The translations under genes and the position numbers were made by a program. A stretch of 64,000 bases of DNA from Ylistrum balloti (lineage: Eukaryota): contig NW_026782173.1 in NCBI RefSeq assembly GCF_031769215.1, forward strand, positions 2,666,001-2,730,000, read 5' to 3'. Below are positions 1 to 64,000 of this stretch, one piece after another. Within the stretch, counting starts at the first letter, position 1. Each line of letters begins with the position of its first letter. The notes beneath the pieces are model-generated. The model was not told the origin of the DNA. It did no database searches and saw only the letters and a list, made by a program, of their open reading frames with translations.

Positions 1-254
1 GTGTGGAACAGCCTGCCAGGTTTGGATGTACAAGTAACAACCATAAAAGACTTAAAAATTAATCTGAACAGCTATTGGAATTGCTTAGAACTAAAATTTA
101 ACCATCTTACTAGCTTTAAATCTGGAAGTGACCATTAATTTTATTTCATGTATACTGAAAAAGCTTTAAATATCAAGATGATTTATGAAAAGAAATTTCT
201 GCTGATGTGGTAATCTTTTCATTAAATTGACAATCGCCTGCTCTTAATTTGTAG

Positions 255-3200
255 GTGTTTGGTAACATTAGAGGAAAGCGTGTTGCAGTCTTGGTGGACA
301 ACTCAGATGCCAATGCTGGATTCGGAAGATTGACAACTTTCCAGGAATCTATGATTGTAAGTGACTAAGTAAGAGGAAAGTCACTTGAATACTGACGAGT
401 GATTTACTGCAGGGTGGATATTATTTGTGACAGTAACAATTGTTGTGATGTTATTGATCACTTTAAAGTATTTATTTGATATATACTATTATACCTTCAG
501 AAATGTTAGTTGTTATATATGTCTCCAAAATCATCTGTCACTTTCTTAAATATTACTTTCAGAATTGTTACTTTTTATCTTCTTACCTGTTCTTTGTTAC
601 TTGTTCTACTCATCCTTGTTATTTTATTACTTTCTTGTAACTATGTGATTTGTTACTCCTGTTATGTATTGTTATTTTCTAAATTTCTTACCTATCTTAT
701 ACTGATATTACCTGATGTTTGGTTCTTTCTCAGCACATGTTGGATGAGCAGCTTTCCACAAGGACAGCGATTTACCTGATGTCATTTGGTACTGATATTG
801 ATCCTCTTTGGCCAGTCTCACGTGATGTCAATTGTAGGATGTAAGTATCCCAAGATGCTAAACGCATGTAACATTAGTGTAACAACCCTGATCCAGAGGT
901 CATATTATACCTCTAATAGTATGTTTGACTTAAATTAATCATATAAAAAAAGTCTACAATGTAGAAGGTCTGACAGACCCATGATGTCATAAATACAAGA
1001 CCTGATGTTTCGTAGAATTTGAAGTTTATAATAAGACATGAGGTAAAACAACAACTTTCAGCAGACCTGATATGTGTTGTCTTTGTTACTGACAGTATTG
1101 AGGAGGCCAAGGAATGGGTGATGAGAATGAAGGCATCAGGTGGCTGTAATCTACTGAAGGCCATGAAACATGTGATGAATATCCAGGATATTGACTCTGT
1201 TGTTATCATTCTCGGCAGTGTGTAAGTTTGAATCAATTTTATGTTAACAATAGAGAGAATGAGACTGTTGAGAAGTTAAAAATTAATTTATATTGTTGGA
1301 AGATTCAGATGAGTAAAGATTTTATTAAGTTTATCTTCAGTTTTAAAAAAAAATCCAGGGAGTTACTGTTAGCTATAATGTTGCAGGTTTAATATTGGCA
1401 AAATAAGTGGAGATGATTAAAAGGCGAGGGAATATAGCTGACTGTACCATCTGTACATCTGTATAGTTGTTGTGTAATCTTCTTCCAGTCTGATAAAAAG
1501 TCAGTATATACAACACTTCAGCAATGGTATATACATCTATGTAATATCTATGTGTACCTTACATAGCAAACTTTGTTGAAGTCTGAAAGATGTCATACAG
1601 TAATAGACAAATAAAATACATAGCCGACCACAACTTGAAGTAAATTTAATTCTTGTCCAACACTGTTATATACATAATGACACATCACCATGTCATTCTA
1701 TCTGTAAATCAGGTAAAAGTGTAGGAATATTGATACTACTACAGTCTAAGCAATGTACATGGTGTTTTTCCTTCAGACCAGACCAAAGTTCGGAGATATT
1801 GTGTGACTATATCCATCAGATGGGCGTTGGTGAGGAGAGACCTCTCCAGACAGTGGCCTATGACTGCAGTAACCATCTTACTAATGTAAGTACTACATAG
1901 CCATATATGGACATGGAAATTATTGTATTTAAAATATCTCTTTCTTTAAATTTTGGTATTATTACCAAGATGTATACTCTTCAGCTGAAGGAATGAAATA
2001 TCCCTTGTCTTACATGGAATTACAAACTTGCTAATTTACATATAAAAGAAATTGATAAATCTGTAGATAGTATTGGCAAGATAAGGAGTTTAATACTTTA
2101 GTTAGTCCAGACAAAAAAATAAAATACAAATATTTTGGGGTAGGTACATGTATGTAGGCAAAAAAATTATTTCAGCAAATACTTTTAAAGGGTTTATATA
2201 GGAGAGATATCTTGTCTTAAACTGTTTACAGTGCTTCTTTGAAAATTGTCTTAAAATGTTTAAGATAAGCACAGAATTATATTGTATAACTGTCATGAAT
2301 AAGAGACCGGAATTAGACGATTTGTTGATAATGGTTAGAAAGCAGATATTTTTATTAGCCAGTATACTAAATACAAAGGTTATTATTTACATTGTACTAA
2401 ATTTTCTGTGTGACAGATTACTCTGAGGCACCTATCAGATGCATCTGGAGGAAGTTACCATTGCTATACTGCAAGCTGTGAGGTAGGTGTACATATATAT
2501 ACATTATCACAACATTAGCCAATTTAACTGTCTGTCGTTGAAGTCACAGTGTACAAAATGTCACAGTTTGATGATACATGCAATACAGTAGCAGACCCAG
2601 GAAACAGTCTGTGGGATTCCAAATTTTGGTGCTATGTGAGAGGCCATAAAATGTAAAGACTGTGCAAATATTTTCTTTTTTACAAAAAGTCGCTATTATG
2701 ATCATCTCTACCATTAATCACTTGTTAAGAACTTGGTCAACTGTCGTTTCAAACATACACGTTTCTGTATGTTTTCACTGTATTACAACAGGAGCAAATC
2801 TACACCGGTACAGAAATCAGTGTGATTCTGAAGGAGATACAGAAATGTCAGGATGTTATCAACAAGATCAAAGAGATGCGCAATGGTATGATGGGTAGTG
2901 CACTCATCAGCATCATGAATGAGGTAAATCACAAGATGTCACTCACATTTCTCTCATTGTTTGCCACACCAATACACACCAGGTACAATATCATGAGTTG
3001 CTCAGTTATAAGTAATTACGCATAAGCAATATTTGTAGTGAAATTTTCCCATGAAATGTTTTAAGATAAGAGAATGGTGACATTTTAGTAGTGTTATAAT
3101 AAGAATTCAAATTTCTAAATTTATACTACATATGGGGATAGCTCATTGCAGTATGATTATTTTCTGATATAATGTATATTATGTGTGAACAATTACACAT

Positions 3201-6200
3201 ACAAGACCTTGATTGTCCTCTTGGGTGAGTAAGTCAACTGTTATGTTTTTCTTTTTCTGTGAATAGATCACCACAGAAGTTGCCAAACTGCCCCAGTCTC
3301 GGTTCCTGCCCCGTCCTCCAGGTCATGATCTGCCATTACGTATAGAAATGCCAAAATTCCAGCCCAGAACTTCTATCAACTGGATCCTGCAACATGGACT
3401 TAAAGGTAACATCAGTATTCCTAGATCATAATTATAGTTGTACAGCACAGTTCTCATTAAGAGCTGCTTGAATGTGTGAAAATATTATTTAAAATCTTTT
3501 AATGAAAACTGAGCATAAAGCGGTATTAACTGTTCTATTACAGCCAAGCGTTTAGACCTGTACCAAGTCCTGGCTCCTAATGCCTACTCGTACAAGGAGG
3601 AATTCATCCCTGTCATCAAAAAGGCTGTTCAGTCCCAAGTCCATGAGGTAAGTCTACCGAGGGTTTATTGTCTGCATGTGTGATAACAAACATATTGTCT
3701 GAAGAATCTTCAAAATTATAAAGACAATAAACCAAATTAGAGTGTTTACAAAGTTAAAGCTTTAATACACAACAGCTGGTGATGTATGTGTTGCAGAAAG
3801 CCATGGTACAGTTCCAGTGGCATGATGGGTCCATGAAGAACATCCATGTCGATATGACTCACCTTTTTGAATACCAGAAACAACTCCATGAAGTAGTTGG
3901 TCTGTACGAGCGCCGAATCAACTGGCTAGCCTGTGGCAGCAGAAGGATTTTTGGGACAGTTACTGAGAAAAAGTGAGTCATACTGATATTAGCAGGGATG
4001 CAATCATTGAGATTTTGTAATATTTGGATACTGTAAATCACTTAGATTTCATGAATACTTTATTTTGTGAACTTACCTCTTCAGACATACATTTTGTGTT
4101 CAGGAAAACATGATTTTGTGAACGATGATCAAAAAATGACTTTAAATAGCAAATGATGGGCTGTTAGACATATGAATTCTGATATCTGTAACCAAATCAG
4201 CATGGGTGCCATCAAGAATTATGTACATACATTTTGTGTTCAGGAAAACATGATTTTGTGAACGATGATCAAAAAATGACTTTAAATAGCAAATGATGGG
4301 CTGTTAGACATATGAATTCTGATATCTGTAACCAAATCAGCATCGGTGCCATCAAGAATTATTTCTGTACTAATAATCGCGAGAACTTTGAAGTTGCGCT
4401 CAACTCTTCTTGAATATTAACACGAAAATATATCCCACACGAAATATAAGTGATTTACATCACCGAATATAATTTTATTTCTGATTTGATAATTACAGAA
4501 CATTAGTATTCTCATATTGATACATATATTGTATCTGTTGTATTACAGTAAACTGTTTAATTCAGTCATGGACTCTAAAAATTAAGGTGATGTGTATTTA
4601 CAGTGTAGTGATCCTGGTGGACCTGTCCGTGTCTAATGTTAACTACCTGGTACATATCCAACACTCACTTAGGCTACTGCTGGAGCAGCAACTCGCCAAC
4701 AAAAACTTCTTCAACATTATAGCGTAAGTGTCATTGAGCTGCTGAATTCGGCCGATTTATCATTGCCATTAGGCTGCCTTATCATGATGTGTTATTGGGC
4801 GGTTTGTCATCGTGATCATACGTCAACGGTCCACTTTCTTACTATGTATCCCTGGGCCATTTTATCATCATGTTTTATTGCTGATATTGGACCATTTTGT
4901 CATGATGAGTCACTAGGCCTCTTAAACATTATGTTCTTCTAGGCCATTTCAGTCACTGCGCACTGGGCCACATGTCAATTTATGTGCCATTTTGCCATTT
5001 TGTCATTTTGTAATTGAGCCATGTTAATAAGGTATTTCACCAACAACTTTTAATATTGTTAGACTATGCTTTTACATAAAAAATGTTGAGCCCTCAAAAG
5101 TACTAGAAATCTGTGTCTTGAAAGTGTTTCCCCTTTTTGTTCAAGATTATTTATATATCTCTTTGTTTTATCAATGCGTTCTCTAGATTTGGAAGTAAAG
5201 CAGTGGGTTGGCGTCCTATCATGATGAAACCAACAGCTGAGAATCTTCAGGACGCTTGGAGGTATGGTATAATTTTGTTACATCTCCTTGTTGATTTTAC
5301 CAGTAAGTAAGGACAAATTGTGCTAACTTTCTCAAGCGAAAGATAAATGAGTGGTCTCAATTTTTATTGTTCCAAAATTAACAAATGTATGAAAATAACA
5401 AAATTCATTGAATTATGAGGCTCATGCACCTCCCCCTCTAGATTTTTACTTTTCTTTCAATCACTTTGTCATTTCTTCATTCAACTCTGAGACTTTAGGT
5501 TCTTAGCATCACAGACGAGTCAATGGAAGGACCGTACAGCTGCATGTATGATGCAGTTTAATTTGTAGTTTTGCTCTACTTATCTCGCTCTAATTTTGTA
5601 TTAAAAGATGCTATTCATTTGTGTGTCTATTGTTCGATATCAGAGATGCAGAAGCATGCTAAGAATAATATTGACACCATTACTGTTTATCACTTTGAAC
5701 CCAATGTTTAACTGTGTATGTTTTCTATAAAGGTGGGTACTGGACCTACAGTGTGGAGGCAGTAGGAACTTCTTGTCAGCATTTAAACTGGCCATGGAGA
5801 ATGAGCAGGAAGCCAGTCACCACATTGGTAAATAACTAGACAGGCACTTTTAAGTATAGATCATTATGGTGATTTTTAGTTTTAGATTAAATAGGAAATG
5901 TTTTGTTATATTTATGTATCCAAGTTCACTTGCAGTTACCTGATTATACCTGTTGGAAACAAATTTTAAAATGCAAATCTGTAGATCTGATTTTTTGTCT
6001 TTTTTTCTGTATCAGTGATATTTACACTGTTTTGTGATTATCCTCTTTAAATGTTAAAAAGAAATCAGCATGATCGGCTATATATCTTCTCTTGTAATTT
6101 AAAAAAAATAACATTAGGTTTATGATTTTGCAGAAGGGCTATCAACCCAATGTTATGAAGCCAACAAGAAAACTGTTTGTTGAATGTGTTTTCAGAATAT

Positions 6201-9200
6201 TTGTTGAAGTAACAGAAAAGATTGTTATCAAACACTTAAAACATATACACATGTTGAGTATTTGGTATATTACAGAGCCGGAGGGTATATATCTGTTTAC
6301 CAGTGGAGTGCCTGATCAAACCCTTGATGTGGCTTCATCATTCATTGAACAATCCACATCAGGCAAGAATGTCAAATTGCATGTGGTCCTCTTTAACGTG
6401 GATGACTATAACTCCAATGGAGCCATTCCTGGTCGCTATGCTAATATCACACGTACGTCGGAGGTTCTGAGGAACATGGCACACTGCAGTAATGGAAGAT
6501 TCCATTGGTTCAGAGAAACAGGTACATTGATATATATGGTGGTTTAAAGGGTCATCATTAAAATTGTCTTGGTTTGTCATCATCTAACCAGGTGGTCATT
6601 AGAGTTGATTGGTTGGACAGGTCCAGATTGTTTTCCATATTACAATGAATGTATAGAATTAAATGCTTATGGTGTTGTTATTGCAATGAGTCTAAAACAC
6701 TCGGTAGAATTATCTCTGAAATCTGGAGGAAGACATCCCATTGGCTATCAAATTAACATAAGCATGGAATTGGCAAAATTCAATTTAATAGTGAACCTTT
6801 TTCCCTCAGATTGTATTATCTTTGTGGAGTTCCAATCCAACTGTTTATTATGGAATTATTTACCAACATGTCAAAGATTGGTTATCAGTATTTCTACATA
6901 ACTGATCACTGCCACAAATTTACCAACAGTGAAATTGTGACAGTCTTCCTTACAAAAAATCAATTTATTATTTTTATTTGAACCAATATTAATTCTTAAT
7001 ATCCATTGACTTCAAATTGAATTCTGAGTTTATTTCTGTAATGTTTAATACATCCATGTACTTGAGAAAAATATTGAAATATCTTAGATCATTTTCATAT
7101 CTGTGAGTTCTGATCCACAGACATCTTTGACATATGAATTTAGAAATATTCCTCCATGTTTTAGCACTGGTTTATGCTCGCTTCCATCAATTGACCATGT
7201 TTCAAATTATCCAATTCACTTTCAATGCTAAAGTATGGATGAAAAATTTCATCCTCTGAACAATTACTGTGTATTTTTCACAGTTCCTAGTGTACATTCA
7301 TAAGCATGGCATGCTCTTTATTTGAAATGAAAAAATGGAATATTCCTGTGGAATTACCCTGACAAATTTTTATCTATTATATCTTAGTGTTGTCTTCTTT
7401 GGACACCGCTACAGGTTTATCAGTTCAATCATAATACATCATGTTGAATGCTTAATAGGCCAAAACAAATTTGCTGCTAAAATATCGTAACTCACAAAGT
7501 AGCATGAATCATTCCTTCTTGTAATCTCTTTCAAGCATTTGAAAGATGCTTTTCATTTTCCTATTGCAATACAAATTTTTATTTTTCTGGTTCGGGCAGG
7601 TTTCACCAAACCAACTACATTTTTTAAAATTTGGCTTAGCTTATAGATATTAAATTATTTTGATTGCCACATACTATGTAAAAAATTATCATTATACATG
7701 TAAGTATTTTGTTTTCAGACACAATCATCATACTTGTAAACATTTGTCAACAGTGGATTAAATATAGAAAAGTTCATGTTTGAATTATTTAATATTCACA
7801 AAGTAACCAATTCAAGACATTTGACCTTTACTCAGGATAGTTTACAAAGTTCAGTTGATGAGGTAAGGTGTGTTACATTTTAGGTATCATTGAGAACGAT
7901 GACATCCAACACATTACAGCTGAGATAGACAAGGCACTCAACTTCTCCAGAAAGGTCCAGATGTTAGTGGAGTCTGTCAAAAAGAAGTACAGGGACAGAT
8001 ATGTATGTATCTACTGATAAGTATTTATAGTAGTAAGGATTTGTATATATGAATGTAACATATAGTGTTTTGAGGAAGCACTCAGATTTGTATATAAATG
8101 TACAAGGTATTTTCGTTTAGGGACAAGATATATCTTTTTCATGGTGTTCTTTATAGTTACTTAAGATGTAGGAGCAGATATTTAGGAATGTTATCAGTAT
8201 TAGTATATAGATAAACAAAGTATTCAGTACATTGTCCTTGACTTAGACCTGAAATATTAACCATTGTCTAATTTACATGTACGTGGTTATGAAATTTGTC
8301 CCTGTTTCAGCACCACCAATACCTAGACCAGATAAAGGCACTACCAGCTCCTGAGTTTTCACATCTAAAAAATCGTGCCTTACCAGCACCAAGGCTTCCC
8401 AGTGAGCCGACTAAATCGGTAAACAATAATCATAACTACTCTTCTGGCGATAAAAGGTCTTTTATACACAGTGATAATTGTAACAGTGCTTAATGAAACA
8501 CTACTAAAAGTAATTTTAACAGATAAATAATAATTTATGTAATTATTCTCTGAATATTTGTTGTAATTCAGATGTAAATTTCATATGAAAAATTCATTGC
8601 AAATATTACTATTATATATATAAAATGATTTTATAAAGAATGCATTTGTCAATTGAAGCCAATTAAAGTTACAATAATAAAATTATATATATGTGAATAA
8701 TGGATGTTCATTATATTTCCTTGTTTTTTTATTTGTTTGTTTGTTTTTTTTTTGTTTGTGTAGAGGAGTTCACGTACCGACTATGAGAAGGAGACCATGA
8801 CATCATTACGCCTACAGCGACCAACAAGTGCTACAACAGCCCGGGAGGCATCAGTTCGAACATCAACCAAAGAACGACCTATCTCAGCCAAGGATCCCAT
8901 GGCACGAGTCAAAACTAAGAAAGTAGCAACTTCAAGCTTTTTCTTGGACAACAATAAAGGCCAAACTGGGGATGGAACAGGTATGACTGGCATAGACATG
9001 TAGATGTATTATGTAGGTCACATTTTGTGTAGGGCACATTTAGTGTAATGGAAGATGTAGGTCACACTTTGTGTAGACGACATTTAGTGTGTAGGAGGAG
9101 AGATATAGTTCCTACTGAAGATGAAGGTCTTACTATAAATGTGAGTCACATAGGAGAGAAGATTTTTTTTTAGTTTGCATTATTGATGCAGATCTCGGTG

Positions 9201-12200
9201 ATATTGATGTCACATTAGGGTCGTAAGTTACACTGTCTTGTAGATAACGAAAGATGTAAGTCACACCTAGGATATGCATTAATGGCAGGTCACACTGAAA
9301 GTGAAATCCTATTCAGGGATATTTTAATCATGATATTCTGTATGTAAAGCAACAGTAAACTTCTAAGAATGAATTAACCATGATGTATAAGATTGTTCTA
9401 CATTCTTTAAGCTTTTGTTATTGTTTCGTGTTACAGGCACTGTGTTCAGGAAATACCCAGCCATGAAATCTGTAAGGAGAGGTGTGGTAGATGTTAACAT
9501 CCCAGACCATGAGGATGTCCAAACATCCAAGGAGGTATAACAAGTTCAAAGCACAATATGGGATATTCTGTGGTAGCAACAATAAAGTGAAATATGTGCC
9601 CTTGTTCTGTATCAGTATTTAACAATTCTATTTCATAAATATATTTCTAATTATACAAAATCTTTATCTTTAGTGGTTGAGACTGTACAGCTTGTCAAAG
9701 CTCAAACTTGACCTCAACCGACTGGTGTCTGGACCTGACTGTAAACACAAGGAGAACAGTGTGAAAAGTCTCCACAAAAACGTCTCTGCAAAGTAAGTAT
9801 TCATAGCTCTGTTGATCACACAAGTTTGTGCTGGTGTTCTGGGGTGAAGTTTGTGTAACACTCACGGTCTGTACATGTAGTTTGAAGTTTTGCATGAATT
9901 TACATGTCTAGACAAGGATTTATCATCCTCCCACAATAGTATATTAGATTTTAATTCATGATCAGTGACTCCTTCCTAAAGGCTGACATGAAATATTGAT
10001 GTGGAATGGTTAAGCTATGCAATGGTTTCTATTTAATCAGGACTTTCTCCAGAAGTCGGTACTAATTCCAGTGTGTTCGGTAATGTTTTACTTTATTTTT
10101 CCTAGGTATTGTGACATTTTCCCTACAGTGAATGTTAAAGGCACAATAAAACATCTTCAGCTGCTTCCACATGAGTTAAAGGACTATGAAGCACAGACTG
10201 AGAAAGTTTTGCGCCGTTATCTAAAACGTCTACAATGGCTCCTAAGTGGTGAGTCTAGCAAAGTGTTATCTCAATAACCTCTCCAAGTTTAACTTTGTCC
10301 CAATAAGTAAGATGTATTTTGTGCTTTAGCTTTGTTGCCATTTTGAGAACATGACATTACATATGTGTTTGGATTGGTGTAGATTTACACGATAAATGTC
10401 ATTGATGGAGCAAAAGATGTCGGGTCTTCCTCTCCAATATGCCTGCATGGTCTTGTCCTTAAATCTCGTACTCTTGCCTCATATTTTGTTCTCATTGAAT
10501 CAGTTTTGAGGTTGAATTTGTGACAAGTGATTATTATCTTGTTATTGTAATAATGTATTAAAGATATGCAATGTTCCTTCAGTCATTATTATGTGTAAAG
10601 AGATGGGTACCATTATATTTTCCTACCTTACAGGAAGTCGTCGGGTGTTTGGGACGTTGATCCACAAAAAGTGTGTGATTCTAATTGACACCTCTGGATC
10701 AATGGACCCCTACATGAATGAGCTGAAGAAGGAAGTAGCTGCTCTGATCTGGGATCAGTTGTACAGACTGGGGGCAAGGTATGTTTTACAAAGTCATTTC
10801 TAGATCTGAGTATGGTTTATTTTTGTTATATGTAGTCAGAAACTGGTCTATTCTGTGATTAGCTGTGTGTATAAAACAGTCTCTGATCATAATGCCAAAC
10901 ATGTTGCTTACATGCTTTCAACATCTTGCAGAAAATAATGTCAATTGTAGATATTGACACTTCTCTGTGTTTTACCACAATATTGAGAAAGGTCTCTTGT
11001 CAAAATTCACTTTTGTCTTCTGCAGAACATACAGCATAGATGGTCCATGTACATTATATAATGTAGACACCAAACAGAGAATCCATAAGAAAAATAAAAA
11101 TTCTTTGAACGATTGCTTTGAGTTATTCTCAGTATGAGTTCCTTAATCAAAGAAATTGCCCTGTATGCAACACTATGCTGATTCATTTTCATATACATGG
11201 CTAATCGTTACATTATGTATACATATCTATCAAGACTTGTATTTTGATTTCGAACCAAACTCAGAAAGTAATCGTAGGCTCAAAAGTCCTGATTATAGAA
11301 GTTTTATAGATGTTTGTTGATAACATGCATTCTGTTCATGTCTGATTAACAGTTCAGGTGCAAGCTCCTGGTCTAGTATTGCCCAATTTCATTGTAATAA
11401 GTACCTTTTGTAGTCACAAACTAGCAGTTTTCACTCTCTACTGCAGGTCTTTATTAAATGTTGTGTGGTCTGATTTTCTCTTTTACAGGTTCAATCTTAT
11501 GAGGTTTTCTGGCGACTGTGAGGTCTGGAGTAGGAGTATACAGCATGCAACACAGGAACACTGTCACAGTGCTGTAAACTGGACATCCAGACTGACTGCT
11601 GGTGGTAACACCTGTACATTAGAGGCTCTTAGGGTAAATTTCAATGTCCTCTGATTGTTTTAGTATTAATAAATACTCTATTTGAATACATCTATCTGCA
11701 TTTAACAATTCCAATCTGTTGTAACAAGTAAAATTACATTTTTAATACAATAAAAAGCAAACTTTAAAAGTTATTCTCCTACTTTAATTGCCTTATAATA
11801 TATAAACACTGACAGTAAATATGTTCCAACTAACATAGAGATCTTCTGATTTTTCCTTGAGACAATAAATTGTGTTATCTATATAATTTGACTTGGAAAC
11901 TTTTATGATATCTGTGGCTTAAAAACAAAAATACATTTGTATGTCACTCACAGCTAGCTTTCCAGGACCCTGAGATTGAAGCCATTTATATGTTGACGGA
12001 TGGTAAACCTGACTCTAGTACCACGCTTGTGTTGCGAGAAGTGGGAGAGATGAACATTAACAGGAATGTACAAATCAACACCATCTCTTTCAACTGTGCA
12101 GACAGGTAAATTCCTTCAATTGATAAGCGAGGTTAACTCTCTCACCTGCTCAGACAGGTAAACTTCTTCAACTGATAAGCCAGGTTAACTCTCTCACCTG

Positions 12201-13966
12201 CTCAGACAGGTAAACTCCTTCAACTGATAAGCCAGGTTAACTCTCTCACCTGCTCAGACAGGTAAACTCCTTTTCAAAACAACGAAACTATGTTAACTCT
12301 CTTACTTGCAAAGACTGGTAACCTCCTTATTAAAACAGTTAATTAAGCCATGTTAACTCTCTCACCTACTTAGACAAGTAAACTAGTTCCTTAAACTGCT
12401 ATTTTGGCTAGAGTTGCGATTTTGCCTCCAGTATTGGTTACCTAATTTTTTTTTGTAGCACGGCCAATAATTTCCTACGAATGTTGAGCAAGGAGACAGG
12501 TGGTCGATTCCATAAGATTCAGAGCGACTTTGATGCACAGCTGTTTGCTCACAAACTCTTGACAGAAGGCTTCACTGACACAGAGGTAAGATCACATTCA
12601 CATAAAATTGTAAAGCTAGATACTCTATGAATCAAATAGTGTTACAAAATTAAATGTTAGTATATTATTTTTAGTAGCATATTTCTATAATTGAAAGGAA
12701 ATTAATTAATTTTTGGTCTTACATATTACTAACATTATTGGGCACCCTTTGTTCTAAGTCTAATCCTATAGTTAATTTGACACATACTGTATTCGATCTT
12801 GTATAATACAGGCAATGTTTGATCTTGTGAATTTTTTTTAAAATTCTGTATTAAATTTTAAAATGCAATACAGTAACAAGTGGAAATATAAGGTCTGTTG
12901 TTAATGGTTGTATCAGTGAAATATTACAGGAAATTACTGGGTTTCTATGATATACAATAACCATTGTTTTTTTAACTCTGAAGTATCCCCACCTGCCTGA
13001 GTTTGAGGGCGATGATCTACGCAGACTAGGAGCAGAAATAGCAATGGCTCGACGCTTCCTGGCACAATCTAGGCAATACAGGTTAGTAAACCAATTAAAG
13101 CTGTTAATTATCTTAACTAAGTTTATGATTTAATTCATTCTGTTCTTTATTATTTAACTACATTGTAACTACATTATAACTACATAAGATTGTCCATATA
13201 ACGGTAATAAAGGTTAACAACAATTTCAATTTTATGGATTGGACATTAAATATGTTCCACATTATGGTTGGCAATCAAGTAACAAAGGTCTCTGCTTCAA
13301 TCGTTCAGTACAAAATCATCTGTTTATGGGATATGCTTTGTATAAAGAAAAAAATATTTTCAATTAAAAGAAAACAGTTGTGATAATAAAAGTAAATTGT
13401 TATTGTCTTGTTTTGATTGAAATATTCATTGATGTCTTTCAGAGCACTTTACCAGTCTAAAGTAGCACAGACTGATAAGACAGCCAATAGTAAGCGTAAG
13501 TAGACATTATGAAAAATGTAATCATCTAAAATAAGTTTACATTTACATAATTTTTGCATGTGACTTTGACCTATCATTGAGAAATATAGGAAAAATGACC
13601 ACTGCTGAAATGCATCATAATCTGTAGATTACCAAGTCAACTGATTTAACTCTACAATTTATGTTAAACATCTACTTCTCCTTTTATTTTAAGAAATGAG
13701 TGTAGTTGTACAATCTTGGTAGCTAGTAATCATTTTTTCAGATAGTTTTTGATAGAACATTTGAAGAACCATAATGTTATCTGATCTAATTCCAATATTA
13801 AAGATGTGCTGTGGTCCATTGCTGATCATAATTATTAAATATTCTATTGACTGAAACCTTTGTTGATTTTTCCCTAACCTATAAAAATGAAACAACAATT
13901 ACCATTTTCTTTACAGCCACAGTGACACCATTTGTGGTTGGAAAACCTAAAACGGCCACCCGGTAA
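255..13966 (+). CDS. VWA3A: von Willebrand factor A domain-containing protein 3A-like, 3' portion (26 exons; 5' end lies upstream of the window)
   Basis: Exons with AG/GT borders and continuous frame: 255-356, 734-840, 1096-1221, 1777-1885, 2417-2482, 2792-2923, 3267-3405, 3544-3647, 3797-3972, 4604-4723, 5187-5261, 5733-5827, 6276-6521, 7884-8002, 8311-8418, 8764-8980, 9437-9534, 9674-9792, 10106-10248, 10634-10778, 11489-11633, 11954-12105, 12459-12585, 12984-13081, 13443-13495, 13917-13966 (TAA). Total 3171 nt, 1056 aa. Repeated GSRR(V/I)FGT-VWA modules, MIDAS-like DLSVS and DTSGS, YMLTDGKPD and a C-terminal PEFEGDDLR match the VWA3A architecture as I recall it. Confidence 0.92.
4085..4362. 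repeat. Tandem duplication, 140-bp period, 2 copies, in a VWA3A intron
   Basis: 4085-4222 and 4225-4362 are identical except catGggtgcc versus catCggtgcc. Confidence 0.95.
12090..12385. repeat. 52-bp minisatellite containing the VWA3A exon-22 splice donor
   Basis: CAGACAG|GTAAA recurs with the donor G at 12106 (true), 12158, 12210 and 12262, followed by two degenerate units. Confidence 0.9.
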
Positions 13967-15987
13967 TCCATGACTGTGACGTGCATCTTAAGTTCATATG
14001 TATCAAGATTCCGTCCCATCATTTTGTTCATTCTCCAATTAATTAAAATCGATGTTCTCTCTGGAGGTTACAATGATCAAACTTTTGAACATGGGGATGT
14101 CATTATAACATATTCACATGAGATAACATGACTTGTCCAAGGAATCGATTGTGATATCATTCCACATAGTACAGCATAGAGAGCTTAATTTGATGGAATA
14201 GACTGAAGATTCTTGGAACTGGATAACAGTGTCATTATGCTTTCTTCTTACTAAGACTGGCAAAGTCAAGCTTTTTAGAACAGACAACAAAACTATGTAT
14301 CCTTGCTACAAGGTGCGGAGATTGACCAATTGTAACCTAGCGCTATAGAATGTACAGTATGGTGTTGTAAGTAGTCATTATAAAGAAGGCCATGTTAAAC
14401 TCTTGAAATGCCCAGTTTCCTAGTATTGCAGGGATTTCCCAACAAAATGATTTCATTTTCAGTATTCTATATATATATAGACATTTGTCTTTTTTAACAT
14501 TCTGACATCAGCTTTGTATCATTATTCAGGAAAATTCTCCTTATGTTGTTAAGTTTATAAAGGGTATAAGGATTTGTTTTAGTAAGCAATCTGAAGTAGA
14601 ATTGTCCATTGTATACTTGTCTGTCTAATTGTGCTGGGTGCATCAGACATTGGCATACACCTTGTTAGGATCATTTATACATTCATGTAGATATAATATA
14701 GGTTGATATTTTACCTATCATTAAGGATTATGTGTATGTAAGACATCTCATTACATAAATTTCGAAGACAGTTTTTGTCACAGGGGCAAGACGCTGTCTA
14801 ATGGGAATATGCACACAATAGAAATTTTGATAGGATATTGTATGGTGTTGAATATGGTTTTTACCTGCAATATTACAGTAAAAACAATCAATGTATATGC
14901 TATTTCTCAAGATTGAGCGAGATGTTATGTTTCCTGCTTTAGCAAACTGATTTGATCTCTATTTTCTACTGGTATATGTTCATTGTCATACAATGTACAT
15001 ATTATTTATTATATAGTACAAATTGTTCCAAATGCGTTTGTAATTAAGCTGTTACAGGACTAATATTGTTTCAAAATTTAATTAAGATATTTTAGAAATG
15101 GAAATGTAGTGAAAAAAAAATAGAAAAAAAATATAAAGAATATCTAAATCCCTTTACCCGTAAAACTGTGTCTTGCCCCAAGATTTTCGTCTGTGTGGTT
15201 GAGAAATGTTTAACTTCAGTTATTTTGGAGTAAATCTACCATAAGTACTAGCATCGAGTGAAAATGCTGGCCTGTTATATGACCTGAAATTCTGATTTTA
15301 GTTCCAATGTTTAGATAAAGAATGCTTTTAAGATAGTTTTGAACACATTAACAGCATAGGAATACACTACATGCATTATATACAGGTGGACAACTTTCAT
15401 ATCTACACCCAGTGCTTGTTCCCTTGTTTACCTGCATACTGTGTACATTTGATTTCCATGTTGGTAGATATAGTACAGTTAAATGGCCGTTTTCTTATAT
15501 TACCTACATATCAGACCTGCTGGTATGTATGTATGAATCGTTTACATACTAAGATGTATACTTCTTGTTATATCTCAATTTTATTGTTGTATTGAGAACA
15601 TTCCTGGTTGAATGTACTTTTTGTACCATAAACATTAACTTTTAGCTTTTTTTTACAATGACTCAAGAATTGTCTGTGATATTTCTGTATCTTTTTAGTG
15701 ACAAATCATAGTAGAAAATAATTGTAATTGGTGTTTCTGAATTAGTTATTGCTAAGTTTGAGTGAAAGTCATATGATAGTGACAACTTTTAGAGATCTAT
15801 ATAAAAACCAGCTGAGTCCTATATTTCAAACTCTCCATGAAAATGAGGTTTGTGGTCATCTAACTTTGATTTGATATCACACATTTTTTGTTTAGATGTT
15901 TTCTAAAGTATATGATTGTAAATAAGGGTAGAATGTTGTCTAATATTTACATGTTTTAGATAACTATATATACAGGCATGAAAGCCA

Positions 15988-16055
15988 AATAAAATTTGTA
16001 TATGTCTCATCTTGATGTGGAAATCTAAATGTTCTACATTCCTTATCAAAATAAA
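15988..16055 (+). terminator. Candidate polyadenylation signals of VWA3A
   Basis: AATAAA at 15988-15993 and 16050-16055, just before the 3' end of the opposing Penelope relic. This would imply a 3' UTR of about 2 kb. Confidence 0.35.
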
Positions 16056-16250
16056 ACAAAACTTACAATACTGTAAGTGCTTTCTGTTTTCTGTAAATCC
16101 AAGCTTTCACATCACTCTCCAAAAAGTATAAAGACAAGTGTTTACCAGCTACAGAGTATATGGTATAGAATCTCTGTGTCTACACTAGTTATCTACCATA
16201 CATTTGTATTATAGATTTTATTATAACATGTAACCTGTAGAAGATTTTAT

Positions 16251-17611
16251 CATGTGAAGTTTTGATAACAACATGGTCACCTTCATCAGGCACATGTGAT
16301 CAGATGGTAAGCATAATATGAAAAAATAGAAGTACACAAGAGATGTTAAAAATGTGAGATAATCCATACAGTACAAGGGCACCCCTCCTCCGCCCGCTTT
16401 TGCCTTCTTAGGATTCTGCATTTTTCTGTTGTTCATTATGCCAGACACCAAATCTCTGGTGCATTGCAGTTCTTATATCCGAATTTTTTCATTTGCATTC
16501 TCTTTGAGTATTTTATTCTAAGGATGGACTTTCACATTTTCGAGAGGTTTCATAGCTGTTGAAATAATATGACCACTATAATTCCACTGAATGGTTTCTG
16601 ACAAGCCTTTAATGTAATTAAGGGACGACTACCTGGTCTTTCATTTTGTTCTTTTCCTTGGTGTTTCATCTCTCAGTCTTTTTGCTTTCATCAAATTTGT
16701 TAACTTCTTGGTTGCCCGATCAGGTATACAAGGTATTCATGTTTTTATGATGCTATGGATGTGACTTTGATCTTGCTTCTTGTCTTGTTCTCTGATCATG
16801 ACTGTTTAGCAAAGTTTGTCGTACACATTTTTGGTATATTAATGGTTGGTGTGATTGGAAGTTGAGGTAGTGGTATGTGTGTTGTCTTTCTCCTATGCTT
16901 TGATAGTACACACTGTACCATCATCTTTCTTTACTAGAAAGGTGTCGGGAAATGGCACTCTAGTGTCATCGATTTCTTCAGGTGAATGGTGTTGTTGGTA
17001 TCAGTGGTATTGATATGCTCAGACAATTCCTTCTGTGACCCTTTCTTGACTACTTCAAATAAGTCACGATATCATTTCCACAAACTAGGCTTGCATTCTG
17101 CAGTGGCCCACTAGAATGTAATATATCTGATCAGTTTAATTAAGAGATGTGAATGTCTTCTTTCTCTATGTGCTCCATGTTGGCCAAAATCGGAGACAAT
17201 GGTCTGCCCACAGCTGTGCCATACTGTTGCTAAGAGATCCATCTCAGAAGAAAAAATGTAGTGCTGTAAGCACAAATTCAAGTAAATTCTTGATGTCTCC
17301 GACAAAGAGATTGGTATTCTTTTGCCTTGACCTGATTGCTATAGATGGCTCTGAACAATACCAAGTGCTTTGTCAGTTGTGTGTTGATGGAAAGGGACAC
17401 TACATTGGTTAATAAGAATTCCTGATTGTTTTGGATAAGAACCATGGACAAACTTTCAAGTTTACTATATGATGTTCTGATTTCCCCATCAGGGTCCTAA
17501 AATGTCTGCTTGTGACCTGGACATTGTAATTGATGGAACCAATACAGTCCAATAAGTCCAACATGGACTTGCTGTGATGGGTTCCTTATTTTATGGATCT
17601 TGTTCCTAAGT
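16251..17611 (-). mobile_element. Decayed Penelope-like retroelement (RT plus linker/thumb, truncated at 5' and in the GIY-YIG endonuclease)
   Basis: Frameshifted minus-strand translation gives, in the expected order: KIHK (about 17595), DCIGSINYNV-SRSQADILGP-GKSEHHIVN, NVVSLSIN, DIKNLLEFVLT, QQYGTAVGRPLSPILANMEHIEKE (17229-17155), KPSLWK*YRDLFEVVKKG (decayed YVDD region), VPFPDTFLVKKDDGTV, HYLNFQSHQP, VVVP-YIKGLSETI, ISTAMKP, VHP*NKI and KNCN. A degenerate hammerhead motif sits at its 3' end. Confidence 0.85.
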
Positions 17612-17664
17612 AAAAGATAAAAATAAATCGCAACAAGTTCAGGATGATAAGAGCAATGTATTAT

Positions 17665-17704
17665 ATGTCTACCAGTTTCACCCGAAACATGTAGGCTTCA
17701 TCAT
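17665..17704 (-). ncRNA. Degenerate hammerhead motif (copy 2)
   Basis: Minus strand ATGATGA-A-GCCT(ACATGTTTC)GGGT-GAAA-C(TG)G-TA|GACAT. The first core C is changed to A and the 5' strand of stem I is missing. It shares the A-GCCT start of stem II and the GAC start of the stem I 3' strand with the intact copy. Confidence 0.6.
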
Positions 17705-18103
17705 CTTATCATTCTGAGCTTGTTAGGATTGATTTTAACCTTTTAGTTCCCTCTACTTTTCAATCACCGTGCATACCTGGAAGGTATCCAAGCAAGGAAT
17801 AACAGAACCCACACCACCATGAGAAGCACGGTGTTGTCTCTACACCCTTATGGATATTGTTCCTAAGTGCATATGTCAAATTACATGTACATATTACAAA
17901 TGTACTAAATATATATCATTAAACAGGGTATACAGAGCCAACGTCGATATCCAGGTAGGTGTGTTGTACAGTGTGGTACTTCACTCGAAATCGGATACCT
18001 AGGTGTATGCAGAGCAATTAAACGGAATATATACATATAAGAACGTTAAGGGGTCGATCGCAACAAATATCAAGTGTCACCAGTTAGTGAGTAGTTAGAC
18101 TTT

Positions 18104-18148
18104 ATTGTCGACTAGTTTCGCCTCCGGTCCAGGCTTCATCAGGACAAT
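18104..18148 (-). ncRNA. Minimal type I hammerhead ribozyme (Penelope/retrozyme type), apparently intact
   Basis: Minus strand reads ATTGTC-CTGATGA-A-GCCT(GGACCGG)AGGC-GAAA-C(TA)G-TC|GACAAT. This gives a 6-bp stem I, full core boxes, a 4-bp stem II, a vestigial stem III within the palindrome ACTAGT, and a GUC cleavage triplet with the cut between 18110 and 18109. Confidence 0.82.
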
Positions 18149-18551
18149 TTTAAGATGTGTTCAGCCCCTGAAAAACTTTGTTTTCGGTTCAACAAAATTA
18201 TGACGTATATGAATGTACATTGTTATAAGGGCAGATAAGCCTCTTGATTACCATGTGTAATGTATATGCAAAGTCTCTCATGAAACTTTTTTAAGAATTC
18301 TTAAAAGGAAATATTTCTGATTTGTTTGATTAATAGATATGAAAAGAAATAAACAATTAAATCTTTTATCAGATGATAAATAATGAGTCTTATTGATATG
18401 TGTTCCATCCAAACTTGAAGCATCATACTTACAAAGTAACAAATCCAATTATCCACAAATTTATTACAAAATAAATAGTACATTTCGTATTGTAACCATA
18501 ATTTTCAATCTAAATGAACGTGATGATTATGAAACATGCATGGCAGTGTGA

Positions 18552-21500
18552 TTAGGATGAGATGAGAGTCTTTGTGTAGGACAATAGTTCTTCACAGTAT
18601 TGCTGTGAACGATGCTTGTGTTTAATGTCCTCTATGGCTCCTATCAGCATGTTTGGGATAAGGCTTGCAGCTGAACACAGTACCTCTGTAATAAAAAAAC
18701 CCACCAAAATTACACAAGGTTAAAGTTGAAATTAAAACAAAAACCTTATCAAGATACTATCATAAAGTAATGCTTCACAGTTCTAAATGAATCTAATAAT
18801 GCTTATAGTCGAAAATCTACTTCAAGGAGACCTTATTACATCATAAAATAGGATGGTCTCAGGTCTGTGTATCACACATAACATGCGTGGGATGGAGTCT
18901 TGGATGTTATATCACTGTCTGCCTAGGACGGTCTTTCATCTGGATATCATACATGTATAGGATGGAGTCATGGACGGTATATCAATGTCTACCTAGGACG
19001 GTCTCAGGTCTGTGTATCACACATGTATAGGATGGAGTCATGAACGGTATATCAGGTACATGTATAGCACAGTCTGTATTAGTTTATCTGGCATGGTCTT
19101 ATACACTTGTCTACCTTGGGTGATTTATACATATCAGGCTTGTTTTAATATTCCTGCCTAGAATTGGTTGTAGATCAAGTTAGTCATCGGATGGTCTGTA
19201 CCTTACCAGCTGTGGGACCACACAACATTACATGATGTACAATGTGTGCACGATTTGTGTGAACGATAGGAAAACTGACTAAAATAAGCATCTGTGTGTA
19301 TGTTGTGTGGTTCTACCACACACAGATGTGTGATTCTATTGTGGTTGATATAAATTTAGAAATGACTTATAAATAAATGTGGGATAGAGATTTCTTATTT
19401 TCAATGCATATAAGAGTATAATTAAGTATATTTCCTAATTAAGCCAAAAATCTGTTAAGATTTACTGTCATTTTTCAATAATATTGTAAACAAAAAATAT
19501 ATACACTGCACTCCAGTAAATTTTAAGTGTTGTCAGTACCGATCCTGACATGTCACGTATACCACTGATCAATTTTAATACCTCTGTGTCATAACTACAC
19601 AAGTTTTCCGTTTAATTTTCAATCCATATAATTAGTTGTGGACAATGTGATCACAATGTATGTATGATGTGCACACATACAGATATAGTAACATAAGACA
19701 GTCTGTAAATCACATTCAAAATATAAGATGGCCAGTAAATCTCATAATTTGTGCATCAACTATATATTCCATTCAGGATATCTATACATCACATTCTATT
19801 TAAGGATGACTTTTTCACTATACATTACCTACCTAGTATAGCCTTCTGGATCCTGGCGTCTGGGTCATCTAAATGAACAAGAAGTCCTTTGTAAATAGCT
19901 TCCACGTGTGCCTTGTACAGACCAGCATCATAGCGTCCATCAAAGCTTCCAAGGTATCCAAGCCATGTCTTAGCGACTGTTATGCGAATCTCATCGTCAC
20001 TATCATCAAGGCGTTTTAGTAACTCTGGATATATGTTGTGGAGACGATCAAGTTCCAGGGAAGGCCCACTGAGCTCAAACACTCTTGTCAACACACGACA
20101 GGCAATGAGACGTGTGCTCTTATTGCTGTCATCCATTGCTGTGATCATCTGGGTAAGAAGGTCCTCAACAACTGGGGCCAGCTGTACAAAGATATGTATA
20201 TTAACATTAGTCTGTAACAGTGGCCAGATGTATTAAGTCAGTAGTAATCACTTGATATATAAACTATATTGATAAAAATAAAAGGTTGCCTGAAGTTTCA
20301 TGTTAAAGCTTGATAAATGTTTTCATGTATCTATGAATGAATTTAGCATTGGATGAAAGAAAACCCTTGGCAAATGTTTCCCTGTATGCAATAAAACATT
20401 GAACAAAATGTATGATGATATGCTGCTGCCTGAACTTACCTTTTCCTGTGAAAGCAGACCACTCTGTAGCAGTGCCCACAAACAGGAGACAGCTGTGGTC
20501 CTGATGGCACCTGCTGTCCGTCCTGCACTCCAAACACAGTTGGGAATGATCATATCCTTCACAACAATAGCAGCAAAGTCTCCAAACTTATTCTGTGAGT
20601 CAATGGTAGTGGGTGCAGTCATTACAAGCTTGGATAGCAGTGAGAAAAACTTCAATCTCACTTCAGGGTCTTTCTCAGGATTTAAATTAGCCACCATAAC
20701 TGGTATGATGTCATCAAGAAGGTCACCAATGACAGGCCCTGTAACAACCACATAAATGAACCATGTGATAACCAATCACAGACATTGACACTGTTTTCAT
20801 GTAATGCTGACTGTTTAAAAGACCTTAAACCTGAATTGAAATCAACATGATCCTGGTCACTGGACCGACAATTCTGAACCTAAGCCTGTTGATTATCTAA
20901 GAGCAATCTAAGAATGTATAAATCACATGTTCTGTAAGTAAGCTGATCAGGGGATTATAACAAAAGCATGACACCAACATAATGCTATCATAAATACAAG
21001 TTTGAATATCAGCTTGTTTCTATATGTTAATACTGACAAATTTCATTCAAATAATGAGCTATGATAATACACCTTCTACTACAATATTACAAGCAATATT
21101 GTATAAACGTCATTGTACAATGACACCATATTCCAAACATTACACCCTAATTATATACAAAGACATTACACCTGGACATTAAAACTGGCATAACACTGTA
21201 ATTTTATACTAAAACATTACCTTTACAGTGCCACTACATTACTACTTTATAACACAAATCTCACAGATATGCAGTTATCTTATCATACTGTCTTACTGTA
21301 CCTGCTTCAAGGACTAGTGTGTCAAAAATCTGTCTTTCGACTGAATGAAGGTTCCACATGCCAAATGTTTCTGTGAAGCCAACGAGGAGAGGTCGGGTGT
21401 GGCAATTGAAGAGTTGTGTTCTTGACTCCATGGTCTGAACTTTACATAGTTCATCAAGGAGCTGGTAAACCTAGTCATGTGTACACAAACAAGGTGTGAC

Positions 21501-24500
21501 ATTAGACAACTTAGCTCTGTGATGAAAAGGATATGATACAGAGTAAGGTTATAATTTCAGCTGAAGAGCTGATAATTTACTTGATTTTTTTCAACTTTCA
21601 TTTGTCTTTTGTATGTCTTTCTTTTTCTTTTTAAGATCTATCTGGTGAAACAAACATTTTATGAATACAGATTTGTTTACCTTATCGGCAGTCTCTTGAT
21701 CTTGGGCCTGAGCAAGAATGGTCAGGAGGAGATTGAAGAGTTTCTGACTAACAGATCCAGCATCCTCTTGAGCTACTGTCAGTATTCCCTCCACACAAGA
21801 CAACAGCTCCTTATGCATCTGTACCTGACAAAGCATGATATAAGTCACAGCCAGTTAAAATGATCAATAATGGTTTTGTTACTTCATTCTGTACATGTCT
21901 GGTGAGTTAAGCATCTTTGAAAACAGTCTGCCTAAATCCTGGGATATTCTTTGAAATCATTGAAATTATTACCTGGAGTTGTCAAAGAAAGTTCCCAACA
22001 TTATTACTTTTATCTCACAGACAGCAAATTCACTACAACACTGTTAATGCAGTCATATAGTATCCATTTAGAGTTGTTACACCTGACAAGACTCTTTGAT
22101 AAAAGGCCAACAATACAGAAAATGACTTGGTGTTTAATGTAGACAGTGTAAGCAGTATATACCTCAAGGGCAAGGAAAGTGAACCAATTTATCTAGCAGT
22201 GTATTACAATATTAAAAGCTGATATTGACTGATAAAATTATTCATTGTATTTATTCAAAATTTATTACTAAAATATGTAAATCAAAATATATTCACTGAA
22301 ACACATAATAAATGTATTCTAATATGGTACGCAAATCCAAACAGATTTACTAAAAAATGCAAATCCAAACAGATTTAATCAAATATGTAAATCCAAACAG
22401 ATTGACTCACATTGTAAATCTAAACACGTTTTCTAAAATGATAAATTTTGTGGAGATGTAATTGTATACTTACTTGTACAGTGTTACACACATCTGGAGA
22501 TAGAATGACATCACACACATTGTCCAGGTATGGTAAGAGTGAAGCACGCTCAGTGCCTTTAACCACTCCCCCTAAGACCATTACACAACCAAAAGACTGG
22601 GTTGTCCTCACCGCCTTGAACACAAGTTTAGACCAGATGTCTGGAGACACAAAATAGCCAACCAATGTTGCGGACTTCTTAATCTGAATAAGGATCAAAA
22701 CATAATGCTGTAACATTAGACTAAATCCTTCTACAAACTGAAGTTTCTGACAGAGATTAAATCTTGTAAACCATTGCATTATTTCTACCCAAATGTCAAC
22801 AATATCGTATGATAATGTTTACATTCATAGACAATGTCACAGTATTTAAATTTTATATACAATGTCATAGTTTCTTAATTTTATAGACAATATCATAGTA
22901 TTTAAATTTATAGACAATGTCATTGTATTTATATTTCATAGACAATGTCGTTGAACATTATTTTTTGTGTTTAAATTTTACAGACAATGTCAAATGCTTC
23001 CTTCTGTTTAAATTGCCATTGTCATCTATCAATGCACATTTATATATTTATATATAGATAGATATATTATTATTATGAATATCAAGCTTACATTGCTGAC
23101 AACACTTTTCTCTTCGTCCACAGAGGCGCGATACATCCCAGTAAGGAGGGGCTCCAGGTGTTGAGTTACATAGTCTTCTGTATTGATTAGCAAGGTGTAA
23201 AGGAGAGAGGCAGATTTTATTCTTGTCTCTACCACCCAGTCCAAAACATCACGCATCAACCCAGGCAGAATCTTTGAAAAATGGCGCATCATCAAAGTGC
23301 GACATCCAAAATTGGGTCTTTCCACTGCAATAGTCCAACCATATCTCGACATTTGAATATATATATATTCTGAGTTCTGAGTTCTGAGAAGTAGTTCAAA
23401 GAAATAATATAAAAAGTCTGACAACAATTCTAAAATGTTGATACATCATTTAATCACAGTCTAATAACTTCCTTCAGAATGCATTTTACTTTCATAAATT
23501 TCACGCTAAAGCAATATCAACACAATGGTAAAGGACAAATTAGGAAATTTCTAGCATTTGTAGAATGTGATAGACTGTGTAGCACAGGAGGAAAACAACA
23601 GAAGCTTGGCATAGATGAGAAGTTTGGAATAGATATCAAACTTATTGTTCTGTTTTAGGCAAGTTTTACATTGTAACATACCTAGTTTGCTTGTATCCCA
23701 AAACCTTCATGACTCCAAATAATATTTGACAATTTTACATTTTCACATGACAAGAATAGTAGTCAAACTTCTGGTGTGGTGGCCAAAGAAACTATTGTCA
23801 TTGTTTCATACTAAAACATGATTTAATGAAACTTACCATTTGGAGGGTAGTGCTGAGGTGTTTCCTTTTCAAAGTCTATTTTGTCTTTTAGTTCGTCTTC
23901 ATTCTCTTTTTCATACTTCATACCTTAAATTTGAAATAGAGGTATTCTTTTAAAAACAGATATACATGAACTCTGGAAAGTTGACCATATCAAGTACAGC
24001 AACTCCTAGTTTTACTGTCTGAATGATGTAATTATCAAAGAACATGGACTACACAGGTTTGAAGTTTGACTTGAAAAAGCTAAATAATATTATCAAAGTG
24101 ACTGTGATGAGTGTTCACATGAAATGAGTGGCATCCAGAACAAACATTTGGTAACACTGTATTCAGTGAATCCACAGTCCATCCGATGTCAGGTATCAGT
24201 CCATCATATATAAGGACTGTCAATACATCCAGTGCATACAGTATCTACCACATGATTGCAGTGCCAGTCAGTGAAATAACTAAATACCTAGTATGTAATA
24301 TTTTCACATAAGCAATGATGTCACTCACTAACAAATTACATTGTGAAATCACAAAAGAGGTTATTGATATGTCTTGGTGATTTCAAGTTTGACAAAGATT
24401 AAAGAACATTGCATTATTTACAAATACAACTTATCATGTGATGAAAAGGATTAATATATTTCTTTTCATTTCAGAATGTAGTTTATAAAACTAGTCAAAG

Positions 24501-26136
24501 TTTTTATTTCAGCTTGTCATGAGGCTTCATAAGATAAAAAAACTTCAGCATTTGTTGTTTTATAAATCTTGTATGAAATACAGTTTTTACCTATTGTTAT
24601 TTCTAACTTCACTTGCCTAAACTATTTCATAACAGTTTTACCTGTATCATACCACAAGGTATCAGCCAATTCTTGAATATCTGGTTGTTCATCTGTGATG
24701 CCGGTCAGCAGGAGAGGGATCAGTTTGTGATGGAAGGAGTAGCGATCAGGCAGGTCAAGAAGCCAGGTGCCTACCACTTTGATAACCGCTTTCCTGACAG
24801 CAGGTGACTGGTCGAATAATCGCTGTGCAAGATGAGAAACAACGGTCTCCACAGACTTACCATTTCCATACAAAATTACATCACCTGAAACAAAGAAACA
24901 TGAACATTTGTATCCTGTCTGGGGACTGTGTGAAATAGCTGAAAACACCACAAACATTGTTTTAGTGAGGAAACAATTAGCCCCCCCCCCCCCCCCCTTA
25001 TAACGACCAGTAAAATTATTGTATAAATCTATAATATCTTCATTTTCTACAACATACATAAATTAAAGACTTATTAGCTACCTTGTCTTCAAATTGATAA
25101 TGGCTTCCTTTTGATAATACCCTATAACAGTTTATGTATTATATCTGCAGCTCTCTTTACCTATTTTACCAGCTACTATAAAAAAAACTGCATTGGTCAT
25201 CAAAATTCAGAACACTTGTATGACTGCCCCATCAAAGTTTCTACATTTCCTTAATATAATGGCTCATGACCATCTGGGAATCTAAAATGCACCCCTACAG
25301 ATACAGGTGTAGATGTTGTTAAATAGAACTCAAGGAGGTCCATCATTCCTTTCATTCTTACACATATTATATGTATAACCACTCAATGCAATGTTCTTCA
25401 ACATATCTGAGCTTCCAAATTGTATAGTAAGTGTATTTCTTTGACTTACCAAGTAGGCCTAAACATAACACCCACTAATTGATCTTATTAGCTGGAAATA
25501 CCTACCAATTGTTTCTATGACGATGACCCTGACTCGTGAATGTTGGTGTGTGATTGTCATCAGCAATGGTTTGATCAGCAACTCTGACATCATTTGAAAA
25601 TATTCTGGAATGGCTTTAGCCAGTTTGGATGCACATTTACAACTTTCCTTTCGTACCTCCGGAAAAGGGTCTATAATGGTTTTTGTTAATATTTTTATAC
25701 AATCATCTAAATATGCTGCCATTTTCTTTCCAGAAAATTCTATAATATCAAGCAACAGTCCCACTAATTCTAATCGTAATTCCTCTGAGGATTCCACGAT
25801 ATCTTGTTGTCCAAGACGCTGGACAAGGATAGGGATGATGTAAGGAAGGCTTTCGTGTGGCTCTGAGATGACTTTTAAAACATCTTTCACAAGAAGTATA
25901 GCAAGTTCGCGACATTTTTCAACAGGATCTGAAAAGCATTTCAACAAAGGTTTGATTATTTCACTAAATACGACACCAATATCCGTTTGTTCGAGAGGAG
26001 GTTTCCGACCAATGGTGTCCTTTCGTATTCCTTCCAGAGCTCGCTTTCTTGTATTTCTGTTATCTTCACTTAAACAGTTAATATGCCGGGCAATCCCTTG
26101 AAGCACTGAATTGGAATTCTGATCCGTAGTCGCCAT
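18552..26136 (-). CDS. DNAAF5: Dynein axonemal assembly factor 5 (HEAT repeat protein HEATR2), 10 exons, 832 aa
   Basis: Minus-strand exons 26136-25506, 24884-24642, 23923-23837, 23324-23092, 22683-22474, 21824-21681, 21470-21302, 20738-20440, 20181-19833, 18685-18552 (TAA). Total 2499 nt in frame, all GT-AG. Recognisable segments include [78 protein letters not shown] and KHKHRS. An upstream in-frame ATG exists at 26187; ATG 26136 (aacATGg) has the better context. Confidence 0.95.
18845..19050. repeat. Degenerate tandem repeat of about 69 bp (about 3 copies) in the last DNAAF5 intron
   Basis: Recurring ggatggagtc(a/t)tgga..tatatca...cctaggacggtct..tctg..tatca.acat. Confidence 0.75.
19211..19460. 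repeat. Dispersed repeat copy A (homologous to 50739-51200)
   Basis: Shared blocks tgtggga.ca.acaa..ttaca, cagatgt.tga.tctat, taaatttagaaatgac, tgtgggatag and taagtatatttcctaat. Confidence 0.8.
22800..23000. repeat. Degenerate minisatellite of about 30 bp in a DNAAF5 intron
   Basis: Recurring ta(g)acaatgtca.agt.ttta.attt. Confidence 0.75.
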
Positions 26137-26187
26137 GTTGTTGGTACCAACGCTTACTTTTCCTACCTCCACATGAGAACTCTTCAT

Positions 26188-26540
26188 AACAAGTCACCAC
26201 GTGCACCAATAATTACAGGCCAGATACAGCTTTATAAGCTAGATCAGACTGGCGATTTACTGAACAGTTAAGATAACTTTAGTGTCACGGTACAGTCATC
26301 CAAGCCCGTAGTTATATCTTATTAAAATTAACTAATTTTGATTTGAAATCATTTCTTTTTTCGTTTGAAGTAATGATGATAAATGTGTAAAATGAAAGTA
26401 AACGTTGTTTCATGTCCTGACAGGTGCTTATAAGTACTAATCAAATATATTTATAGCGTAGTCAACACGTTCCCCGTTACCCAGCAAGATCTAATAACAC
26501 TACCAGGTGCACGTTGTATACCATCATTAGCCGACGGAAC
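26188..26540. promoter_or_regulatory. Head-to-head (bidirectional) promoter region of DNAAF5 and the SDR gene, with a candidate RFX X-box
   Basis: The start codons are 404 bp apart on opposite strands. GTTACCCAGCAAG at 26476-26488 is one mismatch from the 13-bp X-box GTTNCCNRGCAAC. Confidence 0.5.
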
Positions 26541-29500
26541 ATGTATGTCGAAATGTGTATCTTTTTATTGATAGTGTCATCTTTTTGTTGCATGGGAATT
26601 TATATGATCTTGCACTTTCGAAGATCAGTAAAAATAGAGCCAAGCGGAAAGGTTGTTTTTATCACAGGTAAGATTGTCGGTGATCTGGGAATTATTACCC
26701 CTTTTAAAAGATACCCGGAAATTAATTGGATAAATGGATATAGGCTTGCATACTTTGTTTATATAGATGTATCGAAGTCCGTGTCTTAACTAATTATTAT
26801 AGAAAGCATTGCCCATGGTAATTTCCAGATGTTTCCTCCTATCTTGCGGAATTATTGTATTTCAGTTTAAGATTTTCGCCATGAAGTATCAAGAATTCGA
26901 CATTCATGACAAAGTACTGGAAGGGTATATTGTGACTTGCTATATAGATTTCCCGTGTTACATAGTTAATTGTGAATCTGATAAGGAAAACAAAATGGCC
27001 GACTTTTTTTTTCTATTTTCATAGTTGAAGATTGTTATCGCAATTTCTTGAGAAATACTGAAAATATGTTTCTGAATCTTGATGTGCTGGTTTCCCTTAC
27101 CCCTAGTTTTACTCATTTAATTTCGAGACCGATTGGGGAAAATTCGTCGATAGACGTCCATCTTAAATTTTTATAGTAGAAGTCCCTAGTTGAGCCCATT
27201 TGATGTTTGGAATGATCAGAAAAATAGAATGACAGGCAGGCGACCATCTTGGATTTTTACAATGAAAGTTTGTTTTCTCGCTATTTCTTTAGAAATACTG
27301 GATAAATCTTTCACAAATATTACACGTACATGATAGGTCTCCATTCATCTCTTGTTGTGTCCTTCTGTGTTTTGGACTGATCAGATAATTAGAAAAAATG
27401 TCTGTCACACTGGATTTTGACAATGGAAGTTTGTTATCGCTATTTCTAGCTATGAGAACACAATGACTGCATATTGTAGATGGAGCCTCAATTATTAAAG
27501 CATTGAAAAGTTGTAAAAAATATTTTATCAAATAATTATCTCCTAACGGGTGTACTGTGTTATTTGATTTTGTGACTTCGTACTCATGAAATATTGTTCT
27601 AATATCAAAATATACCTAAAATCGCATTCAAAGTGACTGTTCATAAAGAAATGTCGACCAAACCTGTACTTCATCGACACAAAGTACTTTTCTTCATAAG
27701 ATATCTACAGCATGTCTGCTATAGTAAGACATAGGATGTACATCTTTTGTAGATGTCAGTTGCGCGATGGATATCTAAGTCCGTTGTTTCGCATCTTGAA
27801 ATATAATTTTTCATTTTCATGTCAGACACTTTAACGACACATTTTATATGTCAAAAGAATATAATACATACTGATGACTTTCATAAAATCAACGTACATA
27901 AGACACGATAGAAAAGAATCCACATAGGTTTCGATTTAAAACGAATCTATTCTTTTGAATACCATGTGAATTATATAACATAACAGTTACAAGACTTTCA
28001 ACAAATGAAATACAATGTAGTTAGACATTTTCTTTGTGTTATATCTGAAGGACCAATGCTTTACATCTATTACCTATTTCAGAAAGTTTTCCGACAAGTT
28101 TTACGGACAACTGTCCAAATTAAACATTGCACATAAAACTTACACCTGTTCTATTTAGGATGTGATACAGGGTTTGGTAACATGTTGGCCCGGCGCCTTG
28201 ATGTCTTAGGATTTGTGGTGATAGCTGGCTGTTTGGACGTCAATGGTCAGCCCGCAAGGACACTGTTAGCGGAGACGTCACGGGTGCAGATTGTACAGAT
28301 TGACGTCACTAGTGACCACCAGGTACAAGAGGCTTTAAAATATGTGACGTTAAGGACACAGGAACAAGGTAAGGATATGGCATGTTGTCTGTATCCTTCG
28401 TTATCTGTTTTATAAACTGTATGGTACATACATGTGATTTTGTCCGATGCAGATATATGATGTGGGATATTGAACGGTACATGTGTATGGTTTTGTACGG
28501 TACCGGTATATGATTTCTGATATTGAACGGTACAGATGTGTGATTTTGTACGCTACAGGTATTTGATGCTGTACGGTACACGTGTTTGATGCTGTACGGT
28601 ACATGTGTTTGATGCTGTACGGTAAAGGTATTTTATATTGTACGGTACATATGTTTGATGCTGTACGGTACATATGTTTGATGCTGTACGGTACATGTCT
28701 TTGATGCTGTACGGTACAGTATTTGATATTGTACGGTACACGTGTTTGATGCTGTACGGTACATATGTTTGATGCTGTACGGTACAGTATTTGATATTGT
28801 ACGGTACATGTGTTTGATGCTGTACGGTACATATGTTTGATGCTGTACGGTACATGTCTTTGATACTGTAAGGTACAGTATTTGATATTGTACGATACAT
28901 CTGTTTGATGCTGTACGGTACATGTGTTTGATGCTGTACGGTACACGTGTTTGATGCTGTACGGTACATATGTTTGATATTGTTCATATAAATATGTGGG
29001 CTGTCGTATTGTACATGAACCTACGTTAAGGTTTGCAAACGAAAGCATGACTTTCATATATTGTTTTATACACACAGGAGGACTGTGGAGTTTGATAAAT
29101 AACGCGGGGATCGCTGTATTCACCGAATGTGAATGGTGTTCCATGGATACTTACCAAAGATCACTAGAGATTAACCTGCTGGGAACCATACGAGTGACAA
29201 AGGCTTTCCTGCCATTGATAAGACGGGTACAAGGACGGGTGATCAATGTCGCCAGTTTAGCAGGTGATGACATACTTATGTGCGACGACCCTTTTCTCAA
29301 ACACGATAATATTAAAACTATTGAAAACGCAGATATTTTAGATTAATCTCACCAATCCGACGTTTTCGTAAAGTAAAGTCGTATTCACAAAGTGTAAGAC
29401 TTGACGTGCTTCACAGTGTCTAAGACTTGACGCTTCACAGAGTGTAAGACTTGACGCTTCACAGAGTGTAAAACTTGACGCTTCACAGTGTGTAAGACTT

Positions 29501-30626
29501 GACGCTTCACAGTGTGTAAGACTTGACGCTTCACAGTGTGTAAGACTTGACGCTTCACAGAGTGTAAGACTTGACGCTTCACAGTGTGTAAGACTTGACG
29601 CTTCACAGTGTGTAAGACTTGACGTACCTCCTAAAAATAGTTTTCATATATGTTGGTAAAAAGAACACGTACTGTTGTAACGTTTTATATAATAAAGTAT
29701 TGGCGTTCTCTAATCTCAGGACGTGTTGGCCTCCCTGGCTTCACCGCTTACTCCGCTACAAAATATGGTGTGGTCGGATTCTCCGACTGTCTTAGGCGGG
29801 AAATGGCCAAGTTCAAGGTCAAGGTCATAACGATAGAACCAAATATGTATAGGTAAGTACAGGATAAGTAACATAGCACACGCGTTTTAACTCTGTGTAA
29901 TACTGCAGAATACACTGACTTTGTTACGTACCACCGTATTTTATGGTCTTGAGGGCAGCAAGTGACAGTATGCGACATCTCCCTTGGTATCGGTACATGT
30001 ACAAGCTGAAAGGTATGTACTTGTTACCATCTCATAGCATAGCCAATGTTTGAACAACCTAGCAGTATGAATAAATTCCGTGATTCTGAAAGCATATGTC
30101 AAATAATGAATGAAACTGAAGTATGCAGCTGTTTTGTCCCTCTAGATCCTATAATGTATCCCGGAAGGATTTCTCTTTAATGTAACAGTCAGTCGTGCAG
30201 TCTCTATGGAAACTAATTAAGATACATTTCATATATTTTTAGTGTGATATATTTCTATACTGTTCTATCACGCACTATCTTGTGTATTACAGGACGCCAA
30301 TGGCAGAGCGTTCCATGCAGCTGGGTCAAGCGGAGCACTCTTGGTTGACAACTTCACAACAAGTCAGGGACGATTATGGCGAACACTACTTCCACACTTT
30401 TCAGGCTACATTGAGGTCACACTTGTCACTGTCCTCTAAGAAGACTTACGAGGTTTTAGACTGTCTTGAACACGCCATTTTGGCACGGCACCCGAAAAGC
30501 CGTTATGTTCCGGGTAGTGCTATGTGTATTCTCAGCAACATGTTCGGGGCTCTTCCGAACTGTATACAGGACATCGCCGTCATAGTCGCCATGAAGGCAA
30601 ATGTCACGCCGCAGAGTATGAAGTGA
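26541..30626 (+). CDS. Short-chain dehydrogenase/reductase of the SDR9C group (retinol dehydrogenase / 17-beta-HSD6 / BDH1-like), 5 exons, 329 aa, N-terminal membrane anchor
   Basis: Exons 26541-26667, 28159-28368, 29078-29263, 29720-29852, 30293-30626 (990 nt in frame). Motifs: TGCDTGFG (Rossmann TGxxxGxG), LWSLINNAG, catalytic S in VASLAG, YSATK (YxxxK), and the DYGEHYF / [11 protein letters not shown] segments typical of the family. Confidence 0.92.
26990..27520. repeat. Interspersed element with degenerate internal repeats (Helentron/HINE- or MITE-like) in SDR intron 1
   Basis: The motif (tt)gtt.tc(g)c.atttc...agaaatactg recurs three times, near 27035, 27275 and 27430, together with aaaatggccgac / gcgaccatcttggatttt. 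The family assignment is inference only. Confidence 0.4.
28480..28985. repeat. Minisatellite of about 23 bp in SDR intron 2
   Basis: Units gtttgatgctgtacggtaca(t/c)(a/g)t interspersed with atttgatattgtacggtaca variants. Confidence 0.92.
29391..29624. repeat. 24-bp minisatellite (about 10 copies) in SDR intron 3
   Basis: Unit gtgtaagacttgacgcttcacag(t/a). Confidence 0.95.
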
Positions 30627-30744
30627 ACTGTATGAAAAAATAGAATTATGGGTAAAGTCAAGAAGCAAAGTGTGCATTGATGAATATTGTCACTATGCGG
30701 GGTATAAACTACACGCTACAAAGTATGGACTGATAGACATTGTT

Positions 30745-31250
30745 ACGCTGCAGGGGCAGCAATAAATTAACTGATGGATAATGTCAGACAGCAATAAATG
30801 GACTGATGGTAATGTCAGACAGCAATATAGGACTGATGGAAAATGTCCGCCAGCAATACTTGGACTGATGGTAATGTCAGACAGCAATACGTGGACTGAT
30901 GAAATATGTCAGACAGCAATATTGGACTGATGAAATATGCCGGACAGCAATATTGGACTGATGAAATATGCCAGACAGCAATATTGGACTGATGAAATAT
31001 GCCAGACAGCAATATTGGACTGATGAAATATGCCAGACAGCAATATTGGACTGATGGAAAATGTCAGACAGCAATATTGGACTGATGAAATATGTCAGAC
31101 AGCAATATTGGACTGATGAAATATTCCAGACAGCAATATTGGACTGATGGAAAATGTCAGACAGCAATATTGAACTGATGGAAAATGTCAGACAGCAATA
31201 ATGGACTGATGGAAAATGTCCGACAATAATATGTGGACTGATGGACTATG
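30745..31250. repeat. Minisatellite of about 31 bp just downstream of the SDR stop codon
   Basis: Unit ggactgatg(a/g)aa(t/a)atg(t/c)cagacagcaatatt. Confidence 0.92.
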
Positions 31251-32813
31251 TTAGACAGTAATTAATGGGCTCAGGCTGATGGAAAATTTCAGGCTCCAAT
31301 ATAATGATGGCGGACAATGTCATCCTGGACTGTCAGTAGATGAACTATGTGATGTGATTGTATGGACTACGTACATCGTCCAGTCAGTATTAAATGAAAA
31401 GGGTGTACAAATTGCACTCATGTCTAGTAAGACGACAGTTCATACTATGTACTAGTCACTTTATCTGTCATGGATCTCGACTAAACTAAAAATAGCTTTC
31501 AATGGTTTGGAGTTCTATGGTTCAAATTTTAATTCTATGTTTTTTATCTTCGCTATCACGGATAAGGAAAAGTGCATTTAATCACAGTGTGCGAACTCAA
31601 ATGCAAATGTCTATTATTCCAATAATTTCATTTTCAGAAATTGAACTGGAAACTACACTTTAACACAAGATTTTTGTCTGAAAAATAGTAATTTGAAAAA
31701 AAAAATACAAATCAAGGAATTGATATATAAAATGAGTATGATGGCCAGTTGAACTTCTGAAAAAGAAAGAAATTAAATAATAGACATTTCCATTGAGTTA
31801 CATTGTTGTCTCCTGTGTATTAAACATGATACAGATCTATCAGGTCATCGACTACCAGACATAGTTCATTTGTTAGAGTTTGTTCAGGTTTTAAACTTAA
31901 ACAACAAATAAAATTCCCGTTTCAGCCGTTGTAAATCTCAAAGAGGGCATTGCGATCCCATCCATCTACAAGCACATTTACATTAAATTCTATTCACTAT
32001 TACAAATCGTTTACTTTTACTCATCTACAAGATCTCGAGGTCAAAATGATGAAGCACGAAGGAAGATACACGTGTACGCAGTAACTGAGCAATATTTTGC
32101 TGAACTTTTAAATACGTGTCTTGTTATCCCGTAAAATATATCGGGTGTGTTCTGTCCATGTAATAAGCCCTTGTAAGTTTAATTATAAACTAATAAAATA
32201 GTTATTCTGTTGCTACTGAAGCCGCCGTGATATTATCGTATACACGGATTTATTTACTTGTTTTACTTAACGCTGTGATTTCACCGTATGCGGAAGACAA
32301 AACGCAACAGATGTTTCAGCAACTAGAGCTCATACGCTTTAATGTTCATCTCATTGTAAAGATCTTTTACACTTGTTAGCAATAGTGAAGGTGTGAACAA
32401 AATGATTAGAAACAATTATGATTATAGAAACTATTCATTTCAGTCTCCCAACAATTCAACGAAATTTCAGTTCATTTGCACCAGTGTGGAACTGGAGAAA
32501 AGTTGGCAGTTCTCTGCGCCATATTGGAGTTATGAGAGACCTTGATAAATAACAACACTATTTCACGATCACCACAGCTAGAACTCAAGAAGAAGTCATG
32601 CCGAGTGACAAGGTCCCGAAAAGCCCAACTCCTGTCTAGTGCATTGCAGAGTTCTCGTGATATATACACTAAATAGGCCAACAGTAGTAACTTAAACAAA
32701 CGACAGTTGGCTTAATTACAAGTAAGGAGACTAGGTCGAGGATAAATGAACTTCTATTATTGGCCTTGTCAACTATTTCTAACATTGCGTTATCGCGTCA
32801 AGTCAATTTTGAA

Positions 32814-34470
32814 TCAAAGTGACAAAACGTACATAAAACACTCGTGGCCATGCGTGTCGACCTGGCTATAAGAAACATGTGCCTTGACTTTGATCCGGGA
32901 AAACGTCTCCTCCAATAGCTGTATTCGTAAATCCGGATCTTCATCTGTAATCTGTAGTAAGACTCCTCCAGGACGGAGCGTCCTAAGACATTCGCTTAAC
33001 ATCTTATCACAGGACGGAAGTGCCCGATCTCTGTCCTTCAGCAGCGAGTCTAGTGTCCCTTTGTCCAAGATCACGTGGAAATTATCATCTCTAAAGGGTA
33101 ATGCACGTACATCGCCAGTAATACAGGTGTGTATCGACAGTTTATTAGCCGGCGTAATTTTTGTAAGCACTTCACTTTGCCAGCGAGCTGCACCAGGGAC
33201 GTAATCGAGACAAACGAGGTGTAAGGGATGAGGTAGATCCTGAAGGAGGCGATGGGGCACATGGGAGGTCCCGCACCCAACGTCCAAAAGGCGTATTAAA
33301 GGCTTTTCCTTTCCGGTCGACAATGCTCCCACTTTACTGATCACATGATCGGCAATGATTTCAGCTGGAGCCAGCCAGTCAACAGGTTTAATGCTCTGTG
33401 TTTCGTACTGAGAGATCCAGTGTGATTTTTCACTCAAGACATGGTCTGTAAAATTGAGAAAATGAAATGGAGTCAACTATGTTTATAATGACAGGCTACT
33501 GACCAGTGGAAATATCGTTTGTTATATCGACACGGGATCATTATAAACAAGTGAGATCTCTATTAAACAACATACTTTTGCACTCATATGACCAAGCTTC
33601 TAAAGCTACCAAAGTTGAGCTGTTAGTACAGTGACTTTGTTGTCTTCGGTCAGCCTTCCTACTTTGTTGTCAAATCAATTAGATAATTCTTTAGATACGT
33701 TTCTTGAATAGCCGATCATTTAACATGTTAGTCTTCGCATGTATGGTCAAATCTTATGTCACATTGCAGACGAGTTACAGCAATTCACTAAAACAAGCAG
33801 AAACAAATGTTATTCCTATGAAACTACGCGCCACGAGCACAACTCTTCTCAGTTCCGAGTGTCTCGTCTACTTTCATTTTCAAATCGAGGCATATTATAT
33901 CTATTTAATATACAACGTAATTTACAAGTAAATTACATTTCTGAACCACGGTTCACACATTCTAGAGTAAAGAGTTCATGTAAAGCTGCATTCACTACTC
34001 TGAAACTGCATGTGGCAGTCTACACTATACAAACGTTTAATGTACACTCGTGCCTGATCCTGTACTCTAACACAAATACATGTGCCCTAGATGATCTACA
34101 TAAAGCAGTATGTACACGTGTATATTTTATAAACTCGTGTCCGTTATATATCGGGTATACCTTACCATTAAATCCATGGCAATTCTTCTTACATTGGTTC
34201 CGTGATTGTGAACGAGATATACATGAGACAAAGAACTGCAGTGTTCTATACATCAGTTTAGTAATCGCCAACTCTAGAAGGTGTTTAGTGAATTTTATCC
34301 CCCGCGTTATTTAATCCGGACACACATTTACGTGTTCCGGTAAGGGAGTGCGTTAGTTCTGCAGAATTGTTGGTTTGGGGATGCTTGTTGACCGAGTAAC
34401 TGAGAAGATATTGTACTTCTAAGCACGTTTTGTTCCATTTTAAGAAATTCTTTTTCCATAATAGATACAT
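32814..34470 (-). CDS. CSKMT: Citrate synthase-lysine N-methyltransferase-like (METTL12), class I SAM methyltransferase, 2 exons, about 256 aa
   Basis: Main exon 33445-32814 (acceptor ttttacag) encodes LLDVGCGTS, ILDKGTLD, LSECLRTLRPGGVLLQITDEDPDLR and CFMYVL, matching METTL12/CSKMT motifs. A phase-compatible first exon 34470-34332 (MYLLWKKNFLKWNKT..., donor c|gtaaat) is basic and mitochondrial-presequence-like but less certain than the main exon. Confidence 0.82.
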
Positions 34471-37247
34471 ACAAGAATGTAGACGGTTCGGTCATGTAGC
34501 CGTCGCCGTCATATTTCGTCCGTTGCCATTCTAGGTACGTGAACTTTTTACTGATACTTCGGGGTCATATAGGGGCGGAGGCCTTGGCAGGAGAGTCAAA
34601 TTGTTGAATGCTTTAATTTTTCAGAGTAAGTCTTCTCCTCTTATTTAGTGTTACTGATTGTTAAATCGTGGACCACACAGCAGTCAACGTTAAGTATCCG
34701 AGTCTAGTGTTTGGTGCTAGGAAGAAGTCAGATATTGCTTTTCGTTATAAAGTAGGGATCGGTTGTTTTTATGCCCTTAAGAACTGAAGACATGTGTTGT
34801 ATTTAGTATAGCATTGTACTTTAAACGCTACCAAATCTAATGTAACCGTGAAATATTTTGTTATTGAACTTGTCAGAAACCTCGAACTAGGTTTTGAGAC
34901 TGCTAAGAGACTTACGAAATTTGATATCTTTTAAGGAAATCCAATTTTCGTTGTTAATGATACTGATTCGTAGTACGTACATTTAAAAAAATCTGAATTA
35001 ATGAAATATATTGTGTATAGGATTTCCTTCAAAGGGTCGAAGTTCATCCCTTTGATTTTATAGAACTTTGAGTTTATACCTAGGTTTGTATAAAATAAAG
35101 TATATTGCCATTTAAATGGTTTGAACCAAATTCGATGTTAAATGGTTTTTTTATTAGACGCTTCAATTGATGACGATAAAAACTATAATCGACAGGCATA
35201 AAAAACACTTACTAAACATAACAGCTCTGCCTCTTGAGGAACCAGCTTGAGAAATCACGTTTGGAATGTTTCTCCTGTAATAAATTGTTAATATTTCAAA
35301 GAATGATAACTAATGTGTAATGTTGCGAATATATTTTATGGCGAATGCCATTTTAAATATTGATTATTTAAATTTGACAATTACTTTTTTATAACTTGCT
35401 GATGCGATCTTTGTTGTTGTCCAATAGCTTTTATGTGAAATTTTGTGACAATTTTTGTGACACTAATGTAGTTGTATTTTTTCTAATTTTTGTTCTAATT
35501 GCTATAAGACATTCTGTGGTTTATATCCTCTGCAGTTGTCCACCGATCCAGCAGTATAAAGCTTATGTTAGACCTCTACACAAACTACTTAAGTTATACT
35601 TGGTTCACACAATTTAATTGTGTTTATAAAATATGACAGATTTGTGTATAAACCTTATTTAAGGATAACACTGTTTCGTTTGTTTTATGGTCTGAAGAAT
35701 GCGAAAGTTTTACCACGTGACTATTGTAACTTTTTTTATTGAGATGGAAAGCGAGTACACCAAAATTAAGATTACCGACTACAAACACACTTATTGTAAA
35801 TGTATAAGTGGCCCTTTCTGTCTTTGGCATTTTCACACTATCGTTTGTGATATTAAGAGGTACATACTTTCCATTCGCTGTATACCATTTAGGCCGTTTA
35901 ACCTTCAGCGTTTTATTGATTATGAAAATCACAGGACGACAACAAATAGTGAGTGCTTGACAAGCATATGTTTATAAGCATACGGAATAACATTGTTACT
36001 CACATTTTCTCAACATCAACACAATGTCGGTTCACTCGTAATTTAAGATGCTGTGCATGTGAAAGTAGAATAGATTTACTTACTAGGAATTTCGTTAGTA
36101 AATATGGCGGTACATATGTCAAGGTGAATACTGGAGAAGCCAGAACACAATCCATTCACATGAAGATGATCTGAAGTTCACCGCGGAAAATATGAAAAAA
36201 AACAAACGGTTCATCTCCAATGTTGAATCAGTGCTATTGGGTGGAGAATAATCATGAAGGACAAGTAAGCTCATACTCAACTATATTTATTCAAACATCT
36301 GTTTGTGAACACCATCAACAAAAACAACAAAGACACTACCAACGCGTCAACGGAATCTTAATTCAAACTATTAAAAAAAAACTGACACAAGGACGAAGTA
36401 AGAACAAAAGAAATGATTATATGGAGACCTCTGAAGTATAGTACATGTGAAATAAGAATATGAAAAAGAGTTCCTGAAGGGTAAGCGCCTCTACTTTACA
36501 TTATCGGTGACACCCCATTCGACATGTAAATCTTGGTCAAGCAAGTGATGTCACGTTCCCAAGTGAGAACATAGTTAGCAATGGAGCATGCATTATTGGA
36601 TCAGAAACAGCAATGACGATGGAATGGATTGCACACACACTTAAGCATCAATCTTTTGAACACCCCTTGTCTGGTAGTTAGAACACCAATCACAAGAAGT
36701 CGAATGAGGAAGACTTGTGACAAATCTCAGGTACGACATCAAAAGTACAATTACTACCAGTTTCGGGTAAAGACAAACGACAGATTAAAAACACTGAATA
36801 ACACAGAATATAAACCAGATTATGATGGTTAATATACAAATAGTTTAAAACGTCCAATCCAATCTCTTACAACAACATACACTCTGTATTGTGCAATAAG
36901 ACTGACTGATCGATGATTAATTTTTAGCTTTACATGACATATTAACTTGTTAGAATTTGAATACAAATAATGACACTTCAACTGTTTCCGTTGTTTTGAT
37001 GACGAATACGACAGTGTCCAACAGAATACCGTAACTTAAAGAGAATAAGATGAGATCATTTTCCTGGAGGAAATATACCACAACCTAACTATGTTGACTT
37101 CCTTGTAATAGGCACATAACCATCAAAGTACGCACATTGTTGGTGTTTTAAGCACAGGAAATATGGCGTCATACTTTAGTGTAAAATACTCAATATCACA
37201 ACTTAGTGTGTGATAATATTTGCTTCATTTAGGTATATAAAGTGAGT

Positions 37248-51200: not shown

Positions 51201-54200
51201 TAGGACACATGGTTATATACACTCGTAATTTAAAGGGTGTTGTTTATAACGTGTCCACGTGACTAGCCTTAGTATACAGTGTACAGACACTCATTATCTT
51301 TACTGTCTATATCTATACTATATCTAAACTTTAAATGACATCGTCTTTGGTTTTTTAATTCTTTTTTCAATTTTCATCAGTTAACCGGTACGAATCCGAA
51401 CCTGTCACATAGATAACAGTTATTTTCTGTTGTCCAAGGTACACCACTCGACACTCTCTGAGGTGTTAAACTATACGACAGAAATACTAATTTATGCAGG
51501 GTCTATGGTTATTTCGAAAGCAAATTGTAACACGCCTGTGACATGACTGCACGACTTTTCGGTTTAATTCTCAATCTGTAATTAGCCAACCATTTTCAAC
51601 AAATCGCACAAAATGCGCTATCCCCTATTGCACAGTTGTGCGTTAGATACTGTGTAGTGCGTTAGTGCGGAAGAAGATTTTTGTGTGTTGTGCGTTACCA
51701 CATCCGTATTTGGATATACTGTACATAATCTAAATCTTAATAGATATTGAAAGGTGCTATTCACTTGTATTTCTGGTACCATCACTGAACTTACATTTCA
51801 GTGCGATGTAAAAATTGACGTATACATTGCATTCTTAACCACCAAATATTTCTCATCATGTTTTAGCAACAGAAAAAGATTGATTGTAGACTAGCAACTC
51901 CATTAAAACAAGTATTGGTCAACTTCTTTATTTCCTTTTCTACTTAAACGATGATTTAATGATGCATCTGAAAGAGAAATAGTGCTCGTCAATTAAACTC
52001 ATTGGTCAGCATTACTAATCGGCACATTTTGGTTTCGGGTCTTGGAGAATGCAATTTAAATAATAGAACGCATCAAAATTCCGTATTTCATGTCTGTCTG
52101 TTTCCCAGTCGGAAGCAGTTATATTCAACCGGTAGAGAATTCTGCCGTGTGATGCAATCCTTGAAATGATTTGTGTTTCTTAGGATGCCAGGAAAAAGAG
52201 TCGCCCTGTTGTGTCGTGGTGTGAAGGGCCTCCTGCATACTGTTCAGTCACCACTTACTACAAGAAGACTTCGCCCTTAATGACCCTAACTATCAACGCT
52301 TGATAAACCAAGCAAACAAAGAACAATCAGTGCAGTGTCGTCAAATTATAAACTTGACAAAAAATTAATCAAAAGTCGATTGAGTTCCGATTAATACCTG
52401 CAGAACAGCGTTATTTTTCTATGAAAAACAGAAACCGATACATTCATACAAACGATAAGTTTTGTCTTTTATCAGGGAGCGCGCTATCTACGACACCATT
52501 GCTTTATCACATACAAACAAGAGTTCTAGAACAGGACGGGTGGATTGGTTGAATAGTGCGGCATGATACTGTTTCCCTCAGAGTGAACGACTTATCGGTT
52601 AATTATGTATACGTGTATCGTTTATCATTCTTAAACATAGCTTGTTCATTTGCTTGCATATTTAACCTACAGCCGAAGTACAATCTTGATAAAGAGCTTT
52701 CTGTGTAAAGTGTACATATTTTATGTCTTGTTAAATTTTCATGCAAGACAGTATTGTGATCCCTCGAGAGGAAGTCGTGTTTATTCAAACATAAAAGTAT
52801 GTAGAATAAAACCGTTTAGTTATAGTATGTGTTTTAGTTATAAGGTTACCAATTTGATAGACAGTGCGAAAAAAACGCAGATAGTAAATGCGTTCTATAT
52901 TAATTTGAAATTTACACAAGGAAACAAACCATACGGACTCTTTGACGTAATATCACCGTTTTAGGCCGACATCTGGAAAGGTTTGATTGAAACAGAATCA
53001 TGCGCAGGCAATGACAAATATTCGTCTTACTAGCTAGAACTATGGTAAACAAATTGTCTGTCTAGACCAAAATGTGGTTACATTTATCTGTATGAGGAAT
53101 TGTATTATTATTGTAATTTTACATTTTGTACACAGATTTTGACCCGATCTGAGAAAGACTGGTCCTGGTGCCAACCAGCGATGGAACACTCTTTTATAAT
53201 TGCTTCAGGTTAGTTTTTGGGTAAAATTCCCCATTTAGATTCTTGTCACGATCCCCTAAACAAGAATTATGACATGTTAAACATTTGCTGACAAACGCTG
53301 AGCAAACAATAACTTGGTAAGATGTTTACTAAAGACGATATAAAATGGAAATCAAAGTTCACAAATAATTAATGTTCCTATAGGTATTATGTGAAGTTGG
53401 TGCGGTTATACCCATTTTTTTCTTCATCATGGTGTATCACATGTGCTAGCATATCCGTATTTTCTGATTCTGTTAATTTCATTCCATTTAACTGTACGTT
53501 ACTCTATATATATATACATTGTACATACTACCTTTACATATACTAACAATGTCACCAATTGTTTAAATTTCACGATAATAAGAAAAAAATAAGTGGTTAT
53601 GATAGCTATTTGACATACTGTTATGGTAACGCACAACACACCAAAAACTTTGTAGGCACGTTGTACATACATCGTGTGCATATCATGCGTGTCCTGTATA
53701 TGGGTATACACGTGACAGGTTCGGATATGTACGGCTGGGTCGCCCGTGTAATAAACACAACACTTACGGTTTACCGGAGTATATATCTTTTGTTTACAAA
53801 CTGATAGAAAAATTAGAGTATTACAGAAGTAATGGGAATAAAATTTCCGTTCTGATGGAACTAGATATACACACACATATATATATCGCGTAAACTTGAC
53901 GAAAATATACGTACACTATATTTTCCTGATAAATATTGATATAAAAGACTTTAATATCTATATTCATAGTATTGTGTGACGGATAATATATTGATATTTG
54001 TTATAATAAATTTTTATTTCTCATTTTGACAGTGTCGAATTTAAGATTATAGACCGCTTTAGATTTGCTTAGCATTAGCACGCGGCTATATATTTAACAG
54101 ACTTTTAAAATTTGATCTTCAAGTTCAGAGTCATTTCGCATTACGTTCAGTAACTGTAACAAGGCCAATAGCATTTAGGTAGAAGCGATTTTTTTCTTTG

Positions 54201-54249
54201 TGGTTTGAAAAAAAAAAAAAAATACTGTTCATAAAAGCAGTTCATGTGG

Positions 54250-54480
54250 GTCTGATTCGACACGCACAGGTGCAGTCACTACTAGATCCGGTTTGTCCTG
54301 TCCGTCTCCGTCTCTTACGTTAGGTAGAAAAAGGAAATCCGTTCCGTCTTGGCGTTGGTTTTATCAACGATATCCATTATGATTGATTGGTAAGCTGGGC
54401 AACGAGGTTAGAAATTGCAACACACGAAGAAATAACCACACCGAGTAGTCACATATCGATACAGTTTCTACTGGAAACCG
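54250..54480 (+). promoter_or_regulatory. Candidate promoter and non-coding first exon of the zinc-finger gene
   Basis: CpG-enriched stretch ending in a strong donor CCG|GTAAGT at 54480/54481. The next evident + strand acceptor before a coding region is at 58214. Confidence 0.45.
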
Positions 54481-56779
54481 GTAAGTTAGTACTGAGATAG
54501 AGGTTCATAATCCGTACTGTGTTTGGCAATGAAAGTAGGTCATATCATTGAATCCGCTTTCTTGTTTCTGTTTGAAGCCACATTATGTAGCGAAAATCAG
54601 ACAAACACATACAACATTCGCTAATGGTTTTATTTATTTACATAGCATGTACAAGATTCAATTTTAGGTCGTATCCCTCACAAACGTGGGCAATATTGTA
54701 GAAATTTAAATGCGTAGAAATAGTAGCGTATCGAGCGAAGAGAGAGTACTCCATGTTTATAAACTAACAGAAAATTTAGGTAGCACACCACCATTGCAAT
54801 GTTTGATACGATGTGTAGTGACGAACAATACGTCCCTGTTTGTAGTAACAGAAAATGTGGTGAGGTAGATAAAATAACAGTAGGCACAGACAGTGCTGAT
54901 AGAGGAATTTGTAGTGATTGAGACTGTAGTGATAGAGACAATCGATAGAGACTATGTGTAGTGATAAAGACGGTGTGTAGTGAGTCGACGTGTCATTGTA
55001 AAATTAGTTTTCAGAGTTTCAGACATTGAAACAGACAGTGTTTAATCATTACGATTGATATGCAGTATGAAATAAGGATGACACAGACTAGGTATAGTTA
55101 TACAGCATTTAAATGTACATGTAGATACAACGACAGTATATAGCGACACAAATAGTGTGTGTGTGATCATGTAAATAAACCACCAAGTTGTTGTTTTAAA
55201 TTCACCGATTTTTTTATTTCGTGTGGTTAAAACCTACCTGTATGAACAGGTATTACAGTATATTACTGTATGGACACCCTGAAGCAAACATCGCACAATA
55301 CAGTTACACAAAACATATTCACATATACACAGGTTGAAAGAAACAGAAATAAATCATATAACTAGTTTCACGGAAATATATATGTTAACTTCGTAATGAT
55401 TACTATTGCACATGTGCAATTATCCGAAACAATACATTTAATGAATTATAACATAATAAAGTTATATGTGAAGCGAAAAATCCCACCGCTGCATCTAATT
55501 GTAACGCGGAACGATCTCAAAATGTACTGCCCGTGAATCCCTCGGTAACGGTTCTACAAGGTAGCGTCAGGCACCTGCCTCAATGCACAAATTTAGATCA
55601 AGTTAGCGTGGATCGTCGAGCAAATACAATTCAACACCAGTCCTTAGTTTATGTAGGGTAATCGTAACAGTAAATATGACCAGTAGTCACCGCCACTCTC
55701 GCCGAGATAGGGTAAAACCCCTCTCTTATAACCATGTACAATCCTACAGGCGTAATCACAGTGGAAGTGAGTGAAGTAAGAGGCACTTTAATACCTCTTG
55801 AACTATGGGGTATTAAACACAAACAGTGTCACACGGACAGACAGTGGCCATGGATCAAGGTGATTAGTATATAAGATAACAGGACAAACCGGCACCCTAT
55901 CTAAGTCAACACGGTCAACATGTACATCAGTCAAACATATAAAAAAAATACTGTAAAAAAATAGTCCATAGAGAAAAATACATGTACTACATATAGAACT
56001 GATTTACAAAAGATCTTCTTTTCTCCAAATCATCTACAAAGACCTACATTATTACAAGTATAAATACTCTGGTTTCTTCCATGTATTGAAAAAAAAACAA
56101 CAACCCCCTCCCCCCGAAAAACTCTAATAGATATACATGTTTAAGGTATTCACATGTGTATGACAGAGAGCTGTAACAATGGTCCCATACATCGGTACTC
56201 CATTTAACAGATATAGACTGCTCGAAAGTAAAAACACTTTCTCTCACTTTTCTGATCAAGATAATCGAACCATTATACATTTGTATTAAAATTGAAACAA
56301 ATACAAAAAATACTACTACTTATACAATCCAAGTTACAACTTAAAATGGAGGTTTGTATAAAGAAGAATTATATACTACATAGTTAGATAAATGAACAAA
56401 TAATAATTACAAAAAGAGAACTTACGTGAACTTGGTCAGCATGGGATCGGGATCTTTAAAAAATTACTTAGACTTTAAAAAACTGTCATACTTAAAAGTA
56501 ATATTCCTGGAAACTAACCAAAAGCTTTTATTTAATCTTAACCATTAGAACTTATAAATATCACGTGTAAGTCATGTGACGTCAAAATAGATCTTCAGGA
56601 AAAAGTAATCATACATGTAGGTAACCCAATTATCACCCACTGTAAATTATAATACTATAATACACGCTTATCTTTTTTATGCACAATCTGGGCACAAACA
56701 AATTGACAACTGTATATTCAAATTAAATGACCCAATTACATGTAGTGATGCAGACAGTGTAGAGAATTTAATGATACTG

Positions 56780-57760
56780 ACTTTATAGTGCTAGACAGTG
56801 TGTGGTGGTACGTACATTGTGTAATGGAACAGACAGTCTGTGGTGGTACGTACATTGTGTAATGGAACAGACAGTCTGTGGTGGTACATACAGTGTGTAG
56901 TGGTACAGACAGTGTGTAGTGGTACAGGCGGTGTGTAGTGGAAAAGAGAGATAATGACCCAGACTCTAGTAGTACAGACAGTGTGTAGTGATAAAGAGAG
57001 ATGGCGATACAGACTTTAGTAGTCCAGACAGTGTGTAGTGATAAAGAGAGATAGTGACCCAGACTTCAGTGGTAAAGACGGTGTGTAGTGAAAAAGAGAG
57101 ATAGCGAGCCAGACTCTAGTAGTACAGACAGTGTGTAGTGATAAAGAGAGATGGTGATACAGACTGTGTAGTTGCACAGACAGTGATAAAGAGAGATAGT
57201 GACCCAGACTTCAGTGGTAAAGACAGTGTGTAGTGATAAAGAGATATAATGATAAAGACTGTGTAGTGGTACAGACAGTGTGTAGTGATAAAGAGAGATA
57301 GTGACCCAGACTTTAGAAGTACAGACAGTGTGTAGTGGTACAGACAGTGTGTAATTATAGAGATAATGACCCAGACTTTAGTGGTACAGACAGTGTGTAG
57401 TGATAAAGAGAGATAGTGATACAGACTGTGTAGTGGTACAGACAGTGTGTAGTGATAAAGAGAGATAGTGACCCAGACTTTAGAAGTACAGACAGTGTGT
57501 AGTGGTACAGACAGTGTGTAATTATAGAGATAATGACCCAGACTTCAGTGGTACAGACAATGTGTAGTGATAAAGTGAGATAGTGACCTAGACTTTAGTG
57601 GTACAGACAGTGTGTAGTGATAAAGAGAGATAATGGTACAGACAGTGTGTAGTGATAAAGGGAGATAGTGATCCAGACTTTAGTAGTACAGACAGTGTGT
57701 AGTGGTACAGACGGTGTGTAGTGGTACAGACGGTGTGTAGTGGTACAGACGGTGTGTAAC
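56780..57760. repeat. Compound tandem array of about 1 kb (19-bp and about 50-bp units)
   Basis: cagacagtgtgtagtggta alternates with cagacagtgtgtagtgataaagagagatagtgacccagactt. Confidence 0.92.
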
Positions 57761-58255
57761 GACAGTAGAGTATATGTAGTGACACTTAGACTTAGCAATT
57801 GAGCAAATTTGGATAAGCCTAATCAGAGGTGCATGAAACAACCGGAACTGCTTGGGTAGTACATGCTGAGGGTAAATGGATATTTATGTCCAGAAATAGA
57901 AACAAAATGGTGCATTACAGGCAGGACCATTTGGTGGTATTTTTTTTTATCACAAAATGAGCATGAAAGCAATTGAGTTTATTAGAATAAGAACAAAATT
58001 TTCATAGGTAATGTTTTTGTAAATTGACCAGTTGAGAAGAAAGGTGAATTTTATGTAGAAAATGCGGAAATGGACAGCTACCCATAAACAGCAGCAAAAG
58101 GAACCTAGATTGTAAAATAGGTGCATGTTCACTCAAATTTCTTGGATTTTCCTATTTAGAACGTTATAATGGCGTAGAAAATTTAAAAACAAAATCTGTA
58201 ATATATACTTCCAGATCTGAAATTCAGCGGGAACACTGCGCGGTATAAGCTGTAA

Positions 58256-61237
58256 ATGATACAACAATACAGTATAGTATATGATCGATTTACAGATGAT
58301 ACATCACATGTGCTTGTTTGTTTAAAGGGACATCGCATTAAGATGGGAGCCAAGAGAAAAAGAAAGTTCCAATGCAATATATGTGCCAAGGTCTTCTTAA
58401 GTATGCAAAGCTTGAAAAGACACAAAGATTTTCATGTGAATCATCGACGAGGATTTAAGTGTGGAAAATGTGCCAACTTCTTCATGTCTAGCACGTTTTT
58501 AAAGAAACATCACTGTAAAAGCCTTTCCTGCTCACGTGATCAGTCAGAAAAAGGTAACGAGGAGAACCTCACACCAGAGAAAGTCAGTCCACCAGTTACC
58601 CAGACACATGACCATCCGCAAATTTTCAAATGTGGATTCTGCCAAAGTTGCTTCGTTTCACAGAAAGTTTTGAACCAGCATATGGCAATAACTTCTGCTG
58701 AACAACATCATAGATGTACAGAATGTACGAAAAGATTCTACTGTGCGCAGCAGTTTCACGAACATTTTCAGATTCATAATACTGTGCACAAGGTGTGTTA
58801 CGTGTGTGGAGAAGTTCTAAGGGAAGACGAGGAAGTCTTTAAACGTCACGTGTTATCCCATGCCGAAGTTGAAGAACAGAACTGCAATCAGTGTGTGAAG
58901 AAGTTTTCAACTGAAAGTGATTTAGAGAAGCACGAAAAAGAACGCATTCCTAGCAGCAAGTCGAATGTACCTCATCAAAATGAGATGGACATAGACTGCG
59001 AGGAAACGGATGTTACCGAAAGTGCAACAAAGAATGATAAAGGAATATTTACAGATCAAGACGTACTGCGACACGTACACCTCGACTTCAGCACATCCCC
59101 CACTTCCAAGTCCGGGAGGATCTTGGAGTTAGAAAAGGAAGTGACAGATATGGGTGACTCGCCAACGCCTACCAGACGAAGCGCTCGCACACCTCGACCA
59201 TCTGCTAAAAAGCTTACACATGACAAAATGGAAGAAAATGAATTATTATGTAAAATTTGCTTGAATGTATTTTCAAACAAAAGTTCTTTCAAAAAGCACA
59301 TGTTGGATCATGTAAGTGAAAAAAACACGCAGTGCAAAATCTGCAGTAAGACATTTAAGCGTAGCCGATACCTGAATGACCATATGAAATTACACCTCGG
59401 ACAGGAACCCCATAAATGCCATATCTGTGGTCTAAACATCAAATACAACCCATCAAATTTTCGTCGACATATGAGAAAACATTCAGGGAACCGAGAATTT
59501 GGTTGCAATATTTGTGCTATGTCTTTCTATAGAGCAGACGACCTCCAAAGTCACATAAAAACACACTATAAACAGTGCAAGCATGTTTGTACAACATGTG
59601 GCATTGGGTTTTCTACACCATATAAACTTACCGAGCACACGCAGAGTCACGACCTAAACACTGATACTCCTTGCGACATGTGTGACAAATCCTTCGTCAG
59701 CAAAACACAGTACCATGACCACTGCAGTCGTGTACACAGGGGGCAGTTCATGTGCAAATTATGTGGCATAACAATGAAGTCCAAATACTGGTTTGAGAAA
59801 CACAAGTTAGAGTATCACTTATCAGAGGTAGCAGAATGCAGTTTAACGGATAACAGAGAAGAAGAGAAGAGCGGTCATTTGAGTGATATTAAACGGGATA
59901 ACGACAACGACCAGGCATTAATAACGCAACTGGAAGATACAGAGGAAAAAAGTTTAGAGAAATCATTCCAGGATGCATTGCAATCTAAAGATAGTACATA
60001 TGAGGAAACGAGTGACGGGCAAGGAGAATCAATTACGTCAGTACCTGAACTAGGCACTGATATACTACCTGTACTACCTAAATTAGAACCTGAAGAGTAT
60101 GCTGAAGATTTGAATGTTCGTTTTCAATGTAGATTCTGCTACAAGGTATTCGCCAGCAGTGGTAATCTCAAGCGCCACGAGAATGACATTTGCGAGGAAA
60201 CTTTGTCAAGTAAGGTGACTCTCGACAAAAGAAAGACTACATATCAGAAGAAAATCAAACAGCAGAAGAAAACACCGACGAAGCTCCTTGGGAAAAACCT
60301 GCAATGTCCAGAATGCTCGAAAAAATTCAGCCGCCGTTGTGACTTAAAACTTCACGCACGTGTTCACGCCGGAATTAAAAATTACGTTTGCGAAATATGT
60401 AGCGCCTCCTACTTCTCGGTAAGCAATTTGAATAGACATAGAGAAGTCCACAACAGTCAGTCCAACAATGTTTGTCACGTGTGTGGGAAATCTTTCGCTT
60501 GTAGAAACTACCTTTTCACGCATATCAGACGCATACACGAGACCGACAGTAGCACTCTTGAGAAGTTTAAATGTGATTCATGCTCCAAGTATTTCACTTC
60601 CTACTCCAACTATAAGCGCCACCAGAGAATCCACACCGGAGAGCGACCCCACAAATGTAATGTTTGTAATAAGGCATTTCGTCGCACAGACGACCTTGCT
60701 GTACACGCAAAAATACACTCTTCAGTTAAACCGTTCCAATGCGAAATATGCAACAAAAGTTTCAATCAGCGTCATAACTTGAAGAAACATTTGAAAAGAC
60801 ACGATCAAGGTTTGAGACGGATCTATCGATGTCCGAAGTGTACTAGGACCTTTCGTCAACAGAAGGCCTTTGAAAGGCATTTATTAAGTCATGAAAGTAT
60901 CGAGGAAGAACATGAAGGAGAAACACAAAGGTATGTTAATGGTGAAACTGCGGTAACCGGCAAGACTACACCTGCCCAATCAGCCACCACCGACGACACA
61001 GAGTACTCGCGAACAGCTCATGCCATAGCAACAGCCATTTCGTCAATTCAGTATCAAGAGGCTGGCAAACAGATGTCTGCAGAACCGAATCAATCCACTG
61101 TTTCACAAGGACCGGACGGCAGACAGGTAATAATCGTCCTGCCAAGTGGCACGGTAGCGCCATTTCAGTGTAGCCTCTGTAAACAAGAGTTCCCAGAAAT
61201 CGTTCAGCTTGTGAATCACATGGTGGAACATGATTAG
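58256..61237 (+). CDS. Multi-C2H2 zinc-finger protein, 993 aa, single coding exon, about 22 fingers in separate clusters
   Basis: Uninterrupted 2982-nt ORF with repeated C-x2-C-x12-H-x3/4-H units, TGERP and SSVKP linkers, two C2HC variants and acidic spacers. Acceptor ttccag at 58214 precedes the ATG. No KRAB, BTB, SCAN or ZAD domain recognised. Confidence 0.95.
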   Translation: MIQQYSIVYDRFTDDTSHVLVCLKGHRIKMGAKRKRKFQCNICAKVFLSMQSLKRHKDFHVNHRRGFKCGKCANFFMSSTFLKKHHCKSLSCSRDQSEKGNEENLTPEKVSPPVTQTHDHPQIFKCGFCQSCFVSQKVLNQHMAITSAEQHHRCTECTKRFYCAQQFHEHFQIHNTVHKVCYVCGEVLREDEEVFKRHVLSHAEVEEQNCNQCVKKFSTESDLEKHEKERIPSSKSNVPHQNEMDIDCEETDVTESATKNDKGIFTDQDVLRHVHLDFSTSPTSKSGRILELEKEVTDMGDSPTPTRRSARTPRPSAKKLTHDKMEENELLCKICLNVFSNKSSFKKHMLDHVSEKNTQCKICSKTFKRSRYLNDHMKLHLGQEPHKCHICGLNIKYNPSNFRRHMRKHSGNREFGCNICAMSFYRADDLQSHIKTHYKQCKHVCTTCGIGFSTPYKLTEHTQSHDLNTDTPCDMCDKSFVSKTQYHDHCSRVHRGQFMCKLCGITMKSKYWFEKHKLEYHLSEVAECSLTDNREEEKSGHLSDIKRDNDNDQALITQLEDTEEKSLEKSFQDALQSKDSTYEETSDGQGESITSVPELGTDILPVLPKLEPEEYAEDLNVRFQCRFCYKVFASSGNLKRHENDICEETLSSKVTLDKRKTTYQKKIKQQKKTPTKLLGKNLQCPECSKKFSRRCDLKLHARVHAGIKNYVCEICSASYFSVSNLNRHREVHNSQSNNVCHVCGKSFACRNYLFTHIRRIHETDSSTLEKFKCDSCSKYFTSYSNYKRHQRIHTGERPHKCNVCNKAFRRTDDLAVHAKIHSSVKPFQCEICNKSFNQRHNLKKHLKRHDQGLRRIYRCPKCTRTFRQQKAFERHLLSHESIEEEHEGETQRYVNGETAVTGKTTPAQSATTDDTEYSRTAHAIATAISSIQYQEAGKQMSAEPNQSTVSQGPDGRQVIIVLPSGTVAPFQCSLCKQEFPEIVQLVNHMVEHD

Positions 61238-63275
61238 AGGATAAAGAAGACATTGTTATCATAGATCGGAGATGTAACACATGCAATAGAACTTGTTTGC
61301 CTTGTATTTCGTTCGATGTACCGAACAGATGTTTCGTTAAACATCCTTAATGTACTATTTTGCTATAAACATATATTTTGAAGCATAGCGTAGGTGAAAT
61401 TTGGCTATATTGCTATAAACGATTATATCTTTGCAACTATGCATTGGATATTACTGATATTTGATTGGAAGCTTCAGGGGAAGTGAACAATCCCGTAGGG
61501 TGCTTAGTGGCGGGGCCCAACAGATAATACTAACCAAATTCAAATCCTTCTTCTTCTGTAGGAAAACAAAATATTATACATATACATATATATGGGTTAG
61601 AAGCATGCTTGGGGTAAGGGGCCTTTTTAGTATAAATAGAGGATGTGATCCCTATGGGACTGAGAAGAGGGACCCAGTGCGTGATAATAGCAAATTATTT
61701 TAATTTCCGATCAACTTGTCTACACTGATAAATACTTATATATACACTTGTATAATGCGGGTATTTTATTGTTCTTTCATCGTTGACTAATAAAAATGTC
61801 AATTAGAAGTAGTAAACACAATGTAAGACAGATATCAGAGGCGGAGAAAAGTCAGGACCGCGGGGAATTAACTTCAAACCAGTAAAGCTAGAAGTTAATA
61901 AACGGAATCGTCAAATTAATGTTTTACATTGTAGTTACATCATGCTCATTTGTGATTTTAACTTTAGCTCTCTGTGTAAGGAAACACGAGCGCTTGGTTG
62001 TGAAGCAACCATTCAAGATATAACCAACTTTAAGTTTAAGAATCGGTCACATGATTGATTTCAAATAAATCGACATATAATTTTATTTACTGACATACAC
62101 TAATACACATTTAAACATCTGCATAATACCATGTATATCATATAAACACCCTGTTTTACTTATGTAATGAGAATTATGGAATTCCATTGCATGCCTGTGT
62201 TTTTATATATTCTCACCTTCTAAATCAGTGTTCCTGGTTGATATGACAATCAAACATGACCAGGTGGAACACGGACAGTGACAGGTATTCCCTATATTTG
62301 TTGTTAAATGATCAGACTATAATCTTAACCAGATGGAATGATGTTGTACAACGTCCTGCCTTGATATAATTTGCATATTAATATTCTGAGTTTTAAACAA
62401 TATTAAACCATCCACTATGTTTGCAGTTTTATCTTATTTTTTTGTGTATTCCGACCTCTTTTCCTGTTGGTCACTAAACTGTCTTTCTATCCACTGATCA
62501 CTTTGTAATATAAAAATGTTTAGGAAGTGTCACTATAATGAAACAGTTATCAACCATTTTTGGGTGAATACGATGATATATGAATCCAAAAAGTGGTAGT
62601 TTCTTCAGCCTCGAAACATATCACTTTCTCGGGTCGATAAATCATCATATTGCCATAATAAACAGTCTGATTATAGTATAATAACAAAGTCTCCGAACTG
62701 ATAACGACAGTGTAAGTGGTATACCAACACTAGATTAGATTTACATATATTATATAACACAGAGACGTGGCCAATGCAGAAATTGTTCAATATCTTGTAT
62801 ATTTAAGCGAAAAGTGGAAAGGTTTTTGATTGAAGAAGGACTGAATTTTGTCGCTTCAATGATGACACACTTTAAAATCACTAAAATTTCCCTCTTATCA
62901 TTTATTCATAAAAAATATGATTTTTTCTATATCTATCATTTGTATTAATACAAAATAAAACATTGATACATATGCATGAAACACTTGTCCAATGGGAGGT
63001 TACGGACTTCTGATAAGCTTGTAATTTGATATACCAACGCATTGCTAGATGCCATCCAAGTTTTGTAGTGCGCGTTCCTTAAAGCTTATATACTGTAGTA
63101 CAATTTACATGATATATTACGTGTGATGTAAGAAATAACAAGGGCGACTTCGTATATCTAATTAAGTAGTGTTGTACAATATGTATTTGGACAAGATGAC
63201 GTCGTGCTTTAATGGCTTACGGCAGAGTTGTTCAAAACAATTTAGAACTAAACACAATAAATAACAACCTAGTGA

Positions 63276-64000
63276 ATAATTCGTGAGATGTCCTTTCAGT
63301 CGGATAACACTTAATATCTCTTGTGAATTGATCAATAAAAGAATTTTCCACGGGATTAATCTCCGTCCAAATGCTCGGGAAAAGGTCGTCCTTACTCCCG
63401 ATCCTCCTAACACGTGCCTGAAGTTTTCTTTTCACCAATAATCATATTTCGATTATGTTAATGTTTAATATGGGTAGAATGTGCACGGGGAACAGAGACA
63501 TTGTCGTCCAGAAATATACATTTTGATATACGAAAATGGCGGCTAACACTGGCTACAAATTTACTTTAAAGAAATTCTTGTTTCTTTACAGTATCTATGT
63601 TATCATTAACTGCCATGAAAATACCGACACCATGCACCCCTATTGTACGACGCCGACACACAAGTTTGATCTCCATCGTTCGACCCTTTTCCTCCGAACA
63701 TATGTACGAGAATCATGCCTTATCATTTTCCATTCGTCTTTTTTCCCCAAAAGTGAGTCTCCTCATTTCACCACATCTAGCCAAGCGGTTTTTCCTACCT
63801 TACTACTTGTAGCTATGTTTGTCAATATGAGAGTACAAGGTACGTGTAATGAAATCGTTCTCTATTATCACTAAATTTGTTAGTAAAACTGCTCACACAT
63901 TTCTATTCATTTTAACCAAATGTTCCAACTTTCTATAATCCCGATTTGTCACTGTGGGTTTCCTAGACCGAAAATTTCTGGCACTAAAATTATAATTTGA
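63276..64000 (-). mobile_element. Decayed Tc1/mariner DDE transposase relic running off the window end
   Basis: Frameshifted minus-strand translation in Tc1 order: RSRKPTVTNRDYRKLEHLVKMNR, RKNRLARCGEMRR, DEWKMI..HDSRTYVRRK, GVGIFMAVNDNID, L*PVLAAIF, IFLDDNVSVPRA (about 63520-63482; cf. IFQDDNAPVHRA), NIIEI*LLVKRKLQ, SKDDLF, VIRLKGHLTNY (cf. VI..KGHLTKY). No TIR was identified. Confidence 0.8.

What the first reader, a model, noticed from the sequence alone, without database searches (positions are those of the whole stretch)
18104..18148. Apparently intact 45-nt minimal hammerhead ribozyme on the minus strand
Seen in sequence: ATTGTC/GACAAT stem I (6 bp), CTGATGA, one extra A, GCCT/AGGC stem II, GAAA, a 1-bp stem III whose loop lies in the palindrome ACTAGT, and a GUC cleavage triplet. 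Established knowledge: Penelope-like elements and metazoan retrozymes carry such minimal type I hammerheads with palindromic loop III that cleave as dimers, and an extra nucleotide between A9 and G10.1 is tolerated (as in the ChCMVd viroid hammerhead). Inference: every catalytic position is preserved here, while the adjacent element and two sister motifs are heavily decayed. This copy is therefore either much younger or has been maintained.
Basis: partly seen in the sequence, partly recalled or inferred. Interest (0 to 1): 0.85.

Follow-up and report, generated by a model that had tools for sequence, protein, structure and literature searches.

The report
Young solo Penelope-type hammerhead ribozyme copy
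The 45-base self-cutting RNA motif is really there and complete, but it is one more copy of the minimal hammerhead ribozyme that Penelope-like jumping genes scatter through animal genomes. It looks intact because its ~260-base carrier arrived recently, not because the host keeps it.

Summary
Observation confirmed. My own descriptor finds it as the only hit in 64 kb. An equally complete motif arose once in 1500 dinucleotide shuffles.

The "extra A", the G10.1-C11.1 pair and the palindromic ACUAGU are the published hallmarks of Penelope-like-element (PLE) minimal hammerheads (PMC4209133). So this is a known kind.

- The motif sits in a ~260-nt segment (17942-18204) with undepleted CpG (o/e ~1). 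It lies inside a 26-kb CpG-depleted domain (o/e 0.16-0.5; adjacent retroelement relic 0.23).
- Its flanks do not match those of the sister motifs.
- The sister at 16.3 kb has different, compensated stems, so it belongs to another subfamily and another insertion.
- The AATAAA overlapping stem I recurs in a relic at 51 kb, so it came with the element.
- DNAAF5 3' regions from five loci of distant relatives carry no hammerhead.

Other notes of this scan report many intact minimal hammerheads elsewhere in this genome, so the scan has found this kind before on other DNA.

Published work finds lone copies of this type inactive and dimers only weakly active. Rfam models do not detect the motif. The adjacent RT relic could not be confirmed by any profile search. 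Low interest.

The parts
18104..18148 (-). Complete minimal type I hammerhead (HHR1): stem I 6 bp, CUGAUGA, extra A, stem II 4 bp with 7-nt loop, GAAA, palindromic ACUAGU, GUC; predicted cut between 18110 and 18109
17942..18204 (-). CpG-undepleted segment carrying HHR1 (13 CpG, o/e about 1.0). Read as the body of a comparatively recent ~260-280-nt insertion; exact ends and target-site duplication not established
18101..18106 (-). AATAAA overlapping the stem I 3' strand. Also present after GTCGA in the 51-kb relic, so it is part of the element family
17664..17710 (-). Dead sister motif HHR2: C3 to A, C11.1 to U, palindrome broken (ACUGGU), stem I lost. It lies inside a 141-nt imperfect palindrome, 17608-17748
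17591..17611 (-). Downstream copy of a 21-nt direct repeat (95% identical to 17848-17868). Read as the target-site duplication of the 236-nt HHR2-bearing insert
   Evidence: (D7); the coding context is read by eye
17848..17868 (-). Upstream copy of the same 21-nt direct repeat
   Evidence: (D7)
16251..16296 (-). Dead sister motif HHR3: CUGAUGA plus extra A kept; own stem I (CATGTG/CACATG) and own stem II (GGUG/UAUC); G12 to A; helix III and cleavage-site region shortened
16400..17915 (-). Heavily broken retroelement ORF relic, interrupted by the HHR2 insert. Penelope-type RT and GIY-YIG-like motifs are read by eye only; CpG o/e 0.23
   Evidence: NOT confirmed
50981..51018 (+). Fourth relic: the 3' half of the same hammerhead family (GCGAAACTGGTCGAAATAAA) at the end of a 29-nt satellite
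18552..18685 (-). Last coding exon of DNAAF5 (stop TAA 18554-18552). A proximal AATAAA lies at 18465-18460. HHR1 lies about 405 nt past the stop, on the same strand

Best explanation
HHR1 is a solo copy of the minimal type I hammerhead that Penelope-like retroelements (PLEs), and the short non-autonomous repeats derived from them, carry in their terminal repeats.

It arrived on a ~260-280-nt piece of DNA that inserted fairly recently. The insertion lies next to a much older, 5'-truncated PLE relic, just downstream of DNAAF5. The relic had already been hit by another hammerhead-bearing insert. The motif is intact because it is young, not because the host selects for it.

In active elements, two such motifs in one multimeric transcript pair through the palindromic ACUAGU. 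This builds a 6-bp helix III (a 'double hammerhead'), and each core then cuts after C17, probably helped by the element's own protein. That trims element RNA out of longer transcripts.

Here no competent partner lies nearby. A transcript through this site is therefore expected to cleave very poorly or not at all.

Shown: the motif, its statistical significance, the CpG contrast, the lack of shared flanks, and the absence from distant orthologous loci. Inferred: PLE origin, recent insertion, and low activity.
For: Motif: it is complete and unlikely by chance.

Family hallmarks. [quoted passage not shown] HHR1 has the first three. HHR3 provides the fourth, since both of its stems differ from HHR1's but still pair.

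Other copies: three further relics of the same family lie in the window.

Recent arrival:
- 13 CpG in 17942-18204 (o/e ~1.0), against o/e 0.23 in the relic, 0.22 around HHR3, 0 of 4.5 expected in 18205-18485, and 4 of 10.6 expected in 17612-17941.
- Poisson P is about 1e-4 against the local background.
- In 12-24 kb, the 280-nt windows with o/e >=0.8 are those over 17.78-18.32 kb, plus a single marginal window (4 CpG) starting at 22861.

Separate insertion: there is no flank similarity to HHR2 or HHR3.

Clustering: PLEs insert into or next to older copies, and most genomic min-HHRs are single, truncated copies (PMC6765202; PMC4209133).

Activity: single min-HHRs were inactive and dimers weakly active in vitro (PMC4209133). 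The Anolis Poseidon hammerhead cleaved only with the element's protein (PMC11167929).

Folding: the cleavage-competent fold is not the minimum-energy fold, as monomer (-9.2 vs -10.6 kcal/mol), as dimer (-23.0 vs -27.7), or in 176 nt of context.

Scan notes report hundreds of hammerhead observations in this genome, several called intact (unverified).
Against: - The PLE identity of the adjacent ORF relic rests on motifs I read by eye. Pfam on 15 pieces, phmmer against 1.84 billion proteins, a word search and PDB all returned nothing.
- No target-site duplication or exact ends of the proposed young insert were found.
- No second copy of its flanks was available, so its age rests on CpG content alone. 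Local absence of germline methylation could mimic youth.
- Genome-wide copy number could not be measured with these tools.
- Rfam does not recognise the motif.
- Nothing here tests cleavage.
Confidence: 0.75

Rival explanations
1. HHR1 is the upstream terminal-repeat hammerhead of the same old PLE insertion as the RT relic and HHR3. It simply escaped mutation by luck.
For: HHR1, the relic and HHR3 are co-oriented in the canonical repeat-ORF-repeat order. In Anolis Poseidon the hammerhead sits at the repeat-ORF junction with the start codon inside it (PMC11167929). HHR1 contains an AUG within CUGAUGA. Only about 16 positions are strictly invariant, so survival by chance is possible among thousands of copies.
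Against: The two terminal hammerheads of one insertion start out identical. Yet HHR3 differs from HHR1 on both sides of three stem II pairs, and in stem I, while still pairing. The flanks show no similarity (z about 0). CpG o/e differs four-fold between the HHR1 segment and the relic. The AUG opens only 14 codons.
Confidence: 0.12
2. The host has co-opted the ribozyme. Sitting sense to DNAAF5, about 405 nt past its stop and 3 nt before an AATAAA, it cuts read-through or long-3'UTR transcripts. That would aid termination between convergent genes or tune DNAAF5 mRNA stability, and it is kept by selection.
For: Same strand as DNAAF5 and downstream of its stop. The core is intact while the neighbours are dead. 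Precedent from my own knowledge: 3'UTR hammerheads of rodent Clec2 genes.
Against: A proximal AATAAA at 18465-18460 probably ends most DNAAF5 mRNAs before the motif. The distal AATAAA is shared with the 51-kb relic, so it came with the element. Undecayed CpGs cover about 260 nt, not just the 45-nt motif. No hammerhead and no similar sequence lie downstream of DNAAF5 in L001, L003, L004, L005 or L006. A lone minimal hammerhead without loop-loop contacts or a partner is expected to be nearly inactive.
Confidence: 0.07
3. It is a chance match to the hammerhead consensus with no ribozyme ancestry.
For: Rfam models give no significant hit. The loose descriptor occurs in about 6% of shuffled windows.
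Against: The strict version occurred once in 1500 shuffles. Three further relics share TGATGAAG(CC) and GAAACTNGT(C/A)GA beyond the core requirements, two of them within 1.9 kb and co-oriented. All non-required PLE hallmarks are present.
Confidence: 0.02

Closest known systems
Minimal hammerheads of metazoan Penelope-like elements (Cervera & de la Pena 2014, PMC4209133; Lunse, Weinberg & Breaker 2017, cited in PMC6765202)
   Same: Type I topology; full catalytic core; an unpaired nucleotide between A9 and G10.1; the G10.1-C11.1 pair; a tiny helix III inside a palindrome (ACUAGU) that allows a dimeric double hammerhead; no loop-loop tertiary contacts; occurrence as a single, dispersed copy near a decayed PLE.
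   Different: Stem II is 4 bp. The Schistosoma families described have 7-8 bp. Stem I is a clean 6 bp without a recognisable loop 1 or closing stem. Membership in a terminal repeat of a full PLE could not be shown for this copy.
Poseidon (PAc) hammerhead of Anolis carolinensis (PMC11167929)
   Same: The hammerhead lies at the repeat-ORF junction, upstream of and co-oriented with the RT ORF. An AC-rich stretch follows just downstream (here CTAACTACTCACTAAC). A start codon sits within the motif.
   Different: Here the AUG is A6-U7-G8 and opens only 14 codons. No intact ORF follows. Protein-assisted cleavage cannot be tested.
Metazoan non-LTR retrozymes (Cervera & de la Pena 2020, PMC7229834; PLE-derived per bioRxiv 10.64898/2026.07.22.740005)
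   Same: A small (~170-400 nt) non-coding unit carrying a type I hammerhead, of low GC, thought to be mobilised by PLE machinery.
   Different: Retrozymes are tandem repeats. In invertebrates they carry canonical hammerheads with loop 1-loop 2 contacts that cleave efficiently. Here the unit is single, and the motif 440 nt downstream belongs to a different, dead insert.
CChMVd plus-strand hammerhead (De la Pena & Flores 2001, cited in PMC4209133)
   Same: An extra nucleotide between A9 and G10.1 that is compatible with activity.
   Different: That is a viroid type III hammerhead with a stable helix III and tertiary contacts. The two are otherwise unrelated.

Membership tests
Hammerhead ribozyme, type I | Conserved core C3 U4 G5 A6 N7 G8 A9 / G12 A13 A14 / A15.1-U16.1 / H17, with G10.1-C11.1 | tested here: met
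   all positions are consensus; one inserted A lies after A9
Hammerhead ribozyme, type I | Three helices around the core, with the 5' and 3' ends in helix I | tested here: met
   Stem I 6 bp and stem II 4 bp. Helix III is only A15.1-U16.1 as a monomer, and 6 bp as a dimer
Hammerhead ribozyme, type I | Match to a curated covariance model (Rfam Hammerhead_1, _3, HH9, HH10, II) | tested here: not met
   no hit. Only RAGATH-1-hammerhead at 11.5 bits against a gathering score of 56.3. No Rfam hammerhead model detected this minimal variant, so the miss is weak evidence against it
Hammerhead ribozyme, type I | Mg-dependent self-cleavage 3' of position 17 | not testable with these tools
   needs in vitro transcription
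PLE minimal hammerhead (Cervera & de la Pena 2014) | [quoted passage not shown] | tested here: met
   A at 18135. The same A is present in HHR2 and HHR3. Criterion
PLE minimal hammerhead (Cervera & de la Pena 2014) | Palindromic 15.2-16.2 / loop 3 that permits a dimeric helix III | tested here: met
   ACTAGT at 18111-18116. Double-hammerhead pairing is feasible at -23.0 kcal/mol
PLE minimal hammerhead (Cervera & de la Pena 2014) | Located in the terminal repeat of, or next to, a Penelope-like RT/GIY-YIG element | tested here: inconclusive
   A co-oriented broken ORF with PLE-like motifs starts about 190 nt downstream. No profile or homology tool confirmed it
PLE minimal hammerhead (Cervera & de la Pena 2014) | Belongs to a multi-copy family with compensatory stem changes within the genome | tested here: met
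   Three relics in the window, and HHR3 has compensated stems I and II. Genome-wide numbers come only from unverified scan notes
Metazoan non-LTR retrozyme | Head-to-tail tandem repeats of ~170-400 nt, each with a hammerhead | tested here: not met
   No tandem or direct repeat of the HHR1 unit. HHR2, 440 nt away, shares only the motif
Metazoan non-LTR retrozyme | Canonical hammerhead with loop 1-loop 2 tertiary contacts (invertebrate type) | tested here: not met
   Stem I is an open 6-bp helix without a loop or bulge
Host-conserved 3'UTR hammerhead | Presence at the orthologous position in related species | tested here: not met
   L001, L003, L004, L005 and L006 all contain the DNAAF5 last exon, but no hammerhead and no similar flank. 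These relatives are distant (66-72% aa identity in the penultimate exon). The closest relative (90%, L002) has too short a contig

The most novel reading that the evidence does not exclude
The ~260-nt unit is a currently mobile, non-coding, PLE-dependent hammerhead element. Its landing just past DNAAF5 brought a working ribozyme plus an AATAAA into read-through transcripts. Self-cleavage 3 nt before the poly(A) signal, with trans-dimerisation to RNAs from sister copies, would then shape 3'-end formation or termination between two convergent genes. That would be an early stage of ribozyme exaptation.
Probability: 0.05. Interest if true: 0.5.

Novelty: new member of a known kind. Interest (0 to 1): 0.15.

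Why it matters
It matters little beyond annotation. It adds one more intact copy to a ribozyme class already known to occur in thousands of copies in many invertebrate genomes.

Two points are useful:
- CpG decay offers a quick internal clock to separate 'young' from 'maintained' for such motifs in a methylated bivalve-type genome.
- Rfam's hammerhead models miss this minimal variant. Genome annotation pipelines will therefore under-count it.

If the low-probability exaptation reading were true, it would be a rare case of catching a transposon ribozyme being recruited to a host gene's 3' end.

Tried and rejected
1. Rfam at gathering score and at permissive E-values: no hammerhead hit.
2. Confirming the RT relic, all blank:
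   - Pfam on 15 stop-free pieces
   - phmmer of a 55-aa piece against 1.84 billion representatives
   - word-indexed search
   - PDB
   - tblastn with an RVT_1 protein from L003, which proved to be an unrelated LINE-type RT
3. Shared terminal-repeat flanks between HHR1 and HHR3: local alignment was no better than shuffles; blastn with word size 7 found nothing.
4. Target-site duplication around the HHR1 unit: only an 8-mer (ATGTACAT) and a 9-mer recur, which is not above chance in AT-rich DNA.
5. Orthologous site in a close relative:
   - the closest hit (90% aa) sits on a 1.2-kb contig that ends before the 3' region
   - the last-exon search found no candidates
   - exact look-ups of two small ORFs flanking HHR1 were not on record
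6. tRNA-like (SINE) promoter near the motif: none.
7. Scan-note look-up by sequence: blank.
8. Metagenome scan for the core with variable stem II: three matches. Only L009 looks like a real minimal hammerhead of the same type, and it has no ORF beside it.
9. Lunse et al. 2017 is not held in the library.

Full report
WHAT IS THERE

On the minus strand from 18148 to 18104 the sequence reads, in order:
- ATTGTC
- CTGATGA
- A
- GCCT, GGACCGG, AGGC
- GAAA
- CTAG
- TC
- GACAAT

In hammerhead numbering this gives:
- a 6-bp stem I
- the C3-A9 box
- one inserted A
- a 4-bp stem II closed by G10.1-C11.1, with a 7-nt loop
- G12 A13 A14
- A15.1 and U16.1 at the ends of the palindrome ACUAGU
- C17, with the cut predicted between 18110 and 18109

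A structure descriptor I wrote finds this as the only hit on either strand of the 64-kb window. Among 1500 dinucleotide-preserving shuffles, a loose version hit 0.06 times per window. A version as complete as the real motif appeared once.

Rfam 15 does not see it:
- nothing at gathering scores
- nothing at E<=10 in 1.1 kb
- only an 11.5-bit RAGATH-1-hammerhead alignment in 86 nt

No Rfam hammerhead model picked up this minimal variant, so the miss counts little against it.

WHAT KIND IT IS

Cervera and de la Pena (PMC4209133) described 'min-HHRs' in the terminal repeats of Penelope-like elements (PLEs), and scattered in thousands of mostly single copies through metazoan genomes. They list four features that were not in their descriptor but recur:
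- a conserved G10.1-C11.1 pair
- palindromic 15.2-16.2/loop 3
- consensus families full of compensatory changes

HHR1 has the first three. So the 'extra A' is a hallmark rather than a blemish.

The window supplies the fourth feature. Three further relics share TGATGAAG(CC) and GAAACTNGT(C/A)GA:
- HHR2 (about 17664-17710) has C3 changed to A, C11.1 changed to U, a broken palindrome and no stem I.
- HHR3 (16251-16296) keeps CUGAUGA plus the extra A. It has its own 6-bp stem I (CATGTG/CACATG) and its own stem II (GGUG/UAUC). That is a change on both sides of three stem II pairs relative to HHR1. It has also lost G12 and part of helix III.
- The 51-kb relic is the 3' half of the motif at the end of a 29-nt satellite.

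A public metagenome contig (L009) carries the same core, extra A and ACUAGUC with yet other stems.

CONTEXT

Gene context:
- DNAAF5 lies on the minus strand (Pfam TPR_DNAAF5, 2e-76; homologues named dynein assembly factor 5).
- Its last exon ends with TAA at 18554-18552.
- An AATAAA follows at 18465-18460.
- A second AATAAA, at 18106-18101, overlaps HHR1's stem I.
- That second signal follows GTCGA in the 51-kb relic too. It therefore belongs to the element family, not to the gene.

The ORF relic:
- About 190 nt downstream of HHR1, on the same strand, a badly broken ORF runs from about 17915 to 16400.
- It falls into more than a dozen stop-free pieces in three frames.
- By eye it carries stretches that resemble PLE RT and GIY-YIG-linker motifs.
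- I could not confirm this with any tool. Pfam, phmmer against 1.84 billion proteins, a word search and PDB were all blank.
- It therefore stays an inference.

The HHR2 insert:
- HHR2 sits inside a 141-nt imperfect palindrome.
- It is flanked by a 21-nt direct repeat, 95% identical (D7).
- The upstream copy continues the ORF's upstream reading context, and the downstream copy continues its downstream context.
- This reads as a target-site duplication of a 236-nt hammerhead-bearing insert into the older element.
- Inverted truncated copies and nested insertions are typical of PLEs (PMC8557442; PMC6765202).

YOUNGER OR MAINTAINED?

The window is bimodal for CpG. Positions 1-26 kb are depleted (o/e 0.16-0.5). 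Most of 26-56 kb is not.

Inside the depleted domain:
- The relic has o/e 0.23 and the HHR3 region 0.22.
- 18205-18485 has 0 CpG where 4.5 would be expected.
- 17612-17941 has 4 where 10.6 would be expected.
- 17942-18204, which holds HHR1, has 13 CpG, o/e about 1.0.
- Poisson P is about 1e-4 against the local background.
- Within 12-24 kb, the 280-nt windows reaching o/e 0.8 are those over this segment, plus one marginal window (4 CpG) starting at 22861.

Ten of the 13 CpGs lie outside the 45-nt motif. Selection on the ribozyme therefore cannot explain them. A recent arrival of the whole segment can.

Consistent with that:
- HHR1's flanks show no similarity to those of HHR2 or HHR3.
- HHR3's compensated stems mark it as another subfamily. 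HHR1 and HHR3 are thus not the twin terminal repeats of one insertion.

- I fetched DNAAF5 loci from relatives.
- All five usable loci contain the last exon.
- None has a hammerhead by a relaxed descriptor, or any similarity to the flank, in 0.7-8.9 kb downstream.
- These relatives are distant (66-72% identity in the neighbouring exon), so this excludes only deep conservation.
- The closest relative (90%) is on too short a contig.

Other notes of this scan mention hammerheads in 259 findings on this genome. Several are called intact, and follow-ups judged them ordinary Penelope-type relics of what appears to be a scallop. These are unverified AI notes, but they match the published picture. The scan has therefore met this kind before on other DNA of this genome.

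HOW IT WORKS

In active elements, two motifs in one multimeric transcript pair through the palindrome to build a 6-bp helix III. Each composite core then cuts after C17.

Published findings on activity:
- Single min-HHRs are inactive in vitro, and dimers only weakly active.
- The Anolis Poseidon hammerhead cleaves only when the element's protein is present. It is not needed for insertion in vitro.
- The function in PLEs is still called unclear.

For HHR1:
- The cleavage-competent monomer fold scores -9.2 kcal/mol, against an MFE of -10.6 that pairs C3-G5 away.
- The double hammerhead scores -23.0, against a dimer MFE of -27.7.
- In 176 nt of context, stem I is not in the MFE.
- The nearest other motif (HHR2) is dead and has a non-matching palindrome.

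I therefore expect negligible self-cleavage at this locus. This is an inference and was not tested.

VERDICT

The identification as a Penelope-type minimal hammerhead is supported.

'Younger' is supported. 'Maintained' is not. This is a new member of a well-described kind, and interest is low.

The residual novel reading is that a young, still competent copy is being drawn into DNAAF5 3'-end formation. I put that at about 5%.

Noticed in passing
window 50900-51018 (+): A 29-nt satellite (unit roughly TGCACGGTGTGCGATGTGTGCATGATGTC) ends in the 3' half of the same hammerhead family plus AATAAA. It looks like a stem II/core segment expanded into a minisatellite.
   Followed up: partly
window 17608-17748: A 141-nt imperfect palindrome around the dead HHR2 gives a weak MIR7125-like hairpin hit (21 bits, E 0.16). 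It is probably just an inverted truncated PLE-type copy.
   Followed up: partly
window 1-26000 versus 26000-56000: A sharp CpG bimodality: o/e 0.16-0.5 across the DNAAF5 side, and about 0.6-1.06 (mostly 0.75-1.06) beyond 26 kb. This suggests a boundary between germline-methylated and unmethylated domains near the DNAAF5 5' end.
   Followed up: no
window 18849-19054: Three to four tandem copies of a 70-nt unit (79-97% identical) in the last DNAAF5 intron.
   Followed up: no
window 58256-61237 (+): An uninterrupted 993-aa ORF with many C2H2 zinc fingers (Pfam zf-C2H2, 7e-56).
   Followed up: no
window 32814-33476 (-) and 48547-48981 (-): ORFs with a class I SAM-methyltransferase domain and the start of a sodium:solute symporter domain. 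These are presumably exons of neighbouring genes.
   Followed up: no
L009 1125-1156 (-): The public contig JAAUXW010141301.1 carries a minimal hammerhead with the same core, extra A and ACUAGUC. Its stem II is GGC/GCC, and a long G-rich closing stem lies beyond an internal loop in helix I. No ORF lies beside it.
   Followed up: partly
L003 3931-5298 (-): In a distant relative, a 455-aa LINE-type RT (RVT_1) ORF lies among the DNAAF5 exons, presumably in an intron. It is unrelated to the relic in the window.
   Followed up: partly
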